A stretch of 64,000 bases of DNA from Eledone cirrhosa. Its lineage: Eukaryota. Shown piece after piece: positions 1 to 64,000 of this stretch (the stretch's first letter is position 1; each line of letters begins with the position of its first letter). The notes beneath the pieces were generated by a model. That model made no database searches. It saw nothing but the letters and a program-made list of their open reading frames with translations, and was not told where the DNA came from. The DNA lies in the NCBI GenBank assembly GCA_964016885.1, contig OZ024755.1, positions 21,018,001 to 21,082,000 on the forward strand, written 5' to 3'. The position numbers were made by a program, and so were the translations under genes.

Positions 1-120
1 TCATTTGATTTGGCTTGTCTCACAACGGGATAACTCGTTTAACCCATGCTAGCATGGAAAAATGGATGTTAAATGGTGATGACGATGATGATATATTTGT
101 ACATTATATATATATATATA

Positions 121-221
121 TCCCGCCGAGGTTGACTTTGCCTTTCATCTTTACGGGGTCGATAAAATAAAGTACCAGTAATGCACTGGGTAATTGCTGG
201 CCTTGTGCCTAAAGTAGAAAC

Positions 222-225
<4 letters not shown>
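121..225 (+). mobile_element. SINE family A, 3' fragment embedded in (TA)n
   Basis: cccgccgaggttgactttgcctttcatc...gtcgataaaataaagtaccagt...ggccttgtgcctaaagtagaaac matches fuller copies at 10408 and 29432. Confidence 0.85.
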
Positions 226-280
<55 letters not shown>

Positions 281-1034
281 GGTGTGTGTAGGTGTGGGTG
301 TTGTATTTGTACATTTTGTGTGTGTGTGTTGTACTTGTACGTGTTGTGTGTGTTGTATTTGTACATGTGTGAACTGATATAGATTGAAAGAAAAATATTT
401 CAAAATTACAAAAACTATCTCTGTTGTCATTCAAGTAATTTAATTTCTATGAGAAACTAACATTTAAAAAAAAAAGTAATGATTTAAATAAATGGGTCAG
501 TGGAATTATTTTAATCCTAACTCTTATCTATTTGAAGTTAGCAGAGTCTATCATCTTGATTTCATAGATAGATACAATGATGAGGATGGTGTGGATGATA
601 ATGATGGTGTGGATGATGATGGAGATGATGATGATAATTGTAGCGGTGGTGGCAGCAGCAGTAGTAGCAGCAGCAGTGGTGGCACTGCTGTTGTTTTGTC
701 ACCATCTTTATCATTATCATCACCACTACCACCACCACCACTGCTACATATCTCTGTTATAAAAAAGAGATGGCCTCCATTTTAAATTGATATTGTTATT
801 TTTGGATACAGCATGGCTGAATGGTGAAGAGGTTCACTTTGCAATCATTAAGTCTCAGGTTCGATCTCACAGCATGCCATCTTCGTCAAGTGTCATTTAC
901 TATATGGCTTTGTTAGTAAAATTGGGTAGACTGAAACTGTTTGGAAGCCCATCAGATGGGCTGTTTCTATAATGTAAATGACCAGTCATGTCACACATTG
1001 TGTCATGCTGAATCTCCCTGAGAAGTATAAATAA

Positions 1035-1092
1035 ATTCTAGCTGTCTGATGAGGTCATAGCTGTTGTCACCGAAATATATATAACAGCGAAT
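1035..1092 (+). ncRNA. Type I hammerhead ribozyme motif (family E)
   Basis: attc-ta-gctgt CTGATGA ggt...acc GAAA TATATAT-A acagc-gaat. Stem I gctgt/acagc plus attc/gaat around a 2-nt bulge. Stem II closed by ggt/acc. Palindromic stem III ATATATAT. Predicted AUA cleavage after 1083. Confidence 0.75.
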
Positions 1093-1133
1093 ATTGTTGA
1101 CTTACATTCTTGTTTATATATATATATATGTAT

Positions 1134-1266
1134 AACAGACCTCAGATCATTGAAGCTCACGGTGGAGATGACGAGGGACCGTGACGAGTGGAGAGATGCT
1201 GTGCTGAATAAGACCCGTCCCACCCTTGCAAGCAGGGAAAAGCGAACGTAAAATGATGATGATGAT
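1134..1266 (+). mobile_element. 5'-truncated 3' end of RTE-clade LINE
   Basis: Near-identical to the reverse complement of the 3' end of the RTE at 31646-32300. Ends in a (GAT)n tail and is flanked by (TA)n. Confidence 0.9.
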
Positions 1267-1523
1267 ATATATATATATATATACCTTCTATCCTCCCATA
1301 CTGTAGATTATGTATTGCTTCAGTATTGCTTCAGGATTTCTAAGATGTTTTATATGTAAAAAAAGAAATTAAATTATTGAAAATATTTTTCATAATTTGA
1401 CGATAAATATTTTACCTTTAAATACAAAAGAATAACATTTGTAGATAATATTTTTTTTTTAATTTATTTTACCACTTGATCAATGTTTAATATTAACTTT
1501 TGTTTGTCTTCTTTTTTATTCAG

Positions 1524-1647
1524 ATAAACACTGCTCCTATAAATTCTGAGAGAAACAAAATGGATGGCTTTACTTTAGTTTCTTTAGCTTATCTTAATTG
1601 TCAGACATCTTGAAGAGTTATTTCATGGCAACCATGTCAGGTTTTAG
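1524..1647 (+). other. Candidate spliced exon (5' UTR, possibly with start codon M-A-T-M-S-G-F at 1625)
   Basis: Pyrimidine tract plus cag acceptor (1521-1523) and AG|gtaagt donor (1648). Stops occur in all frames before the ATG at 1625. No downstream exon identified. Confidence 0.4.
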
Positions 1648-1846
1648 GTAAGTTACAACCTCATTTCTATTGCTGAGAGTTTATTTGTTACTCAGTAATT
1701 TCAAATTTCACTTTTGAAAATATTCAGTACTTTGTTTTTTAAATGTTCAAATATTTCAGTAAATAACTTCTTTAAGCATTTGAACTTTGACACCTTGTCA
1801 TGTGTACAGTCTCAAACTATGGGCGTCCACATGAGAATCATTGGAA

Positions 1847-1891
<45 letters not shown>

Positions 1892-1974
1892 AATTAAATA
1901 TGAAAAAAAAAGTAGTTAATAAATGTATGAACTTGATATAAAAAACAAACAAACAAATAAGCCATTCACCAGTG

Positions 1975-2270
1975 CTGATATTATATGTCGTATAACTAAC
2001 TCTTGGAAGAAAGAGCTGGGCTTTCAACTCCGACCACACATAGATCTAGATCTGATATTATCTGTCAGTTATAACTCTTGGTAGATAGAGCTGGAGTCTG
2101 AACTCAGAACACATAAATCTAGATCTGGAACTATATGCCAGTTGTAACTCCTGGCAGAAAGAGCTGGCAGGGGTTTGAACTCAGAATACTCACAGATCTA
2201 AATCTGATAGTATAGGCCAGTTGTAACTTCTGGCTGAAAGAGGTGGGGTCTGAACAGATCCAGATCTGAT
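1975..2270. repeat. Degenerate ~70-bp tandem repeat containing SINE B-box-like segment
   Basis: About 4 units of gatctagatctga...taactcttgg..gaaagagctgg...tgaactcagaac. Confidence 0.7.
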
Positions 2271-3042
2271 ACCACAAAGCATCTTGTCTGACTCTTTAAC
2301 AATTCTGCCAATTCACAGCCCTGGAGACTGGCATTTTATTTATCAACCTCGACAAGAAGAAAGGCAAAGTTGATTTCAAAGCTCAGCAAGAAGGAAGATA
2401 TACTGAATCATTACATTTGATGCTGTAGTAACAACAAGCCCACCCTCATATATTTTCCTAGCCTTCCTCTGCTGCCCTCTTTAATCCTTTTTCACAGCTT
2501 CTGGCCCTTCCTATTTTTCTTTGGCCAAAGGTTGTCATCACTCTCTGAACCTAAAAACTACTCTCGATTAAGAGAAGTAGTTTTCTGTTGATCTCAACTT
2601 TGCCAAAAAATGTAGCAGGTCTACTAATCCTATGCCTAACCAAACCCTCTTCCCTAGTCCCCAACCTGGAGAACCCCAGATCTGTTGTTTAGCAGACTTT
2701 TACTGCCATGTAAACAGTCAGTATGTGTCATACTTTGTATATCTTGGATGGAGCCCTATATCTATATGGAGGAACCAATATCTTTTGACAAACATATGAC
2801 ACTGTCTTCTATATCCTAGTTGGAGTGCCGTAACTACATGGAGGAAACAACAGGGTTTCACAAAGATATGTCACTGTCGTGTTCTTTCATCACAACAGTA
2901 ACATATCTTCATTACGACAGTGACATCACTCAGTGATGGCAATAGCTTATAATGAATATATGGAGTGAAATAGATACACCGTTGACATACAAATTAATAT
3001 AAGTAGACACACTTTTGTCAGCTGTGGAGATATTGGATGCAA

Positions 3043-3450
3043 TGAGAGAGAGAAAGAGATACTGTGTGTGTGTGTGAGAGAGAAAGAGATACTGTGTGTG
3101 TGTGAGAGAGAGAAAGAGATACTGTGTGTGTGTGAGAGAGAGAAAGAGATACTGTGTGTGTGTGAGAGAGAGAAAGAGATACTGTGTGTGTGTGTGAGAG
3201 AGAAAGAGATACTGTGTGTGTGTGAGAGAGAGAAAGAGATACTGTGTGTGTGTGAGAGAGAGAAAGAGATACTGTGTGTGTGTGAGAGAGAGAAAGAGAT
3301 ACTGTGTGTGTGTGTGAGAGAGAAAGAGATACTGTGTGTGTGTGAGAGAGAGAAAGAGATACTGTGTGTGTGTGAGAGAGAGAAAGAGATACTGTGTGTG
3401 TGTGAGAGAGAGAAAGAGATACTGTGTGTGTGTGAGAGAGAGAAAGAGAG
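3043..3450. repeat. 30-bp minisatellite (GA)n-aagagatac-(TG)n
   Basis: About 13 near-perfect copies of gagagagagaaagagatactgtgtgtgtgt. Confidence 0.95.
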
Positions 3451-3624
3451 TGAGATTGTGTGTGATGTTAGTAGTAACAAATAGGACATGATGTACAATG
3501 TGTGTAAGAATCTTAGTTATTTTCTCCTAATGGAGAAAGATGAAAACTTAGTTGTGTGTGTGCCTGCCTGTCTGTCTCCCCACATCACAGCAACAACTAG
3601 CTGTGCTCTCCCATTTCACATACA

Positions 3625-3970
3625 TCTTCATCATCATCCCCGGGAAAGTCCATTGTTGGAGACAGGTCTTCCCTGAGTTGCACCATCTTTGCAGATTCTG
3701 AGCCATTCAAGGCCAAAATCTTTCAATTTTCTCAGGGGTTCTCTTGTCACCTGGTCTTCTGATAGCCTCAGCTTTTTGTGTGACCTCGTAGAGGCCAGAA
3801 AGTGATGTAGGTGGTCTATCTGTTGTCAGTCATTCTGGCAATGTGTCCTGCCTGCTTTTATTTTGGTTTACTAATGATTTCTAGGATGTTGCAAACTTTT
3901 GTTTTTCACATGCATAGTCAGCATTATTTCCAACCATTATGCCAAGTATTTTTGCTAGTCTTATGTTAAG
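3625..3970 (-). mobile_element. Degenerate RTE-like LINE 3' fragment
   Basis: Has a (CAT)n end, and the minus strand shows RTE C-terminal-like remnants. Confidence 0.5.
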
Positions 3971-3971
3971 T

Positions 3972-4230
3972 GTGGAGGCACGAGGCCTAATGGTAAGGGT
4001 GTTGGATCATAATGTCATGGGTTCAATTCCTGGACTGGATTGTGTGTTGTGTTCTTGAGCAAAACACTTCATTTCACGTTGCTCCTGTATACATAGCTGA
4101 AAATGAGTACCAGCAATAACTGGGGGTTTTACACTGCGATTGACTGACATCTTGTCCTGGCTGGGGATTTTGTACTCTCAGTTGCTTCATGTCACAAAAC
4201 TGGGATAAACACCAGTCTGACAAGCCACTA
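3972..4230 (+). mobile_element. tRNA-derived SINE family B (CORE-like domain)
   Basis: A-box-like ggcctaatgg, B-box ggttcaattcc, and central ttcttgagcaaaacact...ttcacgttgctcc. Confidence 0.8.
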
Positions 4231-4807
4231 TGTTAAATGGTTTCTGATTTAGCCACAAGGCCAGCAATTTTGGGGCAGGGGGAAGTCAATTCAATCAGCC
4301 CAGTGCATTATTGGTACTTTATTTTATAGACCTTGTAAGGATGAAAGGCAAAGCTAACCACAGCAGGATTTGAACTCAGAACGTAAAGGGCCACAACTCT
4401 ATGCTAGAAAGCATCAATCCACCTTGATTTTAGCATTTGCTTCTAAGTTTGGAATTTCTTCTGGAATTCTTTGACAGATTCAGTTATGAAAACTAGGTCA
4501 GTGGCCTAGATAAACTCCTTTGGCCAACTGATCTTAATCTTATCAAATCTTATATAAATTATTGGCCTCATTCTTTGGTTACGATCATCTGCTTACTATT
4601 AGATGATCTAGTGTAGTGTTAGAGTGCACTTGTACTCTTAATCTAATCTTGAAGTCAACTCAGTTTCATAAAACTATGTAACGAGGCTGAAGTGTTTCAA
4701 AGAAAATGAGACAGCATTTCTATCAGGATCAAACATTTTCAGCTGGCTGCTGCTAACTGAATGCTTGAGATCTTTGCAATCTGCTGACTGACCTCTATAA
4801 ACTCTGA

Positions 4808-5200
4808 GGTAGGTAGATAGGTAGGTGGGTTGGTGGGTGTTTAGGTAAGTAGGTAAATACGTGGGTAGGTCAGTACGTAGGTGGATAGGTAGATAGGTAG
4901 ATATCTTGTGGCTACTAACTGACTTCTACAGATTGTGAGGTAGGTAGGTGGGTAGGCAGGTAGAATGGTAGGAAGATAGGTAGCTAGCTAGAAATGTAAA
5001 TAGGAAGATAGATAGGTTAGTAGGTAGGTAGATATTTTGTTGCTACTAACTGACTTCTATAGATTATGAGGTAGGTAGGTTTAGGTATGTAGGTGGGTAG
5101 ATACGTAGGTAGATAGATAGATATATAGGTAGGTAGGTATATCGGAAAATAGATAGGTGGGTGGGTTAGTAGTTAGGTAGGTATGAAGGTAGGTAGGTAG
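4808..5200. repeat. (GGTA)n-rich compound repeat
   Basis: Imperfect GGTA/GATA runs separated by repeated gctactaactgacttcta spacers. Confidence 0.85.
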
Positions 5201-5475
5201 TTCACAAATGAGAATCAATTCAAACATATTTCGTTCCCAGATTTTAAATGAAATATACTGCCTATAATTTTCAATTAATATTAAAAATAAGAATTTTGGG
5301 GATATAGTGAAATAACTAGTCTCTTCATTTTAAACCCTTTCTTGATTGTATTTCTAAAGAAGAATTTTGATGGATTTACTAAAATTATTTATTATCTCAG
5401 TATTAAGATAGTAACCTAAACATATGGTTCTTATAAAAATTATGTTGGAAGATTTTTTATTTAATTAGGAACTCT

Positions 5476-5691
5476 TTAACCCTTTAGCATTTAAACCGGC
5501 CATATCTGGCCAGAATTCTCTCACCTCTTTCTATTCAAACCAGCTGTAATGGGTCACTCATACTAATGTTAAAGTATTGTTCTCAAAATAAATAATATTT
5601 AATAATAATAGATTTGATATTATGTGAGATAAAGTTTTTACCATGAAAATGTAATAGTAAATGTAGAATAATGTAAATGTTAGAGGGTTAA
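5476..5691 (+). mobile_element. piggyBac-like MITE (family P1), nested in a P2-like element
   Basis: TTAA-ccctttagcattta ... taaatgttagaggg-TTAA. Confidence 0.8.
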
Positions 5692-5832
5692 AATGGGTAG
5701 TTTTGTTTCATAGAACCAGAGCTGATTTTAGCTGGGCTAGGCTGTTACCAAAAAGGGTTAAGATGGTGTTTGAAATATAACTTAAGAAAATTTTCTTACA
5801 TGAAATCATGACAGAAATTAAAAATTTAAATA

Positions 5833-6240
5833 TCATCATCATCATCATCATCACCGTTTTACGTCCGTTCTTCCACGCTAGCATGGGTTAGACGGGTTGT
5901 CCTGTTGTGGGCAGTGTCTGGTCGGCTGACCATGCCTTGCTCATACAGGAACTGATCTGGCTTGATTTCTACAGCTGGATGCCCTTCCTAACACCAACCT
6001 CATTTACAGTGAGTGCTGGGTGCTTTTTCGTGGCGCCTACACGTCCACTTTACAGTGTGGGCTGGGTGCTTTTTTGCCGTGGCACCTCCACGGCCACCTT
6101 GCGGTGGGGGGGGGGGGCATATTGTTTATATGCTTCAGCATGTACCCATGGGAGGTCGGGTACCCTGTATTACTGCGTGACGCCAGAAGTCACGGTCGTG
6201 TGTCATTGACTTTGAGAGGTGTAGTTGGGTAAGGTCGGCT
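5833..6240 (-). mobile_element. Non-autonomous retroposon with RTE-type 3' tail
   Basis: (CAT)n-cgttttacgtccg...ccacgctagcatggg tail and ggatgcccttcctaacaccaacc body. Related copies at 24430-24645, 34735-34905, 47445-47660 and 51860-52079. Confidence 0.8.
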
Positions 6241-6954
6241 TTTATCACAAAATATGAACATTTTAAAACAAATAGCTTTGTGTCATAGAACCAGGGATTG
6301 TTGCTACTAGTTTGGTACCAAAAGGGTCAAATACTTATACTGGGTATTTTCGTATTTCATTTGATATCCAGCCAAGTGATTTTTTATGCTGGGTAACGGA
6401 TGTTAGATGGAGCCAAATCAAGAGAATAGGGAGGGTCATCAACCAGTTCAATGTCACAGTCACACACATCAGCCATTGAAACGAAGGACTTGTGTGTTGG
6501 AGCATTGTCAATATACACTATAGTTGGGTATAATGGTATTTCATTTAAAATATTTCCAAGGAGCTCAGTGTATCCCGTTCAAGAATTACAGGGTTAGAGT
6601 ATGAAATGACCATAAGTTTGGTGTAGCAGACAACAAAGTAAGTGGGAATGGAGGCAAGACGAAGTGTGAGTGTGAATAACCATCACGTGACCGCATTAGC
6701 AGCCGACAGTGAGAGGAAGTGGGAGGCAAGACGAAGTGGGAGTGGGAATAAACATCACGTGACCGAACTAGCAGACATGTGTAAAGTTTTTTCTCTCAAA
6801 TAATTGTAAAATAAAACAATAATACTGAACAAGAAAAATAACAAAGAATAACAAAAGAAGCCATTTAAACCTTTTATTTTTAATTTGTTTTTCCTGCTCG
6901 ATTATCAAGGGATTACTATATTAACAATAAAACAAATCTGAACAGTATATACAG

Positions 6955-6974
<20 letters not shown>

Positions 6975-6988
<14 letters not shown>

Positions 6989-7895
6989 AATTGTCTGTGT
7001 GTGTCCTAATTTTTGCAAAGTCTATACAAATCCACATTTCTACTCCGATTGACTTCAAACTTGCATTTATATATTCCTTGCGGTCTAAAGATATTTTACT
7101 GCAGATTTTATTTTTCAATTTTCTGTTGTTAAAGGGGTGTTAGGCGCCAGTTATCGATCTCTCTGTCTTTCTTAGTCTGTCTTTTTAGATAGATACATAG
7201 CTATAACGTCCCGCCCTTATAATATGTCTATGTCTGCATTACAACATTATGACAAACATTGTTCTCATTGATGACATATTTTCTTCGCTATTTTCCGTTC
7301 ATTGCCAGGGAACGTCTTCATGAACCAAAGTATCGTCTTCCTGTTTTCCTTCGGTTGCAACATTTTTCGAAATATTTACTTCTGCGTTCACAGATTGATT
7401 TTTTTTAGTTTCAGAAGATCCCGTAAGGGTGAAAGCACACATTGTAAGCAATGTCAATGTTACTGCTGCTACATAGGGCTCCCATTACCGCTGAACTTTC
7501 ACCTTTACGTTCTGCATTTCCATCCGCAGTCCAACATGGAATGGTCTTCATAGTAGTCAGTTTATTGAGGGAGAAATAGAAGGGTCTCGAATTTGCTGTC
7601 CAAAAAACCCATTGACAATAACCGCTAACATCAACACAGAATGATACATTGTAGGTTGCTTTAACCCGTCTTTTATTAATCAAAAAACTTATTGCCAATA
7701 AACATTAACCCTTTGTGCACTATTCATCTAACTGTAGACCAACAAATACCAACTAAACGGAGCATTGACAAGAACAATGGCGAATGAATCTTTGAGGTAA
7801 GCAGTTTCCTCCTGAGCTTTTAGTTCACGCGGGATTCTCTGCTACACCTTTTCATAATAATACCGAACAACGTTCTCTGTTTTAGTAATATAGAT
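6975..7895. mobile_element. Possible Helitron-like non-autonomous fragments (two opposed 5' ends)
   Basis: tatataaactgaaattgtctgtgtgtg start on plus and atctatattactaaa start on minus (7895) resemble Helitron/HINE 5' termini. No 3' hairpin-CTAG confirmed. Confidence 0.4.
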
Positions 7896-8035
7896 TATCA
7901 TCATCATCATTGATTAACGTCCATCTTCCACGCTAGCATGGCTTAGACGGGTCCCATTTAGAGGCAAGTTGTGTCAGGTGACCATCTCGCTCATATAGAG
8001 GTGTTTCTGGCTGGTTTTCTACGGCTGGATGTCCT

Positions 8036-8085
<50 letters not shown>

Positions 8086-8087
<2 letters not shown>

Positions 8088-8494
8088 AGATAAATCTACC
8101 AAAATATAAGGTAGTGTCCAATCCGTATGAAGAACTCAATGTAATCCAAATATCATGAAAAGAGAAGAAGCATTCAAAAATTTTCGATAAAAATCATAGG
8201 AAAACAGAGTCAAGATAAATTAATAAAAACAACGAAATAAAAACAAAGAACAAGTTCCTTATATTAAAAAATTCATCATTTTACGATCGTTTCTGGGATG
8301 TATATGTGTGTTGGTATATATATCATTTCTGAGGACGGCATGTATATGTGAAGGTATGTATATTTCCTCTGATAATTTGTAATATTTTTACATAGATCTA
8401 TATGATACACACACATACATCCCAGAAACGATCGCAAAATGAATTTTTTAATATAAGGAACTTGTTCTTTGTTTTTATTTCATTGTTTTTATTA

Positions 8495-8500
<6 letters not shown>
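8086..8500 (-). mobile_element. Penelope-like/retrozyme-like terminus, family B, with inverted duplication
   Basis: Inverted arms 8215-8310 and ~8410-8500, HHR core on plus, 3' tail 8086-8215 on minus, (TA)n on both sides. Confidence 0.7.
8323..8442 (+). ncRNA. Long-stem-II hammerhead (family B), probably inactive copy
   Basis: tcattt CTGAGGA ... GAAACGATCG-C-A aaatga. The conserved U16.1 is C in this copy. Confidence 0.65.
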
Positions 8501-8561
<61 letters not shown>

Positions 8562-8562
<1 letters not shown>

Positions 8563-8698
8563 GTTATTCCGGGTTGAATCGGAGGTAACCACAGTAAGTA
8601 AGGTACTCAATACATAGCAGAGTATAACAGTTTTAATATAGATGAGATTCTACAGGACTAGAACTGTTTCATTCATTAGAAATCATCAGGAATCTCAT
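8562..8698 (-). mobile_element. Family A element: HHR plus 3' tail between (TA)n tracts
   Basis: Reverse complement of 35526-35660, flanked by TA repeats. Confidence 0.75.
8642..8698 (-). ncRNA. Type I hammerhead ribozyme (family A)
   Basis: Minus strand: atgagattc CTGATGA t-ttc-taat-gaa-t GAA ACAG ttctagtc CTGT-A gaatctcat. Perfect 9-bp stem I, 4-bp stem III, GUA triplet. Confidence 0.85.
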
Positions 8699-8860
8699 AT
8701 ATATATATATTCATTCCACTTTGAAAGTTCATTGTAACTACATATCTAAGTAGTTGGATGCGAATTAATTTTGATAAAAATAATGAAATAATCAAAAATT
8801 AGCGGTCCAAGACTTTGGATTATGGTGTTTTTTTATATTTTTCTAATTTTTTAGTAATTT

Positions 8861-8927
<67 letters not shown>

Positions 8928-9097
8928 AAGTTGATAAAACAACAGATATTTATTTAAAGTTCGAATGTGGTTTATTATATATCCAGAATAGCGAGAGCTA
9001 TTGGTATACTTCCAGTCATCTTAAATTTAAATCATAGAACATATATGGTTTGGCTACATATACGAATACGACTAGTTGGTGGCTACACGCACACACG

Positions 9098-9250
9098 TGG
9101 AAGATTCGAAACCTTGACGGCTGAGCTCCTGCCATTTCAACAGCTGTTGAAACAGCAGGGGCTCAGCCGTCGGGATCCCGAATCTTCCATATTACCCCAA
9201 GTATCGAGTACTCTGATGAATAATGGTCTAACTGGTTTTTACTACATCCA
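9098..9250 (+). mobile_element. Family C-related fold-back palindrome (9098-9189) plus 3' tail
   Basis: tggaagattcg...ttcaacag|ctgttgaa...cgaatcttcca. Contains a GAAAC...GTC 3' half-hammerhead and a gtatcgagtac tail motif. Confidence 0.65.
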
Positions 9251-9284
9251 TTGCAAGCAGGGAAAAGCGGACGTAAAATGATGA

Positions 9285-9338
<54 letters not shown>

Positions 9339-9341
<3 letters not shown>

Positions 9342-9530
9342 GATAAATCTACCAAGAGTTTACGGTAGTGTCCAATCCGTATGAAGAACTCAATGTAATC
9401 CGGATATCATGGAAAGAAGAGATGCAATGAAAAATCACTTTCGGTGAAAGATAAACGGAATACAGAGTCAAGATAAAATATTTAAAAAATAATGAATAAA
9501 ACAATGAAACAGTTCCTTATATTAAACAAA
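9339..9530 (-). mobile_element. Diverged family B 3' tail
   Basis: gtagataaatctacc...ggtagtgtccaatccgtatgaagaactcaatgtaatcc matches 8086-8260 and abuts (TA)n. Confidence 0.75.
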
Positions 9531-10407
9531 AAAAGTTATATATATTAAACAAAAAAGTATATATATATATGAGAGAGAGCCGTTTTATTTTGAAATAAAA
9601 GAAATTTACAATTCATCAACGTTTGCAAAAAAAAAAAGGAACGAGAAACTAACGAAAAACAGAAAAAGGGAATAATGTTAAAAAGGGAAGGTAAAGGAAA
9701 TGGAGGTGGAACCAGCAAACTTTACACCCTGGTCTGAGGTTATAAATAAGAGCAGGACTATTTCTTGTTATACTAGTCGGTGATGAGTTACCTCCCTTAG
9801 ATAAAGAAGCTGAGAATTACTTAGGTTGTTAGCAACACTAGTTAATAATTGTTAATAGTTTCAATATTATGTTATGTTTTTAATATAAGGTAAACAATGA
9901 AAGAAGTAAATACAAACGTGAGGAGATATTAATAAATAATGTCAACCAGCCAAGACCTGATGAAATTAACAAGGGAGCCTGTTGTGGTTACTTCTTACTT
10001 CGGCAAAGAGGCGAGAGAAAAAAAGTTGGTCCTTATATCTACTGTAGTCAAAATACGACCCACAAGTTACCCCATGTTTCTATCTACTCCAGGGACCTTT
10101 ACTGCACATTTCCGTATTGCGCTGTAACAGTTTCAGTGCATATCGAACAAACTTTCTTTTGGTGATGGAGTCGTCTTGTCAAAAGTAATTAAATAATTAA
10201 ATACACAATAAAACACTGGTTTTAATTGTTGCTGCTGCTGTTGTTTAGACCCTGGTTAGCTTCTGTGGTCAAATATGTTCCAGCTCTATCTTGTTATTTT
10301 TAGGGCTATCTTGGTATATATTGTATCCAATATGTCCCAAGTTTGTATTATTCAAAGGGCTTACTTGTGTGATGCCAAGTCCCGCAGGGATTAGGAACCC
10401 ATCATTA

Positions 10408-10590
10408 TATTGGTAGTATCGGTAGAGGGTCGGACGCCATGCTTTCCAGCATAGTTACGTCCCTTTACGATCTGAGTTCAAATCCCGCTGAGGTTGACTT
10501 TGCCTTTCATCCTTACGGGGTCGATAAAATAAAGTACCAGTAATGCACTGGGTAATTGCTGGCCTTGTGCCTAAAGTAGAAACAATTATT
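10408..10590 (+). mobile_element. tRNA-derived SINE family A
   Basis: A-box-like tggtagtatcgg, B-box gagttcaaatccc and conserved body. Many further copies, e.g. 4240-4420, 10905-11015, 12130-12310, 28245-28632, 50455-51030, 52605-52800. Confidence 0.85.
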
Positions 10591-12324
10591 TTATTTTTAT
10601 TTTTTTTGTAGTGGGCCGGGGGTTGGGTGAAAGATTGGATTGGAGTGCGAGAAAGGGCTCGAAATGCCTGATAGTTTAAGTGTCTTTTTCTTTTTTTTAA
10701 GATGGTAGGGCATGATTTGGCGGGTGGGGAGGTGAAGAGAAAAGAGAGATTTAGTTGCTATTTCTAGCAAACAGTTAGACCACGTAGAGGCCGCTATATA
10801 TGGTAACCAACTACGTGCTGAAATGTCAGTAGACATTTGGTGATATACTAAAAAAAAAAAGTCTTGACATAGCTCCATTACTTCATTAATAATAAAGATA
10901 ATTGTTTCTACTTTAGGCACAGGCCAGCAATAACCCAGTGCATTACTGGTACTTTATTTTATCGACCCTGTAAGGATGAAAGGCAAAGTCAACCTCGGCG
11001 GAATTTGAACTCAATAATAATAAAGATAATAACACTTTCTTATATTGGTACAAGGCTACAGATGTATGAAGTAGAAAGGTGTTAAGTCAGTCAGGTAAAG
11101 TTGATTAAATCAACAGGTTATAAGAGTGACTTTTAAAAATAAACCATGTCATCCCATTGTGTGGAGAAAGTAATGTTAAGTATCTGCTTCAAAGATTTAT
11201 AAAAAGGTTTAAGTGTAAACTTATGACCTCACAGATAAGCAAACTGTAATTTTTTTTTTTACCTGCTTATTAATATCAGTTGTAATAATAAAGCTGTGAT
11301 TTACTCTACTAATTATTCTATTAATGTATTACTTTAACCCTTTCCTGGCTAGTTTTAATGATTGGAACGTTTATGTTATGCCTTTCAATTAATTTTTCAT
11401 ATAATCACAATTTTGTAAAAATGTTATTATTTAGTAATATATTTGTTTATTTTATATGTCAATTTGTGAACATTAGCGTCGTTAATTACAGCTGAACAAT
11501 AGCGTCGGTAATTATAGGTGTCTAACTAGAGAATTACCGGTTTCTTCACTACATTTACTGATAACAATAGTGAAAAGAAAGGGTCACCAGGATTTGGGGT
11601 TTCTCATCCATATCTATACCATTCACTATTATGTACACACATACTCTCTCACACACATACACACATTCTCTCACATACACACACAGATACTCCCTCATAC
11701 ACATACACAATCTCTCTCTCTCACACACACACTTTCTCTCTCTCACACACACACACTTTCTCTCTCTCTCACACACACACACACATACTTTCTCTCACAC
11801 AGTCACACTCACACACACCTCTCTTTCTAACTCACCCTGAACTCAGAATGTAATAAAGTTGAAACAAATACCAATAGCCATTTTATCCCATCTATGCTCT
11901 AATGATTCTGCCAATCTGTCTCCATCATATAATAATAATAATAATAATTTCTGATTTAGGCATAAAGACAACAGTAGGAGGGGAAAGTCAATTAAATTGA
12001 CACCAATACCTTACTGTTACATCAGAAGGATGAAAAGCAAAATTGACCTCAGTGGGATTTGAACTCAGTGAAAATTGAAAAAGTTGACATGGGATTGGCT
12101 GAAGAGGAAATATAATAATAATAATAATAATATTTCTACTTTTGGCACAAGGCCAGCAATTACCCCAGTGCATTACTGGTGCTTTATTTTATCGACCCCG
12201 TAAGGATGAAAGGCAAAGTTAACCTTGGTGGATTTGAGCTGAGAACATAAAGGGCCATAATTCTAAGCTGCAAAGCATGGTGTCTGATACTCTACTGATA
12301 CTGCCAAATCATAATAATAATAGG

Positions 12325-12660
12325 AGTTTCTTTATTAACCACACAGGGCTTACATTAAAAGGACAATAAGGATGATACAGGACAGTACAGTGTGGGATTT
12401 TTGTGTGAAGGAAAATTTTATAAAGAAGACTAATTCGCCAAAAGGGAGGATACCTCTGAGGGTCACTCATGAAGAAAGCCCACAAAAAGCCATGGTAATC
12501 TTGACCACTAGGGCAAGCGCCCTCACCTTGTCCTCCAATTTGCAGGCGCAGACTCAGAGCAAGCCCATCCACTTGGGCCATGCTCAACTCACTCACCCAC
12601 CTTTCAACAAACTGGTTGAAAAGCAGCACTTCTCTCTCCACCTTCATTTATCTCTTCAAG
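12325..12660 (-). mobile_element. LINE 3' end, probably L1/Tx1 clade
   Basis: Homologous to 28635-28975. Minus strand reads FVERWVS...AQVDG-like C-terminus followed by 3' UTR. Confidence 0.55.
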
Positions 12661-13152
12661 TGAAATCTGAAGTAATAGCAACAACAATAACAATAATGTT
12701 CTTTTATTTTTACCTGAAGGGTAACTCAGATGTTAGTATAACAATACATATATCAACAAATAAAAGAGAAAAAAAACCCACGTTTATGGCGGTGCCCCAG
12801 CATGGCCTCAGCCTTTCGGCTGGAACACATAGTAGAGTAATAAGATTACCCCCTCTTTATTTTTTTTTCTTTCTTCATTTTATTTTTTTTTGCTTTTTTC
12901 TATTATTCCATTTTTTTCAGTTTATTTTCCCCAAATGAATATTATTCTGGTTTTTTATTATTATTATTATTATTATTATGGGTTTTTATTTTCTTCCTTT
13001 TCTTCCTCTTCCTTCTTCAGATGTTCAAGATTCTTTCATTAATTCTTCACCATCTTGAATAAAACAAAGAAAACCCCAATAAAAAATATATATATTTGTA
13101 TATATATATATGCATGTATATATGTGTATGTATATATCTGTGTATGTATATA

Positions 13153-13211
<59 letters not shown>

Positions 13212-13739
13212 CCCCCCCCCCCGTTACAAAACTATACAGTAAAATAACAGTAAAATGTAAAACCGGCAAAAGCAATTGTGTTCACCGATTAATGAACAAA
13301 TATGATGAGTAATTCTTACCACCCACACATTCACACACACACACACACACATACACACACACACATGCACATACTTGTTCATACACACTCACACATGCTT
13401 GCTCACACACACACACGCATGTACACATGAGATCATACACTCACTCCCGCACACACAGGTATATATACATTTGTTATTACATGCGCGCACACACACACAC
13501 ACACACGCACACATATATATACGTATACGTACACACATACATTAAACACATGCACACACACTGACATACACCTTCTTATGTGCGCATACAAACATACATA
13601 CCTCTCTAGACACACACACACACACATACACAAATCCTTCAATAAGTTCCTTTCAAGAATAGAATTATTTTCCCACATTCATGCCATTGTATTTCAATTT
13701 CTTTTATGACTGACTATTTTGTAAAGAAAAGAAAGCAAA

Positions 13740-14065
13740 TCACCACCATCATCACCATCACCACCATCACAACCACCATCATCACCATCACCACCACCAC
13801 AACCATTACCACCACCACCATCATCACCATCACCACCACCACAACTATCACAACCACCACCATCATCACCATCACCACCACCACAACCATCACCACCACA
13901 ACAACCATCACCACAACAAGCATCACCACAACAACCATCACCAAAACAATCATCACCACCACCACCATCGCAACCACCATCATCACCATCACCACCACCA
14001 CAACCATCACCATCACCACCACCACAACCATCACCACCACCACAACCATCACCACCACCACAACA
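13740..14065. repeat. (CAC/CAT/AAC)n trinucleotide tract
   Basis: Directly visible. Confidence 0.95.
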
Positions 14066-14124
14066 ATCTGTATATCCTTATATGTGTATATGTGTGTGTG
14101 CATGTGTGTATACAAGAGTACGAG

Positions 14125-14503
14125 TGAAGGCACGTGGCTTACTGGTCAGGGTGCTTGATTCCCAGCAGCACATTGTGTCCTTGAGCAAGACACTTTATGT
14201 CACATTGCTTCTCCTGTGTTCTTGAGCAAGACACTTTTTCACATGGCTCCAGTCTACTGTGTCATTGAACAAGGCACTTTATTTCACATTGCTCCAGTTC
14301 ACTGTATCCTTGAGCAAGACACTTTATTTCACATTGCTCCAGTTCACTGTATCCTTGAGCAAGACACTTTATTTCACATTGCTCCAGTCTACTGTGTCAT
14401 TGAACAAGGCACTTTATTTCACATTGCTCTAGTTCATTGTGTCCTTGAGCAAGACACTTTATCATATTGCTCCAGTCCACTGTGTCCTTGAGCAAGACAC
14501 TTT
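14125..14503 (+). mobile_element. SINE family B with CORE-like domain amplified ~7-8 times
   Basis: Head gaaggcacgtggcttactgg followed by ~45-bp units tgtccttgagcaagacactttatttcacattgctccagt. Confidence 0.85.
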
Positions 14504-14610
14504 AATAATACAGAAACAGAATATTCAGCCAATTGCAAAGAAATTATCCTGAAAAGGTACTGAGCAGGCAAAGATTTTGCAGGTACTATTTGTATATATA
14601 TAATAATGAA

Positions 14611-14860
14611 ATTATTGTGTAAAGTGCTCAGGTGCACTACAACTCGTCAAAGGTGCATGTATAGTATATAGAATAATATACAAATGTCAGGGAAGTGAAT
14701 AGTATATGAGTCACAATATACATGTGTGCGTGTGTATGGAGGGGGAATATTAGGTGTAGTGTTGGCGAATCTCAGGAAGCATGGAGGTTTTCAAGGATGC
14801 AGTGTCTCGACAGCTAACAACTGATGCAGGTAGTTTGTTCCATGCTTCAGCAGCTCTCAA
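14611..14860 (-). mobile_element. CR1-like LINE 3' end
   Basis: Minus strand encodes RAAEAWNKLPASVVSCRDTASLK, the typical WN.LP C-terminus. Second copy at 22988-23221. Confidence 0.75.
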
Positions 14861-15134
14861 ACTTCCTGAATCAGACCCTGGTTCAACAATACATAGCTGC
14901 TTATTTTAAAGTGTTAAGAACCTCTGTTAAGTTATGTTTCAAAAACCAACTTAATAATGAGAAAGTTAGTTATATGACTAAATCCCTCCTAATTCTTGGT
15001 TATTTTTTAAAAGGATTTGAAAAGCAAAAAATAAATGTTCTTTGGAAGAAAGAGAAAAAAAATCAGGAAGGCAGACAGGAACAGAGAGAGAGAGAAAGAG
15101 GAGGGTGGAATATATATATATAGAGAGAGAGAGG

Positions 15135-15169
<35 letters not shown>

Positions 15170-15194
15170 GAGAGAGAGAGGGGGGAAGGGACAT

Positions 15195-15229
<35 letters not shown>

Positions 15230-15280
15230 AGTACCAGTAATGCACTGGTTAATTGCTGGCCTTGTGCCTAAAGTAGAAAC

Positions 15281-15331
<51 letters not shown>

Positions 15332-16359
15332 GGAGAGAGAAATGAGCGATGGGTATAGATATTTATAGAAATATATATATGTATAGAGAGAGAGAGATTA
15401 GATTAGTCTGATAGATAACAGTTGCAAGAAAGAAATCTGACAGTTTTAACTGTGTTTATTATCAACCCTATAAACTTATATAAAGTTACATTTCTCAAAG
15501 ATCATTGTGAGGTTGAAGGAAAAAGTTACAAACAAATATGTACAAAGTAAATTTGGCATTTGTTACAGATCTTGTCAATTTTGAGGAGTTCTGTTAGTTA
15601 TTATTGCTATTATAACTGTTATTTTTGTTTAACACAAATTTTATTTCGGATATTGTGAACCAGTGTCTTTACCTGTCTTTTTTAACCCTTTAATTTCCAT
15701 ATTTCTAATAAAATATGAGTTTAAATCCCGCTGAGGTTAGCTTACGGTGTCGGAAAAATAAAGTAACAGTCATGCACTGAGATTGATTTAATCAACTTTT
15801 CCCACCTCCAAAATTGCTGGCCTTGGCCTAAATCAAAGACAAGCCATTGATCTCCCAGACAAGCCAGGTGTCTGTAGTCTTGCTTACATACAATTTCACT
15901 TATGTACGGAGTGCACAGGGGAGGTTGTCATGTCTGACAGAACTGAGGGTCCTTCCAACCCATTTTTGGCAAGCTTTCTGTGGCTGGATGCCCTTTCTAT
16001 CACTAACCGCTGTATGTATGTATATATGTATAATACAGTGGTGGACATAGAAGTAAGTACACTATTTATTTAGCATGTAACTATCTGTCTTTTATACATG
16101 CTATTTTCCAACATAGTAAATGAAAGAAAAAATTGCTTCGCTATGATTATCTCTATAATTAAACCAATTATTCAAGTTATTGAGTTTTTATGGCTTCAAA
16201 ATGCAATTATGACCCATTTTCACTGGATATATAACTATATGCACTTTTATTTTATTGTACATTATGATATATTAATGACATAGATATTATTATATTCTGG
16301 CATAACTCTTCATTTTCATCATAGCGCTATATCTATTGGGCATGTCTTGTATTAGTTTT

Positions 16360-16935
16360 ATATAATGTTGTATGGTAGTGAGACATGGGTGATGAATGTA
16401 GAGGATATAGAAAGGCTGGCGAGAAATGCTTCATTGGATGGATAATGTCAGTGAACCTGAATGAACGAAGTGGTATGGATAATCTGAGAAAAAAAAAAGC
16501 TGGGCATAAAAAGAATCAGATGTGTGCAAAAAAGAGAAAATTGCATCCTGAGCCTGAATGAATAAAGTGGCTTTCAGTATGCCTAGATCATGTAAAGAGG
16601 TGAAATTAGATCATCATCATGCTAGGATGGGTTGGACAGGTCATTTATCATTTTATCGTAGTACCAACGATGACACTTTACAGGATATACTGAGTGCATT
16701 AGATCATCATCATCATTTTAGGTCCGCTTTTCCCTGCTTGTAAGGTGGGACGAGTCCTCTTCAGCACAGCATCCCTCCATTTGTCATGGTCCTTCGTCAT
16801 CTCCTCTGTGAGTTTCAGCAATCTGAGGTCAGCTCTCACCACCTTCACCCATGTTTTTCATGGTCTTCCTCTACTGTGTCTTCCTTCCACTGGGATTACT
16901 TAGCACTTCTACACCCAGCGGTCATCTTCCATGTG
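16360..16935. mobile_element. Degenerate RTE fragments (plus 16360-16560; minus 16705-16935)
   Basis: LYGSETW..NVEDIERL motif on plus, and a diverged copy of the RTE 3' end on minus. Confidence 0.7.
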
Positions 16936-17704
16936 CATCAGACTGCGTTGGTATGGCCATGTGATGCATTAGATGTTTATAGTAAAACTACACAGAAAGT
17001 TGACATTACTAAAATCATGTTTTTTATCTATATAATAACTTTATATACAAACTTTTTAAAACTAATTATATTAGAGAAATAATAGATGGTTTTTTTTTTT
17101 ATGAATTATTAATTTAATTACTTATTCTGAAATATAGTATTAGAGAAATCAAGTTGTCTCTTTAGATATTCATCTCATCATCATCATCACCATCAGTGTT
17201 TTTAGGACCATTTTTCCATGCTTGCATGGTTTGGACAGGTCTTCTTCACACAGCATGTATCCATTTGCTGTGTTCCTTTGTTCATTTATTACCAACGTTT
17301 TAATTTTTGACCCTATGTATACAAAGATAGTTTTAGAATATAAAGACCATTCTGGTTCCAAATATATATATTTTTATATAGCTACAACATACAGGAAAAA
17401 TGTGATGGGAATTTGAAAAATGCAAGGTCAATGTTTGACCTCAAAATGACCTCACTGATAATTTTTCAACAGTTGGCTAAAAACACGGTAATAATGTTTT
17501 TTGCCTAAAATCTACCCTCATGTCAAATTTCAGCAAAATTGAAGTGATGAGTGCCAGTGATGAATAATGTGAAGAGAAATGGAATGAGATGGTTGGGTCA
17601 TGTGTTGATGAAAGTGATTAGGTGATGGGAATAGAACCAGTAATGAATGTTGTGAAGAGAGATGGAATGAGATGGTTGGGTGATGTGGTGAGGATGGATG
17701 GAAG

Positions 17705-18195
17705 CGCTAACTACTAACCAAACGCTAACTACTAACCAAACACGCTAACTACTAACCAAACACGCTAACTACTAACCAAACACGCTAACTACTAACCAAA
17801 CACGCTAACTACTAACCAAACATGCTAACTACTAACCAAACACGCTAACTACTAACCAAACACGCTAACTACTAACCAAACACGCTAACTACTAACCAAA
17901 CACGCTAACTACTAACCAAACACGCTAACTACTAACCAAACACGCTAACTACTAACCAAACACTCTAACCGCTAACTACTAACCAAACATGCTAACCACT
18001 AACCAAACACTCTAACCACTAACTAAATATTCTAACCACTAACCAAATATTCTAACCATTAATCAAACACTCTGACCATTAGCCAAACATTCTAACCACT
18101 AGCCAAATATTCTAACCATTAACCAAACACTCACCATTAACCAGTCACTCTAACCACTAATCAAATAGCATAACCAGTAGCCAAACATTCTAACC
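17705..18195. repeat. 20-bp minisatellite cgctaactactaaccaaaca
   Basis: About 13 near-perfect units grading into degenerate units. Confidence 0.95.
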
Positions 18196-18719
18196 AGTAA
18201 GGACTGTACCTTCACTTTCATCATCACCATCGTTTTTACATTAATTTTTCCATGATGGCATGGGTTGAACAGGATTTTTAAAGCAAATGTTTTACAGCCA
18301 GATGCCCTTCCTGACACTTCTTATAACACACAGGAATACTGTGTACCTATTCTAAACTGAATATGCTTTGTATAGTTATAGATGTAGTTTATTCACACCC
18401 TTGTCCTCAGGCTCCAGCTTGTACTGGATAGAACCATAAATGAAGATGGGTAATAAAACAGGTACGTAGGTATGTAATGGTAGATAGGGTAGCATTATTC
18501 AGATAGTACTCTATTGAGGTTTTTTTTTTTTGGTGACTGGGAAATTTTAGATTTCATATTTACAATAAGCTTTTTGCTGTGTAACACTAGTTTATGATAT
18601 ATCAATGTATTTTCAAATTGTAGTCCGCATTCCAGTTACTGATAATTCGATATAACATAGGAAGGTGTGTTGGATATACCATGGAGGATGTACATGTAAA
18701 GATATACACTCATACATAG

Positions 18720-20630
18720 GCATATAAACACACAGACACTTCAGTCACACATATATACACACAGACAGATATACTCACAGTCACATGTCCATACAGACAC
18801 ACATATACACACACAGAGACATATACTCACAGACACACATACTCAGACACACATACTCACACAAACGCACATATACACACACGCACACACACGCAGACAC
18901 ACACATTCACACACACACACACTCACACAGACACAGACACACTCACACAGACAGACACACTCACACAGACAGACACACTCACACACACAGACGCACTCAC
19001 ACATACTGACTCACACTCACACACATATATACACACATACACTCACATATACACACACACACTCACAGACACATACACACTCACACACGCAGACACACAG
19101 ACACACTTCCACAGACACTCACACTCACACAGGCACAGACGTACTCACACAGGCACAGACGCACTCACACAGGCACAGACGCACTCACACAGGCACAGAC
19201 GCACTCACACAGGCACAGACGCACTCACACAGGCACAGAGGCACTCACACAGGCACAGCGGCACTCACACAGGCACAGCGGCACTCACACAGGCACAGGC
19301 GCACTCACACAGGCACAGACGCACTCACACAGGCACAGACACACTTCCACAGACACACTCACACTCACACACACATACACTAACATATACACACACACAC
19401 ACATACACACTCACAGACGCACTCACACAGGCACAGACGCACTCACACAGGCACAGACGCACTCACACAGGCACAGACGCACTCACACAGGCACAGACGC
19501 ACTCACACAGACACAGACGCACTCGCACAGACGCAATCGCACAGGCACAGACGCACTCGCACAGGCACAGACGCACTCGCACAGACACAGACGCACTCAC
19601 ACAGGCACAGACGCACTCGCACAGGCACAGACGCACTCACACAGACACAGACGCACTCGCACAGACGCACTCGCACAGGCACAGACGCACTCACACAGAC
19701 ACAGACGCACTCGCACAGGCACAAACGCACTCACACAGGCACAGACGCACTCACACAGGCACAGACGCACTCACACAGACACAGACGCACTCACACCAGC
19801 ACAGAGGCACTCACACAGGCACAAACGCACTCACACAGGCACAGAGGCACTCACACAGGCACAGAGGCACTCACACAGGCACAGACGCACTCACACAGAC
19901 ACAGACACACTTCCACAGACACACACACTCACACACACATACACTAACATATACACACACACACAGATACACACTCACACAAACACAGACGCACTCACAC
20001 AGGCACAGACGCACTCACACAGGCACAGACGCACTCACACAGGCACAGACGCACTCACACAGGCACAGACGCACTCGCACAGGCACAGACGCACTCGCAC
20101 AGGCACAGACGCACTCACACAGACACAGACGCACTCACACAGACACAGACGCACTCACACCGGCACAGAGGCACTCACACAGGCACAGACGCACTCACAC
20201 AGGCACAGACACACTTCCACAGACACACTCACACTCACACACACATACACTAACATATACACACACACACACATACACACTCACAGACGCACTCACACAG
20301 GCACAGACGCACTCACACAGGCACAGACGCACTCACACAGACACAGACGCACTCGCACAGACGCAATCGCACAGGCACAGACGCACTCGCACAGGCACAG
20401 ACGCACTCGCACAGACACAGACGCACTCACACAGGCACAGACGCACTCACACAGACACAGACGCACTCACACAGGCACAAACGTACTCACACAGGCACAG
20501 AGGCACTCACACAGGCACAAACGCACTCACACAGACACACTTCTACAGACACATACACATACACACTGACACACATATCTACTCACTTGAGACAAACATA
20601 AACACAGTGTCACACATATACACACAAACG
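18720..20630. repeat. CA-rich 20-bp minisatellite gcactcacacaggcacagac with higher-order duplication
   Basis: Directly visible. The cacacttccacagac...taacatat block recurs at ~19340, ~19905 and ~20210. Confidence 0.95.
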
Positions 20631-20798
20631 TTTTACATCATCATTACGTCAAGAGAATTAGGAAAATGATGTAAAATATTAAAATTTAATATAATTAACA
20701 AATAAAATTAATTCTTAGATGCATAATGAATTTTAATGAGTTCATACTTTCTCTACTCTTTCTTTCTCACACTTTGTGTTTATATCTGTATATATGAG

Positions 20799-20799
<1 letters not shown>

Positions 20800-20854
<55 letters not shown>

Positions 20855-21103
20855 ACACACACACGCACACACACACACACATATATACATACATGTATAT
20901 GGATGTATATATATATGTGTATGTATATATATATGTATGTATGTATATATATATATATATGTATGTATATATATATATGTATGTATATATATATATGTAT
21001 GTATATATATATATGTATGTATATATGTATGTATATATACGTGTATATGTATATATATATGTATGTATGTATATGTATGTGTATGTATGTATGTATATAT
21101 ATG

Positions 21104-21149
<46 letters not shown>

Positions 21150-21507
21150 TGTATTATATATATATGTATGTATGTATGTATATGTATGTATGTATATATA
21201 TATATGTATGTATATATATATGTATGTATATATATATATGTATGTATATATATATGTATGTATATATATATGTATGTATATATATATGTATGTATGTATG
21301 TATATATGTATGTATGTATATATGTATGTATGTATATATCTATGTGTATATATATATATATGTATGTATGTATGTGTATATATGTATGTATATGTATGTA
21401 TATATATATGTATGTATGCATATATATATCATCATCATCGTTTAACGTCCATCTTCCACGCTTGTATGGGTTTGGACGAGAATACATATATGTATATATA
21501 TATATAT

Positions 21508-21538
<31 letters not shown>

Positions 21539-21581
21539 CATATATATGTATATATATATACAAATATATATATATATACAA

Positions 21582-21614
<33 letters not shown>

Positions 21615-21639
21615 CATATATATGTATATATGTACATAC

Positions 21640-21670
<31 letters not shown>

Positions 21671-21951
21671 CATATACATATACAGATATATATATATGTA
21701 TGTATGTATATATGTATATATATAATATATATGTATATGTATATATATATATACATATATATATGTATGTATGTATATATATATATGTATATGTATGTAT
21801 GTATATATGTATGTATGTATGTATGTATATATGTATGTATGTATATATGTATGTATGTATATATGTATGTATGTATATATGTATATGTATATATGTATGT
21901 ATGTATATATGTATGTATGTATATATGTATATATGTATATATGTATGTATG

Positions 21952-21982
<31 letters not shown>

Positions 21983-22036
21983 ATATATATATATATATAT
22001 GTATGTATATATGTATATATGTATATATGTATGTAT

Positions 22037-22068
<32 letters not shown>

Positions 22069-22104
22069 GTGTATATATATATATATATACATATACATAT
22101 ACAC

Positions 22105-22156
<52 letters not shown>

Positions 22157-22176
22157 GTGTATATATATATATATAT
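20800..22176. repeat. (TA)n/(TATG)n microsatellite field
   Basis: Directly visible. Interrupted by a ~50-bp RTE-type tail at 21429-21478. Confidence 0.97.
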
Positions 22177-22987
22177 TAAGGGTGAAAGCAGCGATTCTTT
22201 GCTTAAACTTTAATCTGTTATTTTAATAAATATTTGCTCTACGGTTCTTATATATTTGATATATATTTATCCTTATCGAACCCTCTTTGGATTTTAGTCT
22301 TCAAATTTATTATTATTATTATATATATATATATGCGTGTGTAGCAATATCCATAAGTGTGAAAAAGGAAAAAGGTAGACAGTCTTCATTTGGGAAGAGA
22401 GCTGATATATATTATTTATCCATGTTCACACATGGAACAAAAACACTGCCTAAGGTTTCAAGGCCCAATATTGACCATATCTCTAGAATGTAAGAGGGAT
22501 CAAAATCGTGACCTAATCTTCAGGTGCTTGTTTGAGTTTATAAGATACCGTTAAAAGTGTTAGATGTGTTGTCGTACACAAGTCAGTATTCAGGTGGGGT
22601 ATCAGAGCTCGAGGTTAACCAGGGGCCTGACAAACAAGCCCACACTCGGTTGAGTGCATTTTATTATGGCATCAGCCCTAAAAAAGTTATGTCCTTGACA
22701 CAACTGAAGAGTACTCCTAACCCTTTGTTTGACAAGTTCACTACAGTTGGATGTTCTTTTTATCACTCACCAAACACTTTACAGAGTGTACTGGGTGTAG
22801 ATAACATGTAGATCACCCACACTAGAGAGGATGTGCCTCTGACATAACTAAAGAGTTCTCTCAATCCTGTTAACATGGTTTCTATTGTGGAATGTCCTTC
22901 CTATGGCCAACCACCTTACAAGATGTATTGGTTACATTTTATACGGCGTTAGAGAGGTTAAAATATAATAATGAATAATAATGAAAA

Positions 22988-23221
22988 TATTGTGTACAGT
23001 GCTCAGGTGCACTACAACTCATCAAAAGTGTATGTATAGTACATAGGGTAATGTACAAACGTCAGGAAAATGAACAGTGAATGAGTCATGATATACACAT
23101 GTGTGCATGTGTATGGAAGGGGGACATCAGGTGTAGTTTTGGTGAATTTTGGGAAGCATGAGGGTTTTAAAGGATGCAGTGTCTCGGCAGCTAACAACTG
23201 ACACAGGCAGTTTGTTCCATG
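22988..23221 (-). mobile_element. CR1-like LINE 3' end (copy 2)
   Basis: Homologous to 14611-14860. Confidence 0.75.
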
Positions 23222-23258
23222 GCAGGTTGTCGCTTGTTAACATGACCGATGAGCCTGA

Positions 23259-23335
23259 GAAACCATCCTAACACCCACATAAGATACACCCCACATGAGG
23301 TGGGGTGTATCTTATGTGGGTGTTAGGATGGTTTC
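23259..23335. repeat. Perfect 36-bp inverted repeat with 5-nt loop
   Basis: gaaaccatcctaacacccacataagatacaccccac atgag gtggggtgtatcttatgtgggtgttaggatggtttc. Confidence 0.95.
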
Positions 23336-23905
23336 CTAGCTAGCAAGGTTGGCTGGGTCATCAGCAGACCAGGTTGGTACTTGAGTGCTGGTAGTGACCC
23401 CATAGATTGGCTGGGAGCCTACATCGCGCTTACATATGATCCCATTACCAAATGTAACGGGGAGGTTGTAATGTCTTTGACACAGCTAACCCTTATATAT
23501 CACACACTAACAGTTGTTTTAACATGTACTTTCCCTGCTAGATCCCTCACAACAGCACAGCCCATCCTACCCCTGCTAGTGTGGAAAATGGATGTTAAAC
23601 GATGATGATGGTATATTTATATATATATACATATATATATAAAAATACTTTTGAAAGTGACCTTGAAAACTTGTGTTCCTAGATGTATCCAAAGATAATA
23701 TATATACGCACACATATATACGCACACATATATATATACACACATGGATGATATATTCAATACGATTCAATAATACTTTCATTCAAAAACTGTTCTATTT
23801 ATGCAAATTACTACGCCATTCGTTGTTAGACGTTTGCATGCTAAGAAAATAAGAATGAAAATTATGGGAAGGGATATATATGTTTATATATAAACATTCA
23901 TATAC

Positions 23906-23988
<83 letters not shown>

Positions 23989-24049
23989 TAAATATATGGA
24001 TGTATATATATACACACACACACACATAAATATATGGATGTATATATAC

Positions 24050-24082
<33 letters not shown>

Positions 24083-24183
24083 CATATATATACATATATA
24101 TATATATGGATGTATATACTTTCTGTGTAGGAAAATATTACTTGCATACATACTTTTGCAGCATATAGTGGATGTTATGTAAT

Positions 24184-24282
<99 letters not shown>

Positions 24283-24646
24283 ATATATAATATATAAGAT
24301 CAAAAGATGGTTAAAAGAGTTCCATGTATATATATATATATATATAATATATATATATAAGATCAAAAGATGGTTAAAAGAGTTCCATGTATATATATAT
24401 ATCATAATCTATAATATATATATAAACACACAGTCCACGGTGTAATGTGGCCGTGTAGGTAACACGGTAAAAACCTCCCAGTCCACACTGTAAACATGGT
24501 TGGTGTTAGGAAGGGCATCCAGCCGTAGAAAATCTGCCAGACAGTCCTGAGCAAGACAACCAATCTTGCCTCAAGTGGGACAATTCCCGTCCAGACCCAT
24601 GCTAGCATGGAAAATGGACGTTAAACGATGATGATGATGATGATTA

Positions 24647-24687
<41 letters not shown>

Positions 24688-24946
24688 TCACACACATATA
24701 AATAAACATATATACAATAAATCTATACATATGTATGCACATGATCCTTATCTGTATAGAGTTAGTTACTCTAATAATATATTCACCTCAAGATCTGTAT
24801 ACATTCATAGAAATAAGTCCATATAGAGAATTCATTCATATATCCATTTATTTGTTTATTACACACAGCAGCTTACTTGTTTGTTTGTCACCTGCGCACT
24901 TCTTATGTAACTCCTTATGCACATGCATTCATACAGACACACGTGA

Positions 24947-24977
<31 letters not shown>

Positions 24978-24978
<1 letters not shown>

Positions 24979-25161
24979 ACGAAGGAAATGTGGTAAGGAA
25001 CCAGGTGGACCATAACGCACCAAAGTACTCAATACTTAGGGTAGTAGAGTGGGTAATAGGAACAAGTAAGACCCCGACGGCTGAGCTCAAGCCGTTTCGA
25101 CGGCTAATTCAGAATTAGCCATCGAAACGGCTTGAGCTCAGCCGTCGGGGTCTTACTTCTT

Positions 25162-25166
<5 letters not shown>
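24978..25166 (-). mobile_element. Family C element: fold-back palindrome (25056-25166) plus 3' tail, flanked by (TA)n
   Basis: 55-bp arms centred on 25111. Each arm has GAA-ACGGCT-loop-AGCCGT-C, the 3' half of a hammerhead. Tail motif attgagtac on minus. Confidence 0.75.
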
Positions 25167-25204
<38 letters not shown>

Positions 25205-25617
25205 TGTCTTTCATGTTTACATACATATATACATACACATACAGCCTTTCGTGTTTACATACATACATGCATATATACATACACATACAGCCTTTCATGT
25301 TTACATACATACATGCATGCATACATACACATGCAGCCTTTCATGTTTACATACATACATACATACACATTCATACACACATATATGTACACACACACAT
25401 ACATACATACACACATACACACATACACACATACACACACACATACATACATACATACACATTCATAGAGACACACATGATGCGCATACATATATACACA
25501 TACATACATCCTTCCAGGTTTACATACATATACATACACACATACATATACATGCATATGTACATAACATACATACATGCTAGCGTGGAAAATGGACGTT
25601 AAACGACGATGATGATG

Positions 25618-25656
<39 letters not shown>

Positions 25657-25959
25657 TACAAACATAACATATAGACTTACACATATACTTACATACATGC
25701 ATACATTCATATTGCCATGCATACATATATACATAGTCACATGCATACACACATGCACATTCATACACACATACATACATATATACACATGTACATACAC
25801 ACTGACATACACACATGTAAATACACAGAGATACACACACATGTACAATACACACAGACATACACAAATACATATTACTGTTGTGTGTTGTCCGTAGTAG
25901 TAAATTCATTAGGAAAGTAACGAGAGATGTGTAATGTGTAGTTTGTGTCTGTAATATGT

Positions 25960-27552
25960 GTATTGTGTAGATCCTATCTGCTACACACTTGTAATGTGTG
26001 TGTATTGTGTAGATCCTATCTGCTACACACTTGTAATGTGTATATTGTATAGTTTCTATCTACTACACACTTGAAATGTGTGTATATTGTATAGTTTCTA
26101 TCTACTACACATTTGAAATGTGTATATTGTATAGTGTATATCTACTATACACTTGAAATGTGTATATTGTATAGTTTCTATCTACTACACACTTGAAATG
26201 TGTATATTGTATAGTTTCTATCTACTACACACTTGAAATGTGTATATTGTATAGTTTCTATCTACTACACACTTGAAATGTGTATATTGTATAGTTTCTA
26301 TCTACGACACACTTGAAATGTGTGTACATTGTATAGTTTCTATCTACTACACACTTATAATGTGTATATTGTATAGTTTCTATCTACTACACACTTGAAA
26401 TGTGTGTATATTGTATAGTTTCTATCTACTACACATTTGAAATGTGTATATTGTATAGTGTATATCTACTATACACTTGAAATGTGTATATTGTATAGTT
26501 TCTATCTACTACACACTTGAAATGTGTATATTGTATAGTTTCTATCTACTACACACTTGAAATGTGTATATTGTATAGTTTCTATCTACTACACACTTGA
26601 AATGTGTATATTGTATAGTTTCTATCTACTACACATTTGAAATGTGTGTATATTGTATAGTTTCTATCTACTACACACTTGAAATGTGTATATTGTATAG
26701 TTTCTATCTACGACACACTTGAAATGTGTATATTGTATAGTTTCTATCTACGACACACTTGAAATGTGTGTACATTGTATAGTTTCTATCTACTACACAC
26801 TTATAATGTGTATATTGTATAGTTTCTATCTACTACACATTTGAAATGTGTGTATATTGTATAGTTTCTATCTACTACACACTTGTGATGTGTATATTGT
26901 ATAGTTTCTATCTACTATACACTTGTGATGTGTGTATATTGTATAGTTTCTATCTACTACACACCTGTAATGTGTGTATATTGTATAGTTTCTATCTACT
27001 ACACACTTGAAATGTGTGCATATTGTATAGTTTCTATCTACTACACACCTGTAATGTGTGTATATTGTATAGTTTCTATCTATTACACACTTGTGATGTG
27101 TGTATATTGTATAGTTTCTATCTACTACACACTTGTGATGTGTGTATATTGTATAGTTTCTATCTACTACACATTTGAAATGTGTGTACATTGTATATTT
27201 TCTATCTACTACACACTTGAAATGTGTGCATATTGTATAGTTTCTATCTACTACACACCTGTAATGTGTGTATATTGTATAGTTTCTATCTATTACACAC
27301 TTGTGATGTGTGTATATTGTATAGTTTCTATCTACTACACACTTGTGATGTGTGTATATTGTATACTTTTATCTACTACACATTTGTAATGTGTGTACAT
27401 TGTATAGTTTCTCTCTACTACACACTTGAAATGTGTGTATATTGTATAGTTTCTATCTACTACACACTTGTAATGTGTGTATATTGTATAGTTTCTCTCT
27501 ACTACACACTTATGATGTGTATATTGTATAGATCCTGACTGCTACACACTTG
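25960..27552. repeat. 38-40-bp minisatellite tatattgtatagtttctatctactacacacttgaaatgtg(tg)
   Basis: About 40 tandem units. Confidence 0.97.
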
Positions 27553-28010
27553 TTCTAGTCTCTCTGTGTTTGATAGAATCTCTAGTAAAAATAACTGGAC
27601 TGAGAAATAGCTGAGAAATATTCATTCATGAATATATTTAAAGAGCATCACCACTACCACCACCACCCTTCCCCCTCCCCTCTCTACATACATCATCACT
27701 TTCAAACCACTCATAAAAAGCACTACGGCAGCAGCAGCAACAGCAGCAGTAGTAGCAGAAGCCTGTAGTTCAATTATAGAATATTGATCAGCTCCTGTGA
27801 TTCCAGCTACCTGTACCATCCTCCACCTCAATAAAACCAATCAATAGATCCATTCATAAATTTTCTCATGCTACTGCTTCTATTTGCACAATGAGGGGTG
27901 TGTGTGTGTGCGTGTGGGTGTGTGTGTGTGTGTGTGTGTGTCTGTGTGTCTGTGTCTGTGTCTGTGTGTGTGTCTGTGTGTACTGACAGAAGAATGGACA
28001 TCGAAAGGTG

Positions 28011-28088
<78 letters not shown>

Positions 28089-28634
28089 TGTATGTTTGTG
28101 TTTTACTGTGATGTGTGTGTATGTATGCGTGTGAGTCTATATTCATGTTGTGTACAGGCAGATTTATGAACCTGTTGACTTTCTTGTGAATGCCGAAGTC
28201 TTTAAAAGTGAGAGCAGAAAATAATAATAATAATAATAATAATTGGTTTTACTTTTTGGCACAAGGCCAGCAATCACCCAGTACATTACTGGTACTTTAT
28301 TTTATCGACCCCGTAAGGATGAAAGGGAAAGTTAACCTATAATAATAATAATAATAATAATTGTTTCTACTTTTTTGGCACAAGGCCAGCAATTACTCCA
28401 GTGCATTACTGGTACTTTATAATGGCTTCTTATATCGGCACAAGGCCAGCAATTTTGGGGGAGGGGAAAGTCGATTAAATTGACCTCAGTGCATGTCTGG
28501 TACTTTATGTTATCCACCCCATAAGGATGAAAGACAAAGTTAACCTCGGCAGGATTTGAACCTAGAACTTAAAGGACCATAACTAAACACTGCAAAGCAT
28601 TTTGTCTGACACTCTACCGATTCTGCCAATCCAT

Positions 28635-28975
28635 AACCACAAAGGGTTTACAAAAATAAAAAATGTACATTAAGGACAGCAAAGGACAGTACAATGTGAG
28701 GTTCTGCTTGTAAAAAAAACAAGAAATGATAACAAAAAACTTGAAATTAAAAGAAAAGAAAAGAAATGGGGAGAGCCCATTGAAGGTTATTCGTGGTGAA
28801 AGCCCACAAAAAGCCATTATCACCCTGACTGCTAGGGCAAGCACCCTCTCCCAGTTGTTCTCTTCTAATACTACAGGCACACACTCAGTGCAGTTCCATT
28901 TACATGGGCCATTATCTCCTCTCTCACCCACCTTTCAACAAAGTGGCTGGAAAATAGCACTCCCCTCTCTGTTAC
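28635..28975 (-). mobile_element. LINE 3' end, probably L1/Tx1 (copy 2)
   Basis: Shares gaaagcccacaaaaagccat...ctagggcaagc.ccctc...cctttcaacaaa with 12325-12660. Confidence 0.55.
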
Positions 28976-29431
28976 AATGGTGTGACACACCTATTTGTAT
29001 ATCTGTATGAAACAAGGCTAACACCCAAGGTATTCACCAGGTGTAATTCCGAACTACCAACAAGACTCCATACATACAGTCTACCTGACCGTTCACTTCA
29101 GTTCTTATTTATAAGCTTTTCACCTAGTCCACTTTTAGTTATGCGGGAGTGTTCAAAAGTTTCCACACTGATTTTCCTTTTCAGGTGAAACCTGATTATC
29201 ATTAATGTCGTTATTTTTTTCTTGGATTTTTGTCATTTATCTTATTTATTTTTAGTTTGCTTTTCTTAATTTTTATTTGAAAAACAAAGAAATATTTAAT
29301 TATATTTACTTTTAAATTCCTTTATTTCAGATTATTTGTAGTTAGTTTTCTTTGTAGACTTTCGGGTAAGAAATTGGTTTAGTTTTGTTCATCATAGTTA
29401 TGTTGTTTACTATTTACCTATATTATTAGTA

Positions 29432-29828
29432 GTGAAGGGCGGTGGATTGGCAGTATCGGTAGAGGGTCAGACACCATGCTTTCCAGCATAGTTACATCCC
29501 TTTACAGTCGGAGTTCAAATCCCGCCAAGGTTAACTTTGCCTTTCATCTTTACGAAGTCGATAAAATAAAGTACCAGTAATGTACTGGGTAATTACTGGC
29601 CTCGTGCCAAGAGTAGAAACAATTATTAGTAGTGAAGGGCAGTGGATTGGCAGTATTGGTAGAGCATCAGACACCATGCTTTTCAGCATAGAGTTATGGT
29701 CCTTTACGTTCTGAATTCAAATCCTGCCGAGGTTAACTTTGCTTTTCATCCTTACAGGGTCAATAAAATAAAGTACCAGTAATGCACTGGGGTAATTGCT
29801 GGCTTTGTGCCAAAAGTAGAAACAATTA
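29432..29828 (+). mobile_element. Two full-length SINE A copies in head-to-tail tandem
   Basis: Both start agtagtgaagggc.gtggattggcagtat.ggtagag and end agtagaaacaattatt. A SINE B head follows at ~29835. Confidence 0.88.
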
Positions 29829-30304
29829 TTAGAAGTGGAAGCACGTGGCTTTGTGGTTAGAATATTCAGCTCACAATCATAAGTTAGACAAACACATGCA
29901 TACAAATAATATATGATACAAACCCATGCAAGCGTGGAAGATGGACATTAAACGATGATGATGATGATGATATTCATTATATACCTGTGTATATACAAAA
30001 GTATACACACAAGCACACACACACATACATACATACACTCACATTCACACACATACTCACTCCAAAACACTCACACACACACACACACACATTCACTCAC
30101 ACACATACAAACGCATTCTCACACACTCTCATACACATGCACACACACATTCATTCACACACTCACACATTCACACACTCACACACATACACTCACCCCA
30201 AAACACTGACACACACACACATTCACTCACACATTCATACACTCACATTCATTCACACACTCACACACATATATCAATGGTGTCTCTACGACTCCACCAG
30301 GAGT

Positions 30305-30525
30305 TTAACCCTTTAATGTTCAAACCGGCCAAAACCGGCCAGAATTCTCAACCTTTTTCTATTGAAACTGGCTATAACCGGTCACTCAAACTGATGTTAA
30401 GGTATTGTTCTCAAAATAAATACTTTCAAAATCTCATAGATTCGATATTATGTGAGATATTATGTGAGGTAAAGCCTTTACCATGAAAATATATATATAG
30501 AGTATTGTGAATGCTAAAGAGTTAA
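30305..30525 (+). mobile_element. piggyBac-like MITE P1
   Basis: TTAA-cccttta ... taaagag-TTAA, same body as 5476. Confidence 0.8.
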
Positions 30526-31055
30526 GGACAATGTATGGCACAGATTTGACCTATTGCCGGTATGTATTAGTAATATTATCCAGGTTTCTTTTCAATAAAT
30601 GCCTGCTTGGTATAATATGTTTACCTGAGATAAAAACACAAAGGAGGAATAATACTAGAAGAAATTAACCATAAATATTCCTGAAAGTAAATTCCTGCTA
30701 ATAAAAGACAGGGAAATATTTCTGTTTTATAAGAATTATTTCATCTTGTTGACCTATAAAGAACTTCCAACGCAGTCACTTGTATATAGTATCAGATGCT
30801 AACATTTCCACACACTATACACTATTATGTGTGAATATATCATGAGAATAATTATGCACATATATTTCTATTTCTACGGCTGGATGCCCTTCCTATCACT
30901 AATCACTTTACAGCGTATTCTAGATGCGTTTGTCGTGAAGATCACGAAGCACTAGGGAGGCTGTCAAACTTTGGCGCAACTGGAGGCTCCTCTCAATCCT
31001 TTGTTTGACAGGCCCTCCGTTGCTGGATGCCCTTCCCTCTGAGTTGAACCCCCTG

Positions 31056-31099
<44 letters not shown>

Positions 31100-31366
31100 C
31101 ATGATGTCTTCCCCCTCGTTATTGAGTGTGGCCATTGCACGATATACCATTATTAATGATTATCAATTAATGCTATCGTGCAATGCCTGTGCATGAACAT
31201 TTTTTTAAAGTGAGGAAAGACTGTGCACTGAGCCAATCCCACTCTCTCAGCAACAGTAGCTATAACCCCAAAAGAAGAAAAGATCAACATCATCGGTAAC
31301 TACTGATGTTGGAGTTATCCCAGTTTCCTGAGTTGCCTTCTCCTAGAAGAATACCCTGACATACAT

Positions 31367-31397
<31 letters not shown>

Positions 31398-31632
31398 TGT
31401 TCTGCACCTGCCCAATGAACGACACTCGAAAACAGTGATGAACTGGACTCCACCTGGTGGCAAACGGAAGCAGGGTTGCCCCAGGAGCACCTGGCAACAA
31501 ATGTTTCAAAAAGACCTAATGGCAGCCAACATCACTTGGCATGGATTCGAAAAAGCCGCCGCTGATTGTGACCATTGGTGACTACTTACTGCTCGATGCA
31601 CCGAAAGGAACGGAAGAACTTAAGACTAAGAA
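31398..31632 (+). mobile_element. Second RTE-family LINE 3' end
   Basis: Encodes ...VMNWTPPGGKRKQGCPRSTWQQMFQKDL..., the G.R..GRP..TW motif. Confidence 0.75.
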
Positions 31633-31645
31633 GACGTATATATAT

Positions 31646-32300
31646 CATCATCATCATCATCATCATCATTTTACGTCCGCTTTTCCCTGCTTGCAAGGGT
31701 GGGACGGGTCTTATTCAGCACAGGATCTCTCCACTCGTCACGGTCCCTCGTCATCTCCACCGTGAGCTTCAATGATCTGAGGTCTGTTCTCACCACCTCC
31801 GCCCATGTTTTTCGTGGTCTACCTCTACCACGTCTTCCTTCAACTGGCATTTCCTGGCACTTCTTCACCCATCGGTCATCCTCCATGCGCATCACATGTC
31901 CATACCACCTCAGTCTCCTCTCCCGTACACTACATTCTATCCCTCTCAGACACAGTTTCTCTCTCAACACATTTATGCTGGGTCGTTCACGCACATTTAC
32001 ACTGCACATCCAACGGAGCATGCTTGCCTCATTTCTCTCCAGCCGTCGCATATCTTCTGCGGTAGCTGCCCATGTCTCACTACCATGCAGCATCGCGCTC
32101 CTCACACAGGCATCATACAACCGGCCTTTCGTACGCAGGGAGAAACCCTTCTTCGTCAACAGAGGAAGCAGCTCCCTAAACTTCTTCCAACCCGTCCTTA
32201 TTCTAGATACTATGGCCTCGGAACACCCTCCTCCCATGCTAATCTGATCTCCTAGGTACCGGAAGCTATCCACCACTTCTATAGCGCCCTCTCGCATTTG
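31646..32300 (-). mobile_element. Young 5'-truncated RTE-clade LINE with open ORF C-terminus
   Basis: ORF IEVVDSFRYLG...AMLHGSETW...RLRWYGHVMRM...GRRGRGRPRKTW is uninterrupted. (GAT)n tail, inserted in (TA)n. Confidence 0.93.
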
Positions 32301-33462
32301 AAAAATGTGTCTATCATATATATATAATGTGTCTATCATATATATATATATATATATATTGGTAAACGGAATAGAAAATGCTGACAAATTGTTCACAGTT
32401 GAAAAATGGTTTAATTAGGAATAAAAGAGTATTAGTGATTGTATGGGTTAGTATTCAGTTGTGGTTTTAAGTTTTTAAGTTTTTACCGGTTGCGCATTTC
32501 TAAATGCTTTTCAAAAATAATTTTGAGATAGAGTGTCCGTGCTGTTTGCTCTGATCTGATTAGTTTTGGGAATTCTACCTGTTTTTATGTTAAAAAAGTG
32601 GCTCCAGCGTTACTTTGGTGTTGCAAAATTTCTTGTGGTCAAAACAATTTTGATTGGTCGGTAGAGGTCATGTGAGTGTAAAAAATTGATTTTGCGCCAA
32701 GTCTTTTTATGTTAAAAATATATATATATATATATATATATACAAATTTTAGTACAGCATTAACGAAGCTTTTGGCTGCGGCTAAGCTAATGAATGCAGA
32801 TTCGAAATGCAGCTTAGCACTCAATGGAGAATAATGCCCCAGAGTTATAACAATACATTTAGACAGCTTTGCAAATCAAATATAGCGACCGACAGTCCAG
32901 CCGCTTTGCCATAGCAACGAAAAAAACTGAACTCAGGAAAAGATTTTGACTGACCTGGACCATCACGTGGACATAGAATGCAACACATAACGCATAACAT
33001 ATAGCATACAATATACATCACATATAACATACAACATCCACGCTAGGTTTCTGTAAATCCGACTAATTCCGCTTACGGGGGTCTGCAAGTTAATGGCCTT
33101 TGACGACAGAACAAAGGATTTACTTCGTCAACAAGTCTTGCGTTCTATAGCCTCGACGGGTGTGTTTTCTAGCATTAATTTTCGCTATAGACACATGGTT
33201 TTCCCAAAGGGAGCTAACCCCCGTTTTAGCGGTCAATTCGAAATTTGGGACAAAGGAATGAAATTCCCTTTGACAAACCGAATTATACGTCTTCTTAGTC
33301 TTAAGTTCTTCTACCTCATCCCCTGATGGCTTATATATTCATCTACTACTACCAACTTAAGGATCTATACTGCTCTTCCCTATTCTTAGTATTGGTCAAC
33401 CTCAACCTGGTTATACAACATTACTTATTCATATGTATGTTTTTTTGTATTCTTCAATAAAC

Positions 33463-33611
33463 AAAACTCATTATTTCTGAAGATGGTGGGTAGTGAAGAC
33501 ATATGTATTTTTTCTTACTATGATAATTTGTAATATATTTTACATAGATCAATAATTGAATGGGCATTCGGAGAGCTACCCCTCAGAAACGATCGTAAAA
33601 TAATGAGTTTT
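33463..33611 (+). ncRNA. Long-stem-II type I hammerhead (family B variant)
   Basis: aaaactcattattt CTGAAGA tggtgggtag...ctacccctca GAA ACGATCGT-A aaataatgagtttt. Perfect 14-bp stem I, palindromic stem III, GUA cleavage after 33597. Confidence 0.85.
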
Positions 33612-33652
33612 ACTATGAATTAACCGTTTTTTGTTTAATTTCATTGTTTTAA

Positions 33653-33691
<39 letters not shown>

Positions 33692-33693
<2 letters not shown>

Positions 33694-33830
33694 CTTCAAC
33701 AGGACTAGAATTGTTTCATTCAAATGAAACAATTCTAGTCCTGTAGAAGTTATTGCTATACTCTACCAATATATTGAGTACCTTTCTCAACTGTGGTTAC
33801 CTGCCAACACAACTCGGGAATCTATACATT
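33692..33830 (+). mobile_element. Family A variant: short fold-back (33692-33751) plus 3' tail
   Basis: acaggactagaattgtttcatt|ca|aatgaaacaattctagtcctgt, then attgagtacc...tgtggttacc. CTGATGA is absent. Confidence 0.75.
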
Positions 33831-33982
33831 AATATATATATATATATATATATATAATGTAGGAGGTGAGTTTTATTGTAGTACAATAAAGCAATGCAGA
33901 TATCGGATAAGAAGCACTCTACAGTTTGTGGGACTGGAGTATGCATAATATAAGATCAAAAGATGGTTAAAGGAGTTCCATA

Positions 33983-34053
33983 TATTTTATTATGCGCATT
34001 TCAAAAACAAACATCATCAAGCAATAATATTTGTGTTTTCATCAGATAAAACA
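33983..34053 (-). ncRNA. Type I hammerhead (family D), minus-strand copy
   Basis: Reverse complement of 34175-34245. Confidence 0.8.
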
Positions 34054-34174
34054 GGAGAACATGATATGAAGGCTAAAAAAACACTTGTTGATCGTGCAGT
34101 TTTAAATCAACATATGTTGATTTAAAACTGCACTATCAACAAGTGTTTTTTTTAGCCTTCATATCATGTTCTCC

Positions 34175-34245
34175 TGTTTTATCTGATGAAAACACAAATA
34201 TTATTGCTTGATGATGTTTGTTTTTGAAATGCGCATAATAAAATA
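34175..34245 (+). ncRNA. Type I hammerhead (family D)
   Basis: tgttttat CTGATGA aaacacaaatattatt..gatgatgtttgttttt GAA ATGCGCAT-A ataaaata. Stem I 8 bp, AU/GU-rich stem II, palindromic stem III, AUA triplet. Confidence 0.8.
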
Positions 34246-34275
34246 TATGGAACTTCTTTAACCATCTTTTGATCT

Positions 34276-34331
<56 letters not shown>

Positions 34332-34383
34332 TAATAAAAACAATGAAATAGACACAAAGAACAAGTTCCTTATATTAAAAAAT

Positions 34384-34511
34384 TCATCATTTTACGATCG
34401 TTTCAGGGATGTATATGTGGGTTGGTATGTATATCATATGTAAAAATATTACAAATTATCAGAGGAAATATGCATACCTTCACATAAACATGCCGTCCTC
34501 AGAAATGATGA
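34384..34511 (-). ncRNA. Long-stem-II hammerhead (family B)
   Basis: Minus strand: tcatcattt CTGAGGA cggcatg...catccct GAA ACGATCGT-A aaatgatga. Stem I is 9 bp. Confidence 0.8.
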
Positions 34512-34585
34512 GATGTGTTTATTGAAAAAAACAAAGAATTAATATAAAGGGTCTGTTTGGGAACAGGTTTTGAATTGACCATATC

Positions 34586-34642
<57 letters not shown>

Positions 34643-34643
34643 C

Positions 34644-34684
<41 letters not shown>

Positions 34685-35423
34685 CTACATATATATATAT
34701 ATATTTATATATATATATATATATATATATAACTCACTGTAAATGAGGTTGGTGTTAGGAGGGGCATCCAGCTGTAGAAAACAAGCCAAAATCAGTTCTG
34801 TATGTGCAAGACATGGTCACCTGACCTAGCATTGCCCACAACAGGACAACTCGTCTAACCCATGTTAGCATGGAAAAATGGACATAACACAGTGATGATG
34901 ATAATGATATATGTGTGCGCATATATACAATACAGATACATATGTACGCACACACACATATATATATATCCTTTAGCATTTATCAATAGCGTACACACTC
35001 ATATCACTTAGTCACATTTCACTTGACTAAACACAACAAAATAAAAGATATGATAGGCCATATCCAAATGATAGATTTTCTATGAAAGTGTTGGTGTTCA
35101 ATGGCAAAATATCTATTGAACAGACTGCTGCAGTGATAGCATGGCACCAAGTATCTTTATAAGAGTGTGTAGTGTGTATACTTAACAAACAGTTCATCAC
35201 CTGCTAGATAATTAATCAAGTTATTTAGGTAATGAGTTATTGACCTGCTGGATCACAACCAGAGATCTATGAAACTGTCATTTGAAATTCTTACCCTACT
35301 CTCTTTTCTCTCATCTTTGGTGCTACTCACTATAAACTTAGTTTATTATGCTATATATAGCTGTATATATCATCATCATCATCATCATCATCATCGTTTA
35401 ACGTCCATATTCCACGCTTGGAT

Positions 35424-35465
<42 letters not shown>

Positions 35466-35468
<3 letters not shown>

Positions 35469-35658
35469 TTTTAATATAGATGAGATTCTACAGGACTAGA
35501 ACTGTTTCATTCTTTAGAAATCATCAGATTCCTGATGATTTCTAAAGAATGAAACAGTTCTAGTCCTGTAGAATCTCATCTATATTAAAACTTTTATACT
35601 CTGCTATGTATTGAGTACCTTACTTACTGTGGTTACCTCCGATTCAACCCGGAATAAC

Positions 35659-35660
<2 letters not shown>
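35466..35660 (+). mobile_element. Family A element with 62-bp-arm fold-back (35466-35593) plus tail
   Basis: Arms separated by attc (35528-35531). Tail attgagtacc...ccggaataacgt-(AT)n. Confidence 0.85.
35526..35576 (+). ncRNA. Type I hammerhead (family A)
   Basis: agattc CTGATGA tttctaaagaat GAA ACAG ttctagtc CTGT-A gaatct. Confidence 0.85.
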
Positions 35661-35692
<32 letters not shown>

Positions 35693-35730
35693 TTACTGTT
35701 TAATGTCTATGCTAGTATAGGTTGCGTGTT

Positions 35731-35774
<44 letters not shown>

Positions 35775-35880
35775 AAAAAGTATGACCCCGACGGCAGAGC
35801 TCAAGCCGTTTCGACGGCTATTTCTGGACTAATAAAAACAATGAAATAAACACAAAGAACAAGTTCCTTATATTAAAAAA

Positions 35881-36012
35881 ATCATTTTACGATCGTTTCT
35901 GGGATGTATATGTGTGTTGGTATGTATATCATATAGATCTATGTAAAAATATTACAAATTATCAGAGGAAATATACATACCTTCACATATACATGCCATC
36001 CTCAGAAATGAT
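35881..36012 (-). ncRNA. Long-stem-II hammerhead (family B)
   Basis: Minus strand: atcattt CTGAGGA tgg-c-atgtatatgtg..ggtatgtatat ... atatacatacc..cacatatacat-c-cca GAA ACGATCGT-A aaatgat. Confidence 0.85.
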
Positions 36013-36197
36013 GAGATGTGTTTATTGAAACAAAACAAAGAATTAATATTATACACACATATATATATATACAGAGAGCGAGGGAGAGAGAAATAATTGT
36101 TTCTACTTTTGGAACAAGGCCAGCAATTACCCAGTACATTACTGGTACTTTATTTTATCGACCCTGTAAGGATGAAAGGCAAAGTTAACCTCGGCGG

Positions 36198-36252
<55 letters not shown>

Positions 36253-36359
36253 CAGGACCCCAATGGCTGAGCTCCTGCCATTTCAACAGCTCGATCCAAA
36301 TTTTTCATGTTACTCTCTCTACTGCCCCAAGTATTGGTATTTACCACTTCCATTCTGAT

Positions 36360-36538
36360 ATGTATATATATACATATATGTATGTATATACACACACATA
36401 CATATATATATATGTATGTATATATATACACACATATGTATGTATATATACACACACACATGCATATATATGTATGTATGTATATACACACACATACACA
36501 TATAAATATATATGTATATATATACACACACACATGCA

Positions 36539-36576
<38 letters not shown>

Positions 36577-36604
36577 CACGCACACATACACATATGTATG
36601 TATG

Positions 36605-36642
<38 letters not shown>

Positions 36643-36795
36643 ACACAAACACACACACAAACACGCAAACACACATATATGTATTCACACACACACAGAC
36701 ATATATGTATGTATATATATATATATATACACACACATACATATATACATGCATATATATATATATATATGCACATACATATACATATAAATATA

Positions 36796-36826
<31 letters not shown>

Positions 36827-37171
36827 ATATATATATATTTATTTATATATATATGTGTATATATACATACATATACATATAAATATATGTGTGTGTGTGT
36901 GTGTATATGTATATATATATATTTATTTATATATATATGTGTATATATACACATACATATACATATAAATATATGTATATATGTATATGTGTGTGCGTAT
37001 ATGTATATATATATATTTATTTATATATATATGTGTATATATATATACACATACATATACATATAAATATATGTATGTGTGTATATGTGTATATGTATAT
37101 ATATATATTTATTTATATATATATGTGTATATATATATACACATACATATACATATAAATATATGTATGTG

Positions 37172-37202
<31 letters not shown>

Positions 37203-37222
37203 TTATTTATATATGTATGTAT
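36360..37222. repeat. TA/CA/TG microsatellite with ~90-bp higher-order units
   Basis: Directly visible. Confidence 0.9.
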
Positions 37223-37344
37223 ATTTGTCTCCTCTACTTGACAGATTCGTGCTGACGTGATATTGTTGATGCTACAGTTGTGTACAAGAGTGCAAACAGC
37301 TTTCTGTATTGTCCTAGTAAACACACTTCACTTCCTTCCTTTGT

Positions 37345-37574
37345 TTAACCCTTTAGTGTTCAAACTGGCCAAAACCGGCCAGAAGTCTCTACCTCTTTCT
37401 GTTGAAACTGGCTGTAACTGATCTCTCAAACTGATGTTAAGGTGTTGTTCTCAAAATAAATACTTTCAAAATCTCATAGATTCGATATTATGTGAGATAA
37501 TTATGTGAGGTAAAGCCTTTACCATGAAAATATAATAGTATATATATAGAGTAATGTGAATGCTAAAGGGTTAA
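37345..37574 (+). mobile_element. piggyBac-like MITE P1
   Basis: TTAA-ccctttagtgttca ... tgaatgctaaaggg-TTAA. Confidence 0.85.
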
Positions 37575-37697
37575 TGCCAGCTTTTGGAGATATTATCTCT
37601 GTTTTCTCTCACTTCTGCTGTTTTTTTGTGGTCACCACTAGTCCCTCTAGTACCACTAGCGACAAACAAAGACCACATTTTCTTCCCCCTGTGAGTG

Positions 37698-37698
37698 T

Positions 37699-37750
<52 letters not shown>

Positions 37751-39036
37751 ACACTCAACGCTAGCATCAACTCTTGCCTTCCATCTTCACCGCCACTGCC
37801 AACACCACTTGCTTTTGCTACTTATACCTTCATCTTAACCAACCACCATTAGCATTATCACCACCTCTGCCGCCGCCACCACCACCACCACCACCACCAC
37901 CACCACAACCACCATCAACAAGAACAACATACCCACCACTACCAACAACAACAACATACCCACCACCACCACCACCACCACCACCAATGCCGATATCAAC
38001 ACCAGCACCTCCTCTATCTCCACCACCAAGTGTTATTCAACCTGCTAGAAACAGCAGTCACATCTCCCTACCTTTGCATCTTAGAGGACATGACAAAGAA
38101 CTAGATGGGATAGTTATGGTTTGGTTGCCTTTCATCATAGGTTTGCTCCATCAGGGCTGACCTGGGGCTAAACAACAACAGCAACAACAACAACAACAGC
38201 CTCAACCACCACAATTACCACTACAACCATTATCAACATTAACAGACGAGACAACACTAATCTCAATGTCAACATTGTTACAACCACCAGTGTCATCACT
38301 AGCATCACCATAACCACCACTAACCACACCATCACCACCACTAACCACACCATCACCACCACTAACCACACCATCACCACCACTAACCACACCATCACCA
38401 ATATCATCATCACCACCACCACTAACCACACCATCACCACCACTAACCACACCATCACCACCACTAACCACACCATCACCAATATCATCATCACCACCAC
38501 CACTAACTCTACCAACACCACCACTAACCACACCATCACCACCACTAACCACACCATCACCAATATCATCATCACCACCACCACTAACCACACCATCACC
38601 ACCACTAACCACACCATCACCATTATCATCATCACCACCACCACTAACTCTACCAACACCACCACTAACCACACCATCACCATTATCATCACCACCACCA
38701 CCACCACCACCACCACCACCATCACCCACTACCACTGACATCATCACTAATGCTGATACCACCAACACCACTAACACCATGACCATCACTACCAATCCCC
38801 CCCCCCCCACACACACACCTCATCAATCCCTGACCATCACCACCACCACCACCACCACTAATACTACCACCACCACCACCATCACTAATACTACCACCAC
38901 CACCACCACCACCATCACCCACTACCACTGACATCATCACTAATGCCGATACCACCAACACCAACACCACTAACACCATGACCATCACTACCAATTTCCC
39001 CTGTCCCACCACCACCACCACCACCACCACCACCCC
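37698..39036. repeat. (GCT)n and (CAC)n low-complexity region with 21-bp ccactaaccacaccatcacca units
   Basis: Directly visible. Confidence 0.9.
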
Positions 39037-39041
39037 CTCAC

Positions 39042-39110
39042 CTCATCAATCCCTGACACTTTGCAGAAGACCATGGCTATTGATGTTACCACTGCACTAA
39101 CTGCTGTCAT
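39042..39110 (-). CDS. Candidate first coding exon, signal-peptide-like MTAVSAVVTSIAMVFCKVSGIDE
   Basis: ATG preceded by an in-frame stop, 23 open codons and a GAG|gtgagg donor, in a unique-sequence island. No homolog recognised. Confidence 0.3.
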
Positions 39111-39330
39111 TGCACACTTCTGCTGACAGTGCTCGCCTGGAATATTTGACTGTGGACTCTAGTGATAATAATAATAATAATACTTATAATAGCTGTCCTT
39201 TAAAACTGTTCTCCATCTACTTTAGTCCATCACTTGGCTTATGAATCTCTTGCTGAATAACGGAACGAATAACACTGGGTCTATAATCACTGGACATTGC
39301 GACTTATTATATTCATCATCATTATTATTT

Positions 39331-39361
<31 letters not shown>

Positions 39362-39884
39362 TACCACTATTACTATAATAATAATAATTATCATTATTAT
39401 TATTTTTATTATTATTATTATTATTATTATTTATTCTCCTGTGATTATTTTTCATTTTCTTCCTTGACGAAGGAAAAAAAAAAACGACTACAACAACAAA
39501 CAAAAAAACACCACACACACACACAACACACACACACTCAGAGAAAGAGGAAAAAGGATGCAAGAAAGAGAGACAGAAAGAAAGAAAGAGAGACAGAAAG
39601 AAACGAGCTGATCATTCCCCCACCCCGCCAAAAAAAAAAAATGAAAAAAAAAAAATGAAACTTTTTGTTATAATTACAATAAGACAACAACCATACCAAC
39701 AACAATGAGATGATATGATAGACAGAAAAGGAACAAGAGACAAGAGAAAATTTTCATATTTACTATACTACTGATAACTGATAACTGATAACTCTACCTA
39801 TTTTACTATTTATAGCAACTTAGCGATAAATGTATTTATTTACTATTTATAGCAACTAACTATTAATTGTATATTGTTGGCTTT

Positions 39885-39954
<70 letters not shown>

Positions 39955-40104
39955 TATATTTCACATACACACACATATATATATATATATATATAAGATA
40001 GATATACACACACATATATGTATAATAAATAGCTAGATACATATACATACAGACATATATATATTACATATATTTGATAGATAGATAAATAGATAACGTA
40101 TATA

Positions 40105-40145
<41 letters not shown>

Positions 40146-40793
40146 TTTATAGATAGATAGATATATACATATACACACCCACATATACGCATATATATAC
40201 ACTGAAACACTCATATATATACATATACACATATATTTACATAGACACACCAACTCACATACACATACATTATTTGATTATATTGTATTTATACACTTTC
40301 TTTCTGCTAACCTCATACAGTAGCAACAATCCTTTAAACAAAGAGATTGACCAAAAAACAAAAAAAAAAAAAAACAACTCTCCACCCTCTACCCCCCAGC
40401 CCTCTGCCTGCCACCTTCCCCCCAAAACAGCCATCAATGAATATCCACCCCCACCCCAAACCCACTCCCTTCATAATATTAATAAGCACTGTGGTTTCTT
40501 GATGCGTTTCAAAAAATGACTATGCTGCAAGCAACAAAGACCAGGAGAAGAAGAACAAAAACCCGAATAAAATAGAACTTTCTTTCATGGGTTCTTCACC
40601 ATTCTTGCCACTATCAAACAACTAGTTTTAATATCACTTGTGTGTTTTTTTTTTTAGTTTTTTTTTCTCCCTGTCCTTTGTTGTTTTATTTTCATTTTTA
40701 TAGACGTATTTATTTGTAGCACTACCTATTATCGATACATACATACATATATCCACACACAGATTATATATACACACACACACACATATATAT

Positions 40794-40851
<58 letters not shown>

Positions 40852-41554
40852 GTATTGTTTTTGCATTATTTCTAAGTTTATTTGTACCCCTGACACAAAA
40901 CACAAAATATACTACTACTTATCGAGAAGAGTTTATGAATCAGTCGACACACAATCAATAATATACTAAAAACACATAACTCTATACATACATCATTTCA
41001 AACATTATATATATATACACACACACATACATATATACATATATATATATATACACACACACACATATACATATATACATATATCCATATTCACACACAC
41101 GTACATGATTACAAACATTATATATATATATATATACATATATACACGTGTGCATCTTATGTACATGGTTATTTATTAGACTTAGGTGCACTTACACTAA
41201 TCATCTATTTGCATGTTTGTATGAAGGTGTACACATGCATAAAACTTTGGAGCTTTTCCCATCATAAATGGACAACGGATTTAATGAAAAGGCAAGTGTT
41301 CTTGGACAAGGAAACTGTGCAAAAACTAAACAGATCAGCCACAACATTCCTTCAATAGTTGTATTTGAGCCTTATATATTCTGGAAAAGGCCCAAAATTA
41401 AACTTTGAAAATGGGGTCATTACACAGTTCTGGGCCCAGATCTCGCAGGTAAAATTTACATATACTTGCATGCATGCATGTGTGTGCATTTGTGAATGTT
41501 TGTATACATATTTATATGTGTGAGTGTGTACATTTATGTATATGTATATATATA

Positions 41555-42609
41555 TTAACCTTTTCATTACCAAATTCTTATTGAAACATACTGTCTACAT
41601 GTTTCTGTAAATTTTGAAAATAATGGAGAATTTGTAAGGATTTATTTAGTAAAATAATTTTTCTATTATTATGTTGGTGTCTGCTACATGACATAACAAA
41701 AATCTCAGTCAGAAAATTATAATGGCAAGTTTCAATCTAAAACAAACATTTTTTTTTCATCATAGAATCAGGGACAGTTTGAAATGTCTAGGTATCAGAA
41801 AGGTTAAATATCTTTCAATATTGGCCTTTGATGATAATATTTCTTTTGAAAATGTTGCAGAATGATGGAAAACTAAATCTAGTGGTTAATTTTGTTAGAC
41901 ATACACTATATTTCAATTAATTAATGAAGAATTTTGGAGGATTTACTAAAATCATTAATTATTTCATTACTAAGATATGATAGGAACTTAACATATGGGT
42001 TCTTATATAAAATTGTTGTATGACATCTTTAAAATGTGTGGTTTTGTTTCATAGAACCAGAAATGGTTTTGGACAGGTTGATATCAAAAGGGTTAAATAG
42101 AAACCATTTAAAGTTTGTGGTTTTGTTTCATAGAATCAGAGGTTTTGGCCAGGTTGGTATCATAAAGATTAAGTCTTTTAATTTATGTTGGCTTTAAAAA
42201 ACCATTGTTGACTTGTTTCTGTTAATGGAAAAGCAGACCTTAAAATGATAGTGGTGATGATGATGGACATGATAATGATGGTGTTTATCTTATCTCAAGC
42301 AGAAACTAATGAACTGTGACAACTTTATGTAAAACATAAATTCTCATTCTAATAAGTTCTTAATTAGTCCTTTTATTACCATATTTCTAATGAAATGTAC
42401 TATATTCTCATTAATTATTGAAGCATTTGGAGAGATTTACTAAAATTATTAATTTTTCCATTATTAAGATGGTATGCGTAAAAAAATTAACAAAATGTTC
42501 TTATATAAATTATATTGAAAGGTTTTCATTAAAAAGGAACCCATTAAAAGTAGTGGTTTTGTTTCATAGAACCAAAGGGGTTCAGACAGGTTGGTGTCGA
42601 AAGGGTTAT
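41555..42609 (+). mobile_element. Cluster of degenerate TTAA-flanked MITEs (family P2)
   Basis: ttaaccttttcattacca ... ggtatc..aaagggttaa termini with ttttgtttcatagaaccag subterminal motif. Another copy at 46428-46627 on minus. Confidence 0.65.
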
Positions 42610-43504
42610 TTGTGGAGAAAATTAACCATATCTTATTTTTTCTTTTGTCTATAAATCAAAGTATATACTAATATATCTGGATATTTCTAGAATGAGATGT
42701 TCATTTCTTTACCACAAAGGCTTATATCCTCTCAAGGAAGAATTAACCTGCTTGCAATGAAGTTTTGAAGAATTTTCCAATCGGTTGGCAGTGAATTGAT
42801 AGAATATATAGAGTGTTAGAGAAAAAACATTCCAGTATTAGTTCCATCAAGGTTGATAAAATAAAGTACTAGTCCAAGATAGTGGATTGACTGAAATTTT
42901 AGAATACCAGTTGAGATCCCTTGTGGTCTTTGTTCCTACACTTTGTGTTCTTCTAAGTTCAAATCTCAGTGTGGCCTACATAGGTGGTAGACTTAATTTG
43001 TTGCAAGTTCACCCCCCCCCCCCACGCTACCCCTGGCCCTTGGGTGTCTGTTGTAAGTTTACCCCCCTACACACACACACTCTCACACACTCTTTTGGCC
43101 CTCAAGTGCTTCTAGTAGACTTCACTCTGTTATAAGTTTAACTCCCACTCCTGGCCCTTGGGTGCCTCTAGTAGAGTCCACTCTGTTGCAAGCTTTTGAG
43201 CCAGGTCTACAGTTTGAGAATCTTTTCCTTCTTTCTTCCGACCAGTTTTGTAAGTCTGAAAAGAGTCTTGGGCATCACCCTTCTTTCTCTCACTAAACAA
43301 TAAAAATTAGGAAAAAAAAAATTCATTGGAGTAGTTTGAACAATATTTAACTTGAGAAAATGTATTAGAATTGGTTGTTTTACCTAGAATATAGTTATAT
43401 TTAGTATATATAGAGTCTGCAGTGCTGAGACTGGGGAGACCACAAATCAGGCGAATACTCTATGCATAAGAAGACGCAGAGTGGGTATACAGGAAGGTAT
43501 ATAA

Positions 43505-43840
43505 TACGAGGGTCAGCTGAAAAGTTCATAGGCTGACCAAGATACTCTAATGGAATGGCCAAAAGAGATTTATTTTACAACATAGTCCCTGGAAAGAAAC
43601 AATGCAGTTATTAATAAGAAGAATTGAAATTAATGCATCCAAGATTTCACAGCTCTCACATCACTCCTTCATAGGCTGACCAAGATACTCTCATGAAATG
43701 ACCAAATTTTTCAACATAGTTCCTGGAACGGAATAATGCAGTTATTAATAAGAAGAGTTGAAATTAATGCATGCAAGATTTCACAGCTCTTGCATCACTC
43801 CTTCATAGTCAGCCTATGAACCTTTTAGCCTACCCTCATA
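43505..43840. mobile_element. Tc1/mariner-like MITE with internal duplication
   Basis: TA-cgagggtcagctgaaaagttcataggctgac ... gtcagcctatgaaccttttagcctaccctca-TA, with an internal ~140 bp present twice. Confidence 0.85.
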
Positions 43841-43994
43841 TTATAGGCAATAAAATATCAAGAATTTGGTATGGGGTAAAGATTATCAGGCCAAAGACAA
43901 ACCAACGAGCTTAACCAGTACCATAACAGAAAAGACTATGTACTTTTCAGCCCACCTTCATACATCGAAATTGTTTGTTTTTGTTGTTCAAGAT

Positions 43995-44197
43995 TTAACC
44001 CTTTAGCATTTACATTACTATTGTATTTTGGGGGTAAAGGCTTTATCTTACATAACTATCTCACATAATATCGAATCTATGAGATTTTGATGTTATTTAT
44101 TTTAAGAACAATACCTTAACATCAGTATGAGCAGCTAGTTACGCCCGGTTTGAACAGAAAGAGGTGAGAGAATTCTGGCTGTATATGGCCGGGTTAA
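43995..44197 (-). mobile_element. piggyBac-like MITE P1
   Basis: Reverse-complement copy with a shortened right TIR. Confidence 0.75.
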
Positions 44198-44682
44198 AGT
44201 CGGTGAATGTTCTGAGAACAATTAAGGTTAATTTTTAGTTGTTTAGAATTCAAATTCTGTCGTGTTTATTTCAACTCTTGTCCCATTCTCAAATTTATGG
44301 TTTAAATACCTGCAATTTTTGATAATCTAAAAAGAATAAAACTTAATCTTCAGAGCATTTTTATTTATTTTCAAAACTTTATTGAAATGCATATTAACAT
44401 ATCTTGAATTTTATAGGTTATTTAACTGGTTCTAGTTGACAGTTGGAAAATGAGAATTTATTGCCCATTTAAAATTACCACAACCTAAATCTGTATAACA
44501 TAGTTTTCAAAGATTTAATAGTTGCACTGTTGCAGTAGATTGATAGAATTGGTAAAGCATTGAACAAAATGTCATGCAGGGATGTGAACTATAACTCATG
44601 AATAGGATTGTAAGCAATATAGAGTGATGCTATGTTTCAGGAATAACCAAATTTATGTTGCAGTCTTGTATTCTTTTATTCT

Positions 44683-44924
44683 TTAACCCATTAGCATCTG
44701 CTTTACTCTATAGATATACTATTGTATTTTCACAGTAAAGGCTTTATCTTACATAATTATCTGACATAATTATCTGACATAATATTGAATCTATGAGATT
44801 TTGATGTTATTTATTCTGAAAACAATACCTTAATGTAGGTATGAGCAGCCAGTTTCAGCCGGTTTGAACAGAAAGAGGTGAGAGTTCTGGCTGGATATGG
44901 CCGGTTTAAATGCTAACGGGTTAA
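44683..44924 (-). mobile_element. piggyBac-like MITE P1
   Basis: TTAA-cccattagcat ... atgctaacggg-TTAA. Confidence 0.8.
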
Positions 44925-47234
44925 CACTGTTTTTAGTCATTAGACTACAACCATGCTGTGGCTACACCTTAAAGGGATTTTAGTTGATGATATTGACTCC
45001 TAGTACTTATTTTATTGATCTCTTTTTTTTTTTTTTTTTTTTTTGTTGGACCTCTAAGTTATGGGACATAAATACACAGTAGAAACAATCTCTTTTGTCA
45101 ACAACTTCTGCTTCAGCAAAGAAATGATTGTCAAAACAAAGACAAAATTAATACTTAGAAATCTATATGAGACATTCAGATGAAAATAGATGTGTGTGTA
45201 TATATTTATTTATTCAGGTAGTAAATTGAGTTGATAGATTGTCTGGTAGAATGCTTTATGGTATTTGTTCAAGCTCTCTCCAGCCTTAAGTTCCAATCCC
45301 ACCATGGTCAACTTTGCTTTTCATCATTTTGACCAGTACTAGGATTGATTTTTTTAAAAAATTTCTTCCTCTAAATCTCTGTCTTGCTTTCTGCCAGTTC
45401 TGACTGATAGATACTATCAGCAATGGAAAGACCAATAGAAACATTTATTTCCTTGGTCTGATTTGATGAGTTCCACCCCACTCAGTGTGTGAATGAGGTC
45501 TGGGATCTTGTCAATTGATCAAATCGATCAATCTCTTTTTCCAGAAGTAATCAGCTATGTCGACACTTTGATAGGGATTGACTCCACCAGGTTTAAATAC
45601 CCAAGAAATGCTGTATATTACTATGGCACCCCTATAACTCCATCACGGGTTAACGGCTCATGGACATATTTATTAGAATAATTATTTGTTTATTTTAATA
45701 ACAGTAGGAATTTCATTGAGAGAAATTTGACTGCTTCACGGTGTAGAATCTACAGAAATCTATCTTTAGATTGCATTTTCTTATAGAGTTAAGGGCCAAA
45801 ACATGCATGAGGAGGGGAGGGGTTTTCTTCTATAAAGACCTTCTGCTGTCCAGTTCTCCTGAAAGTTTCTTATAACTGATCAAACCATTCCCAGTGGGCC
45901 TGAAAAAATTGTGGACATAATTACCTCCTGACTAAAAGAAAACAAAAACATTATTGTGCTTTTGTGGGATTTATGTTCTACTTATTATACTTTCAATCAA
46001 ATGAAGTAGTGAGTTGGCAGAGTTATTAGAGCATCTGATTAAATACGTCCAATATAAGGTTTTACAGTGGCCGCAGGTTATGACAAACACCTAAAACAAA
46101 AGAATATCATCTAGAAAATTTGAACTCATTTTTTTTTAACTGGGTGATTTTCAAAGATATTTTGAAGTTTCTTGGAAAACATATACTTAGCTATAACCCC
46201 AATTATTCTAATACTTATTTCAAAGACAATATTCATGCAGTGATTCCTAACCTTTTTTACTACCAAAGACCCCCATTATTTGAATGAACTTTCCCACAGA
46301 ACTCCACACACACCATGCTACAATTATTCCTCTTTCAGACTGCTATATCAATAAGACTAATAATGAAAAGTAAGAAATATTTATACTTAGAGAAGAATAA
46401 ATACCCAATACCATGTGTATATAAGGATTTAACCCTTTAATTACCAACCCAGCCCAAAACAGCTCTGGTATTGTGAAACAAAATCACCCATTTTAAAGGT
46501 TTCCAATTTAAATTACAATCTTAGTAATGAAATAATTTATGATAATTTTAGTAAATCCCTCAAAATTCTTCATTAACTAATTAAAATAGAGTATATATCA
46601 TTAGAAATGTGGTCATGAAAAGGTTAATAAAGTACTTAAAATTTTGGTCTCAGCTCACAGCGCTACCATTCCATTTCCCCTTCCTCTCCTCCTTTCAGGA
46701 GGTCACCAGACCCTTAATTTGGATCTGTTGCATTAATGTTATTCTACAGCATTTCTCATGCCACATCAATTCCAAGCCTTGTGCTTATATGAAAAAAATT
46801 TATAATATCCATATTGAATATCCTGTTAGTATTGAACTGGTATAGAACATATATTTATTTATTCATCATTAATGAATCATTATTCAGAGATCTGTGGGAG
46901 AGCGTTTTCTTGTGAATATCAATAAGGTTGCATCTCATGAATATAAAACTCTGATCTATATCACTACAACTTATTTTGCAGTTATACACTTGCGGGCAGA
47001 AACATATAACTGTAGTCTAGTTTTCACAGCAGAAACATACATAGCAAATATAATAGACACAAATGTGTGCATATAAACTATAACAATAACATATTCATGC
47101 ATAACTACTCTTATTAATTTATATGGACTTAGAATACTAGAAGTCTATAACAAAACTATATATAATCATCATCATCGTCATCATCATCGTCATCATCATC
47201 GTCATCATCATCATCATCATCACACATTTATATA

Positions 47235-47314
47235 TACAGGGTGCCCCAAAAAATGTATGCACATGCTCATTAGAAATCTGTAGAAGTGTGTATACTTTTT
47301 GGGGACATCCTGTA
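47235..47314. mobile_element. 80-bp Tc1/mariner-like MITE
   Basis: TA-cagggtgccccaaaaaatgtatgcaca ... tgtgtatactttttggggacatcctg-TA. Confidence 0.8.
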
Positions 47315-47399
47315 TATGTGTATGTATATATATATATATATATATATATAGATATAGATATATACATATATATATATATCGTTATTTAATGTAGAAATG

Positions 47400-47445
47400 C
47401 TTCTAAGGGACTAGAACTGTTTCATTCATATGAAATCATCAGAAC
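47400..47445 (-). ncRNA. Degenerate family A hammerhead
   Basis: Minus strand: CTGATGA tttcatatgaat GAAACAG ttctagtccctta gaag. Core retained but stems I and III are disrupted. Confidence 0.5.
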
Positions 47446-47934
47446 TTTTTCTGGCTTGGTTTCTATGGCTGGGTGCCCTTCCTAATTCCAACCACATTTA
47501 CAGAGTGGACCAGGTGCTTTTTGTTATGTCACTAACACAACCTCTTTACAGTGTTGGCTGGGTGCTTTTTGTCATGACATCTACACGATTATTTTACAGT
47601 GTGTACTAGGTACTTTTTGTCATGGCACCACAAACGACCACTTTACAGTGTGGAGTGGGTGCTGAGGAAAGGGGGGAAGGTTGTGCCAGAAAATACAAAT
47701 TTCCATGGGAACACCTTTATGTTTATCATTTTTTTAATTAATAAGGAAATTTGTATTTTCTTAAGTTTGCTTTAAATATGGTTAAGCCATGTTGGAGCAC
47801 CAGCTTCATAGTCTATCTAAATCATGGAAGAGAAATATTTCTTGTATATAGACTTGTAATGCGCTGATTCTTTCATGTAAAATCATAATTGTCATCTGTT
47901 AATGTATTTAGGAAATAACTACTATACTAACTCC

Positions 47935-48985
47935 CTTTAAAAAGTTCATGTGAAACCCACGATGAAACACTGTTCCCACATCTGGGAGAGAGTTGCTGTT
48001 ACACAGACATACTAAATCTGGAGTACTGCTCCCACATCTGGGACAGTGTTGCTGTTACACAGACATACTAAATCTGGAGTACTGCTCCCACATCTGGGAC
48101 AGTGTTGCTGTTACACAGACATACTAAATCTGGAGTACTGCTCCCACATCTGGGACAGTTGCTGTTACACAGACATACTAAATCTGGAGTACTGCTCCCA
48201 CATCTGGGAGAGTGTTGCTGTTACACAGACATACTAAATCTGGAGTACTGCTCCCACATCTGGGACAGTGTTGCTGTTACACAGACATACTATATCTGGA
48301 GTACTGCTCCCACATCTGGGACAGTGTTGCTGTTACACAGACATACTATATCTGGAGTACTGCTCCCACATCTGGGACAGTGTTGCTGTTACACAGACAT
48401 ACTAAATCTGGAGTACTGCGCCCACATCTGGGAGAGTGTTGCTGTTACATAGACATACTAAATCTGGAGTACTGCTCCCACATCTGGGACAGTGTTGCTG
48501 TTACACAGACATACTATATCTGGAGTACTGCTCCCACATCTGGGACAGTGTTGCTGTTACACAGACATACTATATCTGGAGTACTGCTCCCACATCTGGG
48601 ACAGTGTTGCTGTTACACAGACATACTAAATCTGGAGTACTGCTCCCACATCTAGGACAGTGTTGCTGTTACACAGACATACTAAATCTGGAGTACTGCT
48701 CCCACATCTGGGACAGTGTTGCTGTTACACAGACATACTAAATCTGGAGTACTGCTCCCACATCTGGGACAGTGTTGCTGTTACACAGACATACTAAATC
48801 TGGAGTACTGCTCCCACATCTGGGACAGTGTTGCTGTTACACAGACATACAAGACCGTATCCAAAGAAAGTTTTCTCATCTGTTTGGTATGGAGTCACTA
48901 CTAACACACTCCAACCTCTGACTCTCAAATGTGCCATTTTCTCTCTTTTTACCTTTTCCACCACTACTGCAATGACTCCCACTCC
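47935..48985 (+). mobile_element. Degenerate LINE ORF C-terminal fragment (CR1/Jockey-like group) containing a 56-bp tandem expansion
   Basis: KVHVKPTMKHCSHIW and LEYCSHIW motifs, with downstream TLQPL...SL..F.HY.N-like remnant. Confidence 0.65.
47970..48850. repeat. 56-bp minisatellite, ~15-16 copies
   Basis: ctggagtactgctcccacatctgggacagtgttgctgttacacagacatactaaat. Confidence 0.97.
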
Positions 48986-48988
48986 ACC

Positions 48989-49212
48989 TTAACCCTTTAT
49001 CATTTACATTACTCTATATATACTATTATATTTTCATGGTAAAGGCTTTACCTCATAATTATCTCACATAATATCAAATCTGAGATTTTGATATTATTTA
49101 TTTTGAGAACAATACCTTAACATCAATATGAGTGGCTGGTTACTGCGGTTTGAACAGAAACAAGTGAGGGAATTCTGGCCAGATACAGCCGGTTTAAATG
49201 CTAAAGAGTTAA
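48989..49212 (-). mobile_element. piggyBac-like MITE P1
   Basis: TTAA-ccctttatcattta ... taaatgctaaagag-TTAA. Confidence 0.8.
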
Positions 49213-49919
49213 ATGAGATTAATCTTATGTACCAACTCCTTCAAGGCACCCCTCTCTTCATCTGCCATCATCCATATTATATGCAATCCCACAAATCCTG
49301 CTAACCACACTGCCCAATCCTTTTTTCTTAGTGTAACCACCACCACAACTCCCTGGAATTTTTTTATTGCAGTCATTGACATTTCAACAGTTAAAGCAAA
49401 CCATTAGTACCATCATCCCACCAGTCCTGCAAATCATTCAAATGCCATAGAGACTTCACTTCCCCCCAAAAAATAAAACAACTTTTTTCTTTTTCTTTTT
49501 TTTTTGTGTCATGTTAAAAATAATCAATATGTAGTTGTCAGCAGACAAGTAAATCAGACACAAGATATATGGATTTAGTTATGTATGTCTATATGTGTGT
49601 ATATGTTTGTATATATATGTCTTTGTATATGTATGAGTATGTTTGTGTATGTTCGAGTATGTCTGTGTGTATATGTGTATATGTTTGTTTGTATGTATGT
49701 ATGTATGTATGTATGGTGACATTTGAGATCACTATAAACATTGAGACTCAGGTCTGCTATTTCTAAGTATATCCACTTGTCAATATGTTTCAATTTAGGA
49801 TTATAAAAGCTTAATATTTTGTGTATTTTATGAAGGGGTTAGTCAATTATATTGTGAGGTAATCAATAAAATAAAAAGTCAAAACCTAGCATTCTCTATT
49901 ACAATACAATTTATTATTA

Positions 49920-50300
49920 TGAAAGCTGTTTGATGGGCCCAAATGGCAGAGGTGCGATGTAGTAACAAAGCCACAATTAGGTCTTTGGAGGGCCATGATG
50001 AGCGCATTGTACTCGATCTCAAACAGATGTGTGTGGTTTTTCAGCAGCACTTCACTCAGATGTTCAGGAGCAATGATGGGCTGAATCAGAGGTTCAACTT
50101 CAGTGCCTACTTTGACAGCTTTCTGCAGCTCTTGGCAAGGAAGGTGGATTATTGTGAAAAGCTGATAACTGATGAAATATGACACAAGGGACAAAATCAC
50201 TTGGTTTAGATGGTCTATCCTACAAGCTTTACATAAACATACCAGACTTGTTTGGTGACATCTTAGCGGTCATCTACAGCAACTGACAGCAGAACCGGAG
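49920..50300 (+). mobile_element. Degenerate L1/Tx1-clade LINE ORF2 fragment (tether to start of RT)
   Basis: F.QHF..MF...CEKLITDEI followed by KSLGLDGLSYKLY..IPDLFGDILAVIY, the KSPG.DG motif. Stops and frameshift present. Confidence 0.75.
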
Positions 50301-51294
50301 ATTAACTTTGCCATTTGTCCTTCCATGGTCAATAAAATAAAGTGGTAGTCAAGCACTGGAGTTGATTTAGTTGACTTTCCTCTCTTCCAAAATATTTGGT
50401 CTTGTGTCAAATGTAGAAACAATTATCATTATTATTACTAATGGCCCTTTCCATTCTGAGTTCAAATCCCACCGAGGTTAACTTTGCCTTTCATCCTTAC
50501 GGGGTCGATAAAATAAAGTACCAGTAATGCACTGGTAATTGCTGGTCTTGTGCCAAAAGTAGAAACAATTATTATTATTACTAAGGGTGGTGGCTTGGCA
50601 GTACCAGTAGAGCATTGGAAAACATGCTTTACAACATATAGTTACAACCATTCACATCCTGAATTTAAATCTCACCAAGGTTAGCTTTGCCTTTCATCCT
50701 TACATGGTCAATAAAATAAACTACCAGTAACTGGAGTCGATTTAGTCAACTTTCCCACCCACCAAATTGTTGGCCTTGTGCCTAAATCAGAAACCATTAT
50801 TACTAAGGGCAGCAGGGTTGGCAGAATCATTAGAATGTGAGAATTAAATGTTTTGCAGGATTTCGTTAGAATATTTTACATTCTGAGTTCAAATCCTGCT
50901 GAGGTTAGCTTTGCCTTTCATCCGTACGAGATTGATAAAATAAACTACTACTAACTCACTAGGGTCAACCTAATCGACTTTCCTCTTCTTTTCAAATTCC
51001 TGGCCTTGTGCCAAATGTAGCAACAGTTACTACTATTAATGTGTTTGTTATATTATCTTCCTGTTTATGTTAGTGTGTTTTAGTGCCTCCTTCTTCTTCT
51101 TCGCCTCCTTCTTCTTTTTCCCCTTCTTTTTCTTCTTCTCCATACAATACCACACCAGATTGTTATAATTAATCATGGACATTGGCTATATTCCCAAAGT
51201 TTACACAATAATTAATTATACATGTTTCAGTGTTTCTCTATGTGTAGAGTAAATTTAACTGGACTAATACTTGGCTCAAAAGTGAAAAAGTTCA

Positions 51295-51566
51295 CTTTAC
51301 AAATATACTCACCTGAGTTCAATCCCATTTCAGTATACCTCTTTGACTACGCAGCACCTCCTGATATTCCCCCTGCTAGAACACCTTTACAAATATACTC
51401 ACCTGAGTTCAATCCCATTTCAGTATACCTCTTTGACTACGCAGCACCTCCTGATATTCCCCCTGCTAGAACACCTTTACAAATATACTCACCTGAGTTC
51501 AATCCCATTTCAGTATACCTCTTTGACTACGCAGCACCTTCTGATATTCCCCCTGCTAGAACACCC
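51295..51566. repeat. 90-bp tandem repeat x3
   Basis: ctttacaaatatactcacctgagttcaatccc...cctgctagaacac, near perfect. Confidence 0.95.
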
Positions 51567-51687
51567 CTGCACAGCATTGGACTTGGCAGAGTTTAATGAG
51601 AAAGGACAGCAATGTGTTCAGCTGTGGTGGAATCACATCTAGCCAAGCTCTGGAAAAGCGGGTATAAAAATGATGATGATGATGATG

Positions 51688-51720
<33 letters not shown>

Positions 51721-51722
<2 letters not shown>

Positions 51723-52079
51723 AGGCACATGGCTTGGTGGTTAGAGCATTCTCAGACCGGGTGATGTGTTGTTTCCTTGAGCAAGACACTTTATTTCACA
51801 TTGCTCCAGTTTACTCAGCTGTAGAAATGAGATGATAGGGACTGGGGTCCATATCATTCCACTGCAAAGTGGTCGTGGAGGTGCCACGGCAAAAAAGCAC
51901 CCAGCACTCACTGTAAATGAGGTTGGTGTTAGGAAGGGCATCCAGCTGTAGAAATCAAGCCAAAATCAGTTCCTGTATGAGCACGGCATGGTCAGCCGAT
52001 CAGACACTGCCCACAACAGGACAACCCGTCTAACCCATGTTAGCATGGAAGAACGGACGTAAAACGGTGATGATGATGA
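51721..52079 (+). mobile_element. Composite SINE: family B head/CORE-like domain plus RTE-tailed body
   Basis: Nearly identical to 55168-55450. B-box segment is deleted here. Ends with (GAT)n, flanked by TA. Confidence 0.8.
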
Positions 52080-55000
52080 TATATATATACACACACACAC
52101 TACTATATTTTATTTCTATTGTAATCAATTATGTCATGCTGCTTTGGAGATTATCCCACTTTTCAATGCAATAATTGATTGTTATTTCTCTCTTTCTTCC
52201 TCTCTCTTTTTCCCTTTTCTGCTTCTTCTCAGACACGCTCTTTCTCGCTCTCTCTCTCTTTACTCACTTTTCTTTGTTTCTTTCTCACATTCTTTTCTTA
52301 TTTCTCCGTCTATCTCCCTCATTCTCTCATTCTCCTTTCCCTATCATTCTCTTTTTTTCTTATCTCTCTGTCCCTTTTTCTACATCACCACCCACGCATC
52401 ATCCTCTCTCTGATAGCATACCATAGATTTTGCTCACGGGGCAGGATTTCAGTTAAGCATTGAAAATCGAAACAAAACCGTTTATTTTTTTAAATTAAAT
52501 TTGATGGTATGTTATGGTATTTATACAAACATTTCATCTGACTAAGAGGCCAAGCTGTTACATTGAACTAGTAGCCACTTTACAATCACATACAGACATA
52601 ATAATGATTTCTGATTTAGGCACAAAGTCAACAATTTTGGGGGAGAGGAAAGTTGATTAAATCAACCCCAGTGCATTACTGGTGCTTTATTTTATCAACC
52701 CTGTAAGGATGAAAGGCAAAGCTAACCTCGGCGGGATTTGAACTCAGAGGGTAACGGGACTTAACTATATGCCATAAAGCATATTGTCCAATGCTCTACC
52801 AATACAAAGACATAATAATGATATGTTATAGTAATAAACAATCCTTTATATTCAGATATTTCCTCTAATTGAGGGTGCCAAGCTCATATACTAGTAGCCA
52901 CTTTACATTACAATCACACACACTGACATAACAATGATATGTTGTAGTGTTACAATATCCTTTATATTCAAACATTTTCTCTAACTGAGAGGTCAAGCTG
53001 TTACACTGAACTAATAGCCACTTTACAATCACATACGCTGACATAACAATGATATGATATCTCCTAAAATCAAATTAGTTTAATTCATATTGTTATCCAA
53101 GAACTCTGCCTAACACTATTTGTAATATTTGTTCCGGTATCAGTTGTCAAATCACAGTGTTTATTAATAGAGTCTGGATTTTAGCATTGAAAGCTTCAGG
53201 GACTGAAGATTCTATATTTCCTTCCCTGTCACTCTATCAATACTGTATTTCTGTCATTGTTTATTTGATCTGCATTAGCTAACATACCCTTTGCACTCTT
53301 AAGAAATCACAGCTGTATTATTTCCTGCTATTTCCTGCTTGAGATATAAATATACCATCTTGTGGTTATATTATTCCTTTGGCACCAATACTAAACTGGA
53401 GTGGCATTTTCATAGAACATTGTTTGAACTTGTATTTGGTTGTCCATCAACACAAATATACTAAGAAGTCTTTCTGACTAAGAACTTTTCTTGTCCAGTA
53501 AAACAAAACACAAAATCAAAATAAGAAGCTTTATTTAGTGAATATCATTTAAAACCTAATTTAATACATATGACCATTCTTTCAGTCCCTTATTGGTAAT
53601 ATAGAGGTTTTTATTTTCGTAAGTTTACATATGATCTTATCAAACCATGTAAATAAGTTATCTGGAAATTCAGACATTGTCAGATATTATTGTATGTGGA
53701 ACATTATTTCTAGAAAACACGGTCTTTAATACCTTCCTAGCTCTTGCTCTTTGTTAATTTTTAACCCTTATCACTGCTAGTCAGCCATCAACAGGTATTT
53801 CAGAACATCAAAAGATTCTTGACATAAACATGATCTATATTCAACCATATCTATATTTTAATTGCTATAGCACTCAGGAAGGGCATACACCATAGAAACC
53901 AAGCCAAAATACAGATCCGTATGTGCAAGATGTGGTCTCTGGACCGTGGAAATGGACATTAAACAATCATGATGATGATGATGATGATGATAGAATATGT
54001 ATTTTATTGTGAGAGATGATTCCACCTATATTGTAACTTCACAGTAACCTGCTCCTTACTCAGCTTCTAATTTCAACTTATTCTTTGTTGTTGTTCAACC
54101 ATAATATACATCATCATACATAGTTTTTATCATTAATATTCCATTTGAACAATTATTTCTCCATCACACAAGATACCAAGTGATATCAAGATATACAAGA
54201 TACCGAGTGATATCGAGATGCACAAGATACTGAGATATACTGTCTTTAATTGTTAATTTGTTTTTCAGTGACTGAAATGACCTTACAACAACTGAACGAT
54301 TACCCCAATTATTATTAAACATTACTTTTTAATAAACCAGATAAGATATCATTGGCAGTCCCTAACTGTATATTTTCATTAATAAGCATTCATTTTCAAT
54401 ATACTCAATAAGATATTAACATTGGCAGTCCCTCTTTTTAATATAGCAGATAAGATATTATCACTGGAAGTCCCCAAATGTATATTTTCAGGTTTTATAA
54501 CATTAGTTTCAACAAGATGACTTATCACATTCATCGAAATCAACATTTTAAATAAATTCTTATTGTGATGTTCCATCAACATGGAACATTTTAGATCCTT
54601 TTACATGATATGGTTGAGTGGACAGCAACTAAATCAGCTCCCCCACCAAACCCTGGTCTGGCGAGGAGGATAAGGGGAACTCTAGCAGCACAAAAAACAA
54701 GAGGCCACCCAGTCCAAGGTCACCCACCCCAACTATGGATTAAATAGCGTTACCAACCTGCAATTGGTTAAGTGTGGTGACTATGGCTACACCTCTTGAA
54801 GATATGACCAAAACCAAACAGAAAGCAGTGGAGGATAACTCAGGAAAGGGTTCCTCCAACAGGAATGAGATGGCCCTAGATTTGGATTACATAATATATT
54901 TCAAAATCAAATGTTGTCATTGTGAAGTTCATAATAAAATACAAGCAGATGTTACTTTCACAATTTTTGCCAAAAATAAATTCAAGTGGCCTGTGATGTT

Positions 55001-55167
55001 AAACCTTAGCCAAGCAGAAAATGCAGAGCTGTTCAATTATATAATACAGTTGCCAAGTCTTTCCTTTTAATATTTGAATATCTTATTTCAACTGTGGTTA
55101 ATGTTCTTGATAAATATATTACAGGATTACTGTATTCCAGATATAACCTTTTCACTTGCATAACATG

Positions 55168-55513
55168 AAGGAACATGGCTTAGTGGTTAGAGCATTGGCC
55201 TTGCAATCGAAAGGTTGTGAGTTCAATTCTTGGACCGGGTGATGTGTTGTTTCCTTGAGCAAGATACTTTATTTCACATTGCTCCTGTTTACTCAGCTGT
55301 AGAAATGAGATGATAGGGACTGGGGTCCATATCATTCCACTGCAAAGTGGTCGTGGAGGTGCCACGGCAAAAAAGCACCCAGCACTCACTGTAAACGAGG
55401 TTGGTGTTAGGAAGGGCATCCAGCTGTAGAAATCAAGCCAAAATCAGTTCCCGTCCCACCCTTGCAAGCAGGGGAAAGCGGACGTAAAATGATGATGATG
55501 ATGATGATGATGA
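55168..55513 (+). mobile_element. Composite SINE with exchanged RTE 3' tail
   Basis: Same body as 51721 up to atcagttcc, then ccgtcccacccttgcaagcagggg...gtaaaatgatg, matching the tail of the RTE at 31646. Confidence 0.8.
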
Positions 55514-55589
55514 TCAGTTGTTAGTGTAACATCTGTTAAATATCATAAGACTAGACTCCTAGCTTTAATACTTCTTTTTTTCTTCGCCC

Positions 55590-55792
55590 ACTTATTCCTG
55601 AGAGGATCATGGAGGCAGAATCCTGAAACACTCTCCAATGGGTCCTGTCAAAAGCAACCGTCTCCAGCCAAGCTCATTGATTTTATCCAACCATTTTGCT
55701 CGTGGTCTATCCCTGGGTCTCCTGCCTGTTAGTTTCGCTCGTAAAATCTGTCTAGCAATTCTTTCCTAAGACATTCTAACCACATGTCCATA
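55590..55792 (-). mobile_element. Degenerate RTE-type 3' fragment
   Basis: Minus strand encodes YGHVVRMS*ERIARQILRAKLTGRRPRDRPRAKWLDKI. Confidence 0.7.
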
Positions 55793-55959
55793 GTTAATAT
55801 AATATCTGTCGCAATATAAAACTGGACCAGGAATTGAACCCACAACTTTATGATCGTAAGTCCAACACACTTATCACTAGGCCACATGCCTCCATATCTG
55901 ATTTTATGCCTTATTTTAAATCTAATTTACCAAAATAATTCATGGTTGGACAAAGAAAC

Positions 55960-56640
55960 ATATTTTATTATCTTCACATTTTCTTAGATATCCATCTGTT
56001 TCTGTTTTTCCTACAACCACTAAAGGAGAAACCCATTTATTCCCTCTTGGAGGAACTTTTAAAATACTTTCATTCATTAATTAGTTCCCTCACTTTTACT
56101 ATGATTAATGGTTTAATGTGTATTGGCAATAGTCTTGCCTCAAAATAGCATGGCTTGATATTTCTTTTGAGAAGAATGTTAGCCTTAAAGTCTTTTAATC
56201 TCTGAAAATATCCTGAAGCTTTCTTCGATCTCATGCATTAATGTTAAACATTCATCACATCCAAACCAAGTATGAGATTTTTTTTGTGTGTTTTGTTCTC
56301 CAATAACATTTGTAATCTCTATTCCCTTATCAATTTCCATTAATGCATTAGATGTTCCAAAAATTTTCAATGAGTGATCCATCAAATTAATGAGCTTTGT
56401 GATCCACACTTTCTTAATTTTCCTTTATTCAAACCCAGCCAAATTCTCTGTAGTATTAGAGTTACCTGAAAGCCAGTATCAATTTACTACATTTTAAAAT
56501 CAACATGATCCAGTTTAACCTTGAGCATTGTAAAAAGATTATCAGTCAGATTCATGAATCTCCCTGTATAATTCCTTCAACCTTTTTTGTAGATTTTCAT
56601 GCTGCATAGAAGTTATTCTTTTTTTCCACACTTAATACAG
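55960..56640 (-). mobile_element. Degenerate Ty3/Gypsy LTR-retrotransposon pol fragment (protease to RT N-terminus)
   Basis: Minus strand shows an IDTG protease-like motif, then IK.DFKANILLK..IKP.YFEARLLPIHIKP...KWVSPLVVV.K..DG.LR (W.SP.V.V.K..G..R motif), with stops and frameshifts. Confidence 0.75.
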
Positions 56641-56656
56641 ATTTTACCAAATGCTC

Positions 56657-57000
56657 TGAAGCCGCATGGCTTAGTGTTTAAAGCATCAGGCTTATAATAA
56701 TGAGGTTGTGAGTTTGAGTCCCAGACTGGGTGATGTGTTGCGTCCTTGAGCAAGACACTTTATTTCACATTGCTCCAGTTTACTCAGCTGTAGAAATGAG
56801 TGGCGACGTCACTGGTGCCAAGCTGTATCAGCCGTTAGCTTTCCCTTGGGCAACATTGCTGGCATGGTGAGGGGAGACTGGTATGCATGAGGGACTGCTG
56901 GTCTTCCACAAACAACATTGCCTGGACTTGTGCCTTGGAGGGCAACTTCCTTGGTGCAAATCCCATGGTCACTTGTGACTGAAGGGGGTCTTTACCCTTT
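56657..57000 (+). mobile_element. Full-length SINE family B with a different 3' module
   Basis: Head, CORE-like domain, then tggcgacgtcactggtgccaagc...gggggtctttacccttt. Confidence 0.8.
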
Positions 57001-57877
57001 ACTAAATGCTGGACACATTGTTTTACATTTTACTAACTTAGTCACAGGAGGTAGGGCAGGGCCTTATGTCCGTTTACAAATCCCCCATGACTGATGAGAA
57101 TGAAGGGAAACCTGGCCCCTAAACTTCCAACAGAGTAGGCTCAACACAAGGCATCCTTGTTCAAATGATGGTGTTGAAGTAGGCAACATTTTAAGTTGTA
57201 ATGTCTTTAGAGAGTAATTTATTTAGAATATTTATAGTCCTTGCCAACCATGACCAGACTGCCGCCTCCCAGCATGGGCAACCCATCTAACCCATGCAAG
57301 CATGGAACAATTGATGCTAAATGGAAATGATGATGATGATTTGTGTGTTTAGCAACTGATCTGTCCGAAATATGTGAGCAGAAGTATTTTACTTTTTCCA
57401 TACAGAACATTTTAACAAACAATTTCACACAAAAGTAATCTGGAAGGCGACAGGAAATATCTTGTGTGTACTTACACATGAGTAGAGATTCATAGCTGAT
57501 GGAGTTGACAGGGTGCCATTACTTTAGACTGACAGCTTAATAGATGATCGGAGTCTATTTTCATTGTATTACTGACAAAGGCTCCTCAATCATTCAATTC
57601 AACTATCAGGAAGTAGTAGCTTGTTGTTGTTGCTTCACCCCAGGTCTTTCCTGATCAAGTAAAACTATGATCAGAGGCTTCCAGCCATAATCATTCTGTA
57701 TGTTTTCAGACATAGAATATCTTAGACTACATTAACCAACATTTCCTTTCTTTGTTAAATTGGTAGGGTAATTTAAGGGAGATTTAGCTGCTATTTTAAA
57801 TAGATTAAGGATTATGTAGGGGCTTATTTGTTGACTCTGTCAATAAATAGGTCACTGTTATAGAAAGCTGTTATACT

Positions 57878-57975
57878 GTACAGTGGAACCTCAGTTCATG
57901 AACTTAATTCAGTCTTGAAGGCCATTTGTCACCCAAAATGTTTGTAAACCGAAACTATTTTCCCATGCGAAATGT
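57878..57975 (+). mobile_element. pogo/Tigger-like terminal fragment
   Basis: TA-cagtggaacctcagtt start. No partner TIR seen. Confidence 0.45.
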
Positions 57976-58395
57976 TGAAAGAGAAAAAGACTGTGTGTGA
58001 AAGACAGATGATGAACCCCACTCTCATCACTTTTCACCCCACCCCTCACTCCCAATACCAAGAACTTGTACTTAGCACTTTTCCAAATCTTTCTACAACA
58101 CTACTACAGTATTCTAAATCTATCTACATGTCCATGCTGCTTTCTTTCCATAAACATTGATTGATCTTCAGAGATTCAAAATGAACATCAAACTATGATG
58201 ACAGTGCTCCAGCATGCCCCTAGGTCAATACAAACTAAAGATTATATCAACCTCAGCAGACTGGGAGAGAGGAGCATCTTCAAAAGCTTCTAACATTGTT
58301 CCCTCCTCTTGGGACAAACTAATAATATTGGATGTTGTCACTGTTATGTTTATATTACAGCATACTCTTTGTGTGCAGACACATAAGTGCGCCTA

Positions 58396-58752
58396 CTTCA
58401 AGTAGCTATTGGTTAGATGGAACATAACTGGGTCTGCTTCAAGTAGCTGTTGGTCGGATGTAACATAACTAAGACTGTTTAAAATAGCTACAGGTTAGAT
58501 GTAACATAACTGGGTCTGCTTCAAGTAGCTGTTGGTCGGATGTAACATAACTAAGACTGTTTAAAGTAGCTACAGGTTAGATGTAACATAAATGGGTCTG
58601 TTTATTGTAGCTACAGGTTGGATGTAACATAACTAAGACTGTTTAAAGTAGCTAGTGTTTAGATGTAACATAAATGGGTCTGTTTATTGTAGCTACAGGT
58701 TGGATGTAACATAACTAAGACTGTTTAAAGTAGCTAGTGTTTAGATGTAACA
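58396..58752. repeat. 78-bp dimeric satellite of alternating 39-bp subunits
   Basis: gtagct....gtt.gatgtaacataa alternately followed by .tgggtctg and ctaagactg. Confidence 0.9.
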
Positions 58753-58804
58753 TCCTGACCTCTCAAGAATCACTTGCAACTTGAGCTATCATTATCACCA
58801 TCAT

Positions 58805-59040
58805 AAAGTGTCTTGCTCAAGGACAGAGTAGACTGGAGCAGTGTAAAATAAAATGTCTTGTTCAAGGACCCATTGGACTGGAACAACATGACATAAAATG
58901 TCTAGCTCAAGGACACAGTGGACTGAAGCAATGTGACATAAAATACCTTGCTCAAGGACACAATACGCCATCGAAAATCAAACTCATGACTATGATCCTG
59001 AGCTGAACACTTTAATCACTATAAGCTACACTCCTTCACA
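58805..59040 (-). mobile_element. SINE family B with ~4x CORE-like domain repeat
   Basis: Repeated tgtcttgctcaaggaca...gactgga units with head at the right end. Confidence 0.75.
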
Positions 59041-60000
59041 TATTAATGATATAAAAGAAAAGGAAATAAGAACAACTAGGAATCAAAACTAAATGGTAAA
59101 CCCTGATTGCTGCTCTGCTACAAGCTTACTTTTTAACTTTCTACTTTATTATTGCACTTAGTTACTGCAATTTAAATAATTGATATTTCTCTATTGATCA
59201 TATAATAGTTTAGTTCTTATAGATTATTAAAATGCCTCTACTTCTTCCGCAACTTTTGTCCAGCCAGTAGACTTTGTTCTGTGATTGTTCTATTAGTAAT
59301 ATCAACATTACACATGACATAACTCTACACTTCAGTACAAAGGGACTCAATTTGAACCAACACTTATATTCTATTAATATGAACTTCTGCCAAGTTTTCT
59401 TTTTTTATCTTTGTTCTTCTCTTCCTCTATCTTTTTTCTATCTTTTTCCCTATTTTTTTTTTCAACCTGTTTTTACTTTCAGGTTATTGTTTTTAATATT
59501 ATCGTTGCTATCACTACCATCACCACCAACACCAATACTATCACCATCAACACCACCACCAACAACAACACTACCACTGCTGGCACCACTATATCCATCA
59601 TCACCATCACCAACATCAACAACACCATCCAAATCATCACCACCACCACTGCCACTATCACCACCAACACCACCACGTCTACTACCATCATCACCACTAC
59701 TGCCACCACCACCACCACCACCACCATCAACATCACCATCACAACCACCATTACCAATACCATCACCACCAACAATACCAATACCATCATTAAAATATTT
59801 GATAGGTATAAAACATTGTATTGTTCCTAGGTTTTCAGTTTTTTATTTTTTTTCCTTTCCTCTATGAAGTCCAATTTTCTAAGGGCCTGTTTACTTCTCT
59901 CCTTTTCTCACCCTATGACGTTTTTGGCATATTTCTACTTCGATTGTTTTCTGCCACCAATCTGTGGCAGCTTTCCATCTAACCTGTATCCTATATTTAT

Positions 60001-60202
60001 TTAACCCTTTAGTATTTAAACCGGCCATATCCGGCCAGAATTCTCTCACCTCTTTCTGTTCAAAATGACTGTAACTGGCCACTCATACTGATGTTAAGGT
60101 ATTGTTCTCAAAATAAATAATATCGCATAGATTTGATATTATGTGAGACAATCATGAAAATGCAATAGTAAATATACAGTAATGTAAATGCTAAAGGGTT
60201 AA
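60001..60202 (+). mobile_element. piggyBac-like MITE P1
   Basis: TTAA-ccctttagtattta ... taaatgctaaaggg-TTAA. Confidence 0.85.
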
Positions 60203-60854
60203 TATGTCACCCCTGTTACATAAATTAATATGCTTCTTTCATATTTAGTTGCTTTCATTGCTCATCTTTATTTAACTTATCACACATTACATATCCAACT
60301 GACTTTACTATACTCATTTCTCTTTACTGACTATACAGTTTATCGACTGTTTACTACATCATAATAACAATAATATTCACACCAGCAACTAATGTCAGTG
60401 AATTGTTATCACATAATATTGTTATCACATAATACCAACTGTGGTGTTATTAACTGATATTTTCAACACAGCCCGATAGCTTTGAAGACTTTTACCAGTA
60501 CAGTCTGCTAGCAAATATGACTAAAATTCATCTCTACTTATCAGAAAACAAACTTATGAAAGTTAAAGATCATCACATATCTATAATAAAAAATGGTTAC
60601 TTGGAAACCAGGGTGATGAATCCATGTTTTTTGCATATTGACTGTGACTAACAAATAATATAACATATATAGTTTGAAAGCTTAAGTAAAAGGCAAATAG
60701 ATTTGATGATATTTATAACAAACTAAAGCTATGAGCAGTGTCTAAAAAGTTGAAGGTTGGGAGGTTAATAAGTTCAGTTTGATAGATGGACGCAATATGA
60801 TATTCCCCAGTAGGTGTGTGTACATATATATATATATATATCTATCTATCTATC

Positions 60855-61003
60855 TAAGGCGGGTAAAATTCCCGAGATCCATGGACGAGTTCTCTCCAGC
60901 GGTCTCTGTCCCTCATTATCGCTGCCATATCCTGCATCTCCAACAGACCAGTGTCTGTCCTTAGGGCATCAACATATGTTAACCTTGGTCTTCCTCTTCT
61001 AGT
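60855..61003 (-). mobile_element. RTE-type LINE 3' end (further family)
   Basis: RRGRPRLTYVDALRTDTG...RDRDRWRELV. Confidence 0.75.
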
Positions 61004-62261
61004 GTGTCCATGTATGCATGCATATATATATGCATGCATATATATATGTAATAGCTGCAGGTGATATATAAATATATATTTGTGTATGTGTGTGTGAATA
61101 TATATATATATATATATATTTATGCACACACACATGTTTGTGTATCTGAGTGTGTGATACAAAAGATGTGAACCCAAAAATCAGAAATCTGGTACAAGAC
61201 TAATTCAGTTCTAAACACTATCAATTTGAACCCAGATCTCAGAAATCTGGTACAGCGAGACTACCTCAGTTTTAAACACTCTATTGATTTGAACCCAGAA
61301 ATCTATTACAGCAAGTCTACTTCAGCTCTAAATACTCTATCAATTTTGCTTCTCCCTATATACTACTAGAATATTCTACTCTTTATTTCACTTGTTTGAG
61401 TTTTTCACTTAAATATTTACACTGTTTGTTACTCTATAATTGTCTTGTATTCCTTCCTTCCTGTATTTCTGTCTAAATCTGTGATGCCAACTCTTTTACA
61501 TTTCCGTTAATCCAGTTTTATTTTATACTACTTTTCTTTCATTTTTTTTGTTTTGTTCCTATTCCTATTCCGACATTTGGTAATAACCATATAATCAGAA
61601 ACATCAACATCTATTGACATCCTCTGGAACTGGTGGGAAAAAAAGAGTTTTTATGACCTTGTCACCATCTAGTATTTGATAGAATTATAACTGCTGAGAT
61701 CACTTACAGTAATTTAATAACATCAAACTACTGTTGTTAGCTTAACTCTTTCAACATCATTCCAGCATGATTCAATAAAGCAATATATTCTAAATTTCTG
61801 CAGATATATAGACAGTCATCTATTGATATGACATATAAATATAAAAAAATTAAAATATACAGCAATATCATGTTAGCATTAACATTATCGTATCATCTAT
61901 GTCATTTAATCATCATCACCAATGACATTCAAACATGTCATATTTTCATGCGGGCATGGGTTAGATAAGTTTGCCATACAATATATCATCAAAACTAAAG
62001 AACATTATACATTCAACTCAGATATCATTCTACACATCTTTATTGATACAGCAAATGATTACTAATTAATCAATATCTATTTATCTAAATGGCTTGACAT
62101 TTCCTCATACAAGATACCTGTTACTGGGCATTAACCCCTATTTATTTTTAAGATATACCTATGGTAGAATTTAAACACTCTTTAAATCAATAATTCACTC
62201 ATCAACTATACAATTTCGTTGTTATATACATCTGTAAGCTAAACCACATTGTTAAACTTAC

Positions 62262-62385
62262 CTGGTGCTGAGTAAAGCCTTGCAGCAGTATGCTACATTT
62301 TCAATGTTGCTGTAGGATTTAAGTATCTATGGGGAAATTTCAGATCTAATAATGTGGTCTGTGTTATGTTGATAAATAACCTGAT
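62262..62385 (-). other. Candidate exon (alternative acceptors at 62309 and 62385)
   Basis: Consensus CAG|gtaagt donor, with tcctacag and ttttctttag acceptors. Confidence 0.35.
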
Positions 62386-62618
62386 CTAAAGAAAATAACT
62401 CCTAAAGCTAATTTTGAAAGATAGTTGCCATTGGTATTTAACTCTCCAGTTGAAAAGAATATAAAAAGACAGAAAAAGGACTGTTACTAAGATTTTGCAG
62501 CCCCTTTTTTATTATAAGCATAAGTTATTGGTTTTTTTTCAGTGCTTGTTTACAATTTCCTTCAATTATATTCAATCCAGGTCAGTTGAGTGCAATGTGC
62601 TAAAGGGATACTAAGGAG

Positions 62619-62820
62619 TATGAGGATAAGTTGAAAAGTTCATAGGCTGACCAAGATACTCTCACGGAATGACCAAATGAGGTTTATTTTTCAACATAGA
62701 GCCTGGAAGGAAACAATGCAGTTATTAATAAGAAGAGTTGAAATTAATGCATGCAAGATTTCACAGCTTTAGCATTACTCCTTCATGATCAACCTATGAA
62801 CTTTTCAGCTAACCATCATA
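62619..62820. mobile_element. Tc1/mariner-like MITE (monomeric form of 43505)
   Basis: Same TIRs, single internal unit. Confidence 0.8.
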
Positions 62821-62970
62821 TGTACCATCAACTCTTTTGTCAGCTGAAACTCTTGTTCAAATATTGTAAGTTCTGTAGATCTGGCTTCCATGTAGTAATT
62901 CAAGAAATGAATTCACTGGAATAGTTCTCCCATTGCTTCCATTAAAAAGACTTAAACTGTTTCCCTTCCA

Positions 62971-64000
<1,030 letters not shown>

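Follow-up and report, generated by a model that had tools for sequence, protein, structure and literature searches.

Terminal-repeat stubs of four Hydra-type Penelope-like lineages form a dense nest of hammerhead folds at TA repeats in Eledone cirrhosa

The window (the whole 64-kb stretch of Eledone cirrhosa DNA that was analysed) harbours a nest of hammerhead ribozyme (HHR) folds at 33463..36300. Its modules are terminal-repeat (pLTR) stubs of four Hydra-type Penelope-like element (PLE) lineages, designated A/A2, B, C and D, and are arranged as follows (head-to-head features have no single strand):

33312..33661, + strand: family A stub, a 3′ UTR remnant plus pLTR, with its short (tail-less) end at (TA)16
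33463..33611, + strand: family A type I HHR fold (stem I of 14 bp, CUGAAGA, stem II domain of 102 nt, stem III palindrome ACGAUCGU), predicted cut after 33597
33690..33832, head-to-head: family C2 stub with a tail on the + arm; both arms begin just 5′ of GAAAC and lack CUGANGA
33854..34283, head-to-head: family B insertion (− arm 33854-34116 with a tail of ~90 nt, + arm 34111-34283 tail-less), arms joined at CATATG, 70 nt 5′ of the core, which is B's 5′-end hotspot
33983..34053, − strand: family B HHR fold, left arm (stem III palindrome AUGCGCAU, triplet AUA)
34175..34245, + strand: family B HHR fold, right arm, predicted cut after 34237
34329..34581, − strand: family A2 stub, short end, with the HHR fold 34384-34509 (core intact, stem II base mismatched)
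35461..35661, head-to-head: family C1 insertion, junction at C1's 5′-end hotspot (− arm 35461-35527 with the short end, beginning at C3 and lacking the 5′ strand of stem I; + arm 35525-35661 tailed)
35526..35576, + strand: family C1 HHR fold with U.U at the stem II base, a longer stem III and stem I starting at the putative RNA +1; predicted cut after 35570
35770..35832, − strand: family D1 stub, short end, a 3′ half of the HHR (GAAAC-stem III-GUC-stem I strand) beginning at the TTAGTC hotspot
35830..36049, − strand: family A2 stub, short end, with the HHR fold 35881-36012
36241..36292, − strand: D2 (D-type) 3′ half of the HHR, ending at (TA)23

The first-pass annotation had counted six complete type I folds in this nest. 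Under a strict descriptor (CUGANGA, stem II, GAAA, stem III, NUH and a stem I of at least 5 bp), five of them (33463-33611+, 33983-34053−, 34175-34245+, 35526-35576+ and 35881-36012−) were recovered at the same coordinates as in that annotation, whereas the sixth (34384-34509−), with an intact core, a GUA triplet and a stem I of 7 bp, is a relaxed fold that falls outside the strict filter because two of the first five base pairs in stem II are mismatched. The density of hammerhead-shaped motifs was upheld: five strict matches lie in 33400-36300, versus a mean of 0.003-0.007 over 300 dinucleotide shuffles, none of which reached five. The sole additional strict match in the window is 1041-1088+. 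The partial cores reported in the nest are genuine truncated copies.

The G10.1:C11.1 closing pair occurs in none of the six nest folds (U-A, A-U, A-U, C.U, U.U and U-A) and is present in some G-type folds (GC in 2 of 16 folds of the B and G types); the pair is usual, not invariant, and its absence lowers the expected cleavage rate but not the fold. Conservation of cores and stems across copies, a check proposed in the first-pass annotation, was borne out in those 16 folds, where the core is invariant save N7 and five of the six stem II pairs are altered on both sides (a count from related sequences, not a probability). Monomer minimum-free-energy folds often lack the hammerhead shape, as expected given the weak stem III, and carry no weight for or against the ribozymes; the HHRs, with their weak stem III palindromes, are predicted to act as dimers. 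An Rfam scan returned no hammerhead family among the best 150 of 216 matches, those listed being microsatellite-driven miRNA noise.

The six folds do not, as had been proposed, represent unrelated families. The arms 33983− and 34175+ belong to one insertion (98% identity), while 34384− and 35881− are 92% identical to each other and each 74% identical to 33463+. Nor is lack of relationship supported at the level of the lineages, because the RT-EN proteins of all four are 36-48% identical to one another and have Hydra-clade motifs in common, and the lineages share a tail motif. The suggested linkage to RT/GIY-YIG ORFs was found for every lineage, each having elsewhere in the genome a coding parent with RT, a C-terminal GIY-YIG and Hydra-clade motifs. 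For example, a pLTR identical to that of the family B insertion flanks intact 821-aa ORFs, with the ORF lying between direct pLTRs and at least 15 open 821-aa copies present. In D4, a Hydra-type ORF with one stop is flanked by D pLTRs (L308), and the C1 pLTR lies immediately 5′ of a 759-aa RT-EN ORF (L304). The family A module (as 33312..33661) is located 3′ of a GIY-YIG ORF in six loci (L011, L024, L126, L127, L305 and L306), with an RT5-to-EN coding stretch 5′ of the pLTR in L305 and L306; the A2 module is likewise 3′ of a GIY-YIG ORF in L138, L151 and L152, where the EN part alone was recovered for A2.

Assignment to the Hydra clade is suggested by motifs, with reference Hydra sequences compared by eye. 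As described in the part of Craig et al. [quoted passage not shown] The linker was found by pattern in A, B and C, in D copies L242 and L251 (its last C being substituted in L308) and in the A2 copy L133. DKT (for DKG) is present in B, C and D, where the motif at the RWK position reads RWT, RWR and RWR, respectively, and RWK in the L113 family (the A/A2 N terminus was not recovered). Between GIY and YIG there is no CCHH cysteine pair, with one C in A, B and D and extra cysteines but no CxxC in C, while CxxC beside E and CxH beside N were found in B, C and D plus the A copies L121 and L126. Both (TA)n insertion and the canonical HHR were seen.

Neptune, Nematis and Naiad PLEs were rejected, as the CX2-5CxxC linker and CCHH are absent in A, B, C and D; as a control, both are present in an unrelated ORF in L143. 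Naiad, suggested by the (TA)n bias, is further excluded by the C-terminal position of the EN and the occurrence of canonical HHRs, and Neptune by the linker definitions. An RT fragment adjoining C1 in L054 is from a different Hydra-type family and not from C, and a candidate full B element (C2:269252736/269256487) is a local duplication with no ORF. Pfam returned no domain match for the 821-aa and 234-aa proteins and a sub-threshold GIY-YIG match (E 0.09) for a 927-aa protein. A protein search in which 8000 candidates were scored yielded 25 homologs at 31-42% identity, one of them named, with an uninformative label, from Argonauta hians.

The proposal that these families are uncatalogued fails at clade level, because the clade has been published together with its HHRs, a preference for (TA)n and an octopus member, Hydra-1_Obim (PMC8557442, seen in part); individual families may be uncatalogued. 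The families here are different ones, the Hydra-1_Obim HHR row in File S2 of that paper matching no nest fold by eye. Unit length here is ~3.5-3.7 kb, compared with ‘generally <3 kb' given there for the clade.

In 80 random 10-kb stretches of the genome, 28 folds (0-3 in shuffles) and 109 stubs were found, so that the genome likely holds roughly 1e5 folds (~33 per Mb) and 4e5 stubs, the latter making up ~2% of it; the part of PMC8557442 used here gives a small number of further Hydra families. The wider picture that had been drawn, of ribozyme-bearing retroelement ends from several families clustered at (TA)n, stood: for 91 of 105 stubs a (TA)4+ tract is no more than 15 nt away (22% under random placement), and 35 of 67 gaps between stubs are ≤300 nt, compared with 9.5 expected. 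The further claim that (TA)n separates the modules is true of most neighbours, but D1 and A2 adjoin directly at ~35830 with no (TA)n between them.

A selected, functional host ribozyme cluster, for example an intronic one, is a very improbable origin for the nest. The nest is slightly denser than any random stretch (seven counted in 3 kb versus a maximum of six among 1200 overlapping random 3-kb windows, with a search library partly built from the nest's own window and thus favouring it), and its head-to-head pairs would yield long hairpin RNA. Against this, clustering is genome-wide (variance/mean 2.5), and the nest copies match dispersed family members at 92-100% identity and lie in mixed orientations. 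The nest is in itself ordinary, the dense tail of a genome-wide pattern and not a special locus. Its best explanation, which we consider highly probable, is that eight short pLTR insertions of the four Hydra-type lineages, folds included, piled up at TA repeats. Because the elements target TA repeats, the insertions likely landed successively, and since TA is left on both sides of each insertion, nests likely grow.

Sharp 5′-end hotspots occur in C, D and B. In the random sample, 39 of 55 D arms start within +41..+52 of C3 (the A of TTAGTC being at +45), 18 of 23 C arms within −14..+4 of C3 and 3 of 7 B arms at −70..−67, while A/A2 exhibited no 5′ hotspot among eight random arms, nor in a larger set that lacks short arms. 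Of 37 long C copies, from two subfamilies with differing spacers, 35 have TATAAA 30-31 nt 5′ of the hotspot; the D hotspot is preceded only by a TATA-like TATT(C/T)ATT, and the B hotspot has no TATA box at −30. The D and C sites are Inr-like. With one Inr-like start site in each of D and C, plus TATA in C, the stubs are therefore likely run-off cDNAs, and many of them likely begin exactly at the putative start of the element RNA. In public Logan contigs, a source that does not reveal RNA ends, the summed depth shows a ~25-fold step at the D hotspot (one sample, and not a copy number), and loose ends occur at 1813-1814 of L251, again in one sample; samples X1 and X2 are one sample, possibly the source of the assembly, and contigs of other organisms were too thin.

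Each family also has two fixed 3′ ends, with and without a tail of ~70-145 nt, and all 12 distinct head-to-head D pairs combine one long and one short end. Under the proposed mechanism, the GIY-YIG nuclease would cut both strands of (TA)n, and reverse transcription would be primed by each DNA end from either of two internal positions in the element RNA, for which the part of PMC11167929 used here offers an in vitro precedent in an Anolis PLE. When priming falls on the 5′-proximal pLTR copy of the RNA, 60-260 nt of cDNA synthesis would suffice to run off at the transcription start, and two such run-off cDNAs would be joined head to head; ribozyme cleavage would likely be unnecessary for stub insertion. 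The commonest Hydra-clade retrotransposition product here would then be a strong-stop-like stub, with synthesis primed on the 5′ pLTR from each end of the target, running off where the capped RNA begins, and the two products joined head to head, a reading that we regard as evenly poised between right and wrong.

A possible but rather doubtful alternative is that the stubs are ordinary 5′-truncated copies of the 3′ pLTR, their hotspots arising where RT stalls or the cDNA folds back, at RNA structure or small palindromes, or else from a splice acceptor at the ribozyme's 5′ edge. PLEs are heavily 5′-truncated, with inverted copies and with junction palindromes read as self-priming (PMC3846280, in part), and the B and C3 hotspots are palindromes (CATATG and AGCT, respectively). 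Fold-back also predicts the similarity seen between the arms of a pair, which in D is greater than between arms of separate insertions (median 2 versus 5 mismatches in 43 nt); yet the two arms of one pair (L165, 8212/8249) differ at 12 of 43 nt, and the natural 5′ strand and loop are missing from D junctions. D arms moreover start atop the 3′ strand of stem II, beyond where RT would meet the hairpin, and the TATA spacing is conserved in C, both of which argue against this alternative. As for splicing, the C hotspot can also be read as a 3′ splice site, having a CAG that follows a pyrimidine tract, and an intron in D. virilis ends at helix I (PMC4209133, in part), but many D arms, solo ones included, contain the AG and start at its A, as an exon following AG would not.

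Another question is whether the short palindromic stubs propagate themselves as non-autonomous, SINE- or retrozyme-like elements whose transcripts are cut by the HHR, perhaps circularized, and re-inserted as a unit, which we think improbable. Stubs far outnumber coding copies (by depth contrast, a weak measure), and the same junction recurs in many C1 copies (in a search that selected for the window's junction), whereas in D and B the junctions differ from copy to copy, and most D stubs, like C2, lack half of the ribozyme. Nor do 5′ ends pile up at the predicted cut site: exactly there start 1 of 86 B arms, within 2 nt of it 2 of 44 A2 arms, and within 5 nt no C or D arm (these counts come from a larger database lacking short arms, the hotspot counts from the random sample). 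Non-LTR retrozymes, which are proposed to be PLE-derived (bioRxiv 10.64898/2026.07.22.740005, in part), likewise have type I HHRs, are non-coding and reach high copy number (126,247 motifs in axolotl; PMC7229834 and the same preprint, each in part), but they consist of head-to-tail tandem units of 150-450 bp giving circRNA, whereas solo or head-to-head ends of coding elements are found here. The retrozyme option raised in the first-pass annotation is thus not supported, because the nest has no tandem HHR units (the TRF rows that span the two nests contain no head-to-tail HHR array) and each lineage has a coding parent.

Close parallels are also found in other PLEs, compared here with the parts of the papers available. 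Poseidon PAc of Anolis (Frangieh et al. 2024, PMC11167929) likewise has two RT start sites that define an optional tail, cuts AT-rich DNA on both strands and dispenses with HHR cleavage for in vitro insertion; it belongs to another clade, its tails measure 30-40 nt versus ~70-145 nt here, and no discussion of stubs ending at the transcription start was found in that part of the paper. Penelope of Adineta vaga (Arkhipova et al. 2013, PMC3846280) similarly exhibits head-to-head pLTRs, a tail at one end and a putative TATA plus Inr in the pLTR, but at low copy number; there, junction palindromes were ascribed to antisense-template self-priming and solo pLTRs to recombination or deletion. The pLTR hammerheads of Cervera and de la Pena 2014 (PMC4209133) are of the same type I, with a weak palindromic stem III and a predicted need for dimers, and are also mostly solo motifs of truncated PLEs with opposite-strand pairs close by; their U3-A8 core variant recurs here in D1 and the L113/L114 family. 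Unlike them, A has a stem II domain of ~100 nt, the six nest folds lack G10.1:C11.1, most long D4 copies carry a C3.A8 mismatch and the genome holds ~33 folds per Mb. Neither octopus hammerhead counts nor PLE stubs that end at the transcription start were the subject of any paper found in a literature search that covered few subscription papers.

These observations bear on the origin of the inverted terminal repeats of PLEs and on the role of PLE hammerheads. If the strong-stop-like reading is true, several hundred thousand stubs would record each family's transcription start and two RT start sites, head-to-head pLTRs would be explained with no antisense self-priming, the genome would be among the most hammerhead-dense reported, and D, the most abundant lineage, would spread although its stubs lack half of the ribozyme. 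Combining young families such as B with very many sharp-ended natural insertion products, this genome provides families on which the two-primer and start-site model is testable. Repeat annotation could misfile the stubs as unknown SINEs or MITEs.

Further stubs lie elsewhere in the window:

8085..8497, head-to-head: family A2 insertion, tailed − arm with no core, + arm GUA->GCA
8560..8698, − strand: family C1 solo arm, tailed, with an intact fold at 8645-8698
9098..9245, head-to-head: D-type pair of 3′ halves
9332..9530, − strand: A-type end piece plus tail, with no core
24977..25166, head-to-head: family D4 stub belonging to neither nest, one end long and the other short

The first four make up a second nest (8086-9530), which had been described as holding the same families. 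It does harbour the same lineages as the main nest, but only one intact fold (8645-8698−), alongside the GUA->GCA fold (8322+), the two D-type 3′ halves and the A-type end piece.

A strict type I hammerhead ribozyme (HHR) descriptor matched five positions between 33400 and 36300 of the window (mean <0.01 in 300 dinucleotide shuffles). They are five of the six folds that the first-pass annotation had reported for this nest (33463-36300), whereas the sixth, 34384-, keeps its core and stem I intact but is mismatched at the base of stem II. Self-comparison placed the modules as follows.

Ribozyme modules and other features of the window
33463, +: strict fold, lineage A
33692: partial core, lineage C
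33983, -: strict fold, lineage B
34175, +: strict fold, lineage B, in the same head-to-head insertion as 33983
34384, -: mismatched fold, lineage A2 (sister of A)
35526, +: strict fold, lineage C
35795: partial core, lineage D
35881, -: strict fold, lineage A2
36255: partial core, lineage D
1041-1088, +: complete type I fold of a fifth family, stem III AUAUAUAU, with relatives in three fetched stretches (L062, L193, L246)
24283-24392: extreme B end (~40-50 nt) as two direct copies inside a TA tract, beginning 5 nt past the predicted cut site
31630-32414, -: 3′ part of a reverse transcriptase (RT) ORF, presumably of an RTE-like LINE judging by its motifs, with copies in L015, L045 and L063
34732-34912 and 36092-36199: one multi-copy SINE-like repeat at each position, both lying within the nest and recurring many times in the window

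Thus the six folds fall into three lineages, and a fourth comes from the partial cores, so that several families are present as had been claimed, but they are not unrelated, their RT-endonuclease (EN) proteins being 36-48% identical among themselves. The second nest (8086-9530), said to hold the same families, contains A2, C and D pieces but only one intact fold. Stem III of A/A2 and B is a short palindrome predicted at 0 kcal/mol as a hairpin (that is, none forms) and at about -10 kcal/mol when paired between two copies, matching the short palindromic stem III and dimer design described for hammerheads of Penelope-like elements (PLEs) in the accessible sections of PMC4209133; that of C and D is longer and palindromic in part. 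The G10.1:C11.1 pair was found in none of the six nest folds.

To locate coding parents, the genome (3.0 Gb, 1796 contigs) was searched with the nest modules. Among the best 40 copies scored for each, identity was 91-95% for A, 95-98% for A2, 98-99% for B and 99-100% for C1. In 7 of 8 fetched loci, an 821-aa RT plus GIY-YIG ORF is bounded by B on either side (with the upstream B inverted in L106), the frame being open in 15 of 150 scored B matches; A and A2 are found downstream of a GIY-YIG ORF read in the same direction, C1 precedes a 759-aa ORF (L304), and in L308 D4 stands on both sides of an ORF interrupted by one stop. The proteins carry DKT and RW(T/R) in B, C and D, as well as YRDD, a CxCX5C linker and CxxC/CxH near the end, with no CxxC between GIY and YIG. 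Such motifs define the Hydra clade in the text of Craig et al. (PMC8557442), a clade whose members bear canonical HHRs and insert in (TA)n; the supplement includes Hydra-1_Obim from Octopus bimaculoides. The nest modules are therefore very probably the ends of Hydra-clade PLEs, a placement made by motifs rather than by a tree. The families are probably new, but the element kind is known, and they work like other endonuclease-bearing PLEs. The retrozyme alternative of the first-pass annotation failed the tandem-unit test, and longer copies revealed coding parents.

Related elements were seen alongside. A further Hydra-type family in L113-L116 (for example, G000:C5:35075500-35081500) has open frames of 927-979 aa, and its terminal repeats (pLTRs) hold a U3-A8 hammerhead. 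Between RT and EN, family A ORFs (L305:1355-3541, L306:1614-3626) bear long inserts rich in Asn, Thr and His, resembling the N-rich inserts reported for Adineta Penelopes in excerpts of PMC3846280. Near Hydra stubs, the short insertions of pLTR ends, lie GIY-YIG ORFs whose linkers have the CX2-5CxxC form of Neptune or Naiad (L143:364-819, L046:3-731); these regions thus also contain other PLE clades. In L264 (479, 1576, 2655, -), C1 pLTRs occur three times in one orientation at a spacing of ~1.1 kb, possibly as a tandem, retrozyme-like non-autonomous unit.

Abundance was estimated from 80 random 10-kb stretches of 26 large contigs (approximate lengths; small scaffolds left out). They held 28 strict folds versus 2, 0 and 3 in three shuffles, or about 98,000 genome-wide (Poisson range 63,000-145,000, wider given clustering). 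A library of ends, built in part from this window and the random set itself, marked 109 insertions (2.1% of bases), scaling to about 4 × 10^5. Hammerhead density is unusually high here. By comparison, the axolotl has a roughly tenfold larger genome. Partial texts give 126,247 motifs for axolotl (PMC7229834) and ~9,000 for Xenopus tropicalis (PMC4209133). The accessible part of an Octopus vulgaris repeat annotation (PMC13282606) gives 31 Penelope-like families as recently active and 893 SINE families as unclassified, and 'ribozyme' is absent from its main text.

The proposed (TA)n association was borne out: of the 105 insertions not located at a stretch end, 91 lay ≤15 nt from (TA)4+, versus 22% under random placement. 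Counts per 10 kb were overdispersed (variance/mean 2.5) and tracked TA-tract number (rho 0.69), and 35 of 67 neighbour gaps were ≤300 nt, versus 9.5 expected by permutation (at most 18 in any of 500). Since random stretches are also clustered, and the nest (seven merged insertions in 3 kb, eight by hand) only just exceeds the densest of 1200 overlapping random windows (six), it is the upper tail of a genome-wide habit at an ordinary locus. Among complete folds of the random stretches, the most frequent belong to diverse B-related 'G' families with AUAUAU-type stem III (L163, L171, L172, L176, L178, L196, L199, L211, L218, L221, L222).

The covariation by which the first-pass annotation proposed to judge these ribozymes is present, since 16 B- and G-type folds keep an invariant core (except N7) and five of six stem II pairs change on both sides. 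Overall, 97.9% of cells pair; 0 of 500 shuffles reached that cell count or score, while 81 of 500 reached the changed-pair count, and the folds come from related sequences. Long D copies show a complete fold whose core varies: D1 has U3-A8, which sections of PMC4209133 also describe for Schistosoma PLEs, and most D4 copies have C3.A8 (CUGAGAAG, 20 of 28 long D copies), a mismatch that likely weakens the predicted D4 ribozyme. Arms, the solo or head-to-head copies that make up the stubs, started exactly at the predicted cut site in 1 of 86 B cases (confounded by TA microhomology) and ≤2 nt from it in 2 of 44 A2 cases, while no C or D arm started within 5 nt. Being too few and too AT-rich, cut-site arms are no evidence of cleavage; those at or ≤2 nt from the site are L163:6260-6305, L219:3900-4141 and L141:225-420.

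Arm starts concentrated elsewhere. Of the D arms in the random stretches, 39 of 55 began between +41 and +52 (relative to core position C3), close to the A of TTAGTC; for C arms the range was -14 to +4 (18 of 23). B arms started near -70 in 3 of 7 random cases and in 18 of 86 of a larger, partly selected set. TATAAA lies 30-31 nt ahead of the C-site A in 35 of 37 long C copies, its spacing kept in two subfamilies despite different spacer sequence. TTAGTC (D) and TCAGCT (C) are similar to the initiator consensus. As a weak sign, public contigs of one sample displayed a step in summed depth plus loose ends at the D site. These patterns suggest that priming may often occur on a pLTR near the RNA 5′ end, that short cDNAs would run off at the transcription start, and that they would then be joined head to head, an account on which we are evenly divided. 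The start-site step is weakened because A and A2 arms lack a 5′-end hotspot, the B hotspot lacks a TATA box and that of D has only a weak one. D. virilis Penelope has an internal, TATA-less promoter according to part of PMC2377424. The C site resembles a splice acceptor as well; a D. virilis intron ends at helix I (PMC4209133, in part). Arms of one pair differ less from each other than unrelated arms do (median 2 versus 5 mismatches), a likeness that fold-back or reuse of one RNA would produce, and Arkhipova et al. interpreted junctions of this kind as self-priming (PMC3846280, in part). The start-site pattern is a useful, testable mechanistic signal, and no report of stubs ending at transcription start was found in a literature search that covered subscription papers thinly.

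At the 3′ side, each family has two fixed ends relative to C3 (B, +98 and +184-189; D, +105 and +184; C, about +53-66 and +129; A2, +181 and +323-329), the extra piece, or tail, being the stretch that separates pLTR from ORF. In D, each of the 12 distinct head-to-head pairs has a long end on one arm and a short end on the other. Both features match the two internal RT start sites and optional tail of an Anolis PLE, whose enzyme cuts both strands of AT-rich DNA and does not require ribozyme cleavage (PMC11167929, accessible portions). A motif like TTGAGTAC is common to all tails (A, A2, B and D, and C at window 35594-35612), 43-58 nt from the long 3′ end, and is a candidate protein-binding or RT-start signal; in part of the PMC8557442 supplement, the consensus printed just before Hydra-1_Obim ends in a similar GTATTGAGCAC.

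Follow-up and report, generated by a model that had tools for sequence, protein, structure and literature searches.

The window, a 64-kb stretch of microsatellite-rich animal DNA from Eledone cirrhosa (genome of 3.0 Gb), carries a hammerhead ribozyme motif whose catalytic boxes, CUGANGA and GAAA, are separated by roughly 100 nt. This raises the question of which element carries the motif and what such a long stem II does for it. The sequence-only reading had placed four copies at 33463(+), 35881(-), 34384(-) and 8323(+) with 90-100 nt between the boxes. All four are found there, with distances of 102, 99, 91 and 89 nt, respectively, and they are decayed ends of Hydra-type Penelope-like retroelements.

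The main copy belongs to a 5'-truncated insertion of subfamily A (33309..33659, forward strand) made of the end of a 3' UTR, a pLTR with the hammerhead and a short tail running into (TA)n. It is 89-92% identical to longer copies that have the end of a GIY-YIG endonuclease upstream. Upstream of the hammerhead it has ATTGG (33391..33395, +), a reverse CCAAT-like motif of putative promoter role about 75 nt 5' of the probable RNA 5' end, found at a similar position in subfamilies A, B, C1, C2 and K. A likely poly(A) signal, AATAAA (33456..33461, +), lies directly 5' of stem I and keeps this place in A, B, C1, C2, K and D. The 5' strand of stem I (33463..33476, +), in which 33470 is position -7, the most frequent 5' end of genomic copies, leads to the catalytic box CUGAAGA (33477..33483, +) and to the extended stem II of 102 nt (33484..33585, +). 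The latter comprises a basal helix (33484-33494 with 33575-33585), a middle helix and an apical hairpin. It also contains a putative splice-donor-like hexamer (33501..33506, +), GTATGT in the subfamily with G changed to A in this copy, and the apical motif (33521..33550, +), whose blocks 33521-33532 and 33541-33550 surround a variable loop. The GAAA box, a 2-bp stem III with a palindromic GAUC loop and the GUA triplet (33595-33597) occupy 33586..33597 (+), with the predicted cut after 33597, and the 3' strand of stem I follows (33598..33611, +).

The other three copies are of subfamily B. Two are on the reverse strand, at 35830..36049 (core 36005-35999, insert of 99 nt, predicted cut after 35888) and at 34326..34581 (core 34502-34496, insert of 91 nt). 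The third (8322..8500, +; core 8329-8335, insert of 89 nt) starts at -7 and has an inverted, 5'-truncated second arm with a long tail (8039..8326, -). All four copies are damaged: the one at 33463 differs from its subfamily at 9 positions, the one at 34384 has lost 8 nt of the apical motif and the one at 35881 lacks the outer end of stem I. In the copy at 8323 the middle helix carries a deletion and GCA replaces GUA, a change that probably makes this ribozyme inactive.

The unusual stem II proposed from these few copies is borne out genome-wide, where the pattern CTGANGA-N85-115-GAAACGATCGTA has 5,576 matches versus 2 for the reversed control. The same core pattern gives 3,590 matches with N116-146 (10 in the control), 231 with N55-84 (13) and 137 with N10-40 (9), and a tail anchor covering two lineages gives 12,954 versus 0. 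These matches do not equal insertions because many insertions have two inverted arms. Clustering of 139 of the 144 copies with an intact 5' side, from 160 copies in the fetched loci and with 5 singletons left out, yields six subfamilies with inserts of 99-116 nt that represent three deep lineages: A (33 copies), B (36), C1 (13), C2 (29), K (21) and D (7). The copy numbers are not abundances because the A, B and C2 samples are partly best-hit sets. Copies of K, which have a 3.7-kb microsatellite-rich 3' UTR, are near-identical (median of 97.5-98% to the majority sequence); K is very young and probably recently active. A genome-wide alignment of all copies would reflect mostly neutral decay, so that only differences between subfamilies are informative.

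Host element and probable 5' end of its RNA

An endonuclease end is found 0.6 to about 3.8 kb upstream of the hammerhead, on the same strand, in all six subfamilies. Locus L188 holds a full copy of subfamily K, consisting of an inverted 5' piece, pLTR with hammerhead, 5' UTR, ORF, 3' UTR (3926-7670 of the locus, 3.7 kb) and a second pLTR with hammerhead, followed by a tail to (TA)n. The intact ORF between the two direct pLTR repeats (1484-3925) codes for a single 813-aa protein with a reverse transcriptase followed by a carboxyl-terminal GIY-YIG-type endonuclease, YRDD being at residue 346 and Y-x-C...YIG at 694. RVRWR is present at 35, with R for K, and DKT at 115, and GxKF/Y is absent. The linker and endonuclease motifs are CNCRNKTNC (CxCX5C, 673), CRLC (CxxC, 771) and CNH (CxH, 799); the GIY-YIG motif has no internal CxxC and there is no CCHH. 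Pfam and PDB sequence searches with the 813-aa protein give no significant match, and its nearest Atlas clusters are eukaryotic proteins with HTH_animal, GIY-YIG and RVT_1 domains.

The ORF motifs match the list of Hydra-clade features in the available text of PMC8557442, and insertion in (TA)n, pLTRs and inverted 5'-truncated arms are further Hydra-clade traits. With the assignment made by ORF motifs and by comparison by eye with reference proteins in the supplement text, it is nearly certain that the host is a Hydra-type Penelope-like element and that the motif is its hammerhead. A non-LTR retrozyme was considered and rejected, the copies being 5'-truncated or inverted ends of an ORF-bearing element and not non-coding tandem units; of the 165 repeat rows for the window, the 150 listed include no tandem array over any of the four copies. 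The 3' UTR of 0.6-3.8 kb differs from Hydra elements, described as shorter than 3 kb in all (PMC8557442).

Tails of A, B, C and K copies end at two fixed points, about 60 and 190 nt past the cut site, with examples at 8039-8326 and 9287-9537 of the window. Two fixed ends are as expected of two reverse-transcription start sites, and the longer tail has motifs common to all lineages. At the other side of the element, 41 of the first 100 C and K copies listed, all on one contig, end 1-13 nt upstream of C3, 18 of them exactly at -7, the A of TCATT. The remaining ones end at -16/-21 (2 copies), are interrupted at -7 by an inserted short repeat (5) or continue (52), with none ending from -22 to -62; this tally was counted by eye and takes two arms of one insertion as two copies. 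Recomputing the first 30 gives 12 ends at -5 to -10, 3 of which are beside the short repeat, and 18 continuing copies. The window copy at 8323 also begins at -7, where subfamily B has ATC and not ATT. In a separate set of 100 listed copies none starts at the cut site, while L116 and L132 begin 1-3 nt after it.

Because so many copies begin at stem I, the ribozyme probably opens the element RNA. The simplest reading is that the template RNA would have the first base of stem I as its 5' end and be copied uncleaved from the tail start sites. Its end near -7 may be a transcription start, TCATT being what we take to be an initiator-like word, or may result from a cut after the adjacent AATAAA. Nicking by the endonuclease could add to the accumulation of ends, since -7 is also an insertion target and the endonuclease of the Anolis element is reported to prefer ATT in the accessible part of PMC11167929. 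An extra G at -8 in 7 of the 18 copies ending at -7 is not counted as cap-derived, for these copies trace to only about four insertions, and the second arm accounts for some of them.

The insertion target is used by an abundant short repeat that ends in GTAGAAACA followed by ATT units and enters the ATTATT of stem I at position -7. It is also present in L245, L255 and L257, at 120-227 of the window and in at least a dozen more places.

Core, stem II helices and apical motif

The CUGANGA and GAAA boxes, the 3-8 pair and an NUH triplet are present in all six subfamilies. The 3-8 pair is C3-G8 except in D, where it is U3-A8, and the triplet is GUA, or GUU in K; these variants in D and K argue for selection on catalysis, and cleavage appears likely. 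Stem I has 9-14 bp, is open-ended and shows 3-4 two-sided changes. Stem III has 2 bp with a palindromic loop; short palindromic stems III have been reported to need dimers, according to the available portions of PMC4209133 and PMC6765202. The insert has a common fold in the six subfamilies with, from the core outwards, C.A, 2 bp, C.C, basal helix, internal loop, middle helix and apical hairpin. Its folding is supported by z scores of -2.9 to -7.9 in the five subfamily-typical copies and of -1.2 in the copy at 33463.

Every subfamily has a weak stem II base (C.A, 2 bp, C.C), with the 10.1-11.1 position next to G12 occupied by C.A instead of a Watson-Crick pair. A U.U mismatch at this place is reported to be active in the part of PMC3088659 at hand. 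Pairing at the base in both window variants, as claimed by the sequence-only reading, holds for the basal helix, which covaries, but the U-A of the 33463 and 35881 copies is copy-specific: the C to T changes at 33484 and 35998 are CpG decay at a site that is C.A in all six subfamilies, which have C.C three positions up. The compensatory change that the same reading saw in stem I is a true subfamily difference, U-A to C-G, for which two other subfamilies supply the U.G intermediate.

Two-sided pair changes across the six subfamilies affect 4 of 10 pairs in stem I, 4 of 6 in the basal helix, 1 of 13 in the middle helix and 1 of 12 in the apical helices. When 10 natural copies are aligned to a model derived from subfamilies B, C and K, pairing holds in 94% of the cells and 17 of 44 pairs show a two-sided change, a figure reached by 0 of 500 shuffles and compared with 6 at most in slid controls; this alignment leans to its model, represents three deep lineages only, and kinship can beat shuffles. 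Stem I and the lower helices of stem II thus covary between subfamilies, as the sequence-only reading had held for stem I and the base of stem II. Such covariation is nearly absent from the apical segment, which is invariant in sequence.

The apical motif consists of two blocks, of 12 and 10 nt, with 21 of 22 positions invariant in the six subfamilies, so that its conservation extends well past the window copies; within the tgtaa/ttaca hairpin proposed before, only TGTA/TACA is invariant. The predicted fold is GAU/AUC, a 4x3 internal loop ANUU/UAG and UGUA/UACA. The blocks are 92-100% identical between lineages and the adjoining segments 31-74%, while identity in the terminal loop is 17-38% between D and the rest and 33-88% when A is compared with K or B. 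At four-fold synonymous sites (35-137 sites), A or D agrees with the other subfamilies in 28-45% of cases, where composition alone predicts 28-36%; synonymous sites of the three lineages are near saturation. Against this background the apical motif appears to be under strong constraint, unless pieces of pLTR have been exchanged between subfamilies. The spacer between the blocks, 7 to 18 nt long, lengthens the helix and shows one A-U to U.G change, a pattern as expected of an RNA hairpin. In the 10-copy alignment 6 of the 7 core apical pairs never vary and so cannot covary, which leaves energy and complementarity as the grounds for the apical fold. An invariant irregular helix whose terminal loop is free to vary is more in keeping with a site for protein binding than with a loop-loop tertiary contact, and the hairpin is likely to be such a site.

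When all fetched loci and the window are searched for the ANUU/UAG loop, 97 matches have GA/UGUA flanks and 8 have other flanks; none of the latter that was examined lies in a hammerhead, and there is thus no independent occurrence. The motif is not generally required, since other long-stem-II families with the same stem III do not have it. The B, C and K covariance model scores A copies at 75-78 bits, D at 57-67 and the other long families at 22-41, with fold-back noise up to 49; the scores of the latter families are within this noise and give no support for homology of their inserts. Readings of the apical loop as a SECIS element or a kink-turn were dropped for want of an adjacent canonical stem, because of the short helix and because the L188 ORF has no in-frame UGA, the comparison being made to what we take to be the consensus of each.

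Compared with relatives described so far, the stem II arm has about four times the length. The 26 Hydra rows in File S2 of PMC8557442, including Hydra-1_Obim of Octopus bimaculoides, have a stem II of 3-7 bp and a loop II of 3-10 nt, hence at most about 26 nt between boxes, whereas the inserts here measure 99-116 nt and combine three tiers of helices with the invariant apical motif. Even PLE-X1_sMoe, the longest in the whole file, has about 54 nt. Shared with the Hydra-clade hammerheads are the type I topology, the location near the 3' end of an element with a carboxyl-terminal endonuclease and the short palindromic stem III, together with (TA)n targets and ORF motifs for the elements (PMC8557442). 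In the Hydra rows, too, stem II commonly has extra or mismatched nucleotides next to the core, often U.U, and C.A occurs in PLE-X1_cBra. The minimal hammerheads of metazoan Penelope-like elements, as presented in the accessible text of PMC4209133, likewise have a palindromic unstable helix III implying dimeric cleavage, a U3-A8 variant and a pLTR location. They differ in having a helix II of at most 7-8 bp with G10.1-C11.1 at the core, in place of a long stem II with C.A, and a helix I of 4-5 bp, in place of 9-14 bp. From the same text comes a search descriptor with a stem II of 3-7 bp and a loop of 3-10 nt, and the relaxed core search of PMC8557442 uses a spacer of 7-17 nt. Inserts of 99-116 nt exceed both and would be missed.

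That standard searches would overlook the motif, as had been predicted, is therefore correct for the published descriptors, but the blank in Rfam is not due to stem length alone because the short-stem relative L157 is missed too. Among the 150 of 216 Rfam matches listed for the window there is no hammerhead, with AT-repeat microRNA noise below gathering score, and at 5 loci there is none at gathering score, one tRNA-like match being in flanking DNA. In the sources as far as available, a 'long' helix II of viral type I hammerheads has 6-8 bp (PMC13725137), stem II is variable and often very short (PMC3088659), and a retrozyme preprint (10.64898/2026.07.22.740005) relies on canonical and minimal models. 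The full-text literature searched, with few subscription papers, yielded no paper on this long-stem architecture, and the available part of the 2026 Octopus vulgaris repeat annotation (PMC13282606) has no occurrence of 'hammerhead'.

Possible roles of the extended stem II

We favor, with moderate confidence, a model in which the hammerhead opens the RNA as a slow cutter, while the long stem II, a predicted stack of helices, presents a sequence-specific irregular hairpin to a protein. The type I motif in the pLTR would form the 5' end of the element RNA, which would start near stem I from a promoter in the pLTR or by poly(A) cleavage after AATAAA. The ribozyme is predicted to cut only slowly, as a dimer or with protein help, and reverse transcription would begin in the tail and copy through it uncleaved. 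The apical hairpin would bind the reverse transcriptase-endonuclease of the element or a host RNA-binding protein, a binding that might couple RNP assembly to folding or cleavage, and the RNA with the ORF would lose its first 125-140 nt, hairpin included, on cleavage. The Anolis element depends on its own protein for cleavage and uses uncleaved RNA as template, according to the accessible text of PMC11167929.

A doubtful alternative, compatible with the protein-binding model as far as the lower part of the insert is concerned, is that an intron of the 5' UTR begins within stem II, with the donor-like motif at +32 to +36 and as acceptor either a YAG 34-35 nt 5' of the start codon or the apical UAG. 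With such an intron, half of the ribozyme would be lost together with the two tail ends and most of the upstream AUGs, so that spliced RNA would be the mRNA and only unspliced RNA could be copied. AG|GTATGT, AC|GTATGT or AG|GTAAAT is present in all six subfamilies, and D keeps GTA and gains an A at +4 while losing the pairing at +4/+5. The donor is, however, inside a helix of 7-15 bp in five of the six subfamilies, which might by itself account for its conservation. K, C2 and D have 7-10 upstream ATGs in a 5' UTR that measures 419-495 nt, and the YAG 34-35 nt before the ATG recurs in these three and in the B-type copy L106, but the pyrimidine tracts at the acceptors are weak and the short version of 42-58 nt is very tight, with about 19 nt from donor to branch in B. 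Spliced genomic copies are absent among the first 100 of 231 matches for the short version and the first 100 of 137 for splicing to G12, and none of 3 matches is genuine for the long version; this is weak evidence because Penelope-like elements retain introns. Contigs of four runs from one study, of a kind not given, show no GT..AG joint in the C2 and K 5' regions among those listed, which counts neither for nor against splicing. Depth in run X4 is higher downstream of the cut site, and is uninterpretable since the kind of run is not given. The available text of PMC2377424 describes for Drosophila Penelope a conserved intron of 75 nt that begins 46 nt past the start. Penelope of D. virilis (PMC2377424) and PAc of Anolis (PMC11167929), as far as these texts are accessible, likewise have a pLTR promoter, a donor dozens of bases past the start, an uncleaved template and two tail ends. 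They differ in that the Penelope intron ends at the 5' side of helix I, whereas the donor-like site here is inside stem II and the probable RNA end at stem I, and in that the PAc ORF starts in stem II, whereas the ORF here starts about 300-365 nt after the GAAA box. That stem II serves both as hairpin for a protein and as intron donor, the intron spanning the cut site and the reverse-transcription start sites, we consider unlikely. If true, one RNA would have three exclusive fates, as spliced mRNA, as uncleaved template or as cleaved RNA shedding a capped hairpin of 125-140 nt, and this would explain intron retention in Penelope-like elements and the purpose of their ribozymes.

Invariant sequence without covariation would also be expected if the apical blocks were DNA-level internal promoter elements 40-90 nt after the start, the hairpin being incidental. 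Their place just downstream of the probable start, with the initiator-like TCATT at -7 and the reverse CCAAT upstream, agrees with this. In the accessible part of PMC2377424, Penelope has an internal promoter in the corresponding region. The blocks are, though, mutually complementary, separated by 7 to 18 nt and set atop covarying helices, and we find the promoter explanation very unlikely. Less likely still is an apical domain folding back onto stem I to speed cleavage, a tertiary role that had been suggested for it. Contacts between stems I and II are the usual accelerator of hammerheads (PMC3088659, in its available part), and in another long family of this genome the insert could plausibly form a pseudoknot with bases 5' of stem I. 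Against a loop-loop contact, D shares only 17-38% of the terminal loop with the other lineages, stem I is free of bulges, the motif is about 25 bp from the core, beyond a stem I of 7-10 bp, and no conserved complement is seen by eye in the flanks. There is very little to recommend a tolerated, functionless expansion with similarity due to shared ancestry or pLTR exchange: families sharing this stem III do differ in stem II length, from 20 to 116 nt, and exchange of pLTR pieces between subfamilies could occur, but invariant blocks alternate with segments of 31-74% identity and the helices covary.

The protein-binding model bears on hammerheads whose role in Penelope-like elements is described as unclear (PMC8557442). 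The motif is real and constrained, and represents a variant form of the Penelope-type hammerhead; the ribozyme class and the element clade were already known, and the added domain under strong constraint is new. Thousands of motifs beyond published size limits imply that surveys undercount hammerheads. The accumulation of copy ends at stem I locates a probable 5' end of the RNA from genomic copies and connects the ribozyme with either the start of transcription or poly(A) cleavage. The very young subfamily K, with its intact ORF, offers a ready test system of RNA and own protein.

Neighboring ORFs and other hammerhead families

Just upstream of the A copy, and outside its homology, a 77-codon open frame (33093-33326, +) has no Pfam match. 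A LINE-type reverse transcriptase ORF is present as a carboxyl-terminal fragment at 31671-32414 (-), with relatives in L010, L051 and L052 and a blank in Pfam; we take it to be RTE-like from its motifs.

The window has two more hammerhead families. A hammerhead-like one, in a fold-back insertion (34172-34249, +, and 33979-34056, -), has 36 nt between boxes, a palindromic GCGC loop III and an AUA triplet. The other (35525-35580, +, and 8640-8700, -; fold-backs 35466-35590 and 33692-33760) is short and lies in (TA)n-flanked repeats, with 12 nt between boxes, a 3-bp stem III and GUA. Outside the window, L102, L184, L185 and L186 form a long-stem-II family with an 8-bp basal stem, a branched insert and a 4-bp stem I. 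Its GGGC(A) just upstream of stem I complements (U)GCCC in the insert over 5-6 bp in three of four copies, a probable pseudoknot. Further families sharing the GAUCGU stem III fall in four groups, with inserts of about 95-100 nt and branched (L100, L101, L139, L146, L179-L182, L187), of 62 nt (L137, L168-L172), of 55-65 nt and AU-rich (L176-L178) and of 20 nt (L148, L156, L157). The length of stem II looks evolutionarily labile in this genome.

Follow-up and report, generated by a model that had tools for sequence, protein, structure and literature searches.

The one-sided tails of hammerhead-bearing, (TA)n-targeting ends of Penelope-like elements (PLEs) carry a bulged helix with the consensus RCUC-stem-loop-stem-U(U/A/C)-GAGY-RCY. 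That such a conserved helix exists is, in our assessment, nearly certain, and it is a real covarying RNA element, apparently not described before, of Hydra, a transposon clade already known. The elements bearing it in the analyzed stretch of Eledone cirrhosa DNA (64,000 nucleotides; hereafter the window) are probably 5'-truncated ends of Hydra-type Penelope-like retrotransposons, in which the helix would position internal starts of the reverse transcriptase (RT) from downstream. The one-sided tail and inverted ends of PLEs have long been known and have remained unexplained, and the RNA signal recognized by the telomerase-related PLE RT has so far been undefined. A covarying helix of 20-30 nt, kept across distant marine animals and fixed a few bases behind both proposed start sites, is directly testable, and offers a genomic marker by which Hydra elements can be located and delimited.

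Searches of openly readable papers, most of them on PLEs or retrozymes, did not turn up this helix; paywalled articles, figure images, and the annotations of Dfam and Repbase may bear on its novelty. The available main text of the paper defining the Hydra clade (PMC8557442) describes no tail structure ('bulge' has 0 occurrences), and the available supplement text of a biochemical study of a Poseidon element (PMC11167929) mentions neither 'tail' nor 'stem loop'.

Tailed and inverted element ends in the window

The window consists of AT-rich (34.6% GC), microsatellite-rich animal DNA. Each tailed family within it combines a type I hammerhead, or its 3' half, with two TA-flanked ends, except family E, in which no canonical hammerhead was found. 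Full hammerhead cores occur in families A, B and D, and 3' halves cut by inversion in C, A2 and C2. The palindromes at 35467-35592, 33693-33750, 25059-25163, 33953-34275, 8251-8464 and 9098-9189 each have the tail on one arm; the inverted arm uses an early end, and the conserved motif described below lies between the early and late ends. These ends are 17 and 97 nt from the hammerhead cut in C, 43 and 134 nt in D, and about 62 and 200 nt in B. Tails in the window families measure 67-140 nt, and all tailed copies except C2 terminate in TA or CA/TA tracts.

In family A, the inverted 5'-truncated arm (35467-35528, minus strand) lacks the helix and ends at the early TA junction, 22 nt past the cut. 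The plus strand then carries a type I hammerhead (35526-35576; CUGAUGA..GAAAC, stem III ACAG/CUGU, predicted cut after 35570), whose fold is also the minimum-energy fold of the 8642-8698 copy; the early end site at which other copies join (TA)n (35592-35593), marked by TA loose ends in reads and by the inverted arm; the bulged helix (35598-35616; ACUC-UGC / GUA-UU-GAGU, bulge at 35611-35612); the conserved RCY with a tentative, weakly indicated short stem ACC/GGU (35617-35633); a family-specific terminal hairpin UCCG/CGGA, seen by inspection (35638-35653); and the late end, 89 nt after the cut, with its (TA)n target tract (35659-35690).

A second family A copy with hammerhead and tail lies at 8562-8700 (minus; helix 8623 to 8605), and subfamily A2 is an inverted pair with tail at 33693-33831 (plus; helix 33760-33779, two inner pairs). 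Family C (24979-25163, minus; helix 25050 to 25027) is an inverted pair with tail and the 3' half of a hammerhead. Family B comprises an inverted pair with a long tail (8086-8497, minus; helix 8210 to 8134) and a second tailed copy (9339-9530, minus; helix 9468 to 9388), and family D an inverted pair with tail (33857-34280, minus; helix 33940 to 33916, bulge UA). The new family E (32743-33283, minus) has its helix at 32845 to 32819, 80 nt from (TA)n. The C-like inverted pair C2 (9098-9250, plus) has the 3' strand of the motif (9203-9212, bulge UC) and is missing the 5' strand. Two family B copies (33441-33658, plus; 34329-34545, minus) and one family C copy (35773-35826, minus) have no tail and end at the early junction. 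Within element E, a possible degenerate hammerhead was noted at 33040-33130 (minus), with UUGACGA, an 8-bp stem and GAAAC; its cleavage triplet is not clear.

Reads from four runs were placed on family A over 35527-35670 only; the two deepest runs contributed 11355 contigs and 6920 reads. In the raw-read run, TA loose ends fell at 35592 (418 reads) and 35657 (485 reads), which for family A bears out an earlier expectation that copies end at fixed positions; opposite-strand joints were also present. Read depth peaked over the ribozyme core and at ~35607-35636 and dipped in the linker, as expected if diverged subfamilies keep both blocks. Among the 40 listed of 109 variants, none lies within 35598-35601 or 35609-35622.

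The type I hammerhead in the terminal repeat on the sense strand and the inverted 5'-truncated copy with a one-sided tail are traits of PLE (EN+) elements, and insertion into (TA)n is a trait of the Hydra clade; all of these were found. A search of the window for the Hydra ORF found none (best tblastn E 0.076), as expected of truncated copies, and clade membership of the window families rests on RNA features, no ORF being present. The Hydra clade as described by Craig et al. 2021 (PMC8557442) likewise inserts into (TA)n, has a type I hammerhead close to the 3' end, and shows an inverted truncated copy whose tail is one-sided; its clade-specific protein features are a CxCX5C linker, RWK and no CCHH, and its tails are given as 30-40 nt, versus 67-140 nt here. 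The Naiad clade was rejected, since canonical hammerhead cores are present in the window whereas Naiad lacks a canonical hammerhead. The tail helix common to Hydra-clade ends is a trait found here and not a published criterion.

Non-LTR retrozymes and PLE minimal hammerheads (PMC7229834, PMC4209133, bioRxiv 10.64898/2026.07.22.740005) are likewise non-coding, hammerhead-bearing and PLE-related. Retrozymes form tandem arrays of 150-400 nt, whereas the window copies are dispersed inverted pairs in TA tracts, and no tandem hammerhead units were found in the window. A possible likeness to retrozymes is seen in family A reads, in which a head-to-tail joint from 35595 to 35527, with ~9 fixed letters between, defines a tail-less unit of ~78 nt (81 raw reads, 4 contigs); it might have arisen when the template switched to the early start, or might represent a very small retrozyme-like repeat. 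The sequence leading into stem I at this joint ends in a pyrimidine run plus CAG, like a 3' splice site.

Several further repeats were noted in the window. Another hammerhead family with a palindromic stem III (1041-1114, plus) ends in (TA)n 31 nt past the cut, and no tail was seen there. Short tandem fragments of the inverted family D early end, with TA after each, occupy 24281-24424. A near-perfect 77-bp palindrome without hammerhead (23259-23335) is followed by a GAGTGCT look-alike at 23380, which was set aside for having no partner strand. A LINE-like RT frame fragment ending in (ATG)n/(TA)n, which we take to be RTE-like, lies at 31671-32414 (minus), with tails at 1135-1264, 9248-9286, 16705-16940 and 55450-55488 and several short 3' copies. 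A dispersed high-copy SINE-like repeat has at least 15 window copies, among them 122-224, 10409-10585, 29421-29830 and 50298-51038.

Pairing and covariation of the helix

An initial annotation of this DNA had proposed that otherwise dissimilar hammerhead families share a linear motif about 50 nt from their ends, followed by a terminal hairpin of variable sequence, as a cis element for the RT. The motif positions were correct to within 1-2 nt (A at 35610 (+) and 8611 (-); A2 at 33773 (+); C at 25033 (-); B at 9394 (-) and 8140 (-); D at 33922 (-)), and the distance to (TA)n is indeed 50 nt in both A copies, 59 in A2, 55 in C, 56 (9394) and 63 (8140) in B, and 66 in D. The pattern T[TAC]GAGT[AGT]C[CT] was found 40-95 nt upstream of TA in 9 of 110 non-simple TA-tract flanks in the window, comprising the seven sites already annotated plus the new C2 at 9203 (+) and the new E at 32825 (-). 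The family bodies are unalike, as stated (among 10 pairs compared, A-A2 alone was significant), but the likeness of the A and B tails as plain sequence was not significant (p 0.23 and 0.56); the tail likeness gains its significance from a pairing partner that the annotation had missed.

The motif is the 3' strand of a bulged helix, half of the feature. GAGU pairs across a 2-nt bulge with ACUC, which lies a few bases past the early end, and an inner stem then continues. The inner stems differ by family, being UGC/GUA in A, UACU/AGUA in C, UGU/ACA around 61 nt in B, CAGU/ACUG in D and UGGGG/CUCCA in E, and loop lengths span 3-63 nt. In 16/16 instances the first base of the bulge is U. The proposal of a conserved cis element tied to the RT at TA repeats held in substance, RT recognition being putative; the element itself is this base-paired helix and not a linear motif with a terminal hairpin.

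A strict descriptor derived from families A-D matched the window eight times, against 0.15 expected in block shuffles (maximum 2 in 60 shuffles); the matches are seven tails plus 43147, which has no TA nearby. Family E had been picked up by the linear motif before the pairing partner was recognized. With the motif fixed and the upstream sequence shuffled, an exact partner arises by chance with p 0.002-0.016 per family across five families, and a shared geometry, any of 16, at about 1e-5 for all five and 0.002-0.024 for trios of families treated as independent. In 13 aligned cores, 65/65 cells were paired, a value reached in 0/500 shuffles of a test that is inflated by related sequences. In the same 13 sequences, AU and GC replace one another at the outer pair, as do UA and CG at the pair adjoining the bulge; no variation occurs at the three central pairs, which are therefore uninformative about pairing. 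A model built on these cores gave 98/99 paired cells in 20 distinct matches, training sequences included. By group, the outer stem is ACUC/GAGU in the window families and GCUC/GAGC in the coral-type, clam and sea-cucumber ones. The tails of A, A2, B and E include the helix in their minimum-energy fold; in A, C and D it is weakly predicted (pair probability only 0.2-0.3). Rfam gave nothing at gathering score in the window, only palindrome look-alikes below it, and left the window hammerheads unscored; a covariance model of three family A copies recovered its training sequences alone and not the other families.

Comparison with shuffles does not support a general terminal hairpin, as the segments after the motif fold no better (mean z -0.31, n=15; 3/15 below -1). 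Terminal hairpins are present by inspection in A-E, and A2 lacks the tccg/cgga stem. Reads contain the two changes of a possible U-A to C-G swap in the family A hairpin, each counted separately (35638 T>C in 1412/2626 reads, 35653 A>G in 501/1476). A partner for the TGG half, the ACC/GGU stem, was present in 11/15 segments versus 7.2 expected, a weak excess that does not support a general second stem. The linear motif with TGG and (TA)6, used as a search pattern, returned 115 loci in three collections; none of them had the helix or an upstream hammerhead, and they were taken as chance matches.

Likeness of this kind might also reflect shared ancestry or chance without function, or a tRNA D-arm leftover, which GCUC..UA-GAGC-RC resembles. 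The A and C tails do align as plain sequence (p 0.002), and tRNA-like D-arm stretches fit the loose pattern. Compensatory changes combined with freely varying loops, in hosts from three or more phyla, speak against this explanation, and a D-arm origin is further opposed by the inner stem in place of a D-loop, by the missing T-arm after it, and by ARAGORN (0 tRNAs) and Rfam (nothing at gathering score). We regard it as very improbable and largely refuted. A tRNA-derived SINE, which would have a tRNA head with A and B boxes, was rejected on the same ARAGORN and Rfam results.

Helices in Hydra elements outside the window

In supplementary file S7 of PMC8557442, the helix is clear by eye in 3/6 Hydra consensi. 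Hydra-2_Amil (coral) and Hydra-2_Ajap (sea cucumber) each have it at the 3' end, and Hydra-1_Ajap has two copies at its 5' start; the outer pair is changed to G-C in all of these. Hydra-1_Amil and Hydra-1_Crog show only a partial match, and the Hydra-1_Obim consensus stops before the tail and has at most a loose look-alike. Six 8-mers gave 27 matches in this supplement, 4 of them helix sites of Hydra consensi. Among the remaining 23, one has a full partner by eye, in a Naiad 3' UTR (by file order Naiad_Mmer, preceding Naiad_Obim); it closely follows the predicted SECIS region, with several hundred bases left before the end, and may be a chance match. No helix was seen by eye in the last ~240 nt of two octopus Naiad consensi.

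A hammerhead-free pattern, run on viral and prokaryote collections, matched 184 loci, with 11 full-helix matches. A hammerhead lay upstream in three of these by descriptor and in one (L211) by eye, one base off, and all four hammerhead-associated matches came from a single bin, G001, which holds animal DNA. This 12-Mb bin is filed as a bacterium and contains much animal DNA with many PLE families (L211, L212, L261, L265, L300-L433); one of its hammerheads is identical to that of the coral Hydra-2_Amil. One locus (L212) is closely preceded by the terminal part of a GIY-YIG ORF, which includes a CxCX5C linker. Helix-bearing relatives carry the RT plus GIY-YIG ORF (Pfam GIY-YIG E 3e-4, just under the cut-off), and those in G001 show CxCX5C and an MRW[KR]A motif, which by eye places them in the Hydra clade as published. 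Pfam gave no match for a 144-aa piece.

The L212 protein pulled 22 distinct Hydra endonuclease ends from G001 and from a clam-symbiont record (L331). Eight of these are early ends, located either 28-48 nt past the cut or at the first microsatellite, and lack the helix. Nine end late, and all nine have it, with an inner stem of at least three pairs in seven, two pairs in L341 and a bulge in L343; two of the nine (L333, L304) were already known from the motif scan. The other five are uninformative, being truncated or lacking the ribozyme or the end. The clam-symbiont record (L331, 503-1853) is on a 2.1-kb contig of a gill-symbiont assembly, has two tail-to-tail Hydra-type ends and is likely host DNA. 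Together, these helices come from hosts of three or more phyla, and no DNA likeness was found between the window families and the G001 or L331 loci.

Behind hammerhead copies of other types, the helix was found in 0/15, each with 136-200 nt readable downstream, and retrozyme-type hammerheads in G001 lack it. Within 200 nt of six Hydra-type hammerhead copies, at least two of which are cut by inversions, there is no TA end and no helix. No late end of the C-like hammerhead family was found in G001, and no relatives of the Hydra protein in the viral contigs. A long tandem array with a period of about 200-245 nt (G001:C102, 3884-35743) contains a short hairpin that fits the loose pattern.

Junctions, paired helix copies and proposed internal starts

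In window families A, A2, B, C and D and in four families of G001, the gap between early junction and helix is mostly 5-11 nt (3 nt and 12 nt at individual junctions), while the distance from the cut to this junction ranges from 17 to over 60 nt. The fixed spacing of the motif is to this junction, instead of to an end ~50 nt downstream as first thought. For the late junction, L399 is informative, being a whole element between TA tracts that reads helix copy 1, spacer, copy 2, ATG, frameshifted ORF, 3' UTR, hammerhead and tail. Copy 1 is identical to the 3' tail of this element, and the site of the late end is an internal TATA that precedes copy 2 by 8 nt. The sequence at which the L317/L211 family ends late is continued in L410, where a second helix follows 5-7 nt farther on. 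Intact elements have two helix copies in the 5' UTR, ahead of the ORF, and each TA junction is a few bases 5' of one helix copy, usually at a short internal TA run; for the second copy, this rule comes from two elements of one bin (G001) and from one published consensus that has two copies but no late end. The initial annotation had the elements stop at the TA tract, and the autonomous relatives contradict this by running past the late TA junction into the second helix and the ORF, so that the tail is the start of a 5' UTR and not a true 3' terminus.

The same relatives bear on the suggestion that the tail is a coding-sequence remnant at an ORF start, as in Penelope/Poseidon tails. The tail does overlap the ORF in anole and rotifer PLEs (PMC11167929, PMC3846280). 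In L399, however, the helices lie upstream of the ATG, the A and A2 spacings differ by single bases, and family A reads contain 1- and 4-nt indels, which makes this explanation exceedingly improbable.

By the early and late offsets, each junction immediately precedes a helix that a start at this point would leave uncopied. From this placement, the helix most likely positions internal starts, with two copies explaining the tail; judged from sequence, we consider this role in positioning the RT probable. The RT-endonuclease of the element would bind the helix, and a nicked (TA)n end, placed on the TA-rich patch 5-11 nt upstream, would serve as primer for an internal start of cDNA synthesis there. 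A start before helix 1 would give a short, tail-less end, and a start before helix 2 would copy helix 1 and give a tailed end. A head-to-head pair with a one-sided tail would result from combining the two, for example through a dimer of the protein, and the tail would then be the spacing between the two helices. Stringent LINE and SINE 3' stem-loops and hepatitis B epsilon are also small bulged RNA stems recognized in cis by an RT, and they lie inside the copied region or template the primer. In contrast, the helix here would sit downstream of the start and stay out of the resulting copy, suggesting how sequence beyond the copied region might define a template boundary.

A precedent for such starts is PAc, a Poseidon element of Anolis, for which two internal RT starts flank the tail in vitro, RNA well downstream of the first start is needed, a dimer is predicted and the target is AT-rich (Frangieh et al. 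2024, PMC11167929). The PAc starts differ in lying inside the ORF at an AC-rich stem-loop, and PAc is not (TA)n-specific and has no conserved binding structure defined in that account. The helix may be the Hydra equivalent of the PAc requirement for downstream RNA.

The position of the copies in intact 5' UTRs, shortly before the ORF in L399 and L410, would also suit 5' UTR elements for translation, stability or autoregulation of the uncapped, hammerhead-cut RNA, next to which ends adjoin through unstructured AU-rich patches by TA microhomology. Most junctions do show 1-8 nt of TA microhomology. Some have only 0-1 nt, however, and both junctions keep a similar short offset despite unalike families, loops of 3 to 63 nt and cut-to-junction distances of 17 to over 60 nt; we therefore think this account rather unlikely. 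Less likely still is that the structure acts as DNA, as a cDNA hairpin or cruciform recognized by the GIY-YIG endonuclease during resolution of the intermediate. The tail of Drosophila Penelope is reported to be needed for endonuclease recognition of plasmid DNA (PMC11167929), the tail has been ascribed to endonuclease resolution (PMC8557442), and the covariation also fits single-stranded DNA. Against this, the hammerhead strand contains G-U pairs in families A and E and in one from G001, a modest sign of RNA, and the junction-marking copy lies outside the inserted DNA.

How an RT positioned by the helix might read it is suggested by the bulge. The arginine-sandwich secondary-structure definition (PMC6189040), a bulge pyrimidine after a Watson-Crick purine and then G-C and A-U pairs, is matched in 16/16 instances. 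HIV TAR and 7SK (PMC6189040, PMC6140463) have the same local secondary structure, with a purine pair, a U-led bulge, and G-C and A-U pairs, and HIV-2 TAR has 2-nt UU bulges. The likeness is at the level of secondary structure and implies no homology, the bulge here being on the 3' strand of the hairpin; in addition, some copies have A as the second bulge base, and the same substitution eliminates ASM1 and ASM2 in 7SK (PMC6189040, PMC6140463). As a tentative and somewhat doubtful extension, Hydra-clade RTs may read a TAR/7SK-like arginine-sandwich bulge through an R/K-rich patch, with two tandem helices loading two enzymes and acting as rulers that, from downstream, fix the two internal starts. 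If true, such reading would explain the one-sided tail and inverted pairs of PLEs and give a portable cis signal for (TA)n-directed insertion; it is a lead rather than a result. Basic patches also serve as nuclear localization signals. In the frames of Hydra type, an R/K-rich patch of 5-10 R/K per 16 residues lies behind the RT domain in 7/8.
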